Shown: positions 1 through 64,000 of the stretch, piece after piece
How positions within the stretch are numbered: position 1 is the stretch's first letter
Layout: every line of letters starts with the position of its first letter
IMG/VR virus record: IMGVR_UViG_3300029258_003221
Span: 1 to 64,000 of that record
Reading direction: 5' to 3' (one strand)
DNA: 64,000 bases
Notes under the pieces: model-generated
Seen by the model: the letters and a program-made list of their open reading frames with translations, nothing else
Told to the model about the DNA's origin: nothing
Database searches by the model: none
Translations under genes and position numbers: made by a program

Positions 1-2
1 AT

Positions 3-665
3 TGCCATGGAAGCATTTTGTCGAGCTGCATTGGCACCAGCAGCTTCATATCCACTAGCGAATATCACGACTTGTGGTTCGAAACCTAAATTGACAGATG
101 TAGTGCTTGTTCCATCTGTAAAAATACCTGCTGCTACATTAAGTCCAGCAGTGCCATCCCCACTGTCTGCTTCAGTGTAGTGAACAGTCATGCTTATGTA
201 ATCAATTCTAGCATCAACCTCTCTATCGTTTTCTTCGGCAGCAATAACAACGCCAAAGTTTGAATTATTGATATCAGAATAAGTCCAAGTTAGTCCCCAT
301 AATTCAGCAACACCACCAACGGTTACTGCTGCTACACTGGTAGGCCAATCACCGGGATCATCAGAAGCTCTATTGTCTCCTGATATAGTTCCACCTTTCA
401 CCAACCTAATAGATTCTGAATGTGCATTTCCCGGACCATCAGCATCTCTTTCGAAAGTTACTTCAATTCCATTAATTGTAGCATCAACAGGAATAGAGAA
501 ACCAAAATTTGTGGCTTTAATGTAATTGGAGATTTCTTCTCCAATGCCAACAACTGCATAAGATCCATTATTTGCTGTAACATTGCTTGTATTTGTCCAA
601 GCCTGTGTACCAATTGATGCATCATTCGCTACTGTGCTGGGGAAATTTGGACCTTCGGATGCCAT
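3..665 (-). CDS. Virion structural protein (tail fibre/baseplate-like), runs off the window start; missing from the ORF track
   Basis: ATG at 665, open to the window edge: MASEGPNFPSTVANDASIGTQAWTN...ATNFGFSIPVDATINGIEV...WGLTWTYSDINNSNFGV; G/T/N/A-rich beta-type composition. Confidence 0.6.
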   Translation of the reverse strand, partial: MASEGPNFPSTVANDASIGTQAWTNTSNVTANNGSYAVVGIGEEISNYIKATNFGFSIPVDATINGIEVTFERDADGPGNAHSESIRLVKGGTISGDNRASDDPGDWPTSVAAVTVGGVAELWGLTWTYSDINNSNFGVVIAAEENDREVDARIDYISMTVHYTEADSGDGTAGLNVAAGIFTDGTSTTSVNLGFEPQVVIFASGYEAAGANAARQNASMA

Positions 666-711
666 GCTTTTTCCTAATTAAATTCAAGACATGATATTTA
701 CGTCTCATAAT

Positions 712-744
712 AAAAAAAACGCTCCCGGTGGGTGACCGGGAGCG
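712..744 (-). terminator. Rho-independent terminator
   Basis: Perfect 10-bp stem cgctcccggt/accgggagcg, then a T-run on the minus strand, downstream of 808..1164. Confidence 0.85.
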
Positions 745-807
745 TCGGTAACAGAGAGTCAGGTCTTGTCTAAGACAATTCCCACTCCTAGGGTAATATG
801 CGTGGCA

Positions 808-1164
808 TTAGTTGCCAGTACTAGAGCCAGCACCTGAAACACCGAGCTTGATTACAGCCCATGTAACAGAGTTTGTGCCTGTTCCAGCCAATGTCAGTGT
901 GGTGGCAGTTGAAGTGATTGCCAAAGTTCCGCTGGTTGCAGCAGCAGTGCCACTTGCATCGCCAACGACAACAATGTAGTCACCAGAAACGCCGTCCATT
1001 GCTTCGAGGACAACTGTGGCAGCACCACCCGCAAGGGTAGCAGTACCAGCAGCCATAACTCGTGGACCGATCAAGTGACCAACACCAAGTGTCATGTGTG
1101 AAGAGCCTTTATTTTTTCCGTCAGCAGACCCAAGTCCGACGCCAGTTACAGATGTAGCCGCCAT
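808..1164 (-). CDS. Small G/A/T-rich putative virion (decoration-type) protein
   Basis: ORF track; composition; late-promoter-like CATAGATA upstream (1235-1242); followed by a terminator. Confidence 0.5.
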   Translation of the reverse strand: MAATSVTGVGLGSADGKNKGSSHMTLGVGHLIGPRVMAAGTATLAGGAATVVLEAMDGVSGDYIVVVGDASGTAAATSGTLAITSTATTLTLAGTGTNSVTWAVIKLGVSGAGSSTGN

Positions 1165-1320
1165 AGTGTTAATCTCCTTGGAATTAAAATCCTATGTTTT
1201 TTGTGCTTTGTGATTTCAAAGCCATTTTCACAGGTATCTATGACCTTCACACATATTGTTTTAGTTTTCGGTGCGCCAAAGTATCGTAAAAAAATGCATT
1301 TGGTGAACGTAAATAGAATA

Positions 1321-1893
1321 ATGGATGAAACACAGAAGCAAATTGTCACAGGAACCGTGTTAGGCGGTTCATCATTATACAAGCAGAGCAAAGGTCGAAA
1401 CTACTTTCTTTCAATGCGTAGTAAAGATCCTGTTTGGCTATGGTACAAAATTGCAATTCTGCAATCTTATTTTACTTCTGATAAACTGACTCAGCAAAAT
1501 GTAACTTATCGTTGCTGTTCTATTTGTCATGAAAACTTCACTGATTTATATCATCTACTTTACAAAGATGACAAAAGGCATCTTACAGAAGAGATTCTCA
1601 ATAAAATTACAGCAACAGGTTTAATGACTTGGTGGCTGGAAGGAGGCGGTTGGGCAGGAAGAGGCAAGAAAAATGCTTATCTTAATACAACAATGTTGGG
1701 AGAAGAAGGGACCAATCTTGTTCAGCGGTATTTCAGTGAATATTATGGAATCAAATGTAATGTCAACAAAAACAAGAATCGACGGAAAGTTTTGCTTAGT
1801 GTTCAGGGGACTTTGAAATTTTGGAAAACCGTTGAAGACAAATTTCCAAATTTTTACATTACAAGAATAGAAAAAGCCCTCAAAGCCAATTAA
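1321..1893 (+). CDS. LAGLIDADG_2-family homing endonuclease homologue with degenerate catalytic motifs
   Basis: QIVTGTVLGGSSL and LMTWWLEGGGW occupy the places of the usual LGDG and W(F/Y)MDDG motifs; start refined to ATG 1321. Confidence 0.7.
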   Translation: MDETQKQIVTGTVLGGSSLYKQSKGRNYFLSMRSKDPVWLWYKIAILQSYFTSDKLTQQNVTYRCCSICHENFTDLYHLLYKDDKRHLTEEILNKITATGLMTWWLEGGGWAGRGKKNAYLNTTMLGEEGTNLVQRYFSEYYGIKCNVNKNKNRRKVLLSVQGTLKFWKTVEDKFPNFYITRIEKALKAN

Positions 1894-1926
1894 GACCTTG
1901 AGGGCTTGATTGTTCAGAAACTGAGA

Positions 1927-2787
1927 TTACTCAGTCATTTTATCTTCTTCGGTCATTTCGTCGGTCATGTCATCAGCGACAACATCTTCAACGATTGGTT
2001 CTTCGATCATTTCATCAGTTGTGTCTTCAACGACTGGCTCTTCAACCATTTCGTCAGTTATGTCTTCAACAACGTCTTCAACGATTGGTTCTTCGACCAT
2101 GTCATCTTCAATGACGATCACATCATCGGTTGTGTCTTCAACAACATCTTCAATGATTGGTTCTTCGACCATGTCATCAGTTGTGTCTTCAACAACGTCT
2201 TCAACGATTGGTTCTTCGACCATGTCATCAGTTGTGTCTTCAACTGGTGCTTCAATGACATCCACAATAACTGGTGCCTCTGGAGCAGAAGGTGGGACAA
2301 CATCGATAACAGTAAACTCATAATGAGTACCGTCTGGAGAGCGGTTTCCAGCATCGTCGATATCAACCAAATAAACCATGCAGTGAGCATCTTCTGGAAG
2401 TGTCAACTTCCATTCCATAATGCTCAAATCCGTAATTTCATGGACTTCCTCTACGCCATCAACGATGACGTGCAGTTCACGACTGACAACGTCGTTAGCT
2501 CCAAGAGCAGGCAGTCCAAGTGTGTAAATATAATTCATGTCAGTTTGATCCTCCATAATTGACAAGATGGTGACTTGCTCAGGTTGTGGTAAAACAACCT
2601 CCGGTTCTGGCTCGGGCGTAGGCTCGGGCTCTGGTTCAGGGATGGGCTCTGGCACAGGAATCGGCTCTGGCGCAGGCACCGGTTCTGGTTCTGTTGTTTC
2701 TGGCTCGATTTTGAACACAGCCCAAATCAAAACGATTTGGATAATCAAGTGCAAAATGCAAGCAATAATGAGCAATAGTATCCACAT
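1927..2787 (-). CDS. Membrane-anchored acidic protein: N-terminal TM, (PE)n linker, FN3-like segment, acidic repeats
   Basis: Hydrophobic N-terminus; EPEPVPAPEP linker; LVDIDDAGNRS resembles an FN3 strand; EEPIVEDVVEDTTDDMV repeats. Confidence 0.7.
   Translation of the reverse strand: MWILLLIIACILHLIIQIVLIWAVFKIEPETTEPEPVPAPEPIPVPEPIPEPEPEPTPEPEPEVVLPQPEQVTILSIMEDQTDMNYIYTLGLPALGANDVVSRELHVIVDGVEEVHEITDLSIMEWKLTLPEDAHCMVYLVDIDDAGNRSPDGTHYEFTVIDVVPPSAPEAPVIVDVIEAPVEDTTDDMVEEPIVEDVVEDTTDDMVEEPIIEDVVEDTTDDVIVIEDDMVEEPIVEDVVEDITDEMVEEPVVEDTTDEMIEEPIVEDVVADDMTDEMTEEDKMTE
1985..2260. repeat. Imperfect tandem coding repeat, about 51-nt (17-aa) unit
   Basis: Recurring acgattggttcttcgaccatgtcatcagttgtgtcttcaacaacgtcttca. 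Confidence 0.85.
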
Positions 2788-2840
2788 AACGCATGTATCT
2801 ATGCGTAATAAGTATATCTCTGTATGTTTGAGAAAGTTGC

Positions 2841-2868
2841 TTTACAAGTTCTTTTTTTGTCGTACAAT
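2841..2868 (+). promoter_or_regulatory. Sigma70-like early promoter
   Basis: TTTACA-N16-TACAAT upstream of 2920. Confidence 0.6.
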
Positions 2869-2919
2869 GTTTTCATGAACAAACTCAAATTCCCCGTTAC
2901 TCGTTTCATGAGGTGACAC

Positions 2920-3378
2920 GTGTCTGCACAAAATCTTTCCATTGAACGACTCGAAAGCATTCTACAAAAACGTCGTTCTGATGCTCAGGATCTGGAAAAC
3001 AAAAGGAACAAACTTCTGGCTCAACTTGAAATCATCGACAACAAGTTGACAAAGATCAAAGGTGGGTCAACCACAAAGAAAACAAAAAGCCGATCTGTTG
3101 TTCGTGCAAGCAATGATCGACCGCTTCGTGCTTTTGTTGCTGATGCTCTGAAAAAGGAGCCTGCAAATTTGCAGGAAATCACTGACCGTGTGCTGAAAGC
3201 TGGATATAAATCCAACAGCTCTAAGTTCAAGAACGTTGTGTATCAAAGTCTTTTCCACAATGAAGAATTTGTTCATGACGCCAAAACAGGTCAGTATTCT
3301 TACAAAGCCAAGAAAAAGGCGGTGAAAAAGAAGACCACCAAGCGAACAACCAAGAAGAAGGTGGCGAAAAAGAACTGA
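2920..3378 (+). CDS. Coiled-coil plus winged-HTH DNA-binding protein with a Lys-rich histone-like tail
   Basis: N-terminal coiled coil; LRAFVADALKKEPANLQEITDRVLKAGYKSNSSKFKNVVYQSL; tail KAKKKAVKKKTTKRTTKKK. Confidence 0.65.
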   Translation: MSAQNLSIERLESILQKRRSDAQDLENKRNKLLAQLEIIDNKLTKIKGGSTTKKTKSRSVVRASNDRPLRAFVADALKKEPANLQEITDRVLKAGYKSNSSKFKNVVYQSLFHNEEFVHDAKTGQYSYKAKKKAVKKKTTKRTTKKKVAKKN

Positions 3379-3394
3379 TTTTTATTCAAGAATC

Positions 3395-3426
3395 AAAAAA
3401 GCCACTCCGAAAGGGGTGGCTTTTTT
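3395..3426 (+). terminator. Bidirectional Rho-independent terminator
   Basis: A6-gccactcc-gaaa-ggggtggc-T6. Confidence 0.9.
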
Positions 3427-3451
3427 ATTTGGAATACTCTAATATTCAACT

Positions 3452-3739
3452 ATGATTAAAGTACTTAAACTCACAACTGGCGAAGACATCATTGCAGATG
3501 TCGAAGTTTCCGAAAACACATATACGCTCAAACAATCTATTCGACTTTTGCTGACTCCTGAAGGAGGCGTAGTAATGATGCCATATGCACCGTTTTTGTC
3601 AACTGATACGGTTGACATCAAAGATGAATTGGTTGTTTTTTCAGGTGAACCTGAACCTAAATTGAAAAACTCTTACAATTCAAAGTTTGGCAATGGAATT
3701 GTTACTGCGGGTGCGGCTGATCTTAAGATCGTCACATGA
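3452..3739 (+). CDS. Sm-like protein of T4-like phages
   Basis: IKVLKLTTGEDII...MPYAP...EPEPKLKNSYNSKFGNGIV follows the pattern of the cyanophage-type Sm-like family. Confidence 0.7.
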   Translation: MIKVLKLTTGEDIIADVEVSENTYTLKQSIRLLLTPEGGVVMMPYAPFLSTDTVDIKDELVVFSGEPEPKLKNSYNSKFGNGIVTAGAADLKIVT

Positions 3740-3993
3740 AAAATCTGATCGACATCATTAATCAGATATTTGATGTGATACCAGACAGCTACGAAGATAA
3801 AGAATTTTTGTCTTTGAAGCTTGGGAGCATTAAAGAAAGCAGTAGATTGGCTTCACCAGAAACGCAAAGGCTTTGCTGGAGTAGATTTTTTTATGTCATT
3901 GACGAATGCATTTCGCCAATTGAAGAAGATTGGAAAACGTCAGTGGCTTTAATTATTCAAAGTGAAGCCACTGACTGGAAACAAGGTTTTTAA
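3736..3993 (+). CDS. Hypothetical protein
   Basis: ORF track; ATGA overlap with the upstream gene. Confidence 0.6.
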   Translation: MKNLIDIINQIFDVIPDSYEDKEFLSLKLGSIKESSRLASPETQRLCWSRFFYVIDECISPIEEDWKTSVALIIQSEATDWKQGF

Positions 3994-4160
3994 TCAACCA
4001 AACTTCGCATCATTGCCAAAGATTGTTTGAGAGAATCATTGTCAGTATGTTGACCAACTTCTTCATCCAAACGAATAAGTAATTCCTGAAGTTTGTCAAG
4101 TTGAATATATTCTTGACAAATTTGAACAATGTGAGTAGCTTCTGATGTAGTCGTAGGCAT
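3990..4160 (-). CDS. Hypothetical protein (56 aa)
   Basis: Start refined to ATG 4160 after a GGGAGGG RBS. Confidence 0.5.
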   Translation of the reverse strand: MPTTTSEATHIVQICQEYIQLDKLQELLIRLDEEVGQHTDNDSLKQSLAMMRSLVD

Positions 4161-4218
4161 TTTTTGCCCTCCCTTCTCTTCTAAAAGAGTTTCGAATTCA
4201 CAATTTGCAATCCAAAAA

Positions 4219-4752
4219 TTGGGCTGTTTCTCAATGAGCATAAAATGCGTATCTGATATTGATCGCCCGCTTATTGTCGGTGAAAGATACAAAGTAGAAT
4301 GCTTGAAGGCCAAAATAGGAAAACGGTTATTTTGGTTGCCTGTTCTTTGTTCACATGTTGGAGATTTTTCAGAAGAAAATCATTTTCATTTAGACAGTCG
4401 ATTTCTTACTGATTTCTTTTATAAATTGCTTAATTGGAAGCCACATTATGTTTTTGGCGTTCCTGATGATCAGATTTTAGGCAAAAGACTGAAGATCAAA
4501 ACTTGTGTACGCCAATTTGGAATTCCACACACAGATCAAGTTGATACTTTTCGCAAACTTCAAAATCTTTGCAAAAACAGAATTGTCAATTGTTTGACCT
4601 GCCCCCATCAAGGTGTTGATCTTAGCCAAGTGCCTGTCACAAATACTTTAAACGAATCTGTTCGTTATTGCCCGGCACATGGGTTGAAATGGAGTGCAGA
4701 AGATGGAAGAATGATTGAAAGAGACTCATTTTTTGAAATTTCCGGCATATGA
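4219..4752 (+). CDS. Protein with a C-terminal Rieske-like [2Fe-2S] motif
   Basis: TCPHQG ... YCPAHGLKW (CxH / CxxH pair). Confidence 0.6.
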   Translation: MGCFSMSIKCVSDIDRPLIVGERYKVECLKAKIGKRLFWLPVLCSHVGDFSEENHFHLDSRFLTDFFYKLLNWKPHYVFGVPDDQILGKRLKIKTCVRQFGIPHTDQVDTFRKLQNLCKNRIVNCLTCPHQGVDLSQVPVTNTLNESVRYCPAHGLKWSAEDGRMIERDSFFEISGI

Positions 4753-4753
4753 A

Positions 4754-4933
4754 ATGCTGTGTTTACTAAAGTCTTTATTGGTTATTGTGTCTTTCGTGTT
4801 GTTTGGCACATCGATTCAATTGATGATTTTGGGAAATTTTTTGATTGGGGGCTTGCTTTTGATTCCCGCTACAGATATACTTCGAGACATCTGTGAAACT
4901 CAAAAGAGTTTGGCACACCAGTTGCATAAATAA
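4754..4933 (+). CDS. Small membrane protein
   Basis: Two hydrophobic stretches; start refined. Confidence 0.4.
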   Translation: MLCLLKSLLVIVSFVLFGTSIQLMILGNFLIGGLLLIPATDILRDICETQKSLAHQLHK

Positions 4934-4978
4934 GCCACAGACATTAATTTCACTGTCATTTTGACACAGGAGAAGATC

Positions 4979-5329
4979 ATGAAACCCGACACGTAGAACG
5001 TCAAACATTACAGCTATATCTTTGTCAGGGAAGACCTGACAACCTCTCAGCAGGCGGTACAATGCTGTCATGCCGCCATCAACGCCACTGCCAAATACGG
5101 TCTAGGCGATTTGCCAGACCATCCTTATCTTGTCATCTTGGCAGTCAAGAATGAATCCAAGTTGCTCCGGGTACAAAAATACCTGTCAGAGCACGGAATT
5201 CAGTTCTCTTCTTTTCACGAGTCTGATCTCGATAATGAGCTTACGGCTATTGCGACCGAGCCCATTAAAGAGCATCAACGTGCAATCTTCCGCAAGTATC
5301 AGTGCCTTAAACCAAGGGAGGCTGCGTGA
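4979..5329 (+). CDS. Pth2-like peptidyl-tRNA hydrolase with an in-frame TAG at codon 6 (4994-4996)
   Basis: AGGAG-N6-ATG; MKPDT*NVKHYSYIFVREDLTTSQQAVQCCHAAI...FHESDLDNELTAIATEP. The Pth2-type VRxDL/QxxHAA motif lies upstream of the ORF-track start 5111, and no alternative start codon lies between the TAG and the motif. Confidence 0.8.
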
Positions 5330-5511
5330 TGAGTCAAATCAAAGACCTTATCGAAGAACTAAAATCTCTTACCCGTTATGACATGGAAGTCAGAGAATAT
5401 GGTCGAACCAAATTTCGTGATTCACATGCTGAAGCACGTGAAGTGGTTTCTGGAGATGGAGACTGGGTGGAGTGGGAAGATATTGTTTATTTGATCAAGG
5501 AGTATGAATGA
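5326..5511 (+). CDS. Hypothetical protein
   Basis: ORF track; GTGA overlap with the upstream gene. Confidence 0.6.
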   Translation: MMSQIKDLIEELKSLTRYDMEVREYGRTKFRDSHAEAREVVSGDGDWVEWEDIVYLIKEYE

Positions 5512-5521
5512 GTTTGAATGT

Positions 5522-5671
5522 GGGACAGAGGTGGATTGGTTCACACAAACCAACAATTTGTTGTTGGCCTGCATGGGTTCGAGTCCTGACAGGATGCAAT
5601 GAATTGTTGGGGAGGCAGAATTGCCAGCCGTTTTCGGAACGGCCTTGCAGGTTCGATTCCTGCCTGTCCCA
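5522..5671 (+). ncRNA. Expanded tRNA-like RNA (150 nt)
   Basis: Perfect acceptor stem GGGACAG/CTGTCCC; Leu-like D-arm; perfect T-arm GCAGG-TTCGATT-CCTGC; long variable arm GCCGTT-TTCG-GAACGGC; extra hairpins where the anticodon arm should be. Confidence 0.6.
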
Positions 5672-5676
5672 CTTAT

Positions 5677-5751
5677 GGGTGCGTAGCTCAATTGGCAGAG
5701 CAGCGAGTTCTAGCCTCGTGTTTGTTGCAGGTTCGATCCCTGTCGCACCTT
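5677..5751 (+). tRNA. tRNA with anticodon CTA (amber suppressor), Trp-like body, no encoded CCA
   Basis: Cloverleaf: GGGTGCG/CGCACCT; GCTC/GAGC; GCGAG-TTCTAGC-CTCGT (CTA at 5710-5712); GCAGG-TTCGATC-CCTGT. Confidence 0.85.
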
Positions 5752-5756
5752 TTTTA

Positions 5757-5914
5757 CCGCAGGTAGCTCAGTTGGTAGAGCGTTGCTTGTGTTGAAGCTA
5801 AGACAATGGTGTACAACATTGAATTAGTGAATGCACACGTGCTGTCAAAAGTGGCCACTTTTGGCTGTCATGTAAACATAGCAGAGGTCGGAGGTTCGAG
5901 TCCTCAACTGCGGA
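5757..5914 (+). ncRNA. tRNA-like gene whose anticodon loop is replaced by a 92-nt structured segment
   Basis: CCGCAGG/ACTGCGG; GCTC-AGTTGGTA-GAGC; anticodon stem TTGCT(5783-87)/AGCAG(5880-84); AGGTC; GGAGG-TTCGAGT-CCTCA. Confidence 0.65.
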
Positions 5915-5954
5915 ATATTTTCATTTTTCCCCGGATAGAAAGGAAGAAGTTGTG

Positions 5955-6356
5955 ATGTAGAAATGGCATTGGAATCAAAAACTTGGACCTGAAAACTGTC
6001 CATACATGGTGCGATGGGTGTTTGATTTTTACTTCTTCACCATTCGTATTCATCATTGGCTTCATAGTGACGATTTGCGTCACCCCCATGATCATCCTTG
6101 GTCTTTTTGGGCCATTTGTTTGTGGGGCGGATACACAGATGTTTCACCAGATGGCGAGGACCGAGTGCGACCGGGAAGTGTACGGTTTCGCTCGGCTCTT
6201 CACCAACATTCTGTTAAAGTTGATGAAGGTGGATGTTGGACCATCCTTTTGACAGGACGTGAGCATCGTCGTTGGGGTTTTTGGGTTAATGGTAAGTTTC
6301 GTAAAAGAAACAAGTATTTCTATATGATGGGTCATCACAATCCATGTGATTCATAA
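5955..6356 (+). CDS. Cupin-like phage protein with an in-frame TAG directly after the start (5958-5960)
   Basis: AAGGAAG RBS then GTG ATG TAG AAA TGG CAT TGG, giving M*KWHWNQKLGPENCPYMVRW...HHWLHSDDLRHPHDHPW; the ORF-track start 6006 lacks an RBS. Confidence 0.7.
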
Positions 6357-6944
6357 AACTTTCAACCAGTCACTCACGAAGTTTTGATCTGGCCAACCCA
6401 ACAATGTTGAATTGTAATTAGACAGTTTTTTAAAGATTGCACATTTTTGATTTCTTTCCATGAGTTTCCAATGCTTGTCTGCCATTAAAAACCTGCATGT
6501 GTAATTAACTGCTTCAAGCAAAACATCATCAAACATCACAAATCCTCCGACTTTGATGTTCCTATGAGTGTAATACCAATCAATCATAGGAATAGGGAAT
6601 TCATGTCCTCCATCTACCAAAACAAAGTCGTATTTTCTTTTCCCCATCACTGGCAGTAATTTGTCAGATGGGCCTTGGGTGTATTTGACGTTGTCCAAAG
6701 AGATATCAATTTCTTTTGCGACATCGTCAAGCTTGTTCATGAAATCATGCTTGAACAAAGAAATTGCTTGGTGGCTTTTAGAACGTTCTGCAAAAAAGAT
6801 GGTTGTCAGCCCGGCTCCTGTTTCAAGTGAAACTCCTTTTTCTGGAGCATATTTGTCTATCATTTGATAAACAAATTCATCCATGCACCCATGAGTGTGT
6901 GGTTTGTGTCTGAAAAAGGAACTCAACGCTTCATGATAATTCAT
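6351..6944 (-). CDS. Class I SAM-dependent methyltransferase (Methyltransf_24-like)
   Basis: LETGAGLTT, FVLVDGGHEF, VGGFVMFDD motifs. Confidence 0.85.
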   Translation of the reverse strand: MNYHEALSSFFRHKPHTHGCMDEFVYQMIDKYAPEKGVSLETGAGLTTIFFAERSKSHQAISLFKHDFMNKLDDVAKEIDISLDNVKYTQGPSDKLLPVMGKRKYDFVLVDGGHEFPIPMIDWYYTHRNIKVGGFVMFDDVLLEAVNYTCRFLMADKHWKLMERNQKCAIFKKLSNYNSTLLGWPDQNFVSDWLKVL

Positions 6945-6965
6945 TTTCTTATCTAGGTGTTTTGC

Positions 6966-6994
6966 TTTACACTTCGGAATTTTTGACGTAAAAT
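6966..6994 (+). promoter_or_regulatory. Sigma70-like early promoter
   Basis: TTTACA-N17-TAAAAT. Confidence 0.7.
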
Positions 6995-7048
6995 GATCTT
7001 GTCAAGAAGATTGATGACAGAGTATCATGGCAGGAAAAGGAAAACATC

Positions 7049-7726
7049 ATGTGTGAACCGCATCACAGCATTGTGCAATATCCAGACAATGACGATCATG
7101 GCCCTACCAAATCCCGGTTGGACGCTGCTGTGAAAGGTCTGCTGGATCAGGGGAAGAGAATTCTCCGTTGGTTTCATTTTTCTAAAATGGGTTCTGGCCA
7201 CGCCGGTGCTACTGGATTTGGTCGCACTCAAATGAGACACTTGCCAAATCCGACTTCCTATGAAGCCATGTGGTGGAACAGGACAGTCAAGCGTGATGGC
7301 GAGTTTCGTGGAGAGTCATTCGACATAGCGGATGCTCTGGAATGTGCTGAGGAATATGCCAATAGGACTTCGATTGGTGACCTTACTCAGCTTCGACGTT
7401 TCCTAGAGGTTTCAATGCAACAAACAAACCAACATCAAGGCTATGTCCGACAGTTTGTTGATGGAATGCTCAACAAAGAAGGGAGGGATAGTTTCCGAAA
7501 GCGTGCGAAAAAAGCATTGGGTTTGGATTTGGCAAACTATTACGGCATGTCAAATACTGGCTTTTTCAGATCGCTTACAAATGATGCTCGTAAACGAAAC
7601 AGCCTAACGAAGTTCATGCTGGGCTACACTCGCAAACGTGGGTTGCTGGTCCCGGAATGGGCTGACGATGCATCACTTTGGACCCCACCCGGCCAGAAGG
7701 GTTTGGAGGCGGCTCCAGTCCAGTAA
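7049..7726 (+). CDS. Hypothetical protein
   Basis: ORF track; promoter and RBS upstream. Confidence 0.65.
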   Translation: MCEPHHSIVQYPDNDDHGPTKSRLDAAVKGLLDQGKRILRWFHFSKMGSGHAGATGFGRTQMRHLPNPTSYEAMWWNRTVKRDGEFRGESFDIADALECAEEYANRTSIGDLTQLRRFLEVSMQQTNQHQGYVRQFVDGMLNKEGRDSFRKRAKKALGLDLANYYGMSNTGFFRSLTNDARKRNSLTKFMLGYTRKRGLLVPEWADDASLWTPPGQKGLEAAPVQ

Positions 7727-8071
7727 GCTTGTTTTGCACAAGTGAATTCCAGTCATGTGTGTAAGATGAGACTTAGGACAATCTGGTTACCCAAAATTAT
7801 ACTTAAAAATTAACATTTAGATTTTAGATTATGCAGAGGGCTATCAAATCGTCAAACGATTATGACCCGGCCAGAGAAAGGGTTCGAGGACCAACCTCGG
7901 TTTCAATTTGAAAACACTTACAGCGTAGACAAAAAACAAGATTTGATCACCTTCTGGAATAAGGTTTGATGATCTTCTTTTGTTAAATCTGATTTGTTTT
8001 CGCCGAAACAATCTGGTAAGCCCGTCCCAGAATTAAAAAAATAAAAAGTACAAAAAATCCAAAAGGAAAAG

Positions 8072-8105
8072 AAGAAGGGGGCACTTTGCTCCCTTCTTTT
8101 TTTGG
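8072..8105 (+). terminator. Rho-independent terminator
   Basis: agaagggggca-ctt-tgctcccttct followed by a T-run. Confidence 0.65.
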
Positions 8106-8156
8106 ATTTCACTCAAGTTTCAACAACCCCGTATCGATAATGAAAGGACAATTACC

Positions 8157-8624
8157 ATGACAGATACAGAGGTTACAATGAAAACTATTGACACAACAAA
8201 AATTGAAAAAGGTCACCTGATGGCCTTTGTTTACTACACCAAAGTGACAGATGTCAAAGATAATGGCTCCAGACTTGAAGTTGCTGATCTTGACAATAAC
8301 GAAGAGCCAATGTACGTGACAGGGCAACATCTTGTTGAACGTTCGTATTCAGCAGATTTGTATCAAGAAGAAGTCAAAGAAAACAAAACAAAGGTTGCTG
8401 AGATTTTAACCAAATCTGCGGGAAAACCATTTACTGTTTGTTTTGACAAACAAGATGGCGAAGAAAGAGTCCTTAGAGGCCGCATTATTACACCCGAGCC
8501 TTTTCTGGGTCGATCTAAGGTTGAAGATCTTGATGTTGACCCAAGCCAGCACCGATTTCGTCAAGTTGACCACAGAACACTTCATTGGTTGATCTTGGAT
8601 GGCATCAAATACGTCGTGAAATAA
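8157..8624 (+). CDS. Hypothetical phage protein (SH3/WYL-like barrel)
   Basis: FTVCFDKQDGEERVLRG motif; AAAGGA RBS. Confidence 0.55.
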   Translation: MTDTEVTMKTIDTTKIEKGHLMAFVYYTKVTDVKDNGSRLEVADLDNNEEPMYVTGQHLVERSYSADLYQEEVKENKTKVAEILTKSAGKPFTVCFDKQDGEERVLRGRIITPEPFLGRSKVEDLDVDPSQHRFRQVDHRTLHWLILDGIKYVVK

Positions 8625-8776
8625 TCCATGTTTTTGTCCACATTTACAGATGGACATTTGTGAACTACCCCGCCGCTAAAGACGGCGGGGCTTCTGACCC
8701 AGACAGTTGCCCACTCAATGCAGGTCTTGCACCATGACGATCAGCTATCTCCGTAGTTCCTACGGTTCTGTTTTTC

Positions 8777-8977
8777 TCATGTAGTCCTTGTCGCAAAATG
8801 CAAATGGTCATTACGAATGTTTGCAATTCTTAGGTCAAATTTGGCTAATGCTCGGCGAGCTTTTTCTCTTCCGTTGCTTCCCTTTTGTCTTCTGGAAAGA
8901 GCTTTCGCTAACACTCGCCGTTTCTTTTCACTATTCCTATAAGGTCTGATATTGGGAAACACCTTGCCATCACTACA
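8777..8977 (-). pseudogene. tnpB: tnpB internal fragment
   Basis: CSDGKVFPN...KALSRRQKGSNGREKARRALAK...IANIRNDHLH. Confidence 0.85.
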
Positions 8978-9028
8978 GGGGATGTTAGCACTGAGATCAT
9001 TAAGCGATACATTGAAGAACAGGGGTGA
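8969..9028 (+). pseudogene. tnpA: IS200-type (Y1) tnpA C-terminal fragment
   Basis: ITTGDVSTEIIKRYIEEQG* matches the Y1 transposase C-terminus (catalytic Tyr helix). Confidence 0.75.
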
Positions 9029-9131
9029 GTATTATTTTGAGCATTGCTTATAGGGCGGCTCTCATCCCGCTACCCTAAAGAGGCAAGCGGCGTTGCCGTA
9101 GGGGTTTTCCCGCCGCCAATGGATAAATCCC

Positions 9132-9170
9132 AAAAAATGTGAGCGTTTTCGAACGCTCACATTTTTTTTT
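9132..9170 (+). terminator. Bidirectional terminator
   Basis: aatgtgagcgtt-ttcg-aacgctcacatt followed by a T-run. Confidence 0.9.
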
Positions 9171-9175
9171 GTAGC

Positions 9176-9421
9176 ATGTTCATATCTAGGGTAATGACAA
9201 ACCATTGGGTCAACATAGGAAGGTTCATTTCCATCATCAATAAAATCCATGTTCTTGACTACAAAGTATCAAGAAAAGGGATGATGTATTTGTACGAAGA
9301 ATACACAAGATGGAACAGGGGTGATAATTTAGATAAAGTTGATCATTGGTATGGAAGTTTGTTGAAAATCAACGATGGAGAAAAGCTCAAAAGAAATTTG
9401 CGACGAGTTTTAACCATGTAA
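9176..9421 (+). CDS. Hypothetical protein
   Basis: ORF track. Confidence 0.5.
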   Translation: MFISRVMTNHWVNIGRFISIINKIHVLDYKVSRKGMMYLYEEYTRWNRGDNLDKVDHWYGSLLKINDGEKLKRNLRRVLTM

Positions 9422-9520
9422 AATTCCAGTCAACTTTATTTTAACCTTCTGGCAAAGGAGTCAGATTGGTAAGGATTTCAATACCTCAAACAAAAACACA
9501 AAGTGTTTTAAGTAGGAAAA

Positions 9521-9868
9521 ATGGCATATAGACGATCAAGAAAAAAGGTCATCATTAGAGAAGTGCCTGAGAAAATCATCGTTAAAGAAGTTCCTATCCT
9601 TGGAAGACATCGTCAAACAGGCGTGTTGCATCTCAATAAAGGAACACATTCAATTAACGTAGAAACAAAACATAAGCCGGAAAAAGTCTGGGTTTCTTTC
9701 AAAGAAGCAGAAGGCATTCCTGTTTGTCATGGTGACATTGATCGAGTAGGTGTAACTATTACGCCTGATGGATTCATTGTCGATGCTCACATTAACTCAG
9801 ATACACGATCAATAGAATGGCTATCATCACATCAACCTCCAAGACGCCGAAGACGACGACGCAGATAA
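9521..9868 (+). CDS. Hypothetical protein with an Arg-rich C-terminus
   Basis: ORF track; AGGA RBS; ends PPRRRRRRR. Confidence 0.6.
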   Translation: MAYRRSRKKVIIREVPEKIIVKEVPILGRHRQTGVLHLNKGTHSINVETKHKPEKVWVSFKEAEGIPVCHGDIDRVGVTITPDGFIVDAHINSDTRSIEWLSSHQPPRRRRRRRR

Positions 9869-10821
9869 TTGGATGGTATGGAAGAAAGAATATTGGAGAT
9901 GAGAGTTACAAGCTCTCATTTCCAATATGCTTTCCCAATTCAAACATTATCTTTGGTGGTGAATTTGAAAGCACCGATGCTTGCATCCTTGGTGGCGGGG
10001 ATATTTTGAATGATCATTATATTCAAAAATTATTAGACCACCCAGCTCCCAAGAAATACACGATTTCTACAGCAGTAAACGCCAACACGCCTTTTTCCAA
10101 GCTTAAACAACTTGATGGTGTTTATGTAAGGGATCTTCGCTCTATCGATCTCTTAAATTCACATTCTGTACCTTGCAGGTACATTCCCGATGTCTCTTTG
10201 ACATTAGAACCAAATAGAAAAAAGGGCCGTGAATATATTGAAAAAACATTTCACGGACATGATTTGTATGATCGAGTCATAGGCGTTGTATTGAATTGTC
10301 ACTTGTTTCAATCAAAGCCTCCTGATTTACTGACAAGGGATTTCATTACTTTTTGGAAAGTGATTTATGACCTTGTTTCAGTCATAGATAATACATCAGC
10401 AAGTTTTGTCTTTTTTCCAATGTGCACTGGCCTTCCTTATGATGATCGAGTCACAAATTCTATTTTGGCTAGTCGTTGCAAATTCTGGAAGAAAAATGCT
10501 GTTGTGTATGATGAACTCGATGTTCAGGATACCTTGAATCTAATTTCAGCTTGTGATGCTGTAATTAGTACGAGATTGCATTCAAGTATTTTTTGCTTGG
10601 CGTCTTCAGTGCCAAGTGTTGATTTGATTCATCACGATAAAAGCAAATGTTTCTTAGAGTCAGTAGGTCTTATTGAAAATTCAGTTTCTTATTGGAACAT
10701 GGACGTTTCAGTTGTAAAAAACATGTTAAACAACCTTCCTGACAAAGGTTCGCTTGACGAAAAACGGTATGAACAACTTTGTATTTTAGGCGAGGAAATT
10801 AAACATGTATCTCTCAGTTGA
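9817..10821 (+). CDS. Polysaccharide pyruvyl transferase family protein
   Basis: GWYGRKNIGDE, ILGGGDIL, YVRDLRS, IPDVSL, ISTRLHSSI. Confidence 0.85.
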   Translation: MAIITSTSKTPKTTTQIIGWYGRKNIGDESYKLSFPICFPNSNIIFGGEFESTDACILGGGDILNDHYIQKLLDHPAPKKYTISTAVNANTPFSKLKQLDGVYVRDLRSIDLLNSHSVPCRYIPDVSLTLEPNRKKGREYIEKTFHGHDLYDRVIGVVLNCHLFQSKPPDLLTRDFITFWKVIYDLVSVIDNTSASFVFFPMCTGLPYDDRVTNSILASRCKFWKKNAVVYDELDVQDTLNLISACDAVISTRLHSSIFCLASSVPSVDLIHHDKSKCFLESVGLIENSVSYWNMDVSVVKNMLNNLPDKGSLDEKRYEQLCILGEEIKHVSLS

Positions 10822-12085
10822 CAAACACAATTTCATTAGATTGGTATCAGAAACTCCAATTCGATCTAAAGATACGACAATTATTCAAACAGATGAAGTT
10901 GATCACAGTGTGCTCGGCAACAAAATTACATTTGATAAAAAGCCTGATTTGAGCAATTTGAAATTGGCAATTATTTGTAATTGGGGAGACCAATGTGGAA
11001 TTGCCACTTATACTAAACTTTTAGTTGATTCAATTCGCCCGAAAGTTAAAGAAGTTAGAATATTTGCAGAATATGTTGATGGTGCAGAGGAAGAAGAAGG
11101 CGTTGTTAGATGTTGGAGACGTGGCGAAAGTATGGCATCTGCGATAGAGCAAATAAAACACTGGAAGCCAGATATTATTCACATTCAACATGAATATGGA
11201 ATTTTCCCTAAAGCTACACATATGTTGAAAATGCTGGAAATGCTGGACGACATTCCCTACGTGCTTACAGCTCATGCTGTTTACCAACATTTAGATAAAA
11301 CGGTCTGCACAGCTTATGTGAAAAATATGATTGTTCATTCAAATGAAGCTAATGAAGTTTTGAATGATTTAGGTCATAGAAATAAAGTTTATGTGATTCA
11401 TCATGGATGTGTGGAATACCCAGACAGTTCTGAACTTTGGAACATTTTTCACAATGATCACACTGTGATTCAATTCGGATTTGGATTTGGCTACAAAGGT
11501 GTGGATCAGGCAATTGAAGCAGTTAAACATATTGTTGATACAAAAGCTCATCTTAAAGACGTTTTTTATTGTTATTTATGCAGTGAAAACACTCACACTA
11601 AAGCAACTCATCAAGAGTATTTGAACTATTTAAAAGACAAAATAGAAGCAGAAAAATTAAACGAAAACATCGTTATTTTGCGAGGCTTCCAGTCAGAGGA
11701 AATACTTGGAAATTTCCTGAGAACAGCCAAGTTGGCTATTTTTCCTTACAAAACAGATGAAAACAACATTGTTTATGGGGCATCAGGGGCTGTCCGTAAC
11801 GCTATGGCAAATGGAATTCCTGTTATTGCCAGTGATTCTCATTTGTTTGATGACCTTGATGGCATTGTGCCAAGAGTGCACAATGCTAAAGATCTAGCCG
11901 ATGAAATATCTAAGGTTTTTGAAAATGATGATTATCGAATGTCACTGAAGGCTAAGAATTTACAGTACGTTAAAGACAATAATTGGGAAATGACTGCCGA
12001 TAAACACATATCTGTTTATGACGATGTTTTAAGTCAATTTGAAACAGGAATTGTCAGGCTTAATCGCTATCAGGTGGTAGACTAA
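10805..12085 (+). CDS. GT-B glycosyltransferase (GT4-like)
   Basis: CGIATYT, IIHIQHEYGIF, QFGFGFGYKGV, SGAVRNAMANGIPVIASD. Confidence 0.85.
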   Translation: MYLSVDKHNFIRLVSETPIRSKDTTIIQTDEVDHSVLGNKITFDKKPDLSNLKLAIICNWGDQCGIATYTKLLVDSIRPKVKEVRIFAEYVDGAEEEEGVVRCWRRGESMASAIEQIKHWKPDIIHIQHEYGIFPKATHMLKMLEMLDDIPYVLTAHAVYQHLDKTVCTAYVKNMIVHSNEANEVLNDLGHRNKVYVIHHGCVEYPDSSELWNIFHNDHTVIQFGFGFGYKGVDQAIEAVKHIVDTKAHLKDVFYCYLCSENTHTKATHQEYLNYLKDKIEAEKLNENIVILRGFQSEEILGNFLRTAKLAIFPYKTDENNIVYGASGAVRNAMANGIPVIASDSHLFDDLDGIVPRVHNAKDLADEISKVFENDDYRMSLKAKNLQYVKDNNWEMTADKHISVYDDVLSQFETGIVRLNRYQVVD

Positions 12086-12248
12086 TCCCGCCCCAGTTTT
12101 CCGGGTCGTGTTTTTTCATGAAATCTTTGATGTCTTGAGACACATCAAAACACACCATATCATCCCAGCTTTGTGGTAAAAATGAAATTCCATCAATCAA
12201 ATTGTTGATGATTTTTATTGCCTTTTTCAATTCTTGTTCGTTGTCCAT
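12060..12248 (-). CDS. Hypothetical protein
   Basis: ORF track. Confidence 0.45.
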   Translation of the reverse strand: MDNEQELKKAIKIINNLIDGISFLPQSWDDMVCFDVSQDIKDFMKKHDPENWGGISLPPDSD

Positions 12249-12298
12249 CCTTGGCTCCTTTTGAGCAAAGTATACTAGATACCAAAAAGGTGGTCAAT

Positions 12299-13183
12299 GT
12301 GAAATCTCTATGCTTTACAACTTATGTTTTTGGATGGTATCAAGATTACATTCCAACTTACATCTATTCAATTTTGTTGGCTTTTCCGCAACACTTTGTC
12401 AAAATCTTCGTCAAAGAAAAGTTGACTGAAAACAACAAACGAGCCTTGGATTTAGTGAAAAGACACGTTTCTGATTCATTTGAAATCATAGAAGAATTTG
12501 ATGACTTAGATCATTGCAAAATACAACATTTGCCTTCTTTGAGATTTCTCATGACACGTGATTATTTTGAGGGTTTTGATTATGTGTATTTCGGAGATGT
12601 TGATTTCATTATCTACAATGAAAATGATGACAATTTCTATGACCATTATGTTGAACACATGAAGCAAACCGGTCTCCCATTTTCTAATGAATGGAATTAT
12701 GACCGAGGCAAATTTCGAATGACAGGGCTGCACTTTATTGAAAAAGATTCCTATTTTGATGCAATGGACTCGATTATTGAAGAGACAAAAAACCCAAAAG
12801 GAAACCTTTTCAGGAAAGAATGTAGTTATGATTCGAGAACATCTCCTTCTTACGATGAAGAGATGCTTTACTATATGACAACTCGCATTTTTGATCTTAG
12901 ACCACTTGATGGATATCTTAGACCATTTCATGGCTTGCATTTTGGCACTTTTAGGTCCGGTCTATACTCATGGTTTTCTGCAAATCAATTCAGTCGAAGA
13001 ACAGGCTTAAAATCTGAAATGCTACTTAAGGATTGTTTGCCTTTGTGGTGGAGAGACAAAGAAAAAATAGACGCTGTTATGAAAAGTGAACTCTTTCAGA
13101 AATTAAATAAACTCATGTGCGAAAAAGCACAAATTACAGTAACTAAAGCGAAAAATCATGTTTTTGCTAAATTGTTTGGATGA
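12299..13183 (+). CDS. Putative GT-A glycosyltransferase, paralogue 1
   Basis: YVYFGDVDF (DxD); start refined to GTG 12299 after AAGGTGG; paralogous to 13187..14044. Confidence 0.6.
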   Translation: MKSLCFTTYVFGWYQDYIPTYIYSILLAFPQHFVKIFVKEKLTENNKRALDLVKRHVSDSFEIIEEFDDLDHCKIQHLPSLRFLMTRDYFEGFDYVYFGDVDFIIYNENDDNFYDHYVEHMKQTGLPFSNEWNYDRGKFRMTGLHFIEKDSYFDAMDSIIEETKNPKGNLFRKECSYDSRTSPSYDEEMLYYMTTRIFDLRPLDGYLRPFHGLHFGTFRSGLYSWFSANQFSRRTGLKSEMLLKDCLPLWWRDKEKIDAVMKSELFQKLNKLMCEKAQITVTKAKNHVFAKLFG

Positions 13184-13186
13184 TCA

Positions 13187-14044
13187 ATGAAACTTTGTTT
13201 TACAACTTATGTTTTTGGATGGTATCAAGATTACATTCCAACTTACATCTATTCAATTCTTCATGCTTTTCCACAACACTTTGTCAAAATATTTGTTAAA
13301 GAAAAACTCACTGAAAACAACAAACAAGCATTGGATTTGGTCAAAAAACAAATCTCTAATTCATTTGAAATCATAGAGGAATTTGATGATTTAGATCATT
13401 GCGGAATCCCCCATTTACCAGCAATCAGATTCCTGCTGACACGTGATTATTTTGAAGAGTTTGATTATGTGTATTTCGGAGATGTTGATTTTGTCATTTA
13501 CAATCAATGGAATGATTCATTTGCAGATCGTTATGTTGAACACATGAAGCACACTGGCCTCCCGTTTTCTAATGAATGGAATTACGATTATGGGAAGTAT
13601 CGAATGACAGGACTGCATTTTATTCAAAAAGATTTTTACTTTGATGTCATGGACCCATTCATCGAAGAAATGAAAATTCCAAATGGAAACTTCTTCAGGA
13701 AACAATGTCGCCACAACCCCAAATGGCCATCATATGATGAAGAAATGCTTTTCAATATGGCCGTGCGTGCTTTTGATATTAGACCTCTTGATGGTTATCG
13801 AAGACCATTCCATGGCCTGCATTTTGGCACCTTGAGAATTCTTGATGTTGGTGATTCCTTTGTTGAAAATAAAGCACAGGAATCAGATGGCAGAAATTAC
13901 TTACAAGAGTGGCGAAATGAACCTAAAATACACAACATACTTCTAAGTCCTCTTTTTAAAGACTTAAATAAGCTCATGGGCAAAAAAGCACACGAAACAA
14001 TTTTTAAGACACAAACTGCTCTCTACAGAAAGATGTTTGCTTAG
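13187..14044 (+). CDS. Putative GT-A glycosyltransferase, paralogue 2
   Basis: YVYFGDVDF, RMTGLHF, YDEEML, PFHGLHFGT shared with paralogue 1. Confidence 0.6.
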   Translation: MKLCFTTYVFGWYQDYIPTYIYSILHAFPQHFVKIFVKEKLTENNKQALDLVKKQISNSFEIIEEFDDLDHCGIPHLPAIRFLLTRDYFEEFDYVYFGDVDFVIYNQWNDSFADRYVEHMKHTGLPFSNEWNYDYGKYRMTGLHFIQKDFYFDVMDPFIEEMKIPNGNFFRKQCRHNPKWPSYDEEMLFNMAVRAFDIRPLDGYRRPFHGLHFGTLRILDVGDSFVENKAQESDGRNYLQEWRNEPKIHNILLSPLFKDLNKLMGKKAHETIFKTQTALYRKMFA

Positions 14045-14589
14045 AGCAATTTCATGTTAATGTTTCCTCTAATTACCATTTCTCCACGAACATTCTGAAT
14101 ATGTTCATCACAAATTTCTTTTTGGCTTTCGTAAATGTCCACTAAAGCTACTTTTTCCTTCCAAACATCTTCTGGTAAATCCGGGCCATCAAAACAAAAT
14201 GTCCAAAGTTTATCCGAAGGTACAAGTTCACGCATTAGTTCGTTGATTTGCTTGTGATGGAGATGTCCGTATTCTCCATCTTCGTTGTGAGTGACGATTT
14301 TTGACCAATTTCTTTCATTGATGACACGTCTCAAATCTTCTCTTAATACATTGAAATCTAAAGGCGTAAAACGTTCATCGTGATAATCCCAAACTTCAAA
14401 TCTTGAATTGGTCACAAACATTACTTGCTGAAATTCGCCTTTGCGAATGGGATTTCGACCATTGGTAACACACACAACTTTCCAACCCGGTTCTGTTATT
14501 AACTGTGCTCCACCAAATAAAGATTCATCATCTGGGTGGGCTACGACCATAAGTTTATCAGGATCAGTGTTGACAGAAATTTCGCTCAT
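14041..14589 (-). CDS. PIG-L/LmbE family N-deacetylase
   Basis: VVAHPDDESLFGG and THNEDGEYGHLHH. Confidence 0.9.
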   Translation of the reverse strand: MSEISVNTDPDKLMVVAHPDDESLFGGAQLITEPGWKVVCVTNGRNPIRKGEFQQVMFVTNSRFEVWDYHDERFTPLDFNVLREDLRRVINERNWSKIVTHNEDGEYGHLHHKQINELMRELVPSDKLWTFCFDGPDLPEDVWKEKVALVDIYESQKEICDEHIQNVRGEMVIRGNINMKLL

Positions 14590-14674
14590 AGACTAATATA
14601 GTAGTGACCGGATTCAAGTGAAACGGTCATTCAACTGGATGCTAAACAACAGTTTCAAAAAAAGGAGGATTCAA

Positions 14675-15166
14675 ATGAACCTTATGCGTAGACGATCCAG
14701 CTTTCCACGTGACGATTTTTTCTTCCCCATTCAACAACACTTTGACAAAGTCTTCGAGGATTTTCTTAAAGATTTCAGCGTAGACAGCATCAAAGCAACA
14801 GGCAATTATCCTAAGATGGATATTTTGACTGAGGAAAATGATTGGGTGATTAAGGCCGCTATTCCGGGGACAAAATCCGAAGACATAGAAGTGGAATTTA
14901 TCCCTAACCCTGTCCATCATGGGCCTTCAAGTCTTGTAATTAGCGGAAAAATGTCAGAAGAACATCGATCCCCTGAAGATGCAGATTACTTCCTGCGAGA
15001 GTTGAAGAAATCCTCTTTCCGAAGAGAGATTGTTCTTCCTAAATGGATTAAAACCGATCCTAATGCGTCTTTTAAAGATGGGATTCTAAGGCTATCTTGG
15101 CCACTTCCAGAAGAAGTGACAGTAGAAGAACCAAAGGCAAGACGCATTGAAGTAAAAGATCAATAA
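14675..15166 (+). CDS. Small heat-shock protein Hsp20
   Basis: YPKMDI...IKAAIPGTKSEDIEV...FRREIVLP...ASFKDGILRL; AGGAGG RBS. Confidence 0.92.
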   Translation: MNLMRRRSSFPRDDFFFPIQQHFDKVFEDFLKDFSVDSIKATGNYPKMDILTEENDWVIKAAIPGTKSEDIEVEFIPNPVHHGPSSLVISGKMSEEHRSPEDADYFLRELKKSSFRREIVLPKWIKTDPNASFKDGILRLSWPLPEEVTVEEPKARRIEVKDQ

Positions 15167-15196
15167 GATCAATAAGATTGATTTTGATGTTAAAAA

Positions 15197-15226
15197 TAAC
15201 TGGGAGATCATTGGTCTCCCAGTTTT
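15197..15226 (+). terminator. Rho-independent terminator
   Basis: aactgggaga/tctcccagtt stem followed by Ts. Confidence 0.75.
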
Positions 15227-15245
15227 CAATTTGAAAGGAACACGG

Positions 15246-15740
15246 ATGTTTGATGAAAAATGGGACATGAGATTCATGCGGATGGCTAAGATGGTCTCTG
15301 AGTGGTCCAAAGACCCCTCGACGCAATGCGGTGCTGTCTTGGTAGATTCCAACAAAAGGCTTATCAGCGTTGGTTACAATGGGTTTGCACAAAACGTTGA
15401 AGACACCTCTGAAAGGTATGCTGATCGTTATGGCACCAAATACAAGATTGTCATTCATGCTGAGGTGAACGCTGTTCTTTTTGCAGACAGCTATCGTTTG
15501 CAGGGTAGCTGCCTTTACACATGGCCCTTCCAGTCATGTGCAGCATGTGCTGGCAAAATGATCCAAGTTGGTGTGAAAAGAGTTGTTTCAAAAGAGCCAG
15601 AGCATATTGACCTCACAAACGCCAATGATCCCAATCGATGGGAACGTGATTTTGTTCTATCTAAAGAGCAATTTACCGAATCAGGCGTTGAGATGAAATT
15701 CTACCCCAAAGAAATGTTTGAAGGCCAATTCTGGTGTTGA
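15246..15740 (+). CDS. dCMP deaminase
   Basis: SKDPSTQCGA, GYNG, HAEVNA, PFQSCAAC. Confidence 0.92.
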   Translation: MFDEKWDMRFMRMAKMVSEWSKDPSTQCGAVLVDSNKRLISVGYNGFAQNVEDTSERYADRYGTKYKIVIHAEVNAVLFADSYRLQGSCLYTWPFQSCAACAGKMIQVGVKRVVSKEPEHIDLTNANDPNRWERDFVLSKEQFTESGVEMKFYPKEMFEGQFWC

Positions 15741-16525
15741 AAATCGGTGTTTTCTCAGGGTCATTTGATCCACCGACAAAAGGACATGAGTGGATCATTG
15801 AAACAGCTCATGGTTTGTTTGATGAATTTTATGTTCTTGTTGGATATCATCCGAGAAAAACGCATCGACATGACACAGAAACTCGTTTAATGATGCTCAG
15901 AGACATTGCTCCTGAAGGAGTCTTTGTTGATTCATTGGGTAAGCAAAGTATTCGGAAGTACTTGAAAGATTTATCCGACAGAAAAAATGCTGAAATCACT
16001 TTGGTGAGAGGGATTCGAAATAAGACAGATTTTGAATACGAAAAAAACATCAATCATTATCATTCCAGTAAACCAGATTTGTTCCTGAAACAAATTTACC
16101 TGATTCCACCACCTCATTTGGAGAACATCAGTTCATCTCAAATTCGAGAGAAGGAAGTTGTTTACAAAGACACACTTCAAATGAAAAAGGCAAGGAAATA
16201 CTACAAATTGTGCCTTGATGCAGGTATAATTCAACACCCAACCACAATCACAGGTGATCAGGTCAGAAAAACACTTGATCCATACCCTTTCGATGTTGTT
16301 TCCTCTGAAATTTTCACTTTGATGAGGGTTGATCTTTACAAACTGCAAGTAAATGGAGATCGTTACCAGCCTTGTAGTGCCTCAACAGGCCCAGTTATGG
16401 TGGATTTGTTCCCAAATGGACCCACAGCTATTGAAGGCAAACATCGTGTTCTTGATGCACGAAAAAGAGGGGAAAAGGATATCCTGTGTTATGTGGGCGA
16501 TTTGGTGATTGAAAAATTGTCTTAA
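15734..16525 (+). CDS. CoaD-like nucleotidyltransferase fused to a ParB/Srx-like C-terminal domain
   Basis: GSFDPPTKGH, LVRGIRNKTDFEYE, ISSSQIRE; C-terminus AIEGKHRVLDARKRGEKDI. Confidence 0.75.
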   Translation: MLKIGVFSGSFDPPTKGHEWIIETAHGLFDEFYVLVGYHPRKTHRHDTETRLMMLRDIAPEGVFVDSLGKQSIRKYLKDLSDRKNAEITLVRGIRNKTDFEYEKNINHYHSSKPDLFLKQIYLIPPPHLENISSSQIREKEVVYKDTLQMKKARKYYKLCLDAGIIQHPTTITGDQVRKTLDPYPFDVVSSEIFTLMRVDLYKLQVNGDRYQPCSASTGPVMVDLFPNGPTAIEGKHRVLDARKRGEKDILCYVGDLVIEKLS

Positions 16526-16537
16526 GGAGCTTCAGGC

Positions 16538-16777
16538 GTGAATCCTTGGTTAAAAAGATCAGTTACTACACCACACAAATTACCGATTCGTATAAAAAAA
16601 GGATATGGAAGTTCTTGTCCACATTGTGGAGAAGAAGAAATAACAAATTCAATCCACAAAAGATTGACTTACAAATGCGGTTATTCCTCTGATGGCAATA
16701 AAGTTGTAATGACTCATTGTTTGGGTGATCATTTCACAAAACATTACGAAGTTGAAGAAGTCGAAACTTTCACATGA
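16538..16777 (+). CDS. Small Zn-ribbon protein
   Basis: CPHC...YKCG. Confidence 0.5.
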   Translation: MNPWLKRSVTTPHKLPIRIKKGYGSSCPHCGEEEITNSIHKRLTYKCGYSSDGNKVVMTHCLGDHFTKHYEVEEVETFT

Positions 16778-17151
16778 AACACGCATGCGTCCTCTGTGAC
16801 AAAGATTTAGAGCCTGTCAACCCAGACAAACCTGAAGCTCTCCAGCCATATGAAGGTGGAGAAATCAGGTTTGTGTTTGCTTATGGCAGTACCAAATTTG
16901 ACCACTTTCCCGGAAGCACTCACTTCAAGGGGCTTATCTGTGATGATTGTGGTGAACCACTCGTTAAGAAAATGAAGAGAACTGGCTATGACATGGATGG
17001 TGAGCTTCTGAAAGCGCCCGATGGGGAAAGATGGAAACCCACTGAAATGTCTGAAGAGGTGTTTAACGCTCTCAAAAAAGAATTAGAAGATATGGACAAG
17101 GAGGCTTCAGCAGCCCTCGATCAACTTATTGATGAATCAGAGATCGAGTAA
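16774..17151 (+). CDS. Hypothetical protein (two CxxC)
   Basis: ORF track; ATGA overlap. Confidence 0.6.
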   Translation: MKHACVLCDKDLEPVNPDKPEALQPYEGGEIRFVFAYGSTKFDHFPGSTHFKGLICDDCGEPLVKKMKRTGYDMDGELLKAPDGERWKPTEMSEEVFNALKKELEDMDKEASAALDQLIDESEIE

Positions 17152-17550
17152 GTGCTTCCTGTTGGCAACTGTCATGTGATAGGTTTTGCCAAACCCTTCT
17201 GGTGTATTCTCTTTAGAATCTACTGCCAAGCCCAAGTCTCTACGCAATTCATCCAGTCGATTTGAAAAGCAGTTAAGCCAATAATACATCTTGCTTTCGC
17301 CAAATCGCACACACGGCTCATAATAGAATTCAATATTCTCGCCTTCAAATGCTCTCCAAAATACAAGATTATTTGGCATTTCAACCTCTGGCCTTGAGAT
17401 CGTAATGTGGGCTCCGTACCGAGGGCGTCTCACATCCATGTATTTGGGCGTAAGTGCTCGATAGTAATCTGCGATTTGCTGATTGCAATCTAAGATCAAC
17501 CAATATCTGCTTGTGTATCTTAGACTGCCTGTTGCTTTAAATAAATTCAT
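17137..17550 (-). CDS. 2H phosphoesterase-like protein
   Basis: Two HxT motifs: GAHITIS and YHMTVA. Confidence 0.7.
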   Translation of the reverse strand: MNLFKATGSLRYTSRYWLILDCNQQIADYYRALTPKYMDVRRPRYGAHITISRPEVEMPNNLVFWRAFEGENIEFYYEPCVRFGESKMYYWLNCFSNRLDELRRDLGLAVDSKENTPEGFGKTYHMTVANRKHLLDL

Positions 17551-17621
17551 CTGAAGTGATCTTGTGGTTACATTGGCTTAATGTTAAACTCAGTTTTTCA
17601 AGCTAAAAATCGGAGTTTAGC

Positions 17622-18254
17622 ATGCATATTGATTGCTTAATAGAAGTCACTGGTCACAAATTTTCAAAAGATGATCTTGAATGTTTTGAATATTTGGAAT
17701 CGGATCTTGTTTTCGATGAAGAACTTGATGGCGTTTTAACCAAAGAATGGAAACCGCCTGAAGAAGATACGAAAAAGAAAAAAAGTTCCCGAAGAGTGTT
17801 TACTATGACGGAACAAATTCGAATGGATCATTTGGATGCAATTTTCCTTAAAGACTGTTGGGGAATGGAATTCAAGTTAATTCGTGAACTCCATGATGAC
17901 AACAATCAAATGAGCGGAATTGAACATGAAGTAGAATATTGTGGCTGGCAAGATGTTGCAGAACACTATTTTGATGATCTTGTAAAATTGCTTGAAGCTG
18001 AAATCAGTCAACCAAAGATTCGCCTAATAAAAGGGGGGTCTCTGAAAGACACATATCGCTCTTTGAGAAAGAAAGAAAGTCCACCATCGAAGACCCCAGT
18101 AATTATCACAGCATGGACATACGATGCTGGATATTGCAGTTGGGATGGAGAATATGATCCATCTTGGACTATGTTGGGTCGAGTAGATATGAACAAAATA
18201 CAAATAGTGAAGGAGAAAGATGTTTCGGATACCAGCGATAACGAGTCTGTGTGA
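17622..18254 (+). CDS. Hypothetical protein
   Basis: ORF track. Confidence 0.65.
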   Translation: MHIDCLIEVTGHKFSKDDLECFEYLESDLVFDEELDGVLTKEWKPPEEDTKKKKSSRRVFTMTEQIRMDHLDAIFLKDCWGMEFKLIRELHDDNNQMSGIEHEVEYCGWQDVAEHYFDDLVKLLEAEISQPKIRLIKGGSLKDTYRSLRKKESPPSKTPVIITAWTYDAGYCSWDGEYDPSWTMLGRVDMNKIQIVKEKDVSDTSDNESV

Positions 18255-18960
18255 TCAGGCCAAAGAACGTGCACGTCAAATTGGAAGGCTCCATGGCTCC
18301 ATCCGTGGAGGTGAAGGAAACTATACCGGATGTCTTCTCGAAGTGGCACACAAACTTTTGTTTGGTGGAAAGTTTTCATCTGGTGATGACATCTACGACT
18401 ATGATGTCCTCATGCCCGAGGATTGGTTCTATGCAGAACATGGACGTAGAGTAGACTGCAAAGCCAAAGAACGCACAGTTCCTCAAATGGACCCGGAATG
18501 GGATGCATCCATTGCTGATCACGCTGGCAAAGGCGTCACACAGAATTGTGACATTTATGCCTTTGGCAGCGTCTATGTGAATCGCTCACGGCAACCAACT
18601 TGGATATGGTTCATGGGTCTTATGTCCAAGAAAATCTATCTGGAAGGTCGTTCTCAAAACCCACAAGGGGAAGAAATTGATTCCAGAGGCAGACCCGTCA
18701 AACGGTGGAAAGACCTTGAAGACGGAGCCGAGTTCAGAAAGAAAGGTCTGCCCTATGATGACAATGGCTTCACCTGCCGAGAAGATTGCTGGAACCGAAC
18801 TTACAGTTACCTTGATCCATACAATGTCGATAAGCTTCCGCTGGAAGCTAAGAAAAAGGTGGCAACCGTGCTGGCTCAAGCCAAAAGGGAAAGATGGGAG
18901 AAAGCATCCATGTATCACATGTTAGGAATACCAAATGCAAAGCCCGTTAATCAATTATAG
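18220..18960 (+). CDS. Hypothetical protein, possible PD-(D/E)XK nuclease
   Basis: YDYDV...RVDCKAK pattern. Confidence 0.45.
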   Translation: MFRIPAITSLCDQAKERARQIGRLHGSIRGGEGNYTGCLLEVAHKLLFGGKFSSGDDIYDYDVLMPEDWFYAEHGRRVDCKAKERTVPQMDPEWDASIADHAGKGVTQNCDIYAFGSVYVNRSRQPTWIWFMGLMSKKIYLEGRSQNPQGEEIDSRGRPVKRWKDLEDGAEFRKKGLPYDDNGFTCREDCWNRTYSYLDPYNVDKLPLEAKKKVATVLAQAKRERWEKASMYHMLGIPNAKPVNQL

Positions 18961-19552
18961 TCTTATCCAAAAGGCTGTTGAATACTACGAATCCTGTGGC
19001 TATCAATACATAGAAGTTCCATGGGTTGTCTCACCCGAAGCACTGAACATTACTCGTCCAGCAAATCTTCCACCCATTGACAGCCCTCGCCTTGTTGCTT
19101 CAGGGGAACAATCCTTTTTGGAAATGATCCTTAAAGGAGAATTAGGAAAAGGGAAGTTTTGTTGTGCTACACCTTGTTATCGCCCCGGAGATCAAGGCAA
19201 AGACCCATATCACTTCGATCAATTCTTCAAAGTGGAATTGATCTCCAACAAAAGTGATGATACTGAAAGTGACAGAGGCAAATTTATCATTGATGCAATG
19301 GGGTTCTTTCAACGTCGGGGAGTCAGAATTCTGATCACAATGCCCGAAGATGAAGAAAGGGCAGAGTGCACAGAGAGATATTCTCCTATGGACCTTGTTG
19401 CCCCACTCGGCGATGAAGAAATCGAACTGGGTTCTTACGGAGTCAGGTGGAACAAAAACACAGGGTATTGGGTCTACGGAACAGGATTGGCTCTCCCCAG
19501 ATTTCAGCAGGTGCTCGATGGGATATCACAGAACAAAAATCAAGAAGGGTAA
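18935..19552 (+). CDS. Stand-alone class II aminoacyl-tRNA-synthetase catalytic-core-like protein
   Basis: GYQYIEVPW (motif 1), TPCYR...QFFKVEL (motif 2), GTGLALPR (motif 3). Confidence 0.75.
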   Translation: MQSPLINYSLIQKAVEYYESCGYQYIEVPWVVSPEALNITRPANLPPIDSPRLVASGEQSFLEMILKGELGKGKFCCATPCYRPGDQGKDPYHFDQFFKVELISNKSDDTESDRGKFIIDAMGFFQRRGVRILITMPEDEERAECTERYSPMDLVAPLGDEEIELGSYGVRWNKNTGYWVYGTGLALPRFQQVLDGISQNKNQEG

Positions 19553-19766
19553 GTTGGGCGAGGTCTCAAAGATCGAAGAAGAACTCGCTGAACTCAGAGA
19601 CGCTATCGCACAAGATAACAAAGTAATGGCTTTGGTTGAATTGTCTGACATGTGTGGAGCAATTAAACTCTATCTGGAAAAACACCACCCCTCAATTACA
19701 ATTCACGACTTGCTCAAAATGGCTGATGCCACAGCCTCTGCATTTCAGGATGGGACTCGATCATGA
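19518..19766 (+). CDS. MazG-like pyrophosphohydrolase
   Basis: KIEEELAELRDA...LVELSDMCGAI; start refined to ATG 19518. Confidence 0.65.
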   Translation: MGYHRTKIKKGKLGEVSKIEEELAELRDAIAQDNKVMALVELSDMCGAIKLYLEKHHPSITIHDLLKMADATASAFQDGTRS

Positions 19767-20044
19767 CGACAAGAACGATAGCTGAAACAACAGTCCATGT
19801 TCACCTTGATGGGACTCACAGGCTTATTGAGAGAAGCTTGGATCGTGCCTACAAAGATGCACTTTATGAGTTTGGGATCGATGAATACGCTCACTCAGAC
19901 AAAGTCGAAGAGTGGGAGCGTTCAAGTTGTTGTATCGAAGTTGAATTCGAGAAGCTGATTTTTAGTGGGGGTTATGTTGGCGGCGGAACCACTGTTGTCT
20001 ACAAAGCCCGATGTGAAAAAACCGAGGATGAAGAATATGACTGA
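19763..20044 (+). CDS. Hypothetical protein
   Basis: ORF track; ATGA overlap. Confidence 0.6.
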   Translation: MTTRTIAETTVHVHLDGTHRLIERSLDRAYKDALYEFGIDEYAHSDKVEEWERSSCCIEVEFEKLIFSGGYVGGGTTVVYKARCEKTEDEEYD

Positions 20045-20444
20045 TTGGAAAAAGTGGGCAAGGGATAATTTGGAACCTGAGAGACAGGAGGAATTCTTCG
20101 CAGAACTTGAGGAGATCAAGAAAGACTGTGAAAGAACTGAGCAGTGGTTAAATAACACAGAAGAGGCTCTTGGGCTGACAACCGAACACAAAGATTTCCT
20201 GCATAAGCACGACATCTACATTTCTACAGCCTACATTGGCATGGTGAGATTCTACAAAGACAATAGAACGATCTTCCAAACAACCATGTTCAATTTGTAT
20301 GAAAACAAGTCTGGTGGACTATCGCAAGACTACGATAACATGACCATAGAGGTTCATGATTATCTCAACTCAATCATGTCAGCTACTCCTGAATTACAGG
20401 AACAATTGCTGATGACAAATCTTCCTTTGTTTGGGGCCGACTGA
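20037..20444 (+). CDS. Hypothetical protein
   Basis: Start refined to ATG 20037. Confidence 0.6.
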   Translation: MTDWKKWARDNLEPERQEEFFAELEEIKKDCERTEQWLNNTEEALGLTTEHKDFLHKHDIYISTAYIGMVRFYKDNRTIFQTTMFNLYENKSGGLSQDYDNMTIEVHDYLNSIMSATPELQEQLLMTNLPLFGAD

Positions 20445-20602
20445 TGTCTGTTGAAGAAAACCCATTTGATGACATGTCACGTGAAGACATGATTTCTTTG
20501 TTGACGAAACTTCATGAGCTTATCGCTCAAACAGATGAAAGTGATGAAGACGCTTACAGTGATGCTGTTTGGAATGCGAGACAGTTGCTGCGGAAATTTT
20601 AG
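20444..20602 (+). CDS. Hypothetical protein (52 aa, not in the track)
   Basis: TGATG overlap; MSVEENPFDDMSREDMISLL... Confidence 0.55.
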   Translation: MSVEENPFDDMSREDMISLLTKLHELIAQTDESDEDAYSDAVWNARQLLRKF

Positions 20603-20604
20603 CC

Positions 20605-20633
20605 TTGAATTCATTCTTAGATTTTTCTAACAT
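20605..20633 (+). promoter_or_regulatory. Sigma70-like promoter
   Basis: TTGAAT-N17-TAACAT. Confidence 0.55.
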
Positions 20634-20684
20634 GCGTCGAATTCGATCCTAAGACAATCTTAGGGCAAGACAAAAGGAATTACC

Positions 20685-21131
20685 ATGTTAGAAACAATCA
20701 AGAAGAAATACCTGAATCGAATGAGACAGGAGATGAAACAGGAGTTTCTCAAAGAAGCTGAAAGGGAGTTTGACCGAGAATTCTCTCAGCAGTTTGAGAA
20801 ACCTACTCGTGCCAAGAAGAAGCCGTCTAAGAAAAAGACACGAGCCAAAAAGGTAATGAAGGGTCACACGAAGGCTGAAGATTTCATCCCTGCTGTCACT
20901 GCTTTTCTCAAGAGAAACAACGGCAGAGCTTCTAAGAAGGACATCGCTCAACACATCCTCCTGTCAGGCACTCTGACAGATGTGGATGTCCAGACTCACT
21001 CAGACGGCAAGTATCGGTTCTACAAAACGCTTGACAGAACCCGAAAGATCATGGTTGAGGCAGACGATCTTTCCACAAACAACCGATCTGGTATCTGGGA
21101 ACTCCAACAGAAGCAAACTGTGTTGTTCTAG
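20685..21131 (+). CDS. Mrr N-terminal (winged-HTH) domain protein
   Basis: FIPAVTAFLKRNNGRASKKDI...LTDVD...TRKIMVEADDL...SGIWEL. Confidence 0.65.
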   Translation: MLETIKKKYLNRMRQEMKQEFLKEAEREFDREFSQQFEKPTRAKKKPSKKKTRAKKVMKGHTKAEDFIPAVTAFLKRNNGRASKKDIAQHILLSGTLTDVDVQTHSDGKYRFYKTLDRTRKIMVEADDLSTNNRSGIWELQQKQTVLF

Positions 21132-21502
21132 TTCCCAAACAACCAATCCAAGAAGGGACGCCTTCTCTTTCGTTCTTTTGGCTGTTCCTCTTCGGTTGCA
21201 ATCATAGCCTCATCTTCATTGACATCTGCGGTGATTGTCGGTGGATTTGAGGCTTTTGGTTTACCCACATCCACAATAGCTGGTGATTGATTGTTGGAAA
21301 CCTGATAGGTGATTGCCCCACCCACTCCAACGGTCATGAGCAACAAAGTTGCAATCATTGCATGTTTCCAGTAGGATTTCTTTTGTGGCGGCGGCGTAAT
21401 TTGCCCCATTCCCACAAGCATTCCTCCCCCTGTATCCCCCTTTTCCTGAAGGGATTTCAGGTATTCTGGCAAATCTCCGAGCGGCATAGGTTCTTGACTC
21501 AT
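21128..21502 (-). CDS. Single-TM hypothetical protein
   Basis: Hydrophobic segment; AGGAGG RBS; CATACATA upstream. Confidence 0.6.
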   Translation of the reverse strand: MSQEPMPLGDLPEYLKSLQEKGDTGGGMLVGMGQITPPPQKKSYWKHAMIATLLLMTVGVGGAITYQVSNNQSPAIVDVGKPKASNPPTITADVNEDEAMIATEEEQPKERKRRRPFLDWLFGN

Positions 21503-21534
21503 TTTTGACTCCTCCTTTCTTATGTATGTTGGTC

Positions 21535-21563
21535 TTGAGATAGTTTCAAGAATGATCTATGAT
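21535..21563 (+). promoter_or_regulatory. Sigma70-like promoter
   Basis: TTGAGA-N17-TATGAT. Confidence 0.6.
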
Positions 21564-21585
21564 CAGATTTCATAGGGAGGATAAC

Positions 21586-22077
21586 ATGACATCAATAGGT
21601 GGATGGGGTGGCGAACACGCTAGTAACGAAGTGCTTGGTTTTCCAAGGAGAATCGACACTGAACAAATGACAGAAGCAGAATTGGCTATCACCAAAGCCA
21701 TGGAAGAAGTTGAGAAAGCCGGATGTCACCCGTTTTTGACTGATGCTGTTGTTCTACTCAGTGAAGCAAGAGAAAAAGTCGCTGATTTCGTAGACAAGAA
21801 AGAACTGAAGATGTCAAAGCTAACACTGAATAAAACCTGTGGTGCATGCCCTGAGCAATATGACGTTTTCTTGGAAGGGGAAAACGTAGGTTACATGAGA
21901 TTACGCCATGGTTACTTCACAGCAGAATGCCAAGGTAAGATAGTCTATGAAGGCACCCCAAAGGGTGATGGCATTTTTGAGCCAGAAGAAAGAGATAGGT
22001 ATTTGCATGAAGCTTGCCAAGCCATTCTGAAAGATTTGAATAGTCGCCAAGAAAACCTCTATGAAATAGAGGAATGA
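21586..22077 (+). CDS. Hypothetical protein, possibly two fused small phage domains
   Basis: GGGAGG RBS; second half begins MSKLTLNKTCGACPEQYDV...YMRLRHG. Confidence 0.6.
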   Translation: MTSIGGWGGEHASNEVLGFPRRIDTEQMTEAELAITKAMEEVEKAGCHPFLTDAVVLLSEAREKVADFVDKKELKMSKLTLNKTCGACPEQYDVFLEGENVGYMRLRHGYFTAECQGKIVYEGTPKGDGIFEPEERDRYLHEACQAILKDLNSRQENLYEIEE

Positions 22078-22078
22078 C

Positions 22079-22432
22079 ATGGAAGTCATACTGTCATGGT
22101 TTACATTCAGGTGTTTGGATCAATTGTTCGATTGGTCCATTCCTGTTGTTTCGACGATTTGGAAACACTTTCGACAAGCTTGGAAACAAAGTGAGTTTGG
22201 TGATCACTTCATCTTTGTTTGGATCAAATCTTCTCTGTTTCTTTGTATTCCGCCAATGTGTCTAGGGCAAATGTTGATTGTGTTATTTTCATTACTTGTA
22301 GGACAGTATTTCTTGCCTGAAGAAGATGCTTTGATCTACGCTTTTTCAACCTTCCCTTTTTCTACGGTTGTCTTAGGGTTTTTTATGGCTAGATTTTACG
22401 GAAACCCTTGGAACCCAAAGGTGGATCATTAA
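22079..22432 (+). CDS. Membrane protein
   Basis: Multiple hydrophobic segments. Confidence 0.5.
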   Translation: MEVILSWFTFRCLDQLFDWSIPVVSTIWKHFRQAWKQSEFGDHFIFVWIKSSLFLCIPPMCLGQMLIVLFSLLVGQYFLPEEDALIYAFSTFPFSTVVLGFFMARFYGNPWNPKVDH

Positions 22433-22612
22433 ATGTGCACACTAACAAACCTCGGCAATATGGGTGGCGAGCTACCCAATCTTGAATGCGACAATTGCGA
22501 CACGATATTCTCTGTAGTTTGGCACCGAACACCTGACTACGATGATATTCAATACTGCCCCTTCTGTGGAGAAGGCGTTGAAGAAATAGTTTGGGAAACA
22601 GAGGAGGAATAA
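22433..22612 (+). CDS. Small Zn-ribbon protein (59 aa, not in the track)
   Basis: CDNC...YCPFCG; TAATG overlap with the next gene. Confidence 0.65.
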   Translation: MCTLTNLGNMGGELPNLECDNCDTIFSVVWHRTPDYDDIQYCPFCGEGVEEIVWETEEE

Positions 22613-22908
22613 TGAAAAACCACTGGCTAAGCACAAGCCTTCATCTTTGGTATATTGATGATGGCGAACAACATTGGTATGCTGCATCCTCGGCAGATCG
22701 TGCCGTCGAATTGCACACAGAACCACTTCGTGACCCCAAAACAGGTAAAGTAGACCTCAGCGACCTTGAGGAAATTGAGGTTGAACAGGTTCCTGATGAC
22801 TCTGTTTTGCCTGTAAGACACGAAGATTACGACAACCAAGTGATCAGAAAGACTGCCAAAGAATGGTGCGAAGGCGGTGAAGGATTCATAGCTTCTACCG
22901 TCTACTGA
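22612..22908 (+). CDS. Hypothetical protein
   Basis: GAGGAGG RBS; start refined. Confidence 0.6.
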   Translation: MKNHWLSTSLHLWYIDDGEQHWYAASSADRAVELHTEPLRDPKTGKVDLSDLEEIEVEQVPDDSVLPVRHEDYDNQVIRKTAKEWCEGGEGFIASTVY

Positions 22909-22921
22909 CATACATACTCTC

Positions 22922-23236
22922 ATGAAATTCAAGGACTTCATGGAAAACAGGCAGCTTGGCAGATCATTGCCCGAAACAGGCTACACAAGCCCACATGCCA
23001 TCATTTATCGAGCCTCACTGGAACCCGATCTCTTGGGAAACCGTGAATATGTGACCATGAGCCGTAAATTCGCAGTCGAACACGCAGAACACCAAGCGGC
23101 TGTGGAAGAAGAGCCATGTAGTGTTTACCGCTATCTGGTGAAGTCCTCGAATGTCTATGAGGCATACAATCCCGGAGAGTATTTCTATGCTGGACCACCG
23201 GTTCAGGGAAGGATCATACATGTTGCAGAAGTTTAA
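22922..23236 (+). CDS. ADP-ribosyltransferase-like small protein with a capsid-targeting-like N-terminus
   Basis: MKFKDFMEN; IYRA...VTMSRKFA...GEYFY resembles an R-S-E triad. Confidence 0.45.
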   Translation: MKFKDFMENRQLGRSLPETGYTSPHAIIYRASLEPDLLGNREYVTMSRKFAVEHAEHQAAVEEEPCSVYRYLVKSSNVYEAYNPGEYFYAGPPVQGRIIHVAEV

Positions 23237-23768
23237 GACATTCCAAAGGTTTCTGACGGAGAAGAAGGATGCTGATTACAGCTACTCCTGCGTCATGTTG
23301 ATGTTCCCCTCCGAAGATGCCAAAAATGTCCTAGACTGGTCCAAGCAACACATCCCGGACGACAAAATCTTTGAGGATGATGACAAAGGCCGAGAAGACG
23401 AAATTCATGTTACAGTCCTGTATGGCCTACATACAAATGAATCTGGTCCCGTGGAAGAGATCATGGAGTCTCATGAGGGTTTTGAGATTGAGCTAGGAGA
23501 AATCTCAAAGTTCGAAAGCAAGGATTATGATGTCATCAAAATCGGAATCTCTGGAGAAGCTTTACATAAAGCCAACAAGACGCTCAGAGAGCTTGATTTC
23601 ACATCGAATTACGATGAATACAAGCCACACTGCACGATTGCCTATGTGAAAAAGGGATCGTGTGACGACCTGCTCGGAAACAAAGACTTCACAGGGCAGA
23701 AGGTTCCCGTCAAGGAATTGGTCTTTAGTCCCGCTGAGGGTGATCGGACAAAGATCGCTCTGACTTGA
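23220..23768 (+). CDS. 2H phosphoesterase (T4 57B/Acb1-like fold)
   Basis: EIHVTVLYG and YKPHCTIAY; start refined. Confidence 0.8.
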   Translation: MLQKFKTFQRFLTEKKDADYSYSCVMLMFPSEDAKNVLDWSKQHIPDDKIFEDDDKGREDEIHVTVLYGLHTNESGPVEEIMESHEGFEIELGEISKFESKDYDVIKIGISGEALHKANKTLRELDFTSNYDEYKPHCTIAYVKKGSCDDLLGNKDFTGQKVPVKELVFSPAEGDRTKIALT

Positions 23769-23815
23769 TTTTGCCACGAGATTTGGTAACATTCTCCTTT
23801 TGCACAAAGGAGATA

Positions 23816-24694
23816 ATGATGCAAACCCTATCCAAGTTAATGGTTGAAGAATACGACGCTGATCTAGGCCAAGAATGGAATCAAGATACACTCGATCTGA
23901 AGACCATGGTTACGGCCTTGTCGTTCCAAAGACACATCTACCTGAACCCGGAAGAGAACGTAAAAGCACGGAAAATCATTGAGAATGTGTTTCGATCACA
24001 TTGTGATTTTGTCGAAGTTCAAGGCGATTATGGCAATGTCATCGGTGGCTGGGATGCCGATCTGTCAGGCAAACACGTGATCGGAGGTCATTACGATGGT
24101 CCTCCGGGCAGCCCCGGAGCCGACGACAACGCCTCGGCAATCTCTTCTCTTTGCCTGCTGGCAAAGAAACTTTCGGACATAAAACCGAAAGATGTTGTCC
24201 TTGTGGCCTTCAATGGAGAAGAAGAAGGTCTTCTAGGTAGCTTTGACTTTGTTGAAAAGATGTCACCAAAGTCAGGCGTGATCCTTGAGATGGTTGGGTA
24301 TTTCGTGGAAGACGAAGATTCTCAGCAGATGCCTCAAGGTTTGCCAGAATACTCCGTAGGAGATTTCTTAGGCATTGTAGGCAATCGCTACACAGGTAGT
24401 TTGGGGAAAGAGCTAACAGACATTGCACGATCCATGAAGCTGAACCTTCCCATCAAAAACCTGAAGATACCTCTCGGCCTTGAAGAAAGATTGCCGGGCC
24501 TGAGTAACACCAGACGCAGTGACCACTACCCGTTCTGGAAAAAGAAGCTCCCGGCTGTCATGCTCACTGATACTGCCGAATTCAGAAATGCCAACTACCA
24601 CAGACGAACAGATACGCCCGATACCCTGAATTACAGTGGAATGGCACAGGTCGTCAGAATGCTTGAGCAGTATTGTCAGAAGTTACTCTCTTAG
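23816..24694 (+). CDS. M28 family peptidase
   Basis: GGHYD, PGADDNASA, FNGEEEG, ILEMVG, RRSDHYPF, NYHRRTD. Confidence 0.9.
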   Translation: MMQTLSKLMVEEYDADLGQEWNQDTLDLKTMVTALSFQRHIYLNPEENVKARKIIENVFRSHCDFVEVQGDYGNVIGGWDADLSGKHVIGGHYDGPPGSPGADDNASAISSLCLLAKKLSDIKPKDVVLVAFNGEEEGLLGSFDFVEKMSPKSGVILEMVGYFVEDEDSQQMPQGLPEYSVGDFLGIVGNRYTGSLGKELTDIARSMKLNLPIKNLKIPLGLEERLPGLSNTRRSDHYPFWKKKLPAVMLTDTAEFRNANYHRRTDTPDTLNYSGMAQVVRMLEQYCQKLLS

Positions 24695-24710
24695 GCAAAG
24701 GAGAAACACT

Positions 24711-24998
24711 ATGCCCAAAGCAGCAGCTAGACACATTTTGGTCGCCGATGAAGCGACATGCAGCCTTATCAAACAACAAATCGAAAGCGGAGAAGCCACT
24801 TTCGAAGAACTCGCCAGACAACACTCCAAATGCCCTTCAGGTAAGGCCGCAGGTGGAAGCCTCGGAACGTTTGAACCGGGACGTATGGTTCCTGAATTTG
24901 ATCAAGTTTGCTTCAATAGCATGGTTGGCGAAGTGCACGGTCCTGTGAAAACTCAATTTGGTTACCACTTGATTGAGATTACAAATCGAATCGACTAA
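24711..24998 (+). CDS. ppiC: Parvulin-type peptidyl-prolyl isomerase
   Basis: ARHILV, FEELARQHSKCPSG, GGSLGTF, MVPEFD, GPVKTQFGYHLI. Confidence 0.95.
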   Translation: MPKAAARHILVADEATCSLIKQQIESGEATFEELARQHSKCPSGKAAGGSLGTFEPGRMVPEFDQVCFNSMVGEVHGPVKTQFGYHLIEITNRID

Positions 24999-25216
24999 CC
25001 CTCGACCTTTATATCTTTGATGTAATCTCCACCGTCACCATCCCAGTGGAACCTCTTTTCTCTCTCGTCATCTGGATCAACGATGATTGAGAACGAATGA
25101 CCCGTGTTCCCATTGGATTTGATGTGTTTGATCAAGTCCTCAAGCTCATTGTCCTGATCATGACACGTGATTGTTATGGTTTTGGGGTTCTCACGCCATT
25201 CGTTTAAGCTTTTCAT
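24995..25216 (-). CDS. Small protein with a capsid-targeting-like N-terminus
   Basis: MKSLNEWRE; CCTATATA upstream. Confidence 0.6.
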   Translation of the reverse strand: MKSLNEWRENPKTITITCHDQDNELEDLIKHIKSNGNTGHSFSIIVDPDDEREKRFHWDGDGGDYIKDIKVEG

Positions 25217-25293
25217 ACAAACATACCTTCAAAGGTTTATGAAGCCTCTTGATACGCTTCGGGGGTCTTCTGACTGGTTTATATAGGTTTGTT

Positions 25294-25689
25294 TCACAAA
25301 ATAATCCGAGTTTCATAGGTCCAACTCCTGAAATGCCCTGAGCAATTCGCTATGGCAATTTGATGGAAAAGTGCACCGCCGCACACACTCACAGTCTCCA
25401 AGCTTTGGCCATAACTGTAATAAAATGACACGTGAGGATTCTCAGGAAACCAAGGCTGAACCGGGCTCACATGGTAATACAAGGCACTGAAATCCTCTCC
25501 GTATTCCGCTATTGGAGAGCCTTGTAAATTCAGGTAAACTGAGTTGAAATCACCTGATAGAAATGATTCAACTTCCTCTTTCTCTAAGAAAGAGTTGAGA
25601 GTCAGGTGAATTGGAAATCCATTCGTTAGGGAATTCCATGAATGCCTTTCGCTGGGCATCAACCAAACACACCATTTGAAGCTTTTCAT
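25294..25689 (-). CDS. Hypothetical protein
   Basis: ORF track; start refined. Confidence 0.45.
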   Translation of the reverse strand: MKSFKWCVWLMPSERHSWNSLTNGFPIHLTLNSFLEKEEVESFLSGDFNSVYLNLQGSPIAEYGEDFSALYYHVSPVQPWFPENPHVSFYYSYGQSLETVSVCGGALFHQIAIANCSGHFRSWTYETRIIL

Positions 25690-25700
25690 AAAGGTTAGGT

Positions 25701-26222
25701 ATGAAGATTTACACAAAAGCAGGAGACAAAGGTAAGACGTTTATGCCGGGAGAAGGTAAAGTAGATAAATACGATTGCTCCGTAGACGCTCAGGGAGAAA
25801 TCGATGAACTCAATGCGTGGCTCGCTCACCTCCTACAGGAACACCCGGAATCCCCCGAAGAACAAATCATAGTAAACGCTCAAAACGTCCTGATGCACAT
25901 CGGAGCACAACTTGCAACCAGAGAACAAAGACTCAGAGAATCAGATATCACTGAGTTGGAAATTTCCATTGATCGTATGGAAGGCGGTTTACCAGAACTG
26001 ACCAACTTCATTCTTCCTTGCTACCCAACAGAAGGACATATTGCCCGAACAGTTTGCCGACGTGCCGAAAGGCAAATGGCCGCTTGGGAAGCAAATGCAG
26101 ATGATAAAGAGAAATTCAATCTCATCCTGCCTTATCTGAACAGACTCAGTGACTTCCTCTTTGTCTGGTGCCGAACTCTCTGTGGTAACCTCGAAGAAGT
26201 TTGGTATGGAAACGATAGATAA
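25701..26222 (+). CDS. pduO: ATP:cob(I)alamin adenosyltransferase, PduO type
   Basis: KIYTKAGDKGKT, GEIDELNA, LTNFILP, ARTVCRRAER, YLNRLSDFLF. Confidence 0.93.
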   Translation: MKIYTKAGDKGKTFMPGEGKVDKYDCSVDAQGEIDELNAWLAHLLQEHPESPEEQIIVNAQNVLMHIGAQLATREQRLRESDITELEISIDRMEGGLPELTNFILPCYPTEGHIARTVCRRAERQMAAWEANADDKEKFNLILPYLNRLSDFLFVWCRTLCGNLEEVWYGNDR

Positions 26223-26225
26223 TCT

Positions 26226-26918
26226 ATGTTTTCTTTGGATGGACTAAGTGAAAATTTGGGTTATGTTGGTGAATCATTGATTGATTCATTGACAGATGCT
26301 GTTGATTTAACATATGCAATAATTAACGGTCTAATAACCCAGCAATTTGCTATCGATCACTTCCCAACTAATTCAATTCTCGTAAAAAACTTTGGCTTAT
26401 CACTTAGGTTGCGTAAAGTTGGTTTATCGCCGCCAGACCTAACAATTCGAATTGTCAAAAATGATGATGTTACCTTGTTGGCATCATCGGAAACCCTAGT
26501 TGACTTTGATTCAAATTTCACTACCACCGAATTGGACTTCACCGTTTTGGATAATAGTCCTTCTAGTTGGATTGGATCAAAAATTGAAATGGTTTCTGGA
26601 GTTGCCGCCGCAGGTCTAATTCAAATGTCAGAAATGGATTTGAATTACGAATTGTCTTTCCTCAATACTGAAATCGCCAGTGGAGGATGTGTTGTAAGTG
26701 GGAACTCAAATCAAAATTCGGTCAAAAACCTGTTTGTAACAGGTGGGGCTCTGTGTGGTGGGCAAGACTCATATGTTTCTGGCAGAAGAAATAACACCCC
26801 AACAGTTGCTACACTCAGTCAGTTCAGGAATGCCTTCAAAGGAACAATTCGTGGTTCTATAAATGTTCCAATTTGGCCAGATAGAACAAATCCTCTGATG
26901 AGACTTTGGATCAATTGA
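26226..26918 (+). CDS. Hypothetical, possibly structural protein
   Basis: ORF track. Confidence 0.55.
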   Translation: MFSLDGLSENLGYVGESLIDSLTDAVDLTYAIINGLITQQFAIDHFPTNSILVKNFGLSLRLRKVGLSPPDLTIRIVKNDDVTLLASSETLVDFDSNFTTTELDFTVLDNSPSSWIGSKIEMVSGVAAAGLIQMSEMDLNYELSFLNTEIASGGCVVSGNSNQNSVKNLFVTGGALCGGQDSYVSGRRNNTPTVATLSQFRNAFKGTIRGSINVPIWPDRTNPLMRLWIN

Positions 26919-26925
26919 AATAGAC

Positions 26926-26954
26926 TTGATCTCTATGATCAATTGAGCTAATCT
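26926..26954 (+). promoter_or_regulatory. Sigma70-like promoter
   Basis: TTGATC-N17-TAATCT. Confidence 0.55.
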
Positions 26955-26985
26955 TACACTTTCAAACATAAAACAGGAGGTTCTT

Positions 26986-27186
26986 ATGCTGAGCCCTACT
27001 TCTTATCTGTTCAACAAAATCTGTGAATACTCAATGAACCAATTTTCAGAAGGAAATATCACCGAAGAAGAATCTGAACAGATCATGGACAAAGCAGAGC
27101 TTTGTGATCTGGAAGGTATGGTTGACATGTGCGTCGAACATAACATCATTATCCCCAAGGAAATTCAAAAAGGATTGTCATGCTAG
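26986..27186 (+). CDS. Hypothetical protein
   Basis: AGGAGG RBS. Confidence 0.6.
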   Translation: MLSPTSYLFNKICEYSMNQFSEGNITEEESEQIMDKAELCDLEGMVDMCVEHNIIIPKEIQKGLSC

Positions 27187-27500
27187 AAAACCTAAGAGCC
27201 GCAAACAAACAACGACACAAAGAATGGGGCGAAGGAGCAGACCTCACACTCTCTTTCCGAGGACTGGAATTGGGTGGCGAAGCCGGTGAAGTCTGCAACG
27301 AACTGAAAAAACTGGAACGGACCCGATTCGGTATCGCTGGTGGAAAAGAAGATACTCAGGGTCTTCGTGAAGAACTTGCCGATGTCATCATCTGTGTTGA
27401 TTTGATCGCCATGGATATGGGCATCGATCTCGGAGACGCCATCAGAGAAAAGTTCAATATGACCTCCGAAAAATACGGTCTGGAAACAAGGATCGCCTGA
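27180..27500 (+). CDS. MazG-like pyrophosphohydrolase
   Basis: ELGGEAGEVCNELKK...LREELADVII. Confidence 0.85.
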   Translation: MLENLRAANKQRHKEWGEGADLTLSFRGLELGGEAGEVCNELKKLERTRFGIAGGKEDTQGLREELADVIICVDLIAMDMGIDLGDAIREKFNMTSEKYGLETRIA

Positions 27501-27518
27501 TCCAAACTATGATATGAC

Positions 27519-27677
27519 ATGCAAACTCAGACCATAATGCCACCACCAAAACCGCCCGAGGACAACATTGTTGCCTCGGGCTTTCCTGATGACATTCGAG
27601 ATATCGGTGACCGAATCGCCGCACTCTCCTCTGATCAAGCATCAAAGCTGTCCCAATACCTCGACGGAAAACAATGA
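27519..27677 (+). CDS. 52-aa protein resembling only the N-terminal domain of ribosomal bL12 (not in the track)
   Basis: MQTQTIMPPPKPPEDNIVASGFPDDIRDIGDRIAALSSDQASKLSQYLDGKQ; ATGA overlap with 27674. Confidence 0.55.
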   Translation: MQTQTIMPPPKPPEDNIVASGFPDDIRDIGDRIAALSSDQASKLSQYLDGKQ

Positions 27678-28489
27678 AGCACGACAGAGTTATGATCCTT
27701 GGCTCCAATGGATACCTTGGAAAAAAGTTCCATGAAGCCTACCCAGAAGCCATCACCACAAACATCGATATCATGGACCAAAGAGAACTCCTCAGTGCCA
27801 TCGATGTCAATTCACCCAATGTTATCATAAATGCCGCAGGAAAAACCGGTAGACCAAATGTGGATTGGTGTGAGGATCACAAAAAAGAAACTCTTAGATC
27901 AAATGTTACAGCCCCTCTGATGATCTGTGATGAAGCCCTCAAACGAAATATCTACTTCGTCCACATTAGCTCAGGATGCATATATCAAAATGGGGAATTT
28001 GGAGAAGATGATGAGCCTAACTTCAAAGGGAGCTATTACTCTAAGACGAAGGCGTTTGCTGATCAACTTCTGGCTGACTTTCCTGCTTTGGTCCTTCGCC
28101 TGAGAATGCCATTCGATGATTCCCTCGGCGAACGAACTCTTATCGGCAAAATCTTAAAGTACAAGCGTGTAATCGATGTCAAGAACTCCCTGACCTACAC
28201 GCCAGACTTTGTTGAGACTGCTCAAAAGCTCATAGATCGCCGCAAAACAGGCATCTACAATGTCGTGAATACAGGGTCCATCTCCCCATTCGAAATCATG
28301 GAGATGTACAAAGAACACGTCGATCCCAATCATGAGTTCGAAAAACTCCCTCTCGAAGAACTGGGAGACTACTGCAATACAGGTAGAAGCAACTGCCGAC
28401 TGTCAACAAAAAAACTGGCAGAAGAAGGATTGGAACTGCCTCCAATCCACACTCGGCTCAAAGAAGCTATGCAAAAGATCGCATCATAG
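27674..28489 (+). CDS. NDP-4-keto-6-deoxy-sugar epimerase/reductase (RmlD-like, rhamnose synthesis)
   Basis: ILGSNGYLG, NAAGKTGRPNVDWCE, SSGCIY, YYSKTK. Confidence 0.9.
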   Translation: MKHDRVMILGSNGYLGKKFHEAYPEAITTNIDIMDQRELLSAIDVNSPNVIINAAGKTGRPNVDWCEDHKKETLRSNVTAPLMICDEALKRNIYFVHISSGCIYQNGEFGEDDEPNFKGSYYSKTKAFADQLLADFPALVLRLRMPFDDSLGERTLIGKILKYKRVIDVKNSLTYTPDFVETAQKLIDRRKTGIYNVVNTGSISPFEIMEMYKEHVDPNHEFEKLPLEELGDYCNTGRSNCRLSTKKLAEEGLELPPIHTRLKEAMQKIAS

Positions 28490-28765
28490 CTCGATCTCTT
28501 CGTCGTCCCAGATGATAGCTTTCTGATCAAACCGCTTGCCGAGTTCCGTGAGGTCTTCTAAAGAGATGTCGCTGATCTCAAACGCATCTTCCTCGTGCCC
28601 ATTGTAGCTGCCTCGAACCGGAACAGGATCGTATCCACGATCTCTCAGAAACTGAAGAAGCTCTCTATTGGCGTCTTCGTTCTCCTTGTCCGGGAGCTTG
28701 TTACCCATTGGGTTGTGTGCAGTGATAACACCACGCTTTCTGACGAACTCTCGAAATGTGCCCAT
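28484..28765 (-). CDS. DUF3293-like protein with a capsid-targeting-like N-terminus
   Basis: MGTFREFV; ITAHNP...EN..AN..L...G.Y..EE. Confidence 0.6.
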   Translation of the reverse strand: MGTFREFVRKRGVITAHNPMGNKLPDKENEDANRELLQFLRDRGYDPVPVRGSYNGHEEDAFEISDISLEDLTELGKRFDQKAIIWDDEEIEL

Positions 28766-28781
28766 GCTGTATATATGAGAC

Positions 28782-29837
28782 TTACTTGATATACCTGTAA
28801 TCCTCGCCAGCCTTCAAGCTTTTTACAGTATTATACATCAATTTAATTGTGCTCTTCACATCCTTCTTGTGAACCATTTCAACAGATGTATGCATGTACT
28901 TCAATGGCAAACTAATCAAACAGGAAGGAATTCCACCAGCAGCTTTGTAAAAAGCTCCTGTGTCCGTTCCACTGTTGCCATTGTATGTGCCGATCTGAAC
29001 TTTGACCTTACTCTTCTTGGCAACCTTCAAAACCTTCTTCAAAAGATTTCTCTGAACATCAGGACCATAATACAAAGCAGGCCCATTCCCGCATGACACA
29101 TCACCACACAATCGTGTATTATACATCGGTGAATGTGAATCATGTGTTACGTCTGTAATGATGGCCACATCCGGCTTGATACTGTGAGCAATCATGTGAG
29201 CGCCACACAAGCCTATCTCTTCCTGAACTGCATTTACTACATGCAAACCAAATGGAAGCTCGTCTTTCTTTTCCTTCAACATTCGAGCAACCTGAGCAAT
29301 CATATAACCGCCCATTCGATTGTCTAAAGCACGACACAAATAGTAATCACCCATGACCTCAAACGGAGCATCATAAGTCATCACACAACCAACATGAATT
29401 CCCATCTCCTCAACTTGCTTTTTGTTCTCAGCTCCAACATCAACATAAAGATTCTTAACCTTTGGTGTTTCTGAGTCACGCTCGTGAATAGCAAGCCAGC
29501 CAAATACGCCACGAACAGTTCCCTTTTGGCCAATTATGTTCACCCGTTGACCCGGAGCAACCATCTCATCTGATCCACCTCGGCGAACAACACTGATATA
29601 ACCCTTTTCATCAATGTGCGAGACTGTCCAACCAATTTCATCGGCATGAGCTTCAATCACCACTTTGTATTTGGCATCAGGGTTTACTACGGCAACTGCT
29701 GTCCCATAAGAATCACAGTATGTTTCATCAACATACTGTGAGATGTAGTCCAGCCAGATCTTCTGACCTTCGGTTTCCCAACCAGTGGGCGACTGAGCAT
29801 TCAAATAACTTTGTAGAAACTTCTCTCGCTTATTCAT
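28782..29837 (-). CDS. M42 family aminopeptidase
   Basis: EAHADEIG, ALDNRMG, VQEEIG, IITDVTH, LKYMHT. Confidence 0.93.
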   Translation of the reverse strand: MNKREKFLQSYLNAQSPTGWETEGQKIWLDYISQYVDETYCDSYGTAVAVVNPDAKYKVVIEAHADEIGWTVSHIDEKGYISVVRRGGSDEMVAPGQRVNIIGQKGTVRGVFGWLAIHERDSETPKVKNLYVDVGAENKKQVEEMGIHVGCVMTYDAPFEVMGDYYLCRALDNRMGGYMIAQVARMLKEKKDELPFGLHVVNAVQEEIGLCGAHMIAHSIKPDVAIITDVTHDSHSPMYNTRLCGDVSCGNGPALYYGPDVQRNLLKKVLKVAKKSKVKVQIGTYNGNSGTDTGAFYKAAGGIPSCLISLPLKYMHTSVEMVHKKDVKSTIKLMYNTVKSLKAGEDYRYIK

Positions 29838-30376
29838 CTTTCAAAATCCTTTTCGGTTAATGTCTTGTAATTCCGTCGCCATCTCCACGCATACTGCTCT
29901 TTCCAAATGTCAAATTTCTCTTCACCAAGATTTCTTTCAATCCATTTGCACAAATCATTTTTGCTGTAACCCAATGAATCGCCAAGTAAGATGTCTGTTG
30001 TAAGAACAGAAGCACCTGTGTTCATTCTAGTTGGGTCTTCTAAAAGTAAAAATGCGTACTCCGCTTGATGAATTCTCCAAATATTATCTGGAGAACAAAT
30101 ACCACCTTTATACATGTCGTCATGTCTGCTTTTAAGACACTCTATCGGATAATATTTAAAATCTTTTTGTCCAAAATATCGTTCAAATTGATTTGCCATT
30201 CGAGGGCTTGTAAGAGCCATTGGTTTTTTGCGGGTTATCAATAAAGCAAATTCCACATCATTGTGCGGGCCGATACTTCCATGTTCAGAAAGTAATTTAA
30301 TCTCAGTCCAATCAAAAGATAGAAACGAAGAAATCAACTCATCACAATCTGTTATCCAATCTTTTTTACTCATCAT
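29834..30376 (-). CDS. Hypothetical protein
   Basis: ORF track. Confidence 0.6.
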   Translation of the reverse strand: MMSKKDWITDCDELISSFLSFDWTEIKLLSEHGSIGPHNDVEFALLITRKKPMALTSPRMANQFERYFGQKDFKYYPIECLKSRHDDMYKGGICSPDNIWRIHQAEYAFLLLEDPTRMNTGASVLTTDILLGDSLGYSKNDLCKWIERNLGEEKFDIWKEQYAWRWRRNYKTLTEKDFER

Positions 30377-30600
30377 TAATGTATCATGACCACTCGATTA
30401 GTTTTCTCTTTTAATTCTTCTGAATCAAAAATACTGACAGACCAACAATCCACTTCGTCATCAGACAATACCGACAAGTCTACAAAATTAGCCAATTCTA
30501 TGTAAGCCAAGTTAACACAACCAACAGAAACATAAACATCTAATTCCGGGTCAAACTCTGACAACTTTTCAATTAAATCTTTAACCTTCATCGAAACCAT
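30376..30600 (-). CDS. Hypothetical protein
   Basis: MKVKDLIEKLSEFDPELDV, a common small phage motif. Confidence 0.6.
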   Translation of the reverse strand: MVSMKVKDLIEKLSEFDPELDVYVSVGCVNLAYIELANFVDLSVLSDDEVDCWSVSIFDSEELKEKTNRVVMIH

Positions 30601-30868
30601 ATTTCTCTAATAATTCACTACATTGTGATTCACCATAGCCTTCTTCAAAGCAACCATTTTCATTAAGCTTAAGCAATACTTCATCTGATTGTTCTTCTAA
30701 GACAATGATGTGCATTTTCAATCTATTTACATCATCTTCAGCAGAAGTCGGTTTAAATCATCATCTCTTTGATTAAATGAAAATCCTACAATAGGAATTG
30801 CTCCTATCATCTTCAACACACTTCTTCTATCTACTTTCATTTTTAAACTCCTCTTTTCATCGTAAATT

Positions 30869-31075
30869 TTAGTCCTCAAATTTCACTTCTAACAAGTCTT
30901 CTGGGAGACCGCCTGTTATCATCAAAAATTCTCCAGCATCTTTCTTCTCAAAAGATAACCCTAAAGCCTCCAAAACATCATCAGCTTCAATTCTGTGATT
31001 CTGGAATTTTAGCTTACCGTCCACATAAAGACCAGACCAATCGTCGCCGTACACTAATGTAATTTGATTAGTCAT
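30869..31075 (-). CDS. Hypothetical protein
   Basis: Start refined to ATG 31075 (MTNQITLVYG). Confidence 0.6.
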   Translation of the reverse strand: MTNQITLVYGDDWSGLYVDGKLKFQNHRIEADDVLEALGLSFEKKDAGEFLMITGGLPEDLLEVKFED

Positions 31076-31202
31076 TTTCAATTCTTTCCAATAGAAAAAA
31101 ACCATCGTTTTCCAATTGAATTGCGTAAGGCACATCTTCAAAAAGGTAAGCGTAGATTTCTGTTTTCACATCATTTACCAAAGCTTCTTTATGCTCACAA
31201 TA
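31068..31202 (-). pseudogene. 3' half of the 78-codon gene split by the IS607 element
   Basis: YCEHKEALVNDVKTEIYAYLFEDVPYAIQLENDGFFLLERIEND*; joins in frame to 35891-35790 across the GG core. Confidence 0.8.
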
Positions 31203-31336
31203 CCGTTCCTGAAAACCTACGGAAATCTAGGATACGCAAAAATGCCCTAAATTCCTTGTTCCATTCCTGCTTCATTGAGGCTGGTTTCACTCAAAACTAC
31301 AAGTTTCAAGCCAGAGCCTTCCTCTCCACAAGCGTT

Positions 31337-32443
31337 TCATATCTCCGTCGAACTGGCGGCGATGTATTCTAAATTACAACTGGCATTGAAGTCTCGGTCG
31401 TGGTGAGTTCCACATCCATCGCAATCCCATTCTCGGTCTGCCAAGGTCAAGTTTTGATTGATCTGACCGCAAATCGAACATGCTTTGCTGGATGGGAAGA
31501 AACGATCCACAGGGACGATCCTGCATCCATACCAAGTTCCTTTATATTCCAGTTGTCTTCTACACTCGAAAAATCCAATATCTGCGATTGATCGAGATAA
31601 TCTTCTGTTCTTCAACATTCCAGACACATTCAAGTCTTCAATTCCAATCGCACGCTTGGTTTTCGCTAATGCTGTTGTCATCTTGTGTAATGTATCTTTA
31701 CGAATGTTGCTGATCTTGAAGTAGAGCCGAGCAAGACGGTTCGCCGCTTTCTTTCGGTTCTGACTTCCTTTTTGTTTGCGACTCAAACTTCTGTTGAGCC
31801 GCTTGAGTTTCCTTAGTTTTTTCTTGAGCGGTTTCGGGTTCTCAAAGGTTGTCCCATCGCTCACGGTTGCCAGTGTTTTGATCCCCAAATCCATACCAAC
31901 CACATCATGTTCGTCCTTCTGGATATTGGGTTCTAACATATCTTCTTCAACTTGAATGCTGACAAACCACCTACCTGCTCTTTCACTTACAGTTGCCGAC
32001 AATATCTTGGCATCGGTTGGCAGGTATCCACTTTCTTTGAGTTTTAGTTTTCCAAGTCTCGGAAGTTGGATTGTTTTCTCTGTTACTTTGATCGTTCCCG
32101 TCAGTCGAAACCCGCCGATGCCTTTTCTCTTACTCTTGAATTTCGGGAACTTTCCTCGCTTCTTGAAGAAATTGTCAAAAGCACGATCTAGGTTTCTAAG
32201 GGCTTCCTGTGGGCTACATTTGCTGACTTCATACATCCAAGGGAATGTATCTTTCTTGAGGTCGTTGAGGCGACGGTGAAGTTCAATGGCGTTGGGAATC
32301 TTATCTTTGACTTCCATCGCTTGCTTCTTCTGGTTCATGCCCCAATTATATGTGAACCTAGCAGCACCAGCATGTTTTAGACATGCGGTTCGCTGCTTGT
32401 TGTTCAACCTCAATTCGGTCTTATAGCCCCTCTGTATCTTCAC
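31337..32443 (-). CDS. tnpB: TnpB RNA-guided nuclease
   Basis: RuvC I VGMDLGIK, RuvC II GIEDLNV, zinc finger CSICG...CDGCG, RuvC III DRDFNAS. Confidence 0.96.
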   Translation of the reverse strand: MKIQRGYKTELRLNNKQRTACLKHAGAARFTYNWGMNQKKQAMEVKDKIPNAIELHRRLNDLKKDTFPWMYEVSKCSPQEALRNLDRAFDNFFKKRGKFPKFKSKRKGIGGFRLTGTIKVTEKTIQLPRLGKLKLKESGYLPTDAKILSATVSERAGRWFVSIQVEEDMLEPNIQKDEHDVVGMDLGIKTLATVSDGTTFENPKPLKKKLRKLKRLNRSLSRKQKGSQNRKKAANRLARLYFKISNIRKDTLHKMTTALAKTKRAIGIEDLNVSGMLKNRRLSRSIADIGFFECRRQLEYKGTWYGCRIVPVDRFFPSSKACSICGQINQNLTLADREWDCDGCGTHHDRDFNASCNLEYIAASSTEI

Positions 32444-32861
32444 ACTCCTCCTCTGCTATGAACTTGCCGAAATCATGTTCATTGAACTCAGCAGTTTCAT
32501 AGACATCCCATCCAAGAACAACAGGGTCTTCGCCAACAGGCAAAGGCTGTCCATGTCCATCTAACAATGTGCCATCACGTTTTACATCAATGTGTTTAGC
32601 TCGCCAGCCATCGTACCAAAAGCCACCACGATTGAATGTGATGCAACCTTTGGGTTTGTATTCAACAACAATGTCAAATGTTGCTTCCTGCCCCATACTA
32701 ACAGGCTTGCGTTGCTTGAATTCTTTGATCTTGCAACTTTTGGGTTCTTTGCTCATCCACTCTGTTTCATTCAACTTATTCATTAGACCAAACATCAACT
32801 TTGTTGGGTCTTTCGTAACCAACTCGAACTTCAAGTAAGTTGGATTCACATTATCGGTCAT
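32421..32861 (-). CDS. Cargo hypothetical protein
   Basis: ORF track; overlaps both neighbours. Confidence 0.7.
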   Translation of the reverse strand: MTDNVNPTYLKFELVTKDPTKLMFGLMNKLNETEWMSKEPKSCKIKEFKQRKPVSMGQEATFDIVVEYKPKGCITFNRGGFWYDGWRAKHIDVKRDGTLLDGHGQPLPVGEDPVVLGWDVYETAEFNEHDFGKFIAEEECEDTEGL

Positions 32862-34849
32862 GCAACCTCCTTCAAATAATGTTCTCTCGCCGCCGCAGCT
32901 TCCTCTATGGTGTCATAAGTCCCGACACTTTGACGACCAACTCTTGCTGACCATCTCCCATTGGCTTGTTTGTAAACACCCTTATGTCCAGAGCCAGCCA
33001 ATTTTTGGCAATCGCATTTTGAGTTTGCCTTCATATTGCCGGGCAATCGTTGAAACTCTTTGCCATGCTCGCACCTGACTGTCACATACTCAAAAAATCC
33101 AGCATATTCTGACGCCAACTCCCACCCTTTATCCTCAAGAAACTGCAACAATTTTTGCTTTCCGTAATCCAAGCAGTTAGTTCTTACACAATCGCATTGG
33201 GCGTGTGGCCGCACGGCAGATCGACGCTTCATAGTGAAAACTTCACCATGTTCGCACCTAATTTGGATTTCACCCTCGCCACTATATTCAGATAGCAACT
33301 CCCACCCACGATTGGCAAAGATTTCAGTCAAGTTATCCTTACCCATCTCAGTCATTCTTTCGCCAGAGGCGATGTCGCAACAACGTGGACAACCACACTC
33401 GTTCTTGAAGTTCTGCACCAGCGTCGTCCAGACATGACCCTTATCGCACTGGATGGTCATATCTCCGTAGTATCCTTTATACTCCGAGAGACGCTTCCAG
33501 CCCCTCCGCTCCATCTCAGTGTCAATAATTTGAGTTTGGTGTTCTTTATCTTGCGGACGTTTAGATGAATAATCCCAAGAGTAGAATTTCTCTTTCTTGC
33601 AATCCATCGAAACAGACGAATCTTCGTAAAGCCAATCTCTAATTCGGAGTGCTGGCGTTCCACTGTAGCTGAACAATGACGCTGTGGAGTTCTTTAGTTC
33701 TCGATCATACTCCTCTTTGCTTCGGTCTATCACAGTATTCTTCGAGACATTGGCTTCTTCAACAATGACATCCACCACATCCTCAAGGAATTTAGGAACA
33801 GCCCCGCAAATGCTGAATGTTGGAGTTTTGTAAACCTTATGCCTGTATTTCGTAGTGCCAACGCTCACTGACCCGTCGCCATCGAAAAGTCCTCGGATGA
33901 AGTGTCTTCTCAACTCTTTAGGAATATCAGGAAAAGAAACAAGAAAGGTTTTGTTCGGAATAACGCCATGTTTCATCAAGGCTTCTACGAAACCAGTGTG
34001 ACAACATTCAAGAGTGTATTTGGTTTTCTTTCCGCCCTTATTTTTGCTGCTCACATGATATGGACCAAGAACCTTGCCTGTATATCCGATTGCATCCTTG
34101 AACTTCTCTAAATGTCTCTTCCCTTCTACAACCAACGAAATACGAAGCCGGTGTGGATTGAGTGCAACTGATCCGTCTGCATAGATGAACCCAAGCCAAT
34201 ATGCCTTTTCTTCTGTGTCTATCTCATCAAAGAAGTTGAAATCAAATGTGTATTTTCTAATCAAACCAGCAGAGCGGCGACTGCCAACTTTCAGTGTTAC
34301 TGCACGCCCGATGATGGCATTCCAAGTTCTATTGGGCAAGCCAGCTTGGATGAACTCTTGACTTTCCTTGGTGTAACTTGAGCGAAGAAAATCATCTTCC
34401 TCAGATGACCACGAAAAATCAGGCTTACTCAAGCCCAGTTTGACCGCCTTGTTCCTAATCTCGGATTCAGTCTTGTCTGAAAGCAATTCAAGCAATTCCG
34501 AATTGCTCATGGTGGCATAATTGGATTTCAACAAATCTAACTCTTTAGAAGTCCATTTCTTTCGCTTTCTGGTAAGCCCCAATCGGCAGGCTCTATCTTT
34601 GATTGCCTTGTATTTGCGGTTCGGAAGCAAATTCGACCATTGATCGGCTGCGATCTTGCCATAATACTGCCTGACAACATCATCTTCCGCCAACTGCCAT
34701 TTAGTATCTTGCGTCAAGCCAAGCCGAGATAATTTGTGTCTTATAGAAGTGTCACTCTTATCCAACTCGTTACTCAACCAATCAGTCGGTTTATCCGCAT
34801 TTTCTACAAGAAATGCCTCTTCTTTCTTAGTCCAATGCTTTCCGCTCAT
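32858..34849 (-). CDS. Multidomain LAGLIDADG endonuclease: 4 Myb-like repeats, double LAGLIDADG, 3 Zn-ribbon repeats, AP2-like domain
   Basis: WTxxE repeats; YWLGFIYADGSV and FIRGLFDGDGSV; GW.LLSEY...C..GH...C repeats; SGHKGVY...GRWSARV...GTYDTIEEAAAAR. Confidence 0.9.
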   Translation of the reverse strand: MSGKHWTKKEEAFLVENADKPTDWLSNELDKSDTSIRHKLSRLGLTQDTKWQLAEDDVVRQYYGKIAADQWSNLLPNRKYKAIKDRACRLGLTRKRKKWTSKELDLLKSNYATMSNSELLELLSDKTESEIRNKAVKLGLSKPDFSWSSEEDDFLRSSYTKESQEFIQAGLPNRTWNAIIGRAVTLKVGSRRSAGLIRKYTFDFNFFDEIDTEEKAYWLGFIYADGSVALNPHRLRISLVVEGKRHLEKFKDAIGYTGKVLGPYHVSSKNKGGKKTKYTLECCHTGFVEALMKHGVIPNKTFLVSFPDIPKELRRHFIRGLFDGDGSVSVGTTKYRHKVYKTPTFSICGAVPKFLEDVVDVIVEEANVSKNTVIDRSKEEYDRELKNSTASLFSYSGTPALRIRDWLYEDSSVSMDCKKEKFYSWDYSSKRPQDKEHQTQIIDTEMERRGWKRLSEYKGYYGDMTIQCDKGHVWTTLVQNFKNECGCPRCCDIASGERMTEMGKDNLTEIFANRGWELLSEYSGEGEIQIRCEHGEVFTMKRRSAVRPHAQCDCVRTNCLDYGKQKLLQFLEDKGWELASEYAGFFEYVTVRCEHGKEFQRLPGNMKANSKCDCQKLAGSGHKGVYKQANGRWSARVGRQSVGTYDTIEEAAAAREHYLKEVA

Positions 34850-35532
34850 ACCTCCACAACCTCTTTCTGTTCCGCAGGCACAAGACCATCTTGTGCTACC
34901 GCCGCCAACTTCTCTTCTTTCTTTTTCCTGCGATTTTCAGCACTACGCTTGCCGTAAATCTTATTGCTGAACGAGGACATCAATGTGAGCATATCTTCTA
35001 CAAGTTCTTGCTCGTAGGACTTGCCCAACACATTCTCCATCCACTCGATCTGAACACCATGACTGGCGAAGAAGTCGTCCAAGAATTGAAAGTTGAAGCG
35101 AGTCAAACGATCTTTGTGTTCGACCACAACCTTGCTGATCTTCTTGTCCTTGACCAACTCAAACAGGTTTCTCAACTTCGGTCTGGTGTCCGACATGCCT
35201 GATCCTACTTCTTCGTAGGATTTGACAATCTTGTACTGCTTCTTGACGCAGTAGGACAAGAGCCGCCCGTTCTGTCGTTCTAGGTCGCCCTTTTTCTTCT
35301 GTTCGTGGGAACTTACTCTTGCGTAAGTTGCGACCTTGACTTCACTTTCTTTCTTGTGTTCCACGATCTCGCCGCAGAAGGCTTTGATGTCTGATAATCT
35401 GTACCTTCTGTGATTTCCCGGCGTTTTGACTGGAACTAGCTTTCCTTCTTTATCCCATTCTCTGAGCGTATCGAGGCAGACACCGAGGATGTCGGCTGTT
35501 TTACCGATGCTCAACAACTTCTGTTCGTTCAT
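34846..35532 (-). CDS. tnpA: IS607 serine-recombinase transposase
   Basis: MerR-like HTH (TLREWDKEG...TPGNHRRY); YARVSS; VVEHKDRLTRF; ELVEDML; start refined to ATG 35532. Confidence 0.96.
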   Translation of the reverse strand: MNEQKLLSIGKTADILGVCLDTLREWDKEGKLVPVKTPGNHRRYRLSDIKAFCGEIVEHKKESEVKVATYARVSSHEQKKKGDLERQNGRLLSYCVKKQYKIVKSYEEVGSGMSDTRPKLRNLFELVKDKKISKVVVEHKDRLTRFNFQFLDDFFASHGVQIEWMENVLGKSYEQELVEDMLTLMSSFSNKIYGKRSAENRRKKKEEKLAAVAQDGLVPAEQKEVVEV

Positions 35533-35704
35533 TCTCAATGAGTCCTTTTTCAAGGAACGCATCGAGCCATTCATCGTATTGTTCCTGAAACTCCTCTACT
35601 GTCGGTGTTTCCTCCAAATCAAAGAGAATCGGATGGATCGTACCATCCTCCATCTCAAACTCGGTTTTGGTTACTCTAACGATTTTTCGACTCAACATGT
35701 TCAT
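35501..35704 (-). CDS. Small acidic protein, first ORF inside the IS607 element
   Basis: AGGAGAG RBS; overlaps the tnpA start. Confidence 0.65.
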   Translation of the reverse strand: MNMLSRKIVRVTKTEFEMEDGTIHPILFDLEETPTVEEFQEQYDEWLDAFLEKGLIENERTEVVEHR

Positions 35705-35789
35705 TCTCTCTCCTATAATAGTCGTCTCAACTTCATTTTTTCTTTAGCAATCCGTAGATTTTCCGAGATTTTTCTTCAACTGCTTAGAA

Positions 35790-35891
35790 CCCTCCACTCA
35801 AAGTTTGATATTCGATGAACTGACTTCTTAAAGCTTCACTTGAGAGGCCAACCATTTCGATCTTTGGTCCTATTACTTTGTAACTTTCCAT
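35790..35891 (-). pseudogene. 5' half of the gene split by the IS607 element
   Basis: AGGAAAGG RBS; MESYKVIGPKIEMVGLSSEALRSQFIEYQTLSGG, then runs into the element. Confidence 0.8.
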
Positions 35892-36028
35892 TCAATCGCC
35901 TTTCCTTTGTAAATTTCGAATGAATTTTTCAACGCTGAAGGATATGGACGCTTAGGGTCTTGTAAAATTCTTAAACGTATCATTAAAATCAAAAATCCAT
36001 TTTTTAGCTCATCTTTGTTGATGTCCAT
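35873..36028 (-). CDS. Hypothetical protein (51 aa, not in the track)
   Basis: MDINKDELKNG...; AAAGGA RBS. Confidence 0.45.
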   Translation of the reverse strand: MDINKDELKNGFLILMIRLRILQDPKRPYPSALKNSFEIYKGKAIEWKVTK

Positions 36029-36051
36029 TTATCCTTTTAACCTCTTTAAAT

Positions 36052-36240
36052 TTATGAGCCTCTTGAGTTACGGGCGATCAAGTTATCGACCAAAAATTCA
36101 GCGATCTGACCGTTGTCCAACATCACTTTGTAATGTTCTTTGTCATCTATCCAACGGTCTAATACAATTGCATCATGTCGTTCTCTTGGTTCACTATGAG
36201 AGAATGCCACAACATGAGATTTGTCAGCAAATTTGAACAT
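36052..36240 (-). CDS. Hypothetical protein
   Basis: ORF track. Confidence 0.55.
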   Translation of the reverse strand: MFKFADKSHVVAFSHSEPRERHDAIVLDRWIDDKEHYKVMLDNGQIAEFLVDNLIARNSRGS

Positions 36241-36722
36241 TATTCAGCCATTTCTTGAATTTTAAAATTCAACACGTTTTTTCTTTTATACTCCTGAACG
36301 TCCTCGAATGTCATTCCTATGAATTTACCTAAAGGTATGTCGGTCTCCGTCTCAGGATCATCATACTGTAAAATCGATAACTCTAAGTCATCATAGGAAT
36401 ACGTTTCATTAGCTTCGTGATTGAGATTCTTGAATTCGTAAATCATGTTACGCTTCCATTCATCTCTGTTTGTGTTCCCATTCGTGTATGTTAAGATTAA
36501 ATCTGGAGCAGAATAAACATCGATTCTTGCCTTGTCATAGTGGCTTTCAGGCTCTTCATCAAAGAACTTAAGCAACACACGTTTGTTTGGATTGTCAACT
36601 TCCAATTTAGTGACAATCAACTGATTGTTTAGAATGTGTCTAACTGGATTACCCATTTTTCTCGGCCTCTTCAACGGCCATATGATACAAGCCTTCAAAC
36701 CAATTTGTGATCCCGTCGCCAT
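36240..36722 (-). CDS. Hypothetical protein
   Basis: ORF track; true start may be later. Confidence 0.55.
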   Translation of the reverse strand: MATGSQIGLKACIIWPLKRPRKMGNPVRHILNNQLIVTKLEVDNPNKRVLLKFFDEEPESHYDKARIDVYSAPDLILTYTNGNTNRDEWKRNMIYEFKNLNHEANETYSYDDLELSILQYDDPETETDIPLGKFIGMTFEDVQEYKRKNVLNFKIQEMAE

Positions 36723-37035
36723 TCACGACTTCACACAGATAAGTTTCCAGCTTTCCCGCTCGTCTCATCTTGTCTATCACATCATCACACCAAACATCGT
36801 GGTCATCATTTGCCTTTTCAAAAAGGTCAAGGTTGTCAGATGTATGATCCTCCGAGTATTGACATAGTTCTAGTAAGTCCAGCGTGTCTTCATGAACACT
36901 GAATTCTCTTAGGTCTTCACGCTCTTTGGTGGGATAAAGGATTACGTCAGCTTCTCCATCTTTGACCACAAATTCCCAGTATACTGTTACCTTAGACATC
37001 TTTGTTTTCCTTGTTTTGTTCTTTTTTGCTGTCAT
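36649..37035 (-). CDS. Hypothetical protein
   Basis: ORF track. Confidence 0.55.
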   Translation of the reverse strand: MTAKKNKTRKTKMSKVTVYWEFVVKDGEADVILYPTKEREDLREFSVHEDTLDLLELCQYSEDHTSDNLDLFEKANDDHDVWCDDVIDKMRRAGKLETYLCEVVNGDGITNWFEGLYHMAVEEAEKNG

Positions 37036-37174
37036 CTAACAAGATCAACAAATCTCTGATTGACACAACTGCTGAAGCGTTCATCTTCTTAGCCAATTCG
37101 GGGTGATTCATGTCATCAGGGATATTTTCTAGTTTGTCTTTGATATCCACTCCTTGAACTCCTTTTCGTCGCAA
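36992..37174 (-). CDS. Hypothetical protein
   Basis: ORF track; true start probably the internal GTG. Confidence 0.45.
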   Translation of the reverse strand: MRRKGVQGVDIKDKLENIPDDMNHPELAKKMNASAVVSIRDLLILLDDSKKEQNKENKDV

Positions 37175-37219
37175 ACATCGGCCTTAGACAAGTTCTCAGG
37201 GCCGGGCATTGGACGCAGG

Positions 37220-37513
37220 TTAAAAAAGATAAGAGATGTACTTGAAAAGCACAATGATGGCAGAGGGAAGACCTACGAAAAGACAAATGTTTTTTGTCAA
37301 TTCTATGAGGCTTATTTTTTTCAATCCCTTTTCTTGAATTTGAAACTCATAGACCCCATGATCTCGGCGTAATGAATGAAACCATCCTTCTCCTGTACCA
37401 CTCCATTGTTCATGTTGTTGCCGGGTGATTCCTAGTTCTTCTAACGTTGTAATCAACCGATTATTGCCTTGATTTTTTCTCATCTTCCACAAAGCTCTAT
37501 GTAAATCAAACAC
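37220..37513 (-). CDS. Hypothetical protein with a C-terminal TM
   Basis: ORF track. Confidence 0.45.
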   Translation of the reverse strand: MFDLHRALWKMRKNQGNNRLITTLEELGITRQQHEQWSGTGEGWFHSLRRDHGVYEFQIQEKGLKKISLIELTKNICLFVGLPSAIIVLFKYISYLF

Positions 37514-38623
37514 TTATTTCACCTTTGCCGCCTTTCTACGGCACTCTTTGCACCGGGTAGCATAGCCATCGCTCTTAGAACTGTCTACCCCAAACTCTTC
37601 GAACAACTTCACGTCCTTGCATCCATTGCACAACTTCTTACCCTCGGCAGCATAGGGATTTACCTTCTTCCTCTTAGACCTCTTTCCAGCAATGGAGCCT
37701 CCCTCACGCTCACAGATGTAACGACCATTTCGGGCAATGTTCTTCTCGTGGGTCTTCCTGAGAACCGTGTGAGTCTCATTACAAAAATTGCATTCGACTT
37801 CGACAGTGTCTTTGGCAATCTTCTCGTCGTAATGCTTCTTGGCTTTCTTACGATTTAGCTCTTTTCTGTGCTCCACATAATCTACTCCATGGAGTTTACT
37901 CATTTCCTCATCAGCCCATTTGGTTGCTTCTCTGTCATTTTCAAAGCCAAGTTCGGCCTCAGACCATATCTCAAAATCGTAACCATTTCGATCAGCATAA
38001 GTCATGTTATCCATGATTTGAATTTGAACTTTGTGTGACTGAAGCATTCGTTTGGGTTTTACTTCTACCAACTTTGACTCATTGATCAAGAAGTCAGCAC
38101 TTCGATCACGTCCGTCAATTTTGAATCCAATTTGAACTTCGTATGTTTTCACACTGTCGTCTGCTTCTAGCAACAATATGGCCTTGAGTTCATAGGATGA
38201 TTGGAACGGGAAGGTTTTTCCCATTTTCTTTGATTGGTAAACACCTCTTCTGCGGGTGGGCTCAAAGTCATTGTTCCTATGACGTTTTGTTGTCAATCCT
38301 GCAAGGTATTTCTTCAAACGCTTGCCTTCAGGCGTGGCCCACTTTTTGTTAGCTGAATCACGCATTTTCTGTTTTGTTGCTTTGGACCTTTTGTAGCTGG
38401 TCGCTTCGGCAATGCGTTGGCGTCCCTCTTCAGTGTACACACGAGTGGGGATAGCATTTGCTGTGGCACACTTCTGGCAGATGTATTTGCCGTTCTTTTG
38501 GATGTTCTCTTTGGCCTTGAATTTACCGGGATGCTTTGTTGTGCCACATTGTTCGCAATCTATGGAAATGTGATCTTTGGCTCGAACCCCTGCATAGATT
38601 TGCTCAAACTCTTTTACATTCAT
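37514..38623 (-). CDS. TnsA-like PD-(D/E)XK endonuclease with Zn-ribbon and basic helical segments
   Basis: PFQSSYELKAILLLEADDSV...ADFLI...LVEVKP; several CxxC; AGGAG RBS at ATG 38623. Confidence 0.8.
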   Translation of the reverse strand: MNVKEFEQIYAGVRAKDHISIDCEQCGTTKHPGKFKAKENIQKNGKYICQKCATANAIPTRVYTEEGRQRIAEATSYKRSKATKQKMRDSANKKWATPEGKRLKKYLAGLTTKRHRNNDFEPTRRRGVYQSKKMGKTFPFQSSYELKAILLLEADDSVKTYEVQIGFKIDGRDRSADFLINESKLVEVKPKRMLQSHKVQIQIMDNMTYADRNGYDFEIWSEAELGFENDREATKWADEEMSKLHGVDYVEHRKELNRKKAKKHYDEKIAKDTVEVECNFCNETHTVLRKTHEKNIARNGRYICEREGGSIAGKRSKRKKVNPYAAEGKKLCNGCKDVKLFEEFGVDSSKSDGYATRCKECRRKAAKVK

Positions 38624-38650
38624 AGCTTTCTCCTTAATCTCTAACATCGG

Positions 38651-38679
38651 AGAATAGCAGAAATACTTGAGTGAATCAA
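38651..38679 (-). promoter_or_regulatory. Sigma70-like promoter for the TnsA-like gene
   Basis: TTGATT-N17-TATTCT. Confidence 0.6.
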
Positions 38680-38701
38680 GTCCCTTTACAAGTTTTTTGC
38701 C

Positions 38702-38734
38702 AAAACAAAAAGCCTCACCATTTCTGGTGAGGCT
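38702..38734 (-). terminator. Terminator after the major capsid gene
   Basis: agcctcacca-tttc-tggtgaggct; T-rich on the minus strand. Confidence 0.85.
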
Positions 38735-38765
38735 CTTGTTCGTTTCAGTTGCTAAGCAGCTAAGC

Positions 38766-40205
38766 TTAGATGATGAAATTCGCCACGCTCATGCGGGCAT
38801 AGAACTTCGATCCTTCCCTTAACAACTTTTTTCCATACCGAGTCAAGATTCCCTTACGAGGGCAGAAGCTCTCAGGATCAAGCACTACGGGTGTTTGTGT
38901 CAGTGGCACGTAGGGACAGTAGAAATATCCCGAGTCCATGTAAGAATCACCTTTGTATCCCATGAGGATTTGACCTTGTGGGAACAGAGGGTCTTTGTAG
39001 AGACGCCATCTGTTGTTGATCGTACCAACATACTGAATACCAAGACTTGAAGTGAAGGTTTCAGAAGGTGCAGGTGCGAAACCAGCAGTAGCAGTTTCGA
39101 AGATAGAAGCAACTTCAGGGCTTGTGACAAGCCAGTTACATCCGCCTCTGAGCGTCTTACGGTGAACGACGTTAGAGACTTCGACAACCTTGATGTACAG
39201 GGCTTCGTACTTCTCTTTGATAGTGTCACCGAGTGCTGTATTGAAGTCCCAAACAGCGACAGTACCGGCGTTGTTACGCAGGTCAGTCAGAACCTCACGG
39301 TCGATCTCAAGATTGATTTCCTGAGCGAGGACAGCAGTCAATTCTGCCTCTGCATCAAGGTTGTGCTGAGATCGGAGGTCTTGCTGAGCTTCATAAGACC
39401 AGACAGCTTTGAGCTTACGGGTCTTAGCAGCAATTTCTTCAGATTCGACAACCAGATTAACTTCTGGGAGGTCTTGGTTGCATTCCATGTTGTATTCGTA
39501 AGAAACAACAGCGTGGTTTTCACCGGGATCACCGTCCCAAGTGAAGGTCATTTCGCCCGTGGTCAGGTCAATCGATCCGCTTGTAACAGCAGGAGAAGGA
39601 GCAGATCCAACGTTGGAGAAAGTGAAGGTTCCAGCTTCAGACACAACAAATGTCTGGATAGCGGTTGATCCATCATAGATGGTACCAGTGAGAGTACCAG
39701 CAAGGATAGGAGTGTGCTCAAGAGCACCGAAGGTGGAGGTTGTATCGCCACCGGCATCCGTTGTGGTAGTTTCATTCTGCACGAACTGATGCGTGTAGTA
39801 GATTTCCAAGTTTCCATCACCGGAAGCCAACTGCTGGAGTGATGTGCTGTCATCCGATGGGAATCCAGCGTTCAGATCAGCACCTCTCATGGCACCTTTG
39901 TTGCTGGAGTAGCGGAATCGCAGGTAGTACACCAAACCAGTTGGGCCGAGCAATGGTTGCACGGAAACAACTTTGTTTGCGATCAGTTGTGGGTAAATTC
40001 TTCGCACAAGCGGAATAGAAATTCGCTTGAACTGAGCGATGTCACCTGTGTCGGTCATGGTCTCATTGATGAGACGCTGGTTTTCCAGAAGCACAGCGGC
40101 TGTGGAACGTTCAAACCGATCAGAAATGCCATCCAGCATCTGAGTTCGACCCCATTTGGCTTCGATCTTAGCTGCTTCGTTTAGATATTGAGCATTTGCA
40201 TTCAT
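38766..40205 (-). CDS. gp23: Major capsid protein, T4 gp23-like
   Basis: IPLVRRIYP...VQPLLGPTGL...RKLKAVWSYEAQQDL...EINLEIDRE...GYFYCPYVPL...KGILTRYG. Confidence 0.97.
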   Translation of the reverse strand: MNANAQYLNEAAKIEAKWGRTQMLDGISDRFERSTAAVLLENQRLINETMTDTGDIAQFKRISIPLVRRIYPQLIANKVVSVQPLLGPTGLVYYLRFRYSSNKGAMRGADLNAGFPSDDSTSLQQLASGDGNLEIYYTHQFVQNETTTTDAGGDTTSTFGALEHTPILAGTLTGTIYDGSTAIQTFVVSEAGTFTFSNVGSAPSPAVTSGSIDLTTGEMTFTWDGDPGENHAVVSYEYNMECNQDLPEVNLVVESEEIAAKTRKLKAVWSYEAQQDLRSQHNLDAEAELTAVLAQEINLEIDREVLTDLRNNAGTVAVWDFNTALGDTIKEKYEALYIKVVEVSNVVHRKTLRGGCNWLVTSPEVASIFETATAGFAPAPSETFTSSLGIQYVGTINNRWRLYKDPLFPQGQILMGYKGDSYMDSGYFYCPYVPLTQTPVVLDPESFCPRKGILTRYGKKLLREGSKFYARMSVANFII

Positions 40206-40239
40206 TATTGAATCCTCTTTCGTTATTGTTTGTTAGAGT

Positions 40240-41148
40240 TTATTTCTCTTCAGGGGTTACACCTGAGAGGAAAAGAAGGTCGTTCATTTGATCATTTTCC
40301 ATGAGAACGTCTTCTTTCGGTTGTTTGTTATCAGCTTGTGGATTGTTGAATTCAGAAATAATCTGATCGCCATCCGCCACTCTATGTCCACGCCCGCTTG
40401 CTTTCTTTGCACTTTCCGCTCTTTCTTTTCTTTCGGTTTTCACTGATTCAGTGATCATATTTTGCTGTTCTTTAACAGCTTCGTTCAACTTGTTGTTATG
40501 CATAGTCAAACGAGTGTTCTTAGACTCAAGAACTCTCAGGTTAGCTTTAAGGTCATCGATTTGACGCTGTGACTCTTCCAGCTTAGCTGAGGTGACAGAA
40601 GAGTAATCTTCGTCAGAGAGTCGATCAGCGACGATATCGGTGATCTTGTCAAAAGCGACCTTATGTTCAAGAGTGCGAGGATCGTTGAGAACGTCACGCT
40701 TAGCGTGTTCATAGATTTCAGCGTTCTGCAACTGAAGGAACTGATCGACTTTATCGACCATGAAGTCCTTCATATCCTTGAGTTTATTATCAAATTCTTT
40801 GTAGAGTTCGACTTCGATGTTTTCTTTGTCGCCCTTAGCTTCTTCGATCATTTTGTAAGCTTCTTCGAACTGTTCTTCCATGTGGTTTTCAAATTCCTCA
40901 CGTTGCAGTTCCAGACGCTTCTGGAGATCGTCGATGATGGCAAAGGCTTGCTGATAACCGGCTTCACGAGATTCTTCAATCTCCTTCTTTTCGGTTTCGA
41001 GCTGCTCATAGGCTTCGTTCAACTTTGCGTTGTACTCTTCTTCGAGCTTAGCATTGGACTCTGTCATCATGTCTGCGACAGCCTTGGCAACATCTTCCAC
41101 CTGATCTTCTGGGATCAGTTTATTGAGTGCTTCTGTTAATTTATCCAT
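40240..41148 (-). CDS. gp22: Prohead core scaffold, T4 gp22-like
   Basis: Acidic coiled coil between the protease and capsid genes. Confidence 0.75.
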   Translation of the reverse strand: MDKLTEALNKLIPEDQVEDVAKAVADMMTESNAKLEEEYNAKLNEAYEQLETEKKEIEESREAGYQQAFAIIDDLQKRLELQREEFENHMEEQFEEAYKMIEEAKGDKENIEVELYKEFDNKLKDMKDFMVDKVDQFLQLQNAEIYEHAKRDVLNDPRTLEHKVAFDKITDIVADRLSDEDYSSVTSAKLEESQRQIDDLKANLRVLESKNTRLTMHNNKLNEAVKEQQNMITESVKTERKERAESAKKASGRGHRVADGDQIISEFNNPQADNKQPKEDVLMENDQMNDLLFLSGVTPEEK

Positions 41149-41149
41149 G

Positions 41150-41875
41150 TTAGATTAACCCCGACTTTATGGTTTCTGTTTGAGACTTCACAATACCGCC
41201 CAAGCAAGCTATGAGTGCCTCTTTGCTCACATTATTGGTATGTATGTTTGAGTCCTCATTTTTGAGATGAGAATTATTAGATTCCGATTCTTTTTCGATA
41301 ACAATTCCCCGAGAATTGTCTTCGTGTGCTTCATTCCTTGACTTTCGTGTAGTAGTATGTGGTCCAACAACTTTTTGCTGGAAGGCAGCAAAAGTAGAAG
41401 GGTCAGCAACAGCGTCGAAGGTGATAAGTTTATAGCTTTCACCAATAACGAGGATGCCATCTTCGTTTGTTGATCCATTACCAACTCCTCTTGAGGAGAT
41501 GCCGACCTTAACACCATCATTAATGAGTGCTTGAAGCACTCTTCCATTAGGTGTACTTAGGATTTCGCCTTCTCCCATGAGTACATTTCCTTCCCACCAT
41601 AATCTTGTGATAACGTGGGAAGCATCAGCAAAGTGAATAATACTATCTGAAGGGTGATCAAGTTCACCCAGCAGGCGTCGTTCAGCAATTGCTTCCTGTA
41701 AACGTTGCATGTTTTCATCCAAGACGTTGTATGGATACATGCGTTTGTTTTTGTTAACTGCTTCGGCTTCTTGAAATTTACCTCGGAACCTTACTCGTCC
41801 TGAATCACCAGCACTTTCGCAAAGTTCCAAGTTAAATCCTGAATCGTTACAGCTATCAATGAACATAGATTCCAT
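41150..41875 (-). CDS. gp21: Prohead protease, T4 gp21-like
   Basis: NKNKRMYP, LGELDHP, GISSRGVG, FDAVADPS. Confidence 0.93.
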   Translation of the reverse strand: MESMFIDSCNDSGFNLELCESAGDSGRVRFRGKFQEAEAVNKNKRMYPYNVLDENMQRLQEAIAERRLLGELDHPSDSIIHFADASHVITRLWWEGNVLMGEGEILSTPNGRVLQALINDGVKVGISSRGVGNGSTNEDGILVIGESYKLITFDAVADPSTFAAFQQKVVGPHTTTRKSRNEAHEDNSRGIVIEKESESNNSHLKNEDSNIHTNNVSKEALIACLGGIVKSQTETIKSGLI

Positions 41876-41888
41876 TATTTGCTGCTCC

Positions 41889-43745
41889 TTACTTGTTGAC
41901 TACGAGGTCTTTGTTGTCGATGGTTGCCTTGTGGCCCTTGCCACCGACGCCACCTGCTTCTTTAGGAACATATGGGTTTTGCAGTGCTGGCCATGTGTCA
42001 GAAGACTGCCATGATCCGTGGTGCTGTCCAAATGTGTCCTTATCAACGCCCTTTTCTCCCTTCATGGTGTAATCACCGAATGGAGAAGGAACGTAAGGGT
42101 TTTTCAAGCTTGGGAACGTTTCTTTAGAAGTGTTACCCCAGCTTCTGCCTCTCATTTCATCAGCGTGGCTACCTTTGTAGTTCATGCTGTCCTGTCCGAT
42201 GGCTGGTGCAGCGTCACCCCAGTTTCCTGAGAAGTCACTCGAAGGTTTGTAAGAGTGCTTAGCTTTCTTAGCCATATCTGGGTGATCTCCACTCACGGTA
42301 ACGTGAGCATTGTTAGAGACGCTCCAGACGCCTGTTTCCAGATTGGTTTCTACAAGGCTCTTAGACCAAGAAGCAACCTCTTCAGCCAATTCAAGTTCTG
42401 GCTTAGCTTGGTTATTGAGAACAGCAGCGAGATCATTAAGATAGCTTGCCGTTTCGTTCTTGAGAGCGGTATCGCCACGTCGGTCAGCTTTCTTGTAAAT
42501 CTTCTCAAGAGACTCATAGAGATCAGAGAAGACTTTTCTTTCCAGACCGAATCTTTCATCGATAGCTGGGTAGAAGCTTTCAACAACGTGCTGGAAGTAC
42601 AGGTAGTGATCAGCATTATCTTCTTCCAACTTAGGAGCAGAAGCCAAATGCAGAATTTGTTGTACTCGTTCTGTGTGAGCATCATGTGCGGTTCTCAGAA
42701 TGCCTTCGGCCATGAAGGCACATGTGTTATCGTCATAGTTCTTTTCACCAGCGATTCTAAGAGATTCGCCAATAATTTTTGCCAGTTCAGTTTGAGTGAC
42801 ATAAAGAACATTTGGAAATGCTCCGACAATATTTTCGAGGACTTCTTGCAGTGCCTCATTATCAGAAACATTATTTTGTCGTTTGAGATCAACACAAGCT
42901 CGACAGAAGTTTTGGTTCTCACAGAGCGAAGAAGCACCATCACGCAGAACTTTGACGTTATGGTTCAGGGTCTTCCAGTTGAAGTTCAGGACTTTGCCTT
43001 CGTTTCGAACTTTTCTTGTAGGAACTTTAAGTTGTGTAACATTTCCATTTTCATCAGTTTTGGAAACTGATTCAGCCAGAGCTGGTCCAAGTCTCATGTA
43101 CTGAACGTAATCGAGAACATTTTCAGCTACTGTGTAGCATTCAGCGATTTCATTGCCAGCAGCTTTTTCACGACGGATAAGAGCATCTTTCTTATCATCG
43201 TCTTGTTTTTCCTGACTTGGTGATTTTTTATCTTTGTTATGTTCTTCTTCAGATTTCTCTGAGAAGGTTTTGTGATCATGACTGAATGTGTCATCATCTT
43301 TTTTGGGCTCATGATCGATAGCTTTGTATCCGCCCTTTTTGCTATCGGGAACAATTCGCTTTGTTGCTTCCTGCCAATTGAACAGCCCCATGTAGTTTTC
43401 GAGCAGGGATGTTGCTTTGGTGGTATTGTCAACAAGCAAAGCGTCGATCATTTCCGACAGAGTTGACTTCATTTTGTTCTTCTTAGAATCATGATCGACG
43501 ATCAGTTCTTCAATTCCTGAAAAAGTGATATCGTCGTCTTTGACTTCGTATCCTGCGTGAACGTAGGTGCCATCGAGTGTTTCGAACAGTGCCGTTGATT
43601 CATTGAAGCAACGAAGCTTGAGATGGTCTTTTTGTAATGCTTTTGACAGAAGTTCTTCTGCTTCTCGAAGTTCAACTTCAGAGTTCGTAATAGAACCTTT
43701 AGTGATCGAGTCGAAGTCTTCCTGCTTGATGAGATGTCGCCTCAT
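41889..43745 (-). CDS. Large hypothetical protein of the head operon
   Basis: 618 aa; TATAAATA upstream; C-terminal duplicated motif (F/W)P.L.NPYVP. Confidence 0.7.
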   Translation of the reverse strand: MRRHLIKQEDFDSITKGSITNSEVELREAEELLSKALQKDHLKLRCFNESTALFETLDGTYVHAGYEVKDDDITFSGIEELIVDHDSKKNKMKSTLSEMIDALLVDNTTKATSLLENYMGLFNWQEATKRIVPDSKKGGYKAIDHEPKKDDDTFSHDHKTFSEKSEEEHNKDKKSPSQEKQDDDKKDALIRREKAAGNEIAECYTVAENVLDYVQYMRLGPALAESVSKTDENGNVTQLKVPTRKVRNEGKVLNFNWKTLNHNVKVLRDGASSLCENQNFCRACVDLKRQNNVSDNEALQEVLENIVGAFPNVLYVTQTELAKIIGESLRIAGEKNYDDNTCAFMAEGILRTAHDAHTERVQQILHLASAPKLEEDNADHYLYFQHVVESFYPAIDERFGLERKVFSDLYESLEKIYKKADRRGDTALKNETASYLNDLAAVLNNQAKPELELAEEVASWSKSLVETNLETGVWSVSNNAHVTVSGDHPDMAKKAKHSYKPSSDFSGNWGDAAPAIGQDSMNYKGSHADEMRGRSWGNTSKETFPSLKNPYVPSPFGDYTMKGEKGVDKDTFGQHHGSWQSSDTWPALQNPYVPKEAGGVGGKGHKATIDNKDLVVNK

Positions 43746-43812
43746 ATTTATAAACTCCTCAACTTAGATTGGTCGCTTCCAAAGTGTTAGGCACGTTTTT
43801 GTTCCAACTTAG

Positions 43813-43841
43813 CATAAATAGCCAGTGCCTACTTATTTATA
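43813..43841. promoter_or_regulatory. Divergent T4-type late promoters
   Basis: CATAAATA (+, 43813-20) and TATAAATA (-, 43834-41) between divergent genes. Confidence 0.7.
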
Positions 43842-43886
43842 TGGTATGCACCAAGCTCTAATTTTTGATAAGGAAACAGGTTTATA

Positions 43887-44240
43887 ATGCGGACATTTGC
43901 AGCTTACGCCCAAGAACGAGGTCTTAGAGAAGACATTGACGACATCCAAAACCCTGCTGATGGCTTCAAGCTTAATAGGGATGAAGACATGGGACAGGAT
44001 TATGACCATACTTTGACCGAGCTTATCAAAGCGGTTATGACTAAGTATGAACAGGAAACTATGCAGTTTTTACACGGTATTGCAGACCGTGGAGATCAGG
44101 AGGTTGCTGATCTTCTTAGAAAGCTTGACAAAGAGCACAAGCCATCTGAGCTTGAAGAGCCTCGGCACCCCACAGATATAGACAATGAGGTTATTCCACC
44201 TATTGCTGACACGGGTCATTCTGAAACAGGCGGGGACTAA
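43887..44240 (+). CDS. Acidic hypothetical protein with a capsid-targeting-like N-terminus
   Basis: MRTFAAYAQERGLRE. Confidence 0.65.
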   Translation: MRTFAAYAQERGLREDIDDIQNPADGFKLNRDEDMGQDYDHTLTELIKAVMTKYEQETMQFLHGIADRGDQEVADLLRKLDKEHKPSELEEPRHPTDIDNEVIPPIADTGHSETGGD

Positions 44241-44903
44241 TTAGAAAATTTTAGGGCTTGGTGGCGAAAGAATGTGTTTTGCATTCAAATTCAGAGTTTG
44301 AATTAGAAATTCTTGGTTTTGCATAATGAGTTCTGGCTGATAAATCATTGATCCACCAATACGTGGATCGTGTCCAAAGCCCAATTGAGCAATTTTTGGA
44401 TCACATCCTATGAACAGGCAATTTTGGCATCCTGTGAACCACAACATGTAAATTGTGGTTGTTATTGTCCCAAAGCCAGTTGCTATTCGATTACGCTTAA
44501 TGACTTCATCTTTGTCTAACAACCAGTCATATTTTTCGAAGAACCATGGTTCCAGCTTATTGTGAACCTGTGCATCTACTGTGACAGCCTTACCTTTGGG
44601 TCTATGTTTGGCTATCATAATATCTTGGTAATCAGGTCCGGTATCATCCAAAAATTGTGCTTGAACATAGATTGTTACAGGATCAACCTCTTGAAATTGA
44701 GGTCTCATGCCCAAATGATGTGAAAAGAAGAGCTTATGGGGACTTGGGCAAAGATGTTCATATTGAACGGTATCGTTAATGAAAAAGATTGGATCATTGA
44801 TATCTTTGATGTCTTTTTCGTAATCAAACAGGGTTGGTCCGCTTCCTAAGACGTAAACTGTATCTGATGTGAATTTGTTTTTGAGATCATTTAATGTCAG
44901 CAC
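44241..44903 (-). CDS. DUF115/Maf-like (GT29/GT42-fold) CMP-sugar transferase candidate
   Basis: VYVLGSGPTL, IFFIND, LWFTGCQNCLFIGCD; overlaps kdsB. Confidence 0.65.
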   Translation of the reverse strand: MLTLNDLKNKFTSDTVYVLGSGPTLFDYEKDIKDINDPIFFINDTVQYEHLCPSPHKLFFSHHLGMRPQFQEVDPVTIYVQAQFLDDTGPDYQDIMIAKHRPKGKAVTVDAQVHNKLEPWFFEKYDWLLDKDEVIKRNRIATGFGTITTTIYMLWFTGCQNCLFIGCDPKIAQLGFGHDPRIGGSMIYQPELIMQNQEFLIQTLNLNAKHILSPPSPKIF

Positions 44904-45628
44904 GGCAATTCTGGTATCATTGACGATACAAATTCCTCATAGTCATCTGGGGTGTCAACGCCTTTTGTTGCATTTTTGGTTTCAACCATTGTGATTTGAA
45001 ATCCCTGATCCAAAAATTGGAGTTGTTCGAGATCTTCACTTTTCATAGGAGAATTCCATTCTTGATCTCTCATTTGAAGATAGAATCGAATCATAGTCAG
45101 ACTTAGGCTGTACACGCCAATGTGATATAACAATTCTTCTGAGTTGTGAGGAATTGGTTGGCGGCTAAAGTAAAGAGCATGCCCAAGACTATTCACGACA
45201 ACTTTAACGAGGCTTTCATTTGATTTTTCTGCTGAACCTCGATAATAGAGAGATGCCATTAAAGGTTCATCGGGCATGAATGATGCAGTGTTGATGATGT
45301 TATGGATATCAACTGGGTTTACGCAGGGCCATTCTCCTTGAACATTTGTAACAGTGTCACAATCATCCAGTTTGGATGCCGCTAAGACAACACGGTCAGT
45401 GCCGGATTTGGTAGGCCGTTCATCATAATCTACCTTTGCCCCAAAGTTTTCGCAGGCTTCTTTAATTTTTTTATTATTGGTAGCGATGATAATTTCTTCG
45501 ACGTGTGGAATCTTTTTGCAATTTTCCCACGTGTGTTGAATCAATGGTTTCCCGGTTTCATCCAAAAGCAGTTTACCCGGAAGTCGAGTGCTTTCCATAA
45601 TAGCTGGAATCACAACGTAATTAGCCAT
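44897..45628 (-). CDS. kdsB: CMP-Kdo synthetase (3-deoxy-manno-octulosonate cytidylyltransferase)
   Basis: IPAIMESTRLPGKLL, SGTDRV, NVQGEWP, ALYFSRQPIP, HIGVY, EDLEQLQFL, GVDTPDD. Confidence 0.9.
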   Translation of the reverse strand: MANYVVIPAIMESTRLPGKLLLDETGKPLIQHTWENCKKIPHVEEIIIATNNKKIKEACENFGAKVDYDERPTKSGTDRVVLAASKLDDCDTVTNVQGEWPCVNPVDIHNIINTASFMPDEPLMASLYYRGSAEKSNESLVKVVVNSLGHALYFSRQPIPHNSEELLYHIGVYSLSLTMIRFYLQMRDQEWNSPMKSEDLEQLQFLDQGFQITMVETKNATKGVDTPDDYEEFVSSMIPELPC

Positions 45629-45629
45629 T

Positions 45630-45890
45630 TCAATCTCTTTCAGCTAAGCGATTTATTTTGAGGTCATGATATAAATCAGTTCCTCCAGACACAACACTTT
45701 TTACTTGAAGAGCTTCTTTTTGTCCACCCAAACCTAATTCTTCTAAGATAGCTGCAATGTCTCTGGCTTTCATTTGAGCAAGAGTTTCATTATCCAGACC
45801 TTTCCCATAATTCAAATGGTTAAGGATTCTTCTTAGTTCATCAAATTCACGCTGTCTATTTTCGCAGTATTCCTGAAAAGATTGCATCAT
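45630..45890 (-). CDS. Small protein with a capsid-targeting-like N-terminus
   Basis: MMQSFQEYCENR. Confidence 0.6.
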   Translation of the reverse strand: MMQSFQEYCENRQREFDELRRILNHLNYGKGLDNETLAQMKARDIAAILEELGLGGQKEALQVKSVVSGGTDLYHDLKINRLAERD

Positions 45891-46750
45891 ATCTCCGTCT
45901 TTGAGAAAATCTCGTCAAGCTTATTTAGAAGTGCTTTGTAATCTTCACAATCAAAAACTTCAGTCGCACAATTTCCTATACCATCTTCCGTGTAAAGTTG
46001 AGTGCATCCAACCTTAGTTGCTTTGGAGATTACCTTTTGTTCGTCTTCCTTTTTGCACTTCCATTTTTTGACAACAGATGCATTCGGGCAAATACATCTA
46101 TGTTGCTTCATTCTGTTTTCTACATTTCTTGCGAACCCTAACTTAACACGATTTTTATTGAATTCAGGAATTGGATGTACCATGTAGAAAAATCCATCAG
46201 ACTGTTCACACATAAGATATTTCTTTAATTTCTTGGCATCTTTTATAACCAACGCCTTTTTGTTTCGTCCACCAACCTCTGATCTTGTTTCTACAAATTC
46301 ACATTTGTTTCTTTTGGCCCATCGTTTAACCAAATTCCAGTTGGTATTGTATTGATCGATTATCTCGGTTACAGGGACGCAATTCTTTTGCAACAAACTA
46401 TCGCTGAATTTTTTAGCATCTTTGATAGACATTGCTTGGGTAGGTGGGTGTTTAGAGTTACGAATTGTTTTTGTTTTTATGTCGTTTTTATCAATCCATA
46501 ATCTAACAGTTTTTCTGTCTACATTATTTGTTTTAGCTATGTCTGGAACAGTTACCATATTTTTTGGTAAAGATGTCACATCTTTCCAATGATACTCAAA
46601 TTTGCAGGATTCATCAATAGACATAGCTTGCACTAATTTTCCATTGCCTGCTTTAACTTTTTGAGTTTGGATTTTGTGTTTTTTAACCCATCTTCTTACA
46701 GTTAATGGATCGCAGTTGCATTTTCTTGCTAAGTCGAGTATTGTTATCAT
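45887..46750 (-). CDS. HTH-repeat protein with a C-terminal GIY-YIG-like (T5orf172/MUG113) domain
   Basis: Three (L/I)A...VRxW repeats; GFFYMV...VKLGFARNVENRMKQH...EVF. Confidence 0.8.
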   Translation of the reverse strand: MITILDLARKCNCDPLTVRRWVKKHKIQTQKVKAGNGKLVQAMSIDESCKFEYHWKDVTSLPKNMVTVPDIAKTNNVDRKTVRLWIDKNDIKTKTIRNSKHPPTQAMSIKDAKKFSDSLLQKNCVPVTEIIDQYNTNWNLVKRWAKRNKCEFVETRSEVGGRNKKALVIKDAKKLKKYLMCEQSDGFFYMVHPIPEFNKNRVKLGFARNVENRMKQHRCICPNASVVKKWKCKKEDEQKVISKATKVGCTQLYTEDGIGNCATEVFDCEDYKALLNKLDEIFSKTEI

Positions 46751-46803
46751 AGGTTCTCCTTAACTTATGATAGCGTGCTGTGTATATTTTTTCCTACTCG
46801 TCT

Positions 46804-49329
46804 TTACATTTCTGAAAAATCTATCTCTTCTTCATCCTGCTCTTTAGCGTAATCCTTGATATCCAGATTGTATTTCTGAATATCTTCTTCTGTTGGATCA
46901 GGTAAAGGCGTGGCTCCTGTTGGTCCTTCCATTCCGCCTGATGGGCCTTGATCATCTCCTGTTGGAGCAGGTGCTCCACCCATTCCCATATCATCTTCAC
47001 CGCCTTCTTCACCTTCTGGCGGTTGATCTCCCAACATAGGACTTGGTCCACCAGCTTCTCCACCAATTTCGGTTTCGTCTGGTCCGGGAAGTCCAACGCC
47101 CAAAAGCATTGGGTTTTGAGCAATGATTTGGAGTTTGAGTTCTTCCATCTTTTGGATTTTAAGACGAGCAAGCATCTTCAGAGCTTCTTCTTCATCGTAT
47201 TTCATCCACTTGGTAAGAATATCAAAGTCCGACATGAGTTGTGCTCCTTTCAAAGCACCGGCGTTTTGAATTCTACCAGCTACAACTTCTGATCTTGTTA
47301 GCTCACGCCAATCAGAAGGTGGAGTTAACTTAATTTCCAAATCCTCATAGGCTTCTTTTGGGAAACCAAGCAGCGTTAAGTGACGGTTGCAAATTTCCCA
47401 AAAAGCGTTCTGAATGTGAGATTGAAGTCGTTCGATCATGCGAGCGAACTTCACATCCTGTGCAGACAGGGTGATTCTTGTACTTTGAACATCTTCGTTA
47501 TTGAAATAGTTCTTAGGGAAATTCAGAGCTGTAAACAGTTTATTTCTGAAGTAGACTGTATCATCGATTTCACCAAGATTCTGAGCACCCGGTAAAGTTT
47601 CAACTCTTGTGTTGGAGTTGGGCCTAACAGGAATCCAGTAATCTTCATCGGCTGCTGGTGCGTGCCAACGTTCTTCAACACTGGAGGCACCCGGCAATCC
47701 AGATTTTCCGGTAGCAACCTTTTTCTTTTTGAACTGATCTTTCATTCGTTCAACAAAGGCTTCCGCCCTGTAAGGCGGAAGCTGGAACGTGTCAATATAG
47801 AACACTCTACGTTCTGGTGCTCTTGTCAATCGATAAACCACCATGGCATCTTCCATCAATCTCAATTGATGAGCAGGTCCACGTGCTGCTTCAATAAGAC
47901 TTACACCATATGGATAGAATGTTTGTCTATCATCCCCGACACGAATATGCACAACCTGATCTGCTGCGAATCTAATAGCTGTAGCTTGTTGTAAATCTGC
48001 TTCTGTTGCCTGTGTGACTTCCACACGGGAAAGGCTTTGGTAGTCAGGCCCTTCTTTAGACTGTTGGAATTCAACCAATTTTCCTTTGGTTGTTTCAATT
48101 CGATACATGCTGTCAGGAGGCAATGGAACAAGACCTACGATACCATGTTTAGGGTTTTCCAAATCAATAATGACTTCATAAAAGAAGTCGCCCATGATGA
48201 ATAATCTTTTGGCCATGTCCCAACATGTATTTTGGTCCATATTAAGCATGTCACGATGAAACAATAGATATTCACATTCTTCTTTGACTGATTCATTGCC
48301 GCAAACAACCTGCATTACTCTGCCATCTTCATTTTTCTGGCAATTGTGAACAACTCCCCAGTTTGTACAGAAGTTATGATGTTTCTCAACAGTTAGGTCA
48401 TAGACATCAATCTCTTCCCAAGGTTGTATTCCGACAACTCTTCTTCGATCTTCTTTGCGACCGAGCCATTTCATCTCTTTGTTTGAGAATCCAGCTTTTT
48501 CGATTCGGCTTTTAATTGTCTTGAAGTCATGACCTGTCATGTCAACAATCTGCTGAGTCGTCAATCCTTCAGAGATGTATCGACAAAGTTTGTTAACGCT
48601 TTCAAGTTCAGGATTGTCTTTGCCCGTAGCCCATTCGTCGGCAAACTGTCGTTCGTGAATCCAGCCTTTGCGATGAGTATAAATTCTAGGGAACTGATTG
48701 ACTTTGATTTCGGTAATATCCGGGTTTGGCGAAATGCGATAGAAAGGCATGAGTTCATCACCGGAATTTAGTTCACCTGCTTCTCTCCATGTACCTTTTC
48801 TGGTCATAATTCGGTGATCAGGTGTGCAGATCACATAATTGCCATCATCAAAAATGATTTTGATTGTTTTGGCTTTTTTGGTTTTACGTGCATCAAATGC
48901 CCAGCCAAGCGTATAATCGCCTTTATCCTGATCATAGCAATAGACTAAGAATCGCTCGTTTTCATTGACGAGATCTTCGATCTTTTTATATCCATGTGGT
49001 GTGGCGATAAGAGTATCGCCAGCCAAACAGGTCTCATCTGCGAAAACGGTCATTGCCATTTCGATTTCCGGCATATTTCGCAGTCGTTCGTATTCTTTGT
49101 AGCGATGAACTCTATTAGTGACGGTACTTAAATCTACGAAATCATTAGTGTCTCGAAGGCGAATGGCCCCTCGTCCACCACCTGTAGTTCCGTCATTGCC
49201 ACCCCTGATGTCAGGAATAGCTCCATCAACTGGATATCCCGCTCCACTGGCATCTCGGTCTCTGCGTCTTGCGAGTGGATCATCAGTGAAAGCGTAAGTG
49301 AAAGTTTTGAAATAATCCCACCAAGCCAT
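46804..49329 (-). CDS. gp20: Portal protein, T4 gp20-like, with an intein
   Basis: RLMEDAMVVYRLTRAPERRVFYID, EDYWIP, VETLPGAQNLGEIDD, FARMIERLQ. Confidence 0.96.
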   Translation of the reverse strand: MAWWDYFKTFTYAFTDDPLARRRDRDASGAGYPVDGAIPDIRGGNDGTTGGGRGAIRLRDTNDFVDLSTVTNRVHRYKEYERLRNMPEIEMAMTVFADETCLAGDTLIATPHGYKKIEDLVNENERFLVYCYDQDKGDYTLGWAFDARKTKKAKTIKIIFDDGNYVICTPDHRIMTRKGTWREAGELNSGDELMPFYRISPNPDITEIKVNQFPRIYTHRKGWIHERQFADEWATGKDNPELESVNKLCRYISEGLTTQQIVDMTGHDFKTIKSRIEKAGFSNKEMKWLGRKEDRRRVVGIQPWEEIDVYDLTVEKHHNFCTNWGVVHNCQKNEDGRVMQVVCGNESVKEECEYLLFHRDMLNMDQNTCWDMAKRLFIMGDFFYEVIIDLENPKHGIVGLVPLPPDSMYRIETTKGKLVEFQQSKEGPDYQSLSRVEVTQATEADLQQATAIRFAADQVVHIRVGDDRQTFYPYGVSLIEAARGPAHQLRLMEDAMVVYRLTRAPERRVFYIDTFQLPPYRAEAFVERMKDQFKKKKVATGKSGLPGASSVEERWHAPAADEDYWIPVRPNSNTRVETLPGAQNLGEIDDTVYFRNKLFTALNFPKNYFNNEDVQSTRITLSAQDVKFARMIERLQSHIQNAFWEICNRHLTLLGFPKEAYEDLEIKLTPPSDWRELTRSEVVAGRIQNAGALKGAQLMSDFDILTKWMKYDEEEALKMLARLKIQKMEELKLQIIAQNPMLLGVGLPGPDETEIGGEAGGPSPMLGDQPPEGEEGGEDDMGMGGAPAPTGDDQGPSGGMEGPTGATPLPDPTEEDIQKYNLDIKDYAKEQDEEEIDFSEM
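48343..49029 (-). mobile_element. Intein (229 aa) in the portal
   Basis: N-terminal CLAGDTLIAT, block B CTPDHRIMT, C-terminal VYDLTVEKHHNF...VVHN followed by +1 Cys. Confidence 0.95.
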
Positions 49330-49386
49330 AAATTGTACCTCGTTTTCCTGTTACCTATTCATTAGTTAGTAGAGGATTTAGTAATT

Positions 49387-50184
49387 TTGAAAGTTTTGAC
49401 GTGTTCAGATAACGCTCTTGGAAATGCAATTTCTGATTTGTTGCCTTTGCTTTCGATCTGGAAAAGGCGTAATGCGACAATTCATGGCATTTTGAGAAAC
49501 AAACATGCTTATCGTCTATTCAGAGAAACTCCTTATTTTGATAGAATTTTACCACTCTATGACAAAGATGATTTGTGGCATGATTTAATCAAAGATGTAC
49601 CTCAATGGTTTGAAGATTACGATAAGGTCTATGTTGTCAATAACAGGCAAATGCCGGGGGTGGAAAAAAGCGAAAAGGTACCTGTTGATTACCGTCCAGC
49701 AATGAGGGTGGCAGAATATGGAGAGCTTTTTTCGCCAGAAGATATATTGCTGGATATCAATTGGTATCAAAAGTACTACAAAGACTTCAAATGTCACAGC
49801 AAAACAGTGTTATTGAACACCCAATCAACCAGTTTTCATCGATGTTATACGAGGCCATTAAAGGAAGAATTGGCTAAATTAGGATTTGATGTTCGTGAAT
49901 TTAATTACAGAAGAGATATTCGAGAGAATTTACATTTAGTTCATCAGGCAGCTCATATTTTAACTGTTGACACATCAACCATGTGGTTGGCTAGAACATT
50001 AGGGAAGGTTCCTTATGTTTTTATGGCACGTGAATCAGGGACTCTTCCTGCTTTTGGCCCAAACACAGAAAAGAGGCATGGGCTTAAAAACTTGATACCA
50101 TGGAAGGAAAATCTAAACGATACAGCTCCTGACTTTATTGCCAGTCAATTTTCAGGAGCTATTCAAACCATTCCGGTTATTTGA
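49387..50184 (+). CDS. GT9 (heptosyltransferase-like) glycosyltransferase
   Basis: N-terminal ALGNAISDLLPLL; C-terminal LTVDTSTMWLARTLGKVPYVF. Confidence 0.65.
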   Translation: MKVLTCSDNALGNAISDLLPLLSIWKRRNATIHGILRNKHAYRLFRETPYFDRILPLYDKDDLWHDLIKDVPQWFEDYDKVYVVNNRQMPGVEKSEKVPVDYRPAMRVAEYGELFSPEDILLDINWYQKYYKDFKCHSKTVLLNTQSTSFHRCYTRPLKEELAKLGFDVREFNYRRDIRENLHLVHQAAHILTVDTSTMWLARTLGKVPYVFMARESGTLPAFGPNTEKRHGLKNLIPWKENLNDTAPDFIASQFSGAIQTIPVI

Positions 50185-50702
50185 TGGAAGTCTTTGCTGT
50201 GTCTTTTTCCATTTCTGGAAGAGAACACGTAGCTATTAGCCGTAAAACTTCTTCCAACAAACTCTTTATCGCCTTTGAGCCCCCATGCTTTATCTTTTTT
50301 GACATAAGCGATGGTTACATGTGGGACATAGCTTTCGTAGCGATTGGAATAGACAACATTTGATTTCAACTTTTCATTAAGTGCACAAATTTGTTGACTG
50401 TGCACTTTAACGAATACGACATCGAACAGATTTGATCTTGTAAAAAGGTCAATTTCACCAAGTTGTATATCAACACTGGATTCGTTTCTGAATGTCTCGA
50501 ATGTCCTACGAGGTTTATCTGAATGGATTCCATAGAGAATCGTGACATGCATTTCATTTTCACGTCCGAAAAAGGGGTCTTTCGGGTCTCGAAAAAGAAT
50601 ATGATCAGGGATACTCTCATTACCCCATTGCATAATCTCTTCTGCTAAATAATGGGGCACATCGACGTGGACAGACGAGAAATCATAACGAATATTCTGC
50701 AT
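50163..50702 (-). CDS. 2H phosphoesterase, paralogue of 23220..23768
   Basis: GRENEMHVTILYG and YVPHVTIAYVKK. Confidence 0.8.
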   Translation of the reverse strand: MQNIRYDFSSVHVDVPHYLAEEIMQWGNESIPDHILFRDPKDPFFGRENEMHVTILYGIHSDKPRRTFETFRNESSVDIQLGEIDLFTRSNLFDVVFVKVHSQQICALNEKLKSNVVYSNRYESYVPHVTIAYVKKDKAWGLKGDKEFVGRSFTANSYVFSSRNGKRHSKDFHQITGMV

Positions 50703-50737
50703 GTCGCTATTTATTGCTAAGCTTTAATATTCTGAGA

Positions 50738-51448
50738 TTATTGTGGCGACATTGCAGCTTGTTGCACCGGTGCATTACCTTGGTTAATCTCCGGGTGTCT
50801 TCTACGAATAGCTTGCTGACGCTGTCTTTGCAGCCCTTCACGACCTTTTTGGAATTGAGCGTCATCTCGTTTGCCGAATTTAGCCTTCATGGCAAAATTA
50901 TCAATCATAGGCTGAGACGCTTTCATAAGACGATCATAGAATGCTTTAGCAATTTTCCATCCAATGTAATCGTTTTCCTGTGTAGCGTTACTTTGCATCG
51001 CACTCAGGAAATCACGCATTTGTTTAATGAATTCGTTTTTGACATTCTGCACACTTTGATCAATTGTCTGTTGATATTGCTTGAGTTTGGCCTGACGACG
51101 CATTTCTCTTTCTTCGTCGCTATTTTGCATGCTTTGCGTATTTTGCATGTTTTGATTTACACGAACTCTTTGATTGTATTTATCTGTTTGAGGATCTCCA
51201 CCACCAAGATTTCTGATAGCTGATCCCCAGTTAGATGGATTCATCATTGATCCACCCAAATTGAATTCACTCAGGAGGTCTTTTTCATTTTCAAATCCGC
51301 AATTAAGAAGAACGGGAAGTGCATGATTTTCCCAATATTTTTCAAAAGAGATATCTGACAGAACAATATTTGCACACAGTTCATCGAACTGTTCCTGAAA
51401 TTCACGATCTTGACGCTCTTCAGAATACAGATTGAAAGTCTTATACAT
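50738..51448 (-). CDS. Gln-rich hypothetical protein with a capsid-targeting-like N-terminus
   Basis: MYKTFNLYSEER; TCTAAATA upstream. Confidence 0.65.
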   Translation of the reverse strand: MYKTFNLYSEERQDREFQEQFDELCANIVLSDISFEKYWENHALPVLLNCGFENEKDLLSEFNLGGSMMNPSNWGSAIRNLGGGDPQTDKYNQRVRVNQNMQNTQSMQNSDEEREMRRQAKLKQYQQTIDQSVQNVKNEFIKQMRDFLSAMQSNATQENDYIGWKIAKAFYDRLMKASQPMIDNFAMKAKFGKRDDAQFQKGREGLQRQRQQAIRRRHPEINQGNAPVQQAAMSPQ

Positions 51449-51498
51449 TGGTGGTCTCCATAAGCTGTTTGAGTTATTTAGAGACCTAGATTAGATTT

Positions 51499-51915
51499 TT
51501 AATCCATAAACAATTTGCTATCATCTTCATCGTCTTTAGTGGTTCCGCTGGCTTTCTCCAGATCATCCAATTTTTGTTTCTCTTCATCGATCATAGAATT
51601 AAGTTGATCTAAAGACACGTTATTACTGACAGCAGAAGCGGTTGTGGGGCTTGAAGAAACTCCTGCCAGAACATTTTGCCATTGTTCAAACGCTGTTTGG
51701 TTGTTCTTTTTGCGTTTTATTTGTGTTTTTTGAACCGATTCCAGTTTATTGATGGCTTGTTTAATGTGGCCTCTGGCTTCTGAAACATTTCGATTATCGC
51801 TCATGGAATTGAGAGCAGTTCCAAGAACTGAGGAAAGTATACTTTTAGCTCTGGCAAGTTCGTTGATTTGTTCTTTCAAGGTTTTTCTCCCATTTTTCAA
51901 ATTCAGTGTGTGCAT
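51499..51915 (-). CDS. Coiled-coil hypothetical protein
   Basis: ORF track. Confidence 0.6.
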   Translation of the reverse strand: MHTLNLKNGRKTLKEQINELARAKSILSSVLGTALNSMSDNRNVSEARGHIKQAINKLESVQKTQIKRKKNNQTAFEQWQNVLAGVSSSPTTASAVSNNVSLDQLNSMIDEEKQKLDDLEKASGTTKDDEDDSKLFMD

Positions 51916-52177
51916 CTAATATTTCCCCTACATCATCATTTGTTGGAAAAGGGTATAGTTTTTTAAGATGCAGCATTTGACAGAATAATAGAGTGCCTTT
52001 TTTCCACTCTGCGATATTGAATTTATCACAACTGTCTTTGACTCTCTTACGAATGTAAGAAGCAGCAAATTCAATTTGTTCATTATCCAGTGGTGTTTCA
52101 CCAACTGGTGTTTTCAGCATGAGCTTGACATAATCACAAATGCCGCTTTGGCATCGATCTAACCAAAAGTTTCTCAT
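51845..52177 (-). CDS. Hypothetical protein
   Basis: ORF track; ACTATATA upstream. Confidence 0.55.
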   Translation of the reverse strand: MRNFWLDRCQSGICDYVKLMLKTPVGETPLDNEQIEFAASYIRKRVKDSCDKFNIAEWKKGTLLFCQMLHLKKLYPFPTNDDVGEILDAHTEFEKWEKNLERTNQRTCQS

Positions 52178-52217
52178 ATCGCTTTTATATAGTGACGTAA
52201 ATGAGGACTCTGATTTT

Positions 52218-54020
52218 TTACCAGCCGAATTCTTTTAACAATTTGTTGTGTTTTCTTTTGAAATGACTAGGCACAGCAAACTCATCTTTATCAATCGCAT
52301 TCATATTTAAATCTTCTTCTTCAAACCAATTGTCTGGAGCATCTTTAGTCAATTCAGCTTTGATATCTTCATAGATTTTGATTTTGAATGCTTCTTTTTC
52401 TTCTTCAGGAACATCATAACCAACAGGTACAAATCGGGCACGAGCATCACGTGCGTGCAAAGCCAGACACATTGCCATAATAGCATCATCATGGTGACCT
52501 TTTTCAGCTTCAGCTCGTTTGGTTTGTTTGTTGTAAACGAATGTTCCCAGTTCTTTAACGAATCTTCGACTACGAATTGCCATGCTTTTGTTGATCAAAC
52601 GTGTGTGTAGTGTTTCAAGATACAATGGTCTGTTGCTTCTTGTTGTTTTAACGCCTGCTTGTTCTTTTTTACCCTGCACAGTGTGAAAAATGTTTCCGTA
52701 ATGAAAATCGTGCTGTAGTTTATTGAGAACCGTTAATCCGCAACTTTGACTTTCAACAACAATGCATGCATCATTGTAGGTATGTCCAACCATGGCGAGG
52801 ATTTGAGCAAATGAATGCGGAGGGCAAGTATTACTGTAAAACTCTGCAACTTGTTCACATGTGCTTTGGTCTATGACTTGAAAACAAGTATTGTCTGCCT
52901 CTTCGCCTTGTCCTTCGGCAGGGTCTACACCGATGATATACTCTCTGCCATCAACAGGTTCTTTCCACACATGAAGAGCACCACGTTCCCACAAATCTTC
53001 GTCTTCAACTTTAAGTTCACGAGCTTCTGCACTATTGTTCCATTCCGGGAATAACATTCTCAAAGGTTCGATGTCTTTAATTTTTGCACGAAGTTCTTCA
53101 ATGATGTGTGGCGGAATGTAAGAATCACCAGCACCAAGAAAGTCACGAAGCACTTCCTGTTTCCAGCCTTTTTCACCAAGCTGAGCTTTTGTTTGTTTAA
53201 CCCATTTTTCATCGTGGTAATCGGGGTGTTCCCAATAGTCCAAGTCGATGATGTGAAAAAAGTTATCACCTTTTTCTGCATTGTGATATGTTTCTTCATA
53301 CCAGTTGCCTACACCGTTAACCGTAGAAATTGCGATACATCGACCACCAGTTGAAATAGTCGGATACATAGCTTTCCAAAACTTTTCCATGTTTGGAATA
53401 AACGCTGCTTCGTCAAGAATCAAATATGTAATAGCACGACCACGGGCAGCTTCTGGTGTATAGAAGAACAGTTTGCAGCCTGTATCGGAGAAAATCTTTT
53501 GGTGGTCGTTATTTTTGTCCATTTGAGGAGTCATCCAAGATGGAAGTTCCTCTAAGGCTCTTTTAGCGACTTCACCAGCAGCAATAGCTTCACGGTCAGA
53601 TTTAGATAAGACCATCATAGTCTCATCGAGCTTGAATAAACTTCTCCATAAACACCAGTTTACGGTCACGGTTGTCAATCCACCTTGCCTAAACTTAGAA
53701 ATTATGTTAAATCTGTAATCAGCGTATTCTTCAATTACCCTTCTTTGGTAATTGTACAGTACAAATGGAAGTAAACCGTGAATAGGATGAGTAATCTTAA
53801 CGTACTTGTGAGAAAAGTATGGAAATGACAAAGCACATTTGTACATCTCCAATTCTTGCTTCTCTACGCTGTAATTCTCAATATCTTCGATGGTTTCCAT
53901 TGGATCAATTTCCAATTCAAACTTATCGAATTTGTAATATTCACTGTCATATGTGGCATCATAGTACTCTTTCAATGAAGCGTATTTGCCACGCCAATTT
54001 GTATCAACAATGTAAGACAT
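52218..54020 (-). CDS. gp17: Terminase large subunit, T4 gp17-like
   Basis: SKFRQGGLTT (adenine/Walker A region), LILDEAAF (Walker B), ISTVNG, IGVDPAEG, HDDAIMA; start refined. Confidence 0.96.
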   Translation of the reverse strand: MSYIVDTNWRGKYASLKEYYDATYDSEYYKFDKFELEIDPMETIEDIENYSVEKQELEMYKCALSFPYFSHKYVKITHPIHGLLPFVLYNYQRRVIEEYADYRFNIISKFRQGGLTTVTVNWCLWRSLFKLDETMMVLSKSDREAIAAGEVAKRALEELPSWMTPQMDKNNDHQKIFSDTGCKLFFYTPEAARGRAITYLILDEAAFIPNMEKFWKAMYPTISTGGRCIAISTVNGVGNWYEETYHNAEKGDNFFHIIDLDYWEHPDYHDEKWVKQTKAQLGEKGWKQEVLRDFLGAGDSYIPPHIIEELRAKIKDIEPLRMLFPEWNNSAEARELKVEDEDLWERGALHVWKEPVDGREYIIGVDPAEGQGEEADNTCFQVIDQSTCEQVAEFYSNTCPPHSFAQILAMVGHTYNDACIVVESQSCGLTVLNKLQHDFHYGNIFHTVQGKKEQAGVKTTRSNRPLYLETLHTRLINKSMAIRSRRFVKELGTFVYNKQTKRAEAEKGHHDDAIMAMCLALHARDARARFVPVGYDVPEEEKEAFKIKIYEDIKAELTKDAPDNWFEEEDLNMNAIDKDEFAVPSHFKRKHNKLLKEFGW

Positions 54021-54109
54021 AAAATCCCCCAACTCTCTGTTACCTAGAAAGTAGTTATTAACTAAAAGGCGATTTTTGTTGCACATTCCAGAAAAAAATG
54101 AGGTAACAA

Positions 54110-55282
54110 ATGAAAACTGAATGGAAGTGGATAGCGATACTAGCTTTGATGTTCACTCTAAGCATGAGTGTATTATTGTTGTTTTCCAAGCATAGAAGTG
54201 CTCCCAAGTTTACCCCACCCAGTTACATACAAAGACCACCACAATGGGTAGAGCCGGAGCCTGAACCTGAACCAGAACCTGATCCATATACATTTGAAGA
54301 TGCTGTCACTTCAATTACCGAAGAGTCTCTTAAGAAAGATCTCTATTATCTTGCTTCAGATGAGCTTGAAGGAAGAATGTCAGGGAAAAGAGGAAATGTA
54401 ATTGCTGCAAAATTCATCAAAGACAAATTTGAAAGTTTTGGTCTTAAAACGATGTATCATAGATTCAGAATTCGAAGAATGAATTCAGGGCCTAAGAATG
54501 AACGAGGTGATGATTTTACTCAAAACATTTATGGTTGGATCGAAGGTAATGATCCAGAATTGAAAGATGAAATTGTTGTAATTGGTGCTCATATGGACCA
54601 CATTGGTTACGGTCCTTCAATGTCTCGTTGGGGAGGTGGAAGGATTCATCCGGGTGCGGATGACAATGCTTCAGGGACTGTTGCTCTCTTAGAAATTGCT
54701 GAAGCTTTTTCAATGATGAAAGACCGGATAAAGAGAACAATTGTTTTTCAGGCTTACTCTGCTGAGGAAATGGGGTTGATTGGAAGTCGATATTATTGCA
54801 ATAATCCTGAATTCCCAATTCACAACCCTTCTATGAAAAAGCACGTTTTCATGCTCAACATGGATATGATTGGGCATTTGGGACAAGGCAGGTTTGCTAC
54901 GTCGTTTTTTGATGGAAACAGTTCCATTGACATTGATCGATACATTAGAGAATTGAATGAAAAGTACTCTTTTGCCAGATCAATTACTGGTCGGCGAGGT
55001 GGAGGAAGTGACCATGCCTGTTTTTACAACAAGCGTGTTCCTGTTGCTTTCTTGCACACGGGAGGCCATTCACATTATCACAAGCCAAGTGACACACCGG
55101 ATAGAATCAACTATTCGGGGATGGAGAAAGTTGCACGTTATGGATTTGAGCTGGCTTGGAAGGTTGTTCAATCAGAAGCGAGTCCAACATTTAATCATGG
55201 CGGCTTTAAAGAATTGCCATACATTCATGATCACGGACACGGTGTTCCGTTCATACACAATCACACACACGGAGAGAATTAA
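54110..55282 (+). CDS. Membrane-anchored M28 peptidase
   Basis: N-terminal TM and PEPE linker; IGAHMDH, GADDNASG, YSAEEMG, LNMDMIG, GSDHA, YHKPSD. Confidence 0.92.
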   Translation: MKTEWKWIAILALMFTLSMSVLLLFSKHRSAPKFTPPSYIQRPPQWVEPEPEPEPEPDPYTFEDAVTSITEESLKKDLYYLASDELEGRMSGKRGNVIAAKFIKDKFESFGLKTMYHRFRIRRMNSGPKNERGDDFTQNIYGWIEGNDPELKDEIVVIGAHMDHIGYGPSMSRWGGGRIHPGADDNASGTVALLEIAEAFSMMKDRIKRTIVFQAYSAEEMGLIGSRYYCNNPEFPIHNPSMKKHVFMLNMDMIGHLGQGRFATSFFDGNSSIDIDRYIRELNEKYSFARSITGRRGGGSDHACFYNKRVPVAFLHTGGHSHYHKPSDTPDRINYSGMEKVARYGFELAWKVVQSEASPTFNHGGFKELPYIHDHGHGVPFIHNHTHGEN

Positions 55283-55284
55283 AT

Positions 55285-55713
55285 ATGACAGATGAAGAAT
55301 TAATTAACATGCTTCAAAATGATTTGAAGAACGAACGGAAGCATCTTGCTTTCTACACACAAGCTGCTGTTAGAATCAGAGGGCCTCATCGTGAAGAGCT
55401 TCGGGAGTTTTGCGAAACAGAGGCTAAAGGTGAACTACAGCATGTGACGGAGTTTTCAGAGCTTATTGTTCATTTGGGCGGCGATCCGGGAACTGATGTG
55501 AATCATTTTCCTAGTTTGAAAACTCCACGTGATATTCTGAATTACATTGTCAAGATGGAAGAAGAGGTTGCTGAAAATTACGCTCAGCGACTTAAACAAA
55601 CAGAAGATATGGAGAATGCCAACACGGCGTATGTTCATCTCTTCTATGAAGATCAACTTCAGGATTCTTGGAAGACTGCAAAAGAAGTCAAAGAAATGAC
55701 TTGGATTGTTTAA
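55285..55713 (+). CDS. Ferritin-like (bacterioferritin/Dps-type) diiron protein
   Basis: E..E...Y, ELQH, KMEEEVAENY, EDQLQDS carboxylate pattern. Confidence 0.75.
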   Translation: MTDEELINMLQNDLKNERKHLAFYTQAAVRIRGPHREELREFCETEAKGELQHVTEFSELIVHLGGDPGTDVNHFPSLKTPRDILNYIVKMEEEVAENYAQRLKQTEDMENANTAYVHLFYEDQLQDSWKTAKEVKEMTWIV

Positions 55714-55729
55714 TCAAAGAGAGTGAAAG

Positions 55730-56002
55730 ATGGCTTTTGTTGTTACTGAACCTTGCTTCAACTGCAAGTACACGGATTGCGTTACGGTTTGCCCTGTAGA
55801 TTGTTTCTATGAGGGAGAAAGTATTCTGTTCATCAACCCGAATGAATGCATTGATTGTCACAATTGCGTTCCCGAATGTCCGGTCGAGGCGATCTTCCCA
55901 GAAGATGAAGTGCCTGATGAATGGAAAGATTACATTCAGTTAAATGCTGAGATGGCACCTAAGTGCCCAAACATCACTGAGAAAAAAGACCCACTTTGTT
56001 GA
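55730..56002 (+). CDS. fdxA: 7Fe/2x[4Fe-4S] ferredoxin
   Basis: [18 protein letters not shown]...[16 protein letters not shown]. Confidence 0.95.
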
Positions 56003-56015
56003 AGGGAGCAAAGTC

Positions 56016-56573
56016 ATTCCTACCGAGCACGAATACAAATATGTGGTCTCACTGGACATTGCTGAAAAGTATGACCACAAATCGCTAAAGTCTATGAGCG
56101 ATGCTGTTCAAAATATCAAACAGGGTTATCTTGCTTTCTCAAAGGGCATGACACTTCGTGTTCGTTCTATCTCAGATGTCAAACGACAGAAGTGGTATAT
56201 GACTTTCAAGCAAAAAGTCAACAATCGGGTCATAGAGATTGAGAAGAAACTTGATGCCCGTGATGGCGTTGATCTTTGGGAGGTTTGTGTAGGTCGTTTG
56301 ACTAAGAATCGTTACATCATAGATGTGGATGGTTTGACATGGGAACTGGATTACTTCTGGAAAGGCCATCATTTGTATTTCATACAAGCTGAGGTCGAAC
56401 TGGATGAGGGTGCTCCTCGTCCTAAGAAGTTGCCAGATTTTCTTAATGACTACATTCTTTATGAAGTGCCCTTGACAGATGATAGGTTTTCTAATAAAAG
56501 ATTAGGAGACGCTGAATACGCCAATCGGCTTTACAAAAAACTTGAGGAGAAAAAGAAAAATGGCAAAGCGTAA
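56016..56573 (+). CDS. CYTH-domain triphosphatase, probable ATT start
   Basis: EHEYKY (ExExK), LRVR, IEIE, WELDYF, AEVEL; AAGGGAG RBS 7 nt before ATT 56016. Confidence 0.85.
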   Translation: MPTEHEYKYVVSLDIAEKYDHKSLKSMSDAVQNIKQGYLAFSKGMTLRVRSISDVKRQKWYMTFKQKVNNRVIEIEKKLDARDGVDLWEVCVGRLTKNRYIIDVDGLTWELDYFWKGHHLYFIQAEVELDEGAPRPKKLPDFLNDYILYEVPLTDDRFSNKRLGDAEYANRLYKKLEEKKKNGKA

Positions 56574-56883
56574 AAGGAATTACGATATTATTTACAGAAA
56601 ACCGGCTGCTAAGTTTTTCTACAAAGGAACACACAGTCATCCCGTTCGACGAACCGTATTGATTGTTGAAGACAATCCAGAATTTATTGTTGGCTATGAA
56701 CTGCGTGCTGGGAACACAGTGCGTTCAATGAAGGATGCTCCTGTTCACACTTATCGCAAGGACAGAATTGCACGTTATGGTGATTACTCAAGGCTGGAGC
56801 AACATATGCCAGCCGGGAAAACAGAACGAAGCACGACGCTCCGTCGAATGGATTTGCTGGAGTACGTCAAAGAAGGAACATAA
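56560..56883 (+). CDS. WYL-like/SH3-barrel hypothetical protein
   Basis: FFYKG...RRTV...VGYEL...TYRKDRI. Confidence 0.5.
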   Translation: MAKRKRNYDIIYRKPAAKFFYKGTHSHPVRRTVLIVEDNPEFIVGYELRAGNTVRSMKDAPVHTYRKDRIARYGDYSRLEQHMPAGKTERSTTLRRMDLLEYVKEGT

Positions 56884-56904
56884 TTGTTCTTTTGAGCTTT
56901 GCTA

Positions 56905-56945
56905 AAAGAAAAAAAAACCGTAAGATTTCTTACGGTTCTTTTTTT
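56905..56945. terminator. Bidirectional terminator between convergent genes
   Basis: A-run, aaccgtaaga-tt-tcttacggtt, T-run. Confidence 0.85.
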
Positions 56946-57151
56946 GTACTCATTTGATCAAATAGAGTTTCCAGATCGTTTCTTTCTCGTGCTGACAATT
57001 TGCTGTATGTTATTTTAACAACAGGCTTAGGTTTATCGCATTGGTCACTGTGATGTTTTATCACAGTGACCGTGTACGAAGGGATATTGTGAAAAACGCA
57101 TTTTTCCCAATTCCAAATATCCATCTTACATAAAGAATACCCAGAAACCAA
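56930..57151 (-). CDS. Hypothetical protein
   Basis: ORF track. Confidence 0.35.
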   Translation of the reverse strand: MVSGYSLCKMDIWNWEKCVFHNIPSYTVTVIKHHSDQCDKPKPVVKITYSKLSARERNDLETLFDQMSTKKEP

Positions 57152-57773
57152 ATGCCAACTGAAGCATAATCAGAACAGCCAATACCATGTTGACAACTGA
57201 GTCCGTGCCTCCAGATTTAGTTTCGCCTTCTTTAACTCTTTGTTGAACCTGAGCAGCCGCAGACATGATTGGCTGATGCATGTGCATGGCGTGATCATCT
57301 TCTTCGCTGAAATCGATATTTTCCATCATGGTTTGAATACCGGTAACAACAGCTTCAGAGATAGCTGGGCCAAGTTCAGGGCAGAGTTCTTGTTTTGTAA
57401 CATACTGCTTGTTGTCAGTAGCATAGTGTTCTGCAATGCCAAGGTGCTCTCGCATCTGGAGACGTGTTTCTGGCTCAAGTGATCTCACTTCAACTTCAAC
57501 GATCTCCCCATCCCTGACATGTTCCACTCGCTCTTCAGCAAGCACATTCTTGTGTTTTTGAACGATTCTTTTTTCAAGATGGAGTGGTCTTTTTTCTTCA
57601 GCAAAAATCTCAACAACTTTATCACCATCATCGTTAAATGACGTGTGACGTTCAGCCATACGACCATCAAATGTAGTTTGTTCGATATCTACAGAATTTG
57701 AGTAATCTTCGCAGCAGCAACAGTGCCTGTTGCCATGACCATCCGACATCGTTCTTTTATCAACGTTAGCCAA
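57126..57773 (-). CDS. Hypothetical protein with a C-terminal TM
   Basis: AGGAGG RBS before TTG. Confidence 0.65.
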   Translation of the reverse strand: MANVDKRTMSDGHGNRHCCCCEDYSNSVDIEQTTFDGRMAERHTSFNDDGDKVVEIFAEEKRPLHLEKRIVQKHKNVLAEERVEHVRDGEIVEVEVRSLEPETRLQMREHLGIAEHYATDNKQYVTKQELCPELGPAISEAVVTGIQTMMENIDFSEEDDHAMHMHQPIMSAAAQVQQRVKEGETKSGGTDSVVNMVLAVLIMLQLAFGFWVFFM

Positions 57774-57856
57774 AATGACCTCCTTAACTTAAGCGTCCTT
57801 GAATAGACAAGCAATCGTAAAAATATGTAGTCATCATAATAAAGATTTTTGGAACT

Positions 57857-58399
57857 TCAGATGCCCCACTTATCTCTAAGACGCTCTAAATATTCTCCTA
57901 CTTTTTTCATCTTTTGCTCTTTGCGAGCTTCTTTTTCAGCTTTCTTGTGAGCTTTTCTTATTTGAACAGCCTCTTCGTGAAGTTTTTCAATTCTGTCTTC
58001 CCATTCCGGGAATGGATTATATCTTTCTAAATCCCCAGCAATTTCCACAAAAACTTCATATCCTTTGAAAGTAACTGTCAGACGTTTTTCGTGATCAATG
58101 TACTTAATTTCCAAATGAATGCCTCTATTTAAGCCATCGAACATCCAGCCAACTTCATAAAGCCCACCACTTTCTGCATCAAATACAGGAATTTCATTCA
58201 TGATTTGTTCATTGCCGAAAGAGTCCATTGGCACTTCATAGGGATCTTCCCACAGAGGTTCTGATTCAGAACTGTGAAAAGTTATTGGGCTTCCTAAAAA
58301 TTTACAGATAACTCCGAGTTTCCCACCCGGACCCATTAAATTTTTTCTTGTTGCTTCTATGGTCCTTCTTTCTTTGACCATAGATTCCTTGGAATCCAT
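57857..58399 (-). CDS. Hypothetical protein
   Basis: AGGAGG RBS; start refined. Confidence 0.65.
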   Translation of the reverse strand: MDSKESMVKERRTIEATRKNLMGPGGKLGVICKFLGSPITFHSSESEPLWEDPYEVPMDSFGNEQIMNEIPVFDAESGGLYEVGWMFDGLNRGIHLEIKYIDHEKRLTVTFKGYEVFVEIAGDLERYNPFPEWEDRIEKLHEEAVQIRKAHKKAEKEARKEQKMKKVGEYLERLRDKWGI

Positions 58400-58445
58400 T
58401 TTCCCTCCTGAATTGTTACTCCTATATATTAGTGAAGGAGGGGCT

Positions 58446-59927
58446 ATGTTCAAAAAACTCAAATCAATGTTTTCAAGTTGTTTTAACTTCTACGAAACAG
58501 GCACAGAAATGGAAACCAGTGCCAGACGACGTTGGAGAATTAAAAAGAAACAAGTTAAATCTGGACCTGTTACAAAAGATAAAGAAATAGAATATCTGAT
58601 CAATGATCGTTCAACGCCTGATTTGGTTAAGATGGTTATGCCACCTGAGCCTTACAATCTTTTGAATTATTCAGTTCATCAATACAAAGGTGGTGGTTTC
58701 CCATCTGATTCAGATGAAGGGCGTGCTGCAAATGTGTATGTGACGGTTACAAACTGTTTGAACATGATGCGTAAGTATTCTAACAAACCTTTAGTGCGAT
58801 GGGCTGGCACAAAAGACCTTGCTGTTCTTCCTATGGCGGGAACTGATTTCAATGCATTTTACAATCGTAAATCAATGCAGTTTTTCTTTTCTTATGACCC
58901 TGTTGCAAAGGTGCCAATTTTCACATCAGAATCTGCTGACATTGTTGCTCACGAATTGGGCCATGCTATTCTTGATTCATTCCGACCTGACACATGGGGA
59001 GTTGCATCTCTTGAAGTTTGGTCTTTCCACGAAGCTTTTGCAGATCTAACAGCATTACTGTCAATCATGCAACACGATGAAATTCTCAAATATGTTCTTG
59101 CTGAAACCAAAGGCAACATAAGAATGGAAAGTGTTATGACTCGTTTAGCGGAAAGTATGGGACGAGCAATTTACAACATTACAGGTGGTCAGGGCGGTCG
59201 TCCAAAGAATCATCTTCGATCAACAATCAACAACTTTAAATACGTCAATCCGGGAACGCTCCCAAAACAAGCTCCTCACAACAAACTTGCCGCAGAATGT
59301 CACAGCTTTGGTCGTGTTTTTCTAGGTGCTTTTTATGATATTATGGAAATGATGTATCATGAAAATGTCGCACAGGGCAAAAGTCAGTTGAAGGCTCTTA
59401 AAGAAGCAAGAGATACTTTGGGCAAATATGTCTTCAAGGCAATTATGCATGTTCCAGTGAATGTCAAATTCTATGAATCATTTGCTAAAACAATGTTGTG
59501 GGTTGATCACAATCAACCAAACCGACCTTATTTTGAAAAGATGCGAGAAATTTTCCTTGATCGAAATTTGATGAAGCCTCAAATTCGCATGTTGAGTGCT
59601 CCTCCTGTTGATGAAGATGGAGACGGCATTGTGGCTTTGGGAAGTCAAGTTCCAATGACTTTGTCTCATCACATCATTCGAGCACAGGGACAAGATGAAA
59701 ACCCACTTTATGACGTAGAACTCGTTGCTGCCAAAGAAGGTGCATTTTTCTATGATCAAAATACTGGAAGTGCAATTGATCACGTCAGTGTTTCTGACGA
59801 AGATGTTCTTAGTGCTCTTCAGGATATGATTGTTTTTCTGCACGAAACTGGTGCAGTAAGTGATGATGAGTCTACGCCTTTTGAGATTAAAGATGGAAAA
59901 TTAGAGAGGACTCATTTTTCATGGTAG
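58446..59927 (+). CDS. Zinc metallopeptidase (thermolysin M4/M36-like)
   Basis: FNAFY, VAHELGHAILD (HExxH), FHEAFAD; start refined. Confidence 0.88.
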   Translation: MFKKLKSMFSSCFNFYETGTEMETSARRRWRIKKKQVKSGPVTKDKEIEYLINDRSTPDLVKMVMPPEPYNLLNYSVHQYKGGGFPSDSDEGRAANVYVTVTNCLNMMRKYSNKPLVRWAGTKDLAVLPMAGTDFNAFYNRKSMQFFFSYDPVAKVPIFTSESADIVAHELGHAILDSFRPDTWGVASLEVWSFHEAFADLTALLSIMQHDEILKYVLAETKGNIRMESVMTRLAESMGRAIYNITGGQGGRPKNHLRSTINNFKYVNPGTLPKQAPHNKLAAECHSFGRVFLGAFYDIMEMMYHENVAQGKSQLKALKEARDTLGKYVFKAIMHVPVNVKFYESFAKTMLWVDHNQPNRPYFEKMREIFLDRNLMKPQIRMLSAPPVDEDGDGIVALGSQVPMTLSHHIIRAQGQDENPLYDVELVAAKEGAFFYDQNTGSAIDHVSVSDEDVLSALQDMIVFLHETGAVSDDESTPFEIKDGKLERTHFSW

Positions 59928-60106
59928 ATTTGTCTAAGATATCCAATGTCATGGCTTACAGCCTGCCTTTGAAACCCAAAGGCTCGCCTGAGTATCAAAA
60001 AGACTACAAACCGGAGAATCATGCGGGTTGTGGCTGTAAGCCCAAAACTGTGACTACTCCTAAGAACGTTTGTCGATGTGCAGCAATTCGGTACAAAATT
60101 ATCTAA
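59921..60106 (+). CDS. Small Cys-containing protein
   Basis: ORF track; overlaps the upstream stop. Confidence 0.45.
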   Translation: MVDLSKISNVMAYSLPLKPKGSPEYQKDYKPENHAGCGCKPKTVTTPKNVCRCAAIRYKII

Positions 60107-60207
60107 TTTGCTCTGGACATTAAAAATTGTTTTTTGTAAGAAACTCTCAATGGATTATTCAGGGCAAGAGCTAATATACTCTTGCCTCTTTTTTCAAGGA
60201 GAGAATC

Positions 60208-60489
60208 ATGGTTGAGCGTTATGGGGAAGATTTTTTCCCGGAAGATATTCTTAGTGTTTATGACTCGGTTGACGAGGAAAATCCATATTACGACGACGAC
60301 GACGATGACGATGATTACCAATCAAATAATGATTGGTATGATGACGATGATGAAATTTACGATGACATCGATGAAGAAGACGAATGGTACAATGAAGACG
60401 ATGATGAATGGGATGACGATGATGACGACGAATGGTACGATGACGATGATGATTTAGACGATGACTTGTATGATGAGGACTATGAATGA
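60208..60489 (+). CDS. Extremely Asp-rich low-complexity protein
   Basis: AAGGAG RBS; D-runs punctuated by WY/YD. Confidence 0.7.
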   Translation: MVERYGEDFFPEDILSVYDSVDEENPYYDDDDDDDDYQSNNDWYDDDDEIYDDIDEEDEWYNEDDDEWDDDDDDEWYDDDDDLDDDLYDEDYE

Positions 60490-60851
60490 CAGCAATATTT
60501 TTGTTTCGATTCGTGGTGGTAATCCACATGTTAGTTTGCATAGGAAACGTAACTTGTTTCTTTTTGCTTCCTTTTGTTGAGCCCCCATGGATAGCATTGC
60601 CTTGTTGCACGTTGATATTCTTTCTTACTTTTCAAAAAGAGGTGACATGTCCTATGACTCGTTTTGAAAATAAGTTGAGACGCCAACTGGGAATGCGGGA
60701 AATTCGTGGCTTTATAGGCCACTACATGATTTGGCCGATTAAAAGAAGAATTCGGGATCGAAAAAGAGCGAAACTATATCCGCCAATTAAGGCAACAATG
60801 TTTCAGGGTTTGCAACTCAACTCTTCTTCATCTTCTTCTTCATCCCTTTAG
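60486..60851 (+). CDS. DUF2784-like membrane protein
   Basis: VVVIHML...CPMTRFENKLR...G; ATGA overlap. Confidence 0.65.
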   Translation: MTAIFLFRFVVVIHMLVCIGNVTCFFLLPFVEPPWIALPCCTLIFFLTFQKEVTCPMTRFENKLRRQLGMREIRGFIGHYMIWPIKRRIRDRKRAKLYPPIKATMFQGLQLNSSSSSSSSL

Positions 60852-61065
60852 ACATGTGCCTTCGCTGGTAATATTTGGCATCAGGGCTTTTTCGACCATA
60901 GACAGGTGGATTCTCATTATTATTGTGATGAGGAAACGCTCCAGCTCCTTTTTTAGCTATTTCTTTACTGTCACGTTCGACACTTCCCACGGATGAATCC
61001 ATGGTGCCACCACCACCCGGACCAGCAAGACTCTCTATCATCTGAAACCACTTTTTGAATGTCAT
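60817..61065 (-). CDS. Small protein with a capsid-targeting-like N-terminus
   Basis: Start refined: MTFKKWFQMIES. Confidence 0.55.
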   Translation of the reverse strand: MTFKKWFQMIESLAGPGGGGTMDSSVGSVERDSKEIAKKGAGAFPHHNNNENPPVYGRKSPDAKYYQRRHMSKGMKKKMKKS

Positions 61066-61105
61066 AACACTAATATATACCAAACCAGCTTTGGAAAAGG
61101 TAAAC

Positions 61106-61624
61106 ATGAGCGATAATAATTGGAATGGCATCATGAAGGTGCTCTGGATCAAGCAGGAAAGAGATGGCGAAGTCATCTATGAACAAAATAACATTCGCAA
61201 TCTTTTACACACAGATGGTGAATCTTTCATTTTGAGAGCAGTTTTTACTGGTGGTCAGGTCAGTTCTGTGATTCCCACGAACTATTATCTGGGATTAGAT
61301 AACAGATCAGAAATTGTAGCAGCAAACACTTTAAGTAGTCTTGTTGCTGAACCAACTGGTGATGGCTATGTTCGACAAGCTGTAGCTTCTGCTGGGGATT
61401 TTGTGGTGACTCTTGAAGGTGTAAATTACCGAGCAACAAGTCCAATTGTTGCATTTCGTGCAGAAGGTGGTAGCTGGGGACCAGTCCAGAATATTTTTCT
61501 AACAGATAGTGCCACCACATCAGGCACATTAATATCTTCTGCTCAATTAGATACAGCAGTGACTGTTGCCGATGGGGATCAAGTTACCATGAGAATTGGC
61601 TTGGTGTTGAAAGATTGTCCATAA
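61106..61624 (+). CDS. Tail-associated structural protein
   Basis: YYLGL...EPTGDGYVRQAV...F.A.GGSWG...GTLISSA.L...TVADGDQ pattern of phage tail-fibre-associated proteins. Confidence 0.65.
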   Translation: MSDNNWNGIMKVLWIKQERDGEVIYEQNNIRNLLHTDGESFILRAVFTGGQVSSVIPTNYYLGLDNRSEIVAANTLSSLVAEPTGDGYVRQAVASAGDFVVTLEGVNYRATSPIVAFRAEGGSWGPVQNIFLTDSATTSGTLISSAQLDTAVTVADGDQVTMRIGLVLKDCP

Positions 61625-61625
61625 A

Positions 61626-62114
61626 TCATCTTTCAGATTCAGATATTTCACCAATGTCAATATAATGCATGATTCTTAAGAAATCATCATTTTGTTTAAC
61701 TTTATTTTGCTCTCTATAATTCAAACGCTTAGAGCCTCCGTCCTCAATGTCCAAAAGAGATTTTGAGGAAATTTCAGATACAAATAAAGAATAATAATCA
61801 TCTCTTTGAGATTGATCCATATCTCTCCATTCTTTGTCGCTGATTCTTTTTGGCTCACTGCCTGCCCTGTTTGGCAGCGTAATTTCATATCCGTCTGCTA
61901 ATATCTTGACGGGATGCATTTTTTGATTGTTTTTGAGGTGATATTTGCAAAATATTTCCTTTGCTGGTTCGGATGTTGCTTTTCCCATGAACCATACTGG
62001 CACAGACACTCCTACAACTTCTACGGACTTTCCGTTGTGAAGATCATATCTTTGATCACGTGTCAGACGAATGTTGTGATGAATTGTTAGTGAAAGCATT
62101 TGTTTTGTGTTCAT
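61626..62114 (-). CDS. Hypothetical protein
   Basis: ORF track. Confidence 0.6.
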   Translation of the reverse strand: MNTKQMLSLTIHHNIRLTRDQRYDLHNGKSVEVVGVSVPVWFMGKATSEPAKEIFCKYHLKNNQKMHPVKILADGYEITLPNRAGSEPKRISDKEWRDMDQSQRDDYYSLFVSEISSKSLLDIEDGGSKRLNYREQNKVKQNDDFLRIMHYIDIGEISESER

Positions 62115-62146
62115 ACATACCTTTAGGTCTTAACTGGAGTGTAACC

Positions 62147-63106
62147 ATGCAAGGAATTCGTGTAAAGTACATTTTGTATCCGATGTCAATCATAATGAGC
62201 ATAGTCATGTTAATTGGCATCAGTATAAGAGTGCAAAGAGCAAACGTTCTGGAAATATCTGTTGATAACTCTAATCCAGAATTGACGATGCCTATCGTTG
62301 AAAATGACCCTTATGCACACTTGGCTGCAAATGTAGCTCCTGTTCCCAAAAGAGGAATTGAGTATCGAAAATGGTTGCAGGCTTCTGTTAGAATTCGAGT
62401 ATCTTATGCATCAGGTTCAGGCACTATTGTCTATTACGATGATAAAACAGGTTGGGCATACATTCAGACATGTGGCCATCTTTGGGGTGGCATGAAAAGC
62501 AACATGTCAGCCGAAGAAGGTAAACGAAGAAAAGAAAAATGTCGTATCAATGTTTTTTATCACAACGAAAAGAAACTTGATCAACCAAAAACATACAGTG
62601 CAGATGTGTTGTATTACAATAACAGAGGTGGTCCCGGTGGTGGACACGATTGTGCGTTAATTCGATTTAAGCCCGATTGGAAACCAAATTATTTTCCTAT
62701 TGCACCTTCAGATTATCGATATAAACCGGGCTCAATGTTACATTCAACTGGATGCGATGGCGCAACAGAAGCTGCACATTATGATGTGCGTGTCATTGGG
62801 TTTTCTAATTCTTCTCAGTTTCCAAGTTTGGTCACTACAGAAAACAGTCCAAGACCCGGACGTTCGGGTGGAGGATTGATGAATGACAGTTATTTTGTGG
62901 CTATTTGCTGGGGCACTTCAGATCGTTCTGGTAATGGTAACGGGTTCTTTACACCATTGAGTACAGTACGATATTACAACGAAAAAAATGGATTTGGTTG
63001 GCTTAATGATGTTGGAAGTAGTTTGGCAAGACAAATCCCAATTAAAGACAGAAACAACCCTCAAAGAAGGTATGAACCAGATTACATTCCATTGCCGGGA
63101 CGTTAA
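62147..63106 (+). CDS. Membrane-anchored trypsin-like serine protease
   Basis: TM; TCGHL (His), HDCALI (Asp), GRSGGG (Ser); start refined. Confidence 0.88.
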   Translation: MQGIRVKYILYPMSIIMSIVMLIGISIRVQRANVLEISVDNSNPELTMPIVENDPYAHLAANVAPVPKRGIEYRKWLQASVRIRVSYASGSGTIVYYDDKTGWAYIQTCGHLWGGMKSNMSAEEGKRRKEKCRINVFYHNEKKLDQPKTYSADVLYYNNRGGPGGGHDCALIRFKPDWKPNYFPIAPSDYRYKPGSMLHSTGCDGATEAAHYDVRVIGFSNSSQFPSLVTTENSPRPGRSGGGLMNDSYFVAICWGTSDRSGNGNGFFTPLSTVRYYNEKNGFGWLNDVGSSLARQIPIKDRNNPQRRYEPDYIPLPGR

Positions 63107-63468
63107 ACGTTGTCTCTCCAAGCTTTACCGAGTTCGCCGATGTGATCAGAATGTACAACAGTATCAAAATCCTGTTGTGCTAGTTGGAGCAATTGTCTCG
63201 CATATCCTTGTCGCCTAACATCTGGCATTGTGTAAACATTGGCAATTTGGGCATTAGTTCCATCTCTTGATACAACCTGAAGGGCACTAACAGCCTGCCC
63301 ATCAACCATGTAAATGTATCGATAAGAACCATGCGGTGAGACATACTTCACCGCACCATTCTTAGTGTCACCGCCCAAATTTTCTTCTGGGCCAATCTGA
63401 CTGGTTTGACCTGCTGGACTCAGAAGGTATTGCAGCATTTCATTTTCTAACCAAAGTTTAAACTTCAT
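63103..63468 (-). CDS. GNAT acetyltransferase with a capsid-targeting-like N-terminus
   Basis: IANVYTMPDVRRQGYARQLL; MKFKLWLENE. Confidence 0.85.
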   Translation of the reverse strand: MKFKLWLENEMLQYLLSPAGQTSQIGPEENLGGDTKNGAVKYVSPHGSYRYIYMVDGQAVSALQVVSRDGTNAQIANVYTMPDVRRQGYARQLLQLAQQDFDTVVHSDHIGELGKAWRDNV

Positions 63469-63480
63469 GCCTTATGTATG

Positions 63481-63999
63481 TCACAAGTTACTCATATCTC
63501 CATCCCATCCAGATTGCTGCGTGGAAAGAGGTTTGTAAAAAGGGCATTTGACACGAAAATCACATCTTTTACAGTGATGACCAACATTTCCCCAAACTTT
63601 ATCCGGGTCAGATTGTTCAATTCTTTTGAATGTCTTCAAAAGCTCTTGTTCAACTTTTATTAATGTTGATTCTGTGAAAGTCGCCGCTACTAAACTTCCA
63701 CCATCCACGTAATACAAACCTGCTTTAATGTTTTCAGGTTCAATTTCAAACTCTCGTTGTACCGCTCTTGCATAAACACACAATTGAAGATCCTGTGTGA
63801 TGGTTTTTCTTGTTTTTCTCCATCGACCTTTCTTGGTTGTTTTGTAATCTATGATCCAAGCTTTGTTGCCTTTAATGATCAAGCGGTCGATAAATCCTTT
63901 GACAAAACGTCCGTGAGGAGGATCAAGATCGTAGTAAATCTCATGTTCAACAATCCCATCTGTCCCCATGCTATCCATCAGTTTTTGAATGGATCTCAA
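63481..63999 (-). CDS. PD-(D/E)XK exonuclease (RecB/Cas4-like), 5' end beyond the window
   Basis: GFIDRL, IIDYKT, QLCVY, CKRCDF...CP. Confidence 0.88.
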   Translation of the reverse strand: MRSIQKLMDSMGTDGIVEHEIYYDLDPPHGRFVKGFIDRLIIKGNKAWIIDYKTTKKGRWRKTRKTITQDLQLCVYARAVQREFEIEPENIKAGLYYVDGGSLVAATFTESTLIKVEQELLKTFKRIEQSDPDKVWGNVGHHCKRCDFRVKCPFYKPLSTQQSGWDGDMSNL

Positions 64000-64000
64000 A

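What the first reader, a model, noticed from the sequence alone, without database searches (positions are those of the whole stretch)
44241..50184. CMP-Kdo synthetase plus CMP-sugar-type transferase and a GT9 embedded in the head module
Seen: kdsB overlaps a DUF115/Maf-like gene (VLGSGPTL, comparable to the GT42 IAGNGPSL motif) just upstream of the scaffold/capsid operon, and a GT9-like gene is divergent from the portal gene. Established: KdsB makes CMP-Kdo, and GT29/GT42/Maf enzymes use CMP-ulosonates. Inference: virion glycosylation with Kdo-like sugar, or LPS remodelling for superinfection exclusion.
Basis: partly seen in the sequence, partly recalled or inferred. Interest (0 to 1): 0.7.

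Follow-up and report, generated by a model that had tools for sequence, protein, structure and literature searches.

The report
Phage Kdo-activating and Kdo-transfer gene pair
A very large T4-like phage carries, inside its head-gene cluster, a two-gene cassette that most likely activates the bacterial sugar Kdo and attaches it to a target still unknown, plus a separate heptosyltransferase-like gene; the pairing recurs in many phages and some bacteria, which gives a function to a previously nameless family of small phage proteins.

Summary
All three genes are real. The 243-aa gene (44897-45628, minus) is a KdsB-type CMP-Kdo synthetase, scoring above NCBIfam's curated cut-off. Its stop overlaps by 7 nt the GTG start of a 220-aa gene (44241-44903). 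That protein models confidently (pLDDT 93) as a minimal DUF115 fold. The fold matches Maf glycosyltransferase (Z 11.5) and archaeal MptE kinase (Z 11.6) equally, then sialyltransferases and E. coli WaaZ. Structure cannot settle its function; context does. In 9 of 12 lineages examined, homologues down to 30% identity sit directly beside a CMP-ulosonate synthetase, KdsB-type or PseF-like. Longer homologues are fused to glycosyltransferase and methyltransferase domains. The 265-aa gene divergent from the intein-bearing portal has no HMM hit but is a compact GT9 fold (Z 18.8). Its copy here has Asn where E. coli WaaC, WaaF and all nine aligned relatives have Asp. Best reading: a CMP-Kdo synthetase plus Kdo-transferase cassette. 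The acceptor, virion protein or host envelope glycan, is unresolved. The head-module position is weak evidence, because the cassette sits elsewhere in other phages and this slot is a general accessory hotspot. Verdict: new variant of a known kind, moderate interest.

The parts
44897..45628 (-). kdsB: CMP-Kdo synthetase (3-deoxy-manno-octulosonate cytidylyltransferase), 243 aa
   Evidence: PF02348 E 1.2e-32. NF003952 scores 201.7 bits against a cut-off of 193. Alignment with E. coli KdsB keeps R15, K19, Q97, R156, the LEQL motif and G223/D225, but position 10 is Ile where E. coli has Arg. It is the only CTP_transf_3 gene in the 234-kb record.
44241..44903 (-). Minimal DUF115-fold protein, 220 aa: predicted CMP-Kdo-dependent Kdo transferase
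   Evidence: PF01973 26.7 bits, below the cut-off. AF2 pLDDT 93.4. VIA Z: MptE 11.6, Maf 5mu5 11.5, Cst-I 8.7, CstII 8.4. WaaZ model TM 0.51. AFDB clusters are mostly DUF115/Maf. Family motifs are GSGPT, FIND, HH or HD, GTITT, IGCD and YDxRI, with G166 and D179 invariant. A CMP-ulosonate synthetase is adjacent in 9 of 12 lineages. dN is 0.17-0.24 with saturated dS.
44897..44903 (-). 7-nt start/stop overlap (GTGCTGA) joining kdsB to the transferase gene
   Evidence: Read directly from the sequence. Overlapping or abutting co-directional arrangements also occur in L001, L002, L016/L017 and L027. Translational coupling is an inference.
49387..50184 (+). Compact GT9-fold glycosyltransferase-like gene, 265 aa, divergent from the portal gene
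   Evidence: No HMM hit. Foldseek top 30 are all GT9 (WaaF 1psw E 1.9e-7, WaaC, TibC). VIA Z 18.8. Atlas features 0.96. D195 aligns with the invariant Asp of the GT9 DT(G/S) motif, but residue 13 is Asn where 11 of 12 aligned sequences have Asp. Absent in L001 and L013, duplicated in L012.
46804..49329 (-). T4-type portal protein (gp20-like) interrupted by an intein, 841 aa
   Evidence: Portal_T4 E 1.8e-73 at residues 348-718 and Intein_splicing E 5.3e-15 at residues 113-329. PHROG 213 portal.
45887..46750 (-). HTH-rich 287-aa protein, probably a mobile insertion in the slot
   Evidence: Several HTH families, all but two (HTH_23, HTH_17) below their cut-offs. Weak matches to PHROG 'HNH endonuclease' families. 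Among relatives it is found only in L039.
45630..45890 (-). Small 86-aa protein upstream of kdsB, function unknown
   Evidence: No family hit. 59% identical homologue at the same place in L001.
43887..44240 (+). Conserved 117-aa acidic protein on the opposite strand, function unknown
   Evidence: No family hit. Found at the same place in most relatives of the clade. pI 4.5.
41889..43745 (-). Clade-specific 618-aa head-module protein (p618), function unknown
   Evidence: No family hit. Conserved between the portal slot and the prohead protease in 44 IMG/VR relatives.
41150..41875 (-). Prohead protease (gp21-like)
   Evidence: Peptidase_S77 E 1.8e-26. PHROG 207 E 2.6e-47.
40240..41148 (-). 302-aa gene in the scaffold position, between the protease and the capsid gene
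   Evidence: Position only. There is a sub-threshold YabA match (17.9 bits, cut-off 30). Conserved in L001 and L013.
38766..40205 (-). Major capsid protein (gp23-like)
   Evidence: tblastn matches T4-like capsid genes in 2581 phage records; the best is LR756511.1 at 75.6%. Pfam Gp23 is recorded on the L001 orthologue.

Best explanation
The overlapping genes 44897-45628 and 44241-44903 form a two-gene cassette. KdsB takes free Kdo made by a Kdo-producing (Gram-negative-type) host and CTP, and makes CMP-Kdo, a donor that decays within minutes to an hour. The co-translated 220-aa DUF115-fold enzyme uses that donor to add Kdo to an acceptor. The GSGPT loop would hold the CMP, as the GNGPS loop does in CstII. 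The conserved H/D63, D168 and invariant D179/R181 would lie at the catalytic site.

Shown: the gene identities, the fold, the conserved pairing and purifying selection. Inferred: the donor, the catalytic residues and translational coupling.

The acceptor is not resolved. I lean slightly to a soluble target, such as a virion head protein or a glycan on one (about 40%), over host LPS core or another envelope glycan (about 35%). The GT9-fold gene at 49387-50184 is a separate, variable accessory glycosyltransferase-like gene in the same hotspot. Its link to the Kdo pair is unproven, and the copy here may be catalytically weakened.
For: KdsB identity: NF003952 above the cut-off, with most residues shared with E. 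coli KdsB.

Fold: DUF115, pLDDT 93.4. It matches Maf at Z 11.5, sialyltransferases at Z 7-8.7 and the WaaZ model at TM 0.51. WaaZ, the KdoIII transferase (PMC6358824), is itself only a sub-threshold PF01973 hit at 29.6 bits, about the same level as this protein.

Pairing: a cytidylyltransferase gene is directly adjacent in the window phage, L001, L002, L012, L015, L016/17, L020, L025/26 and L027/28. Where the partner was typed it is KdsB-type (window, L001, L002, L012, L015, L027); it is PseF-like beside the more distant P0014 subfamily.

Mosaicism: window versus L001 is 75% identical in the transferase but 47% in KdsB. Window versus L012 is 63% in KdsB but 38% in the transferase, which is inverted there. 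The pairing is therefore kept through independent replacement.

Other support: long homologues fuse the domain to GT32-like and Methyltransf_24 domains. Maf enzymes can transfer Kdo from CMP-Kdo to Ser/Thr (bioRxiv 10.1101/2020.06.03.131540). CMP-Kdo lability is noted in PMC12856342. No KdsA, SIS or GmhA gene is in the 234-kb record, so the sugar must come from the host.

Lean to a soluble acceptor: pI is 5.7 (family 5.4-8.8) against 9.0-9.8 for WaaZ, WaaC and WaaA. GT4, GT31 and sugar-type methyltransferases occupy the same head-module slot in relatives.
Against: No biochemical data exist.
- The best single PDB match is the kinase MptE (Z 11.6), so the fold alone allows a non-glycosyltransferase chemistry.
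- KdsB here has Ile at the position of E. coli Arg10, and its relatives have Val or His. Activity or specificity could differ.
- Three of 12 lineages lack an adjacent synthetase (L014, L019 and the P0012 contig).
- The cassette also occurs outside structural modules, and the slot also holds unrelated genes. Position therefore says little about the acceptor.
- All characterised single-domain enzymes of this fold (Cst-I/II, WaaZ) act on LPS/LOS glycans, which favours the host-envelope rival.
- The complex prediction for KdsB with the transferase gave no answer.
Confidence: 0.6

Rival explanations
1. Host envelope remodelling. The same cassette acts at the inner membrane on nascent LPS core (as WaaZ adds a third Kdo) or on an O-antigen or capsule precursor. 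This would change the cell surface late in infection, block superinfection, or stop progeny adsorbing to debris. The GT9-like enzyme would add a heptose-type sugar in the same pathway.
For: WaaZ is a single-domain enzyme with a similar fold (TM 0.51). [quoted passage not shown] Cst-I and CstII, also single-domain, act on lipooligosaccharide. GT9 enzymes WaaC and WaaF are the best matches of the 49387 protein. Bacterial homologues (L015, the P0012 contig) lie among GT2, GT32-like and polysaccharide deacetylase genes. In L027 a GT8-like gene follows the pair.
Against: The transferase and its relatives are acidic to neutral (pI 5.4-8.8), whereas the membrane-peripheral LPS enzymes tested are at pI 9.0-9.8. 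Profile comparison with WaaZ is not significant. The genes sit in a virion-gene cluster, an odd place for a function that would pay early. The GT9-like copy lacks the conserved Asp13.
Confidence: 0.35
2. The donor is not Kdo itself but a related 2-keto-3-deoxy ulosonate, for example an amino-Kdo such as Kdo8N, Ko or Kdn. It would be activated by a KdsB-like enzyme of shifted specificity.
For: Position 10 (Arg in E. coli KdsB) is Ile, Val or His in four of the five sequences aligned with it (Arg in L002), and the QGDEP motif reads QGEWP. Orthologues in L001, L002 and L012 fall just under the NF003952 cut-off. In L012 a DegT aminotransferase and a GFO/IDH/MocA oxidoreductase lie beside the pair.
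Against: The window enzyme passes the KdsB subfamily cut-off, and the PseF model scores only 32.8 bits. No aminotransferase or other sugar-modifying gene lies next to the pair in the window or in L001.
Confidence: 0.12
3. The 44241 protein is an MptE-like pyrophosphokinase, or another nucleotide-dependent enzyme of the thiamin-pyrophosphokinase-like fold, unrelated to KdsB.
For: MptE (8sd5) is the top PDB match at Z 11.6 and the top Swiss-Prot model match at E 2.2e-4. Thiamin pyrophosphokinases also match at Z 5.5-7.4. The Pfam family carries the MptE name.
Against: Maf glycosyltransferase ties at Z 11.5. A family profile finds no MptE in PDB sequences even at E 10. The gene is adjacent to CMP-ulosonate synthetases in 9 of 12 lineages. 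Long homologues are fused to GT domains. No pterin or folate gene neighbours it, except metH in the one bacterial locus L019.
Confidence: 0.04
4. DNA hypermodification: the pair decorates a modified base in phage DNA with an acidic sugar, by analogy with T-even glucosylation and RB69 arabinosylation.
For: T4-like phages commonly glycosylate DNA, and virus glycosyltransferases that hypermodify DNA are diverse (PMC13326640; reference list in PMC12619734).
Against: No thymidylate-synthase-like hydroxymethylase was found in the 234-kb record, though the record is only about 44% complete. The described arabinosyl pathway uses other enzyme types. I know of no DUF115-fold DNA glycosyltransferase.
Confidence: 0.04

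Closest known systems
E. coli KdsB (CMP-Kdo synthetase)
   Same: Same family and length, 35% identity. The residues invariant across the alignment include R15, K19, Q97, R156, the LEQL motif and G223/D225. It passes NCBIfam's KdsB subfamily cut-off.
   Different: Phage-encoded. Ile replaces Arg10, and QGEWP replaces QGDEP. It is joined by a start/stop overlap to a transferase gene rather than standing alone.
WaaZ (E. coli K-12 KdoIII transferase; CAZy GT73 from my own knowledge; Pfam WaaZ_KDO_III)
   Same: A single-domain protein of similar fold (TM 0.51). It is also only a sub-threshold PF01973 match. It is required for adding Kdo to an existing glycan. A (G/S)GPT loop lies near the N-terminus.
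   Different: There is no significant sequence relationship (hhalign probability under 1%). WaaZ is basic (pI 9.25) and 283 aa; the phage protein is acidic (pI 5.7) and 220 aa. WaaZ lies in the waa operon, not beside kdsB.
Maf flagellin nonulosonic-acid glycosyltransferases (PDB 5mu5; GkMaf, CbMaf)
   Same: The best glycosyltransferase match: Z 11.5 over 166 residues of the central catalytic domain. They use CMP-ulosonates and can transfer Kdo to Ser/Thr. Acidic residues are essential.
   Different: 5mu5 is 632 aa and matches the phage protein only over its central domain (residues 261-495). The phage protein is the bare 220-aa domain. There is no flagellin context.
GT42 (Cst-I, CstII) and GT29 sialyltransferases
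   Same: Same GT-A-variant fold (Z 7-8.7).
   Different: Only 12-14% identity, with lower structural scores than Maf or MptE. The donor is presumed to be Kdo rather than sialic acid.
Archaeal MptE (6-hydroxymethyl-7,8-dihydropterin pyrophosphokinase, PDB 8sd5)
   Same: The top structural match, Z 11.6 over 162 residues.
   Different: It is a kinase, not a glycosyltransferase. No sequence-level match was found. The genomic context is entirely different.
GT9 heptosyltransferases WaaC and WaaF, and the protein heptosyltransferase TibC
   Same: The 49387 protein aligns over its whole length (Z 18.2-18.8 for WaaC, WaaF and 3tov; 15 for TibC). It keeps G12 and the DT(S/G) Asp.
   Different: It is about 60-80 residues shorter than WaaC and WaaF (319 and 348 aa). 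It gets no PF01075 hit. It has Asn in place of Asp13 in this genome. It is phage-encoded and variably present.
Virus-encoded glycan systems: mycobacteriophage virion glycosylation (Freeman 2023, cited in PMC12619734), the predicted CroV and Fadolivirus Kdo pathways (PMC9614988), and cyanophage S-SCSM2R KdsA/KdsB (PMC12801897)
   Same: Viral genomes carrying Kdo-pathway or glycosyltransferase genes, in some cases near capsid genes.
   Different: None of the papers read here describes a KdsB joined to a DUF115-fold transferase. The giant viruses encode the whole Kdo pathway, whereas this phage has only the activation step.

Membership tests
KdsB / CMP-Kdo synthetase (NCBIfam NF003952, Pfam PF02348) | Profile score above the curated cut-off | tested here: met
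   NF003952 201.7 bits against 193. PF02348 114 bits against 22.6.
KdsB / CMP-Kdo synthetase (NCBIfam NF003952, Pfam PF02348) | Conserved nucleotide- and sugar-binding residues of E. coli KdsB | tested here: inconclusive
   R15, K19, Q97, R156, LEQL and G223/D225 are kept. Position 10 is Ile where E. coli has Arg, and QGDEP reads QGEWP. The roles of these residues come from my own knowledge of KdsB structures.
KdsB / CMP-Kdo synthetase (NCBIfam NF003952, Pfam PF02348) | Makes CMP-Kdo from CTP and Kdo | not testable with these tools
   Needs an enzyme assay.
DUF115 / MptE-like (Pfam PF01973) | Profile score above the gathering threshold | tested here: not met
   26.7 bits against 34.6. Only 5 of 38 family members reach E 0.01.
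DUF115 / MptE-like (Pfam PF01973) | Shared three-dimensional fold | tested here: met
   Z 11.6 (MptE) and 11.5 (Maf), standing well above unrelated chains. AFDB cluster hits are mostly named DUF115.
MptE pterin pyrophosphokinase | Sequence-level relationship to characterised MptE | tested here: not met
   A profile of 38 family members finds no MptE chain in PDB sequences at E up to 10.
MptE pterin pyrophosphokinase | Pterin or folate pathway context | tested here: not met
   Neighbours are kdsB, GT and virion genes. The only one-carbon-metabolism neighbour is metH in L019.
WaaZ-type Kdo transferase (GT73 / Pfam PF27901) | Profile or sequence match to WaaZ | tested here: not met
   hhalign of the family against E. 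coli WaaZ gives probability 0.4%, E 0.16. PF27901 is not in the local Pfam copy, so that model itself was not run.
WaaZ-type Kdo transferase (GT73 / Pfam PF27901) | Fold similarity | tested here: met
   TM 0.51 by query, probability 0.95, against the AlphaFold model of P27241. WaaZ_KDO_III clusters are among the Atlas structural neighbours of the nearest related cluster, not of this protein's own model.
Maf flagellin glycosyltransferase | Central catalytic domain | tested here: met
   5mu5 residues 261-495 align at Z 11.5, rmsd 3.3.
Maf flagellin glycosyltransferase | Additional N- and C-terminal domains and a flagellar gene context | tested here: not met
   The protein is 220 aa and a single domain. 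No flagellar genes are nearby.
GT9 heptosyltransferase (Pfam PF01075) | Profile score above the threshold | tested here: not met
   No Pfam hit for the 49387 protein. A PF01075 search of the whole record hits three other ORFs at 71-76 kb but not this one.
GT9 heptosyltransferase (Pfam PF01075) | GT-B fold closest to GT9 structures | tested here: met
   The Foldseek top 30 are all GT9. Z is 18.2-18.8 for WaaC, WaaF and 3tov, 15 for TibC, and 11.4 or less for other GT-B enzymes.
GT9 heptosyltransferase (Pfam PF01075) | Asp at the WaaC Asp13 position (proposed catalytic base, from my own knowledge) and Asp of the DT(G/S) motif | tested here: inconclusive
   D195 is invariant. Residue 13 is Asn in the window copy, but Asp in all nine aligned relatives and in WaaC and WaaF.

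The most novel reading that the evidence does not exclude
Huge T4-like phages coat a head protein with Kdo-containing, LPS-inner-core-like glycans (Kdo, perhaps extended by GT9-type enzymes). The portal-to-prohead slot would be a fast-evolving glycan island that swaps chemistries between close relatives: Kdo, an amino-ulosonate, GT4, GT31 or methylated sugars. The widespread small DUF115-like proteins of tailed phages would then be a new family of CMP-ulosonate transferases whose sugar is set by the neighbouring synthetase.
Probability: 0.25. Interest if true: 0.8.

Novelty: new variant of a known kind. Interest (0 to 1): 0.55.

Why it matters
Small DUF115-like proteins of about 200-250 aa form large clusters made up almost entirely of tailed-phage sequences that carry no name. 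Tying one branch of them to KdsB, and a neighbouring branch to a PseF-like synthetase, gives a testable function: transfer of acidic 8- or 9-carbon sugars.

If the acceptor is a virion protein, this would be the first Kdo-type virion glycosylation in a phage and would extend virion glycosylation beyond mycobacteriophages. If it is LPS, it would be a lytic-phage route to rewriting the inner core of the host's main receptor. Either way the enzyme is a compact candidate tool for installing Kdo on chosen acceptors.

Tried and rejected
- Megablast of 12 kb, and tblastn of the 220-aa and 265-aa proteins, against 50,697 GenBank phage records found nothing. KdsB found six distant phage copies.
- PHROGs gave nothing for the three proteins.
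- The PDB sequence search with the family profile gave only a chance match to thioredoxin reductase.
- hhalign of the family against E. coli WaaZ, and against the record's second weak MptE-like ORF (G000 78902-79756), was not significant.
- BLASTP of the 49387 protein against a GT9-like ORF of the same genome was not significant.
- The search for related loci with the broad alignment failed for lack of a conserved stretch. A narrower alignment worked.
With the window's own proteins it returned 'no answer', which is not evidence either way.
- The T4 late-promoter consensus TATAAATA occurs only twice in the window, both just upstream of p618, but that count is not above chance. The sigma-70 and terminator scans were at background.
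- Searches of the 234-kb record for KdsA, SIS (KdsD-type), SIS_2 (GmhA-type) and thymidylate-synthase-like genes were all negative. The record is only about 44% complete.
- I first read the GT4 gene in LR756511's slot as a dedicated 'glycosylation slot'. A survey of the 44 IMG/VR loci (about 30 with both portal and p618) showed a general accessory hotspot instead.
- I did not attempt residue-level mapping of the Maf catalytic residues E324 and D415 onto the model, because the tools return no coordinates.


Full report
**What the window is.** The window is the first 64 kb of a 234,631-bp IMG/VR virus record that CheckV rates about 44% complete. The region of the finding is a T4-type head module on the minus strand:
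- large terminase (52218-54086; terminase domains are recorded on the L001 orthologue);
- a 2H-phosphoesterase/Acb1-like gene (50163-50702);
- the portal, interrupted by an intein (46804-49329);
- a variable slot;
- a clade-specific 618-aa protein, p618 (41889-43745);
- the Peptidase_S77 prohead protease;
- a 302-aa gene in the scaffold position;
- the gp23-like capsid protein (38766-40205).

The nearest GenBank record is LR756511.1, a 595-kb uncultured phage whose capsid protein is 75.6% identical. This is therefore a fragment of a huge T4-like phage.

**Check of the observation.** All three genes exist where stated.
- The 243-aa protein is KdsB-type. Pfam CTP_transf_3 gives E 1.2e-32. NCBIfam NF003952 gives 201.7 bits against a curated cut-off of 193, and the PseF model only 32.8 bits.
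- Its stop overlaps the GTG start of the 220-aa gene within the heptamer GTGCTGA.
- The 220-aa protein contains VLGSGPTL. It is a sub-threshold PF01973 match, at 26.7 bits against 34.6, in two stretches that cover both ends of the profile.
- The 265-aa gene, divergent from the portal gene, has no hit in Pfam, PHROGs or NCBIfam. A PF01075 scan of the whole record misses it but finds three other GT9-like ORFs at 71-76 kb.

**The 220-aa protein.** An exhaustive phmmer search found 94 representatives. An alignment of 38 of them defines the motifs (I/V)VGSGPT, FINDxV, FFxxH(H/D), GTITTxxHFxW, IGCD and YDxRI. G166 and D179 are invariant.

The AF2 model is confident, with pLDDT 93.4 and pTM 0.90. Its matches are:
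- Foldseek and VIA-align on Foldseek's own list: archaeal MptE kinase first (Z 11.6), then SteA, Cst-I, CstII and mammalian sialyltransferases.
- The Foldseek-independent scan: Maf glycosyltransferase 5mu5 at Z 11.5, level with MptE.
- Swiss-Prot models: MptE, ST3Gal and E. coli WaaZ at TM 0.51.
- AFDB clusters: mostly 'DUF115' and Maf entries.

WaaZ is needed for the third Kdo of the K-12 core (PMC6358824). It is itself only a 29.6-bit PF01973 match. So the fold is that of the CMP-ulosonate transferases, but also that of one kinase. Structure cannot decide between them.

**Context decides.** I looked at the neighbours of family members from 12 lineages. A cytidylyltransferase gene is directly adjacent, overlapping or within a few bases, in nine:
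- the window phage (with a near-identical second IMG/VR contig, L018/L029);
- L001, L002 and L012;
- L015 and L020, from Planctomycete-type bacterial contigs;
- L016/L017, L025/L026 and L027/L028.

It is absent from a 10-kb contig (L014), from a deltaproteobacterial chromosome locus beside metH (L019), and from a 5.7-kb GT-rich contig.

The partner is KdsB-type in six of the seven lineages I scored with NCBIfam: the window, L001, L002, L012, L015 and L027 (153-202 bits on NF003952). Beside the more distant P0014 subfamily its best match is PseF. The partners in L016/L017 and L020 were matched only by tblastn to the window's KdsB.

Orientation varies between co-directional overlap and convergent, and so does genomic setting. 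The two genes have also been replaced independently. Window versus L001 is 75% identical in the transferase but 47% in KdsB. Window versus L012 is 63% in KdsB but 38% in the transferase, which is inverted there. The transferase is under constraint, with dN 0.17-0.24 and saturated synonymous sites. Long homologues fuse the domain to a GT32-like DXD domain and a Methyltransf_24 domain.

Two further facts fit. Maf enzymes can put Kdo on Ser/Thr from CMP-Kdo. CMP-Kdo is short-lived and is usually generated in situ. The simplest reading is a synthetase plus transferase cassette for Kdo.

**KdsB detail.** The alignment with E. coli KdsB keeps R15, K19, Q97, R156, LEQL and G223/D225. Position 10, Arg in E. 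coli and in L002, is Ile here, Val in L001 and L012, and His in L015. QGDEP reads QGEWP. This leaves some room for a shifted specificity. In L012 a DegT aminotransferase and a GFO/IDH/MocA oxidoreductase sit next to the pair, which hints at an amino-ulosonate there. The record has no KdsA, SIS or SIS_2 gene, so the free sugar must come from the host.

**The 265-aa protein.** A profile search added relatives, and the model has pLDDT 85.
- The 30 best Foldseek PDB matches are all GT9 enzymes: WaaF, WaaC, TibC and 3tov.
- VIA Z is 18.2-18.8 for WaaC, WaaF and 3tov, 15 for TibC, and 11.4 or less for other GT-B enzymes.
- Language-model neighbours are GT9 clusters at 0.95-0.96.

Two caveats apply.
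- The gene is a variable insertion. It is absent in L001 and LR756511 and tandemly duplicated in L012. In L011 it lies inside a large GT and methyltransferase cluster.
- The window copy reads G-N at residues 12-13, where nine aligned relatives, WaaC and WaaF read G-D. From my own knowledge, Asp13 is the proposed catalytic base of WaaC, so this copy may be impaired.

Nothing links this gene specifically to the Kdo pair.

**Does the head-module position say what is glycosylated?** Only weakly. In L002 the pair lies between gp13- and gp15-like genes. In L027 it lies beside a GT8-like gene, gp32 and a RecA/UvsX-type gene.

Using p618 as a marker I collected 44 IMG/VR relatives. Of about 30 loci with both portal and p618, only the window phage carries the pair; outside that set it is also in L001 and L012. 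Elsewhere the slot holds:
- a GT4 gene (LR756511, L060);
- GT31 plus a DHO_dh-like gene (L035);
- TylF- and FkbM-type methyltransferases (L036, L042);
- DUF3431, an R2K ATP-grasp, OGFr_N, a CapR-like gene, an ART-PolyVal-like gene, Dam, a HAD hydrolase or unknown genes;
- or nothing at all.

Glycan-type genes are frequent there, but the slot is a general accessory hotspot.

**Evidence on the acceptor, both ways.**
- For a soluble or virion acceptor: the transferase is acidic, at pI 5.7 (family 5.4-8.8), whereas WaaZ, WaaC and WaaA are at 9.0-9.8. Maf and TibC show that both folds can glycosylate proteins.
- For an LPS acceptor: every characterised single-domain enzyme of this fold acts on LPS or LOS glycans. 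Bacterial homologues lie in polysaccharide clusters.

I put the acceptor at about 40% virion-associated, 35% host envelope and 25% other or unknown.

**Comparison with what is known.** Viral Kdo genes have been reported or predicted in CroV, Fadolivirus and cyanophage S-SCSM2R. Phage virion glycosylation is established for mycobacteriophages (cited). My text searches found no description of a KdsB joined to a DUF115-fold transferase in a virus; the only paper holding both 'DUF115' and 'Kdo' is the Maf preprint. The nearest protein clusters are unnamed and almost entirely from tailed phages. I therefore file this as a new variant of a known kind. The chemistry is familiar, but the minimal enzyme family and its fixed pairing are not described.

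**Limits.** Everything about activity, donor and acceptor is inference. The adjacency tally rests on 12 lineages that I chose down the hit list, not on a census. The complex prediction gave no answer. The host is unknown.

Noticed in passing
window 46804-49329 (minus): The T4-type portal gene is interrupted by an intein (Intein_splicing at residues 113-329, ahead of the Portal_T4 domain at 348-718). The orthologues in L001 and L012 carry it too.
   Followed up: partly
window 49423-49425 (codon 13 of the GT9-like gene): The window's GT9-like protein has Asn13 where all nine aligned relatives and E. coli WaaC and WaaF have Asp, a one-letter difference. The identical protein is recorded on three contigs, so it is probably not a sequencing error.
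   Followed up: partly
window 50163-50702 (minus): A 179-aa 2H-phosphoesterase (weak 2',5' RNA ligase / cyclic phosphodiesterase matches). Its orthologues in L001 and L012 carry a weak Pfam Acb1 mark, so it could be an anti-CBASS cyclic-nucleotide phosphodiesterase.
   Followed up: no
window 45887-46750 (minus): A 287-aa protein made of several helix-turn-helix motifs, with weak matches to PHROG 'HNH endonuclease' families. Among about 30 relatives it is present only in L039, so it looks like a mobile insertion next to the sugar genes.
   Followed up: partly
G000 68676-70802 (outside the window; L009 4676-6802): A Volactin-type actin homologue (E 1e-59) interrupted by an intein with a LAGLIDADG endonuclease domain: a phage actin-like gene carrying its own mobile element.
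   Followed up: no
G000 71052-79756 (outside the window; L009 7052-15756): A second sugar-gene cluster. It holds a GT9-like 331-aa ORF, a 573-aa GT2+GT9 fusion, a 283-aa GT9-like ORF, an aldehyde dehydrogenase and a 284-aa ORF with a weak full-length MptE-like match, next to a GIY-YIG/HTH homing-endonuclease-like gene.
   Followed up: partly
L012 2838-5035: In this relative a DegT/DnrJ/EryC1 aminotransferase and a GFO/IDH/MocA oxidoreductase sit beside the kdsB/DUF115 pair, and the GT9-like gene is tandemly duplicated. This suggests an amino-ulosonate variant of the same system.
   Followed up: no
window 38766-40205 (capsid protein residues about 145-160): A capsid loop is Thr-rich (runs of T and S around a DAGG motif) in the window phage and L001, which carry the cassette. 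It is not Thr-rich in LR756511, which lacks the cassette. With only three related sequences this is a lead only.
   Followed up: partly
window 43745-43752 and 43834-43841 (minus): The only two copies of the T4 late-promoter consensus TATAAATA in the 64-kb window both lie just upstream of p618. The count is not above chance (36 of 100 shuffles reach it).
   Followed up: partly
window 41889-43745 (C-terminal 90 residues of p618): The clade-specific 618-aa head-module protein ends with two copies of an L-(K/Q)-N-P-Y-V-P motif in a Gly/Ser/Trp-rich tail. It has no family match and its function is unknown.
   Followed up: no
L027 1378-4662: In a different T4-like phage the cassette is flanked by an R2K-clade ATP-grasp gene upstream and a GT8-like gene downstream. 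An R2K ATP-grasp gene also occupies the portal slot in L048.
   Followed up: no
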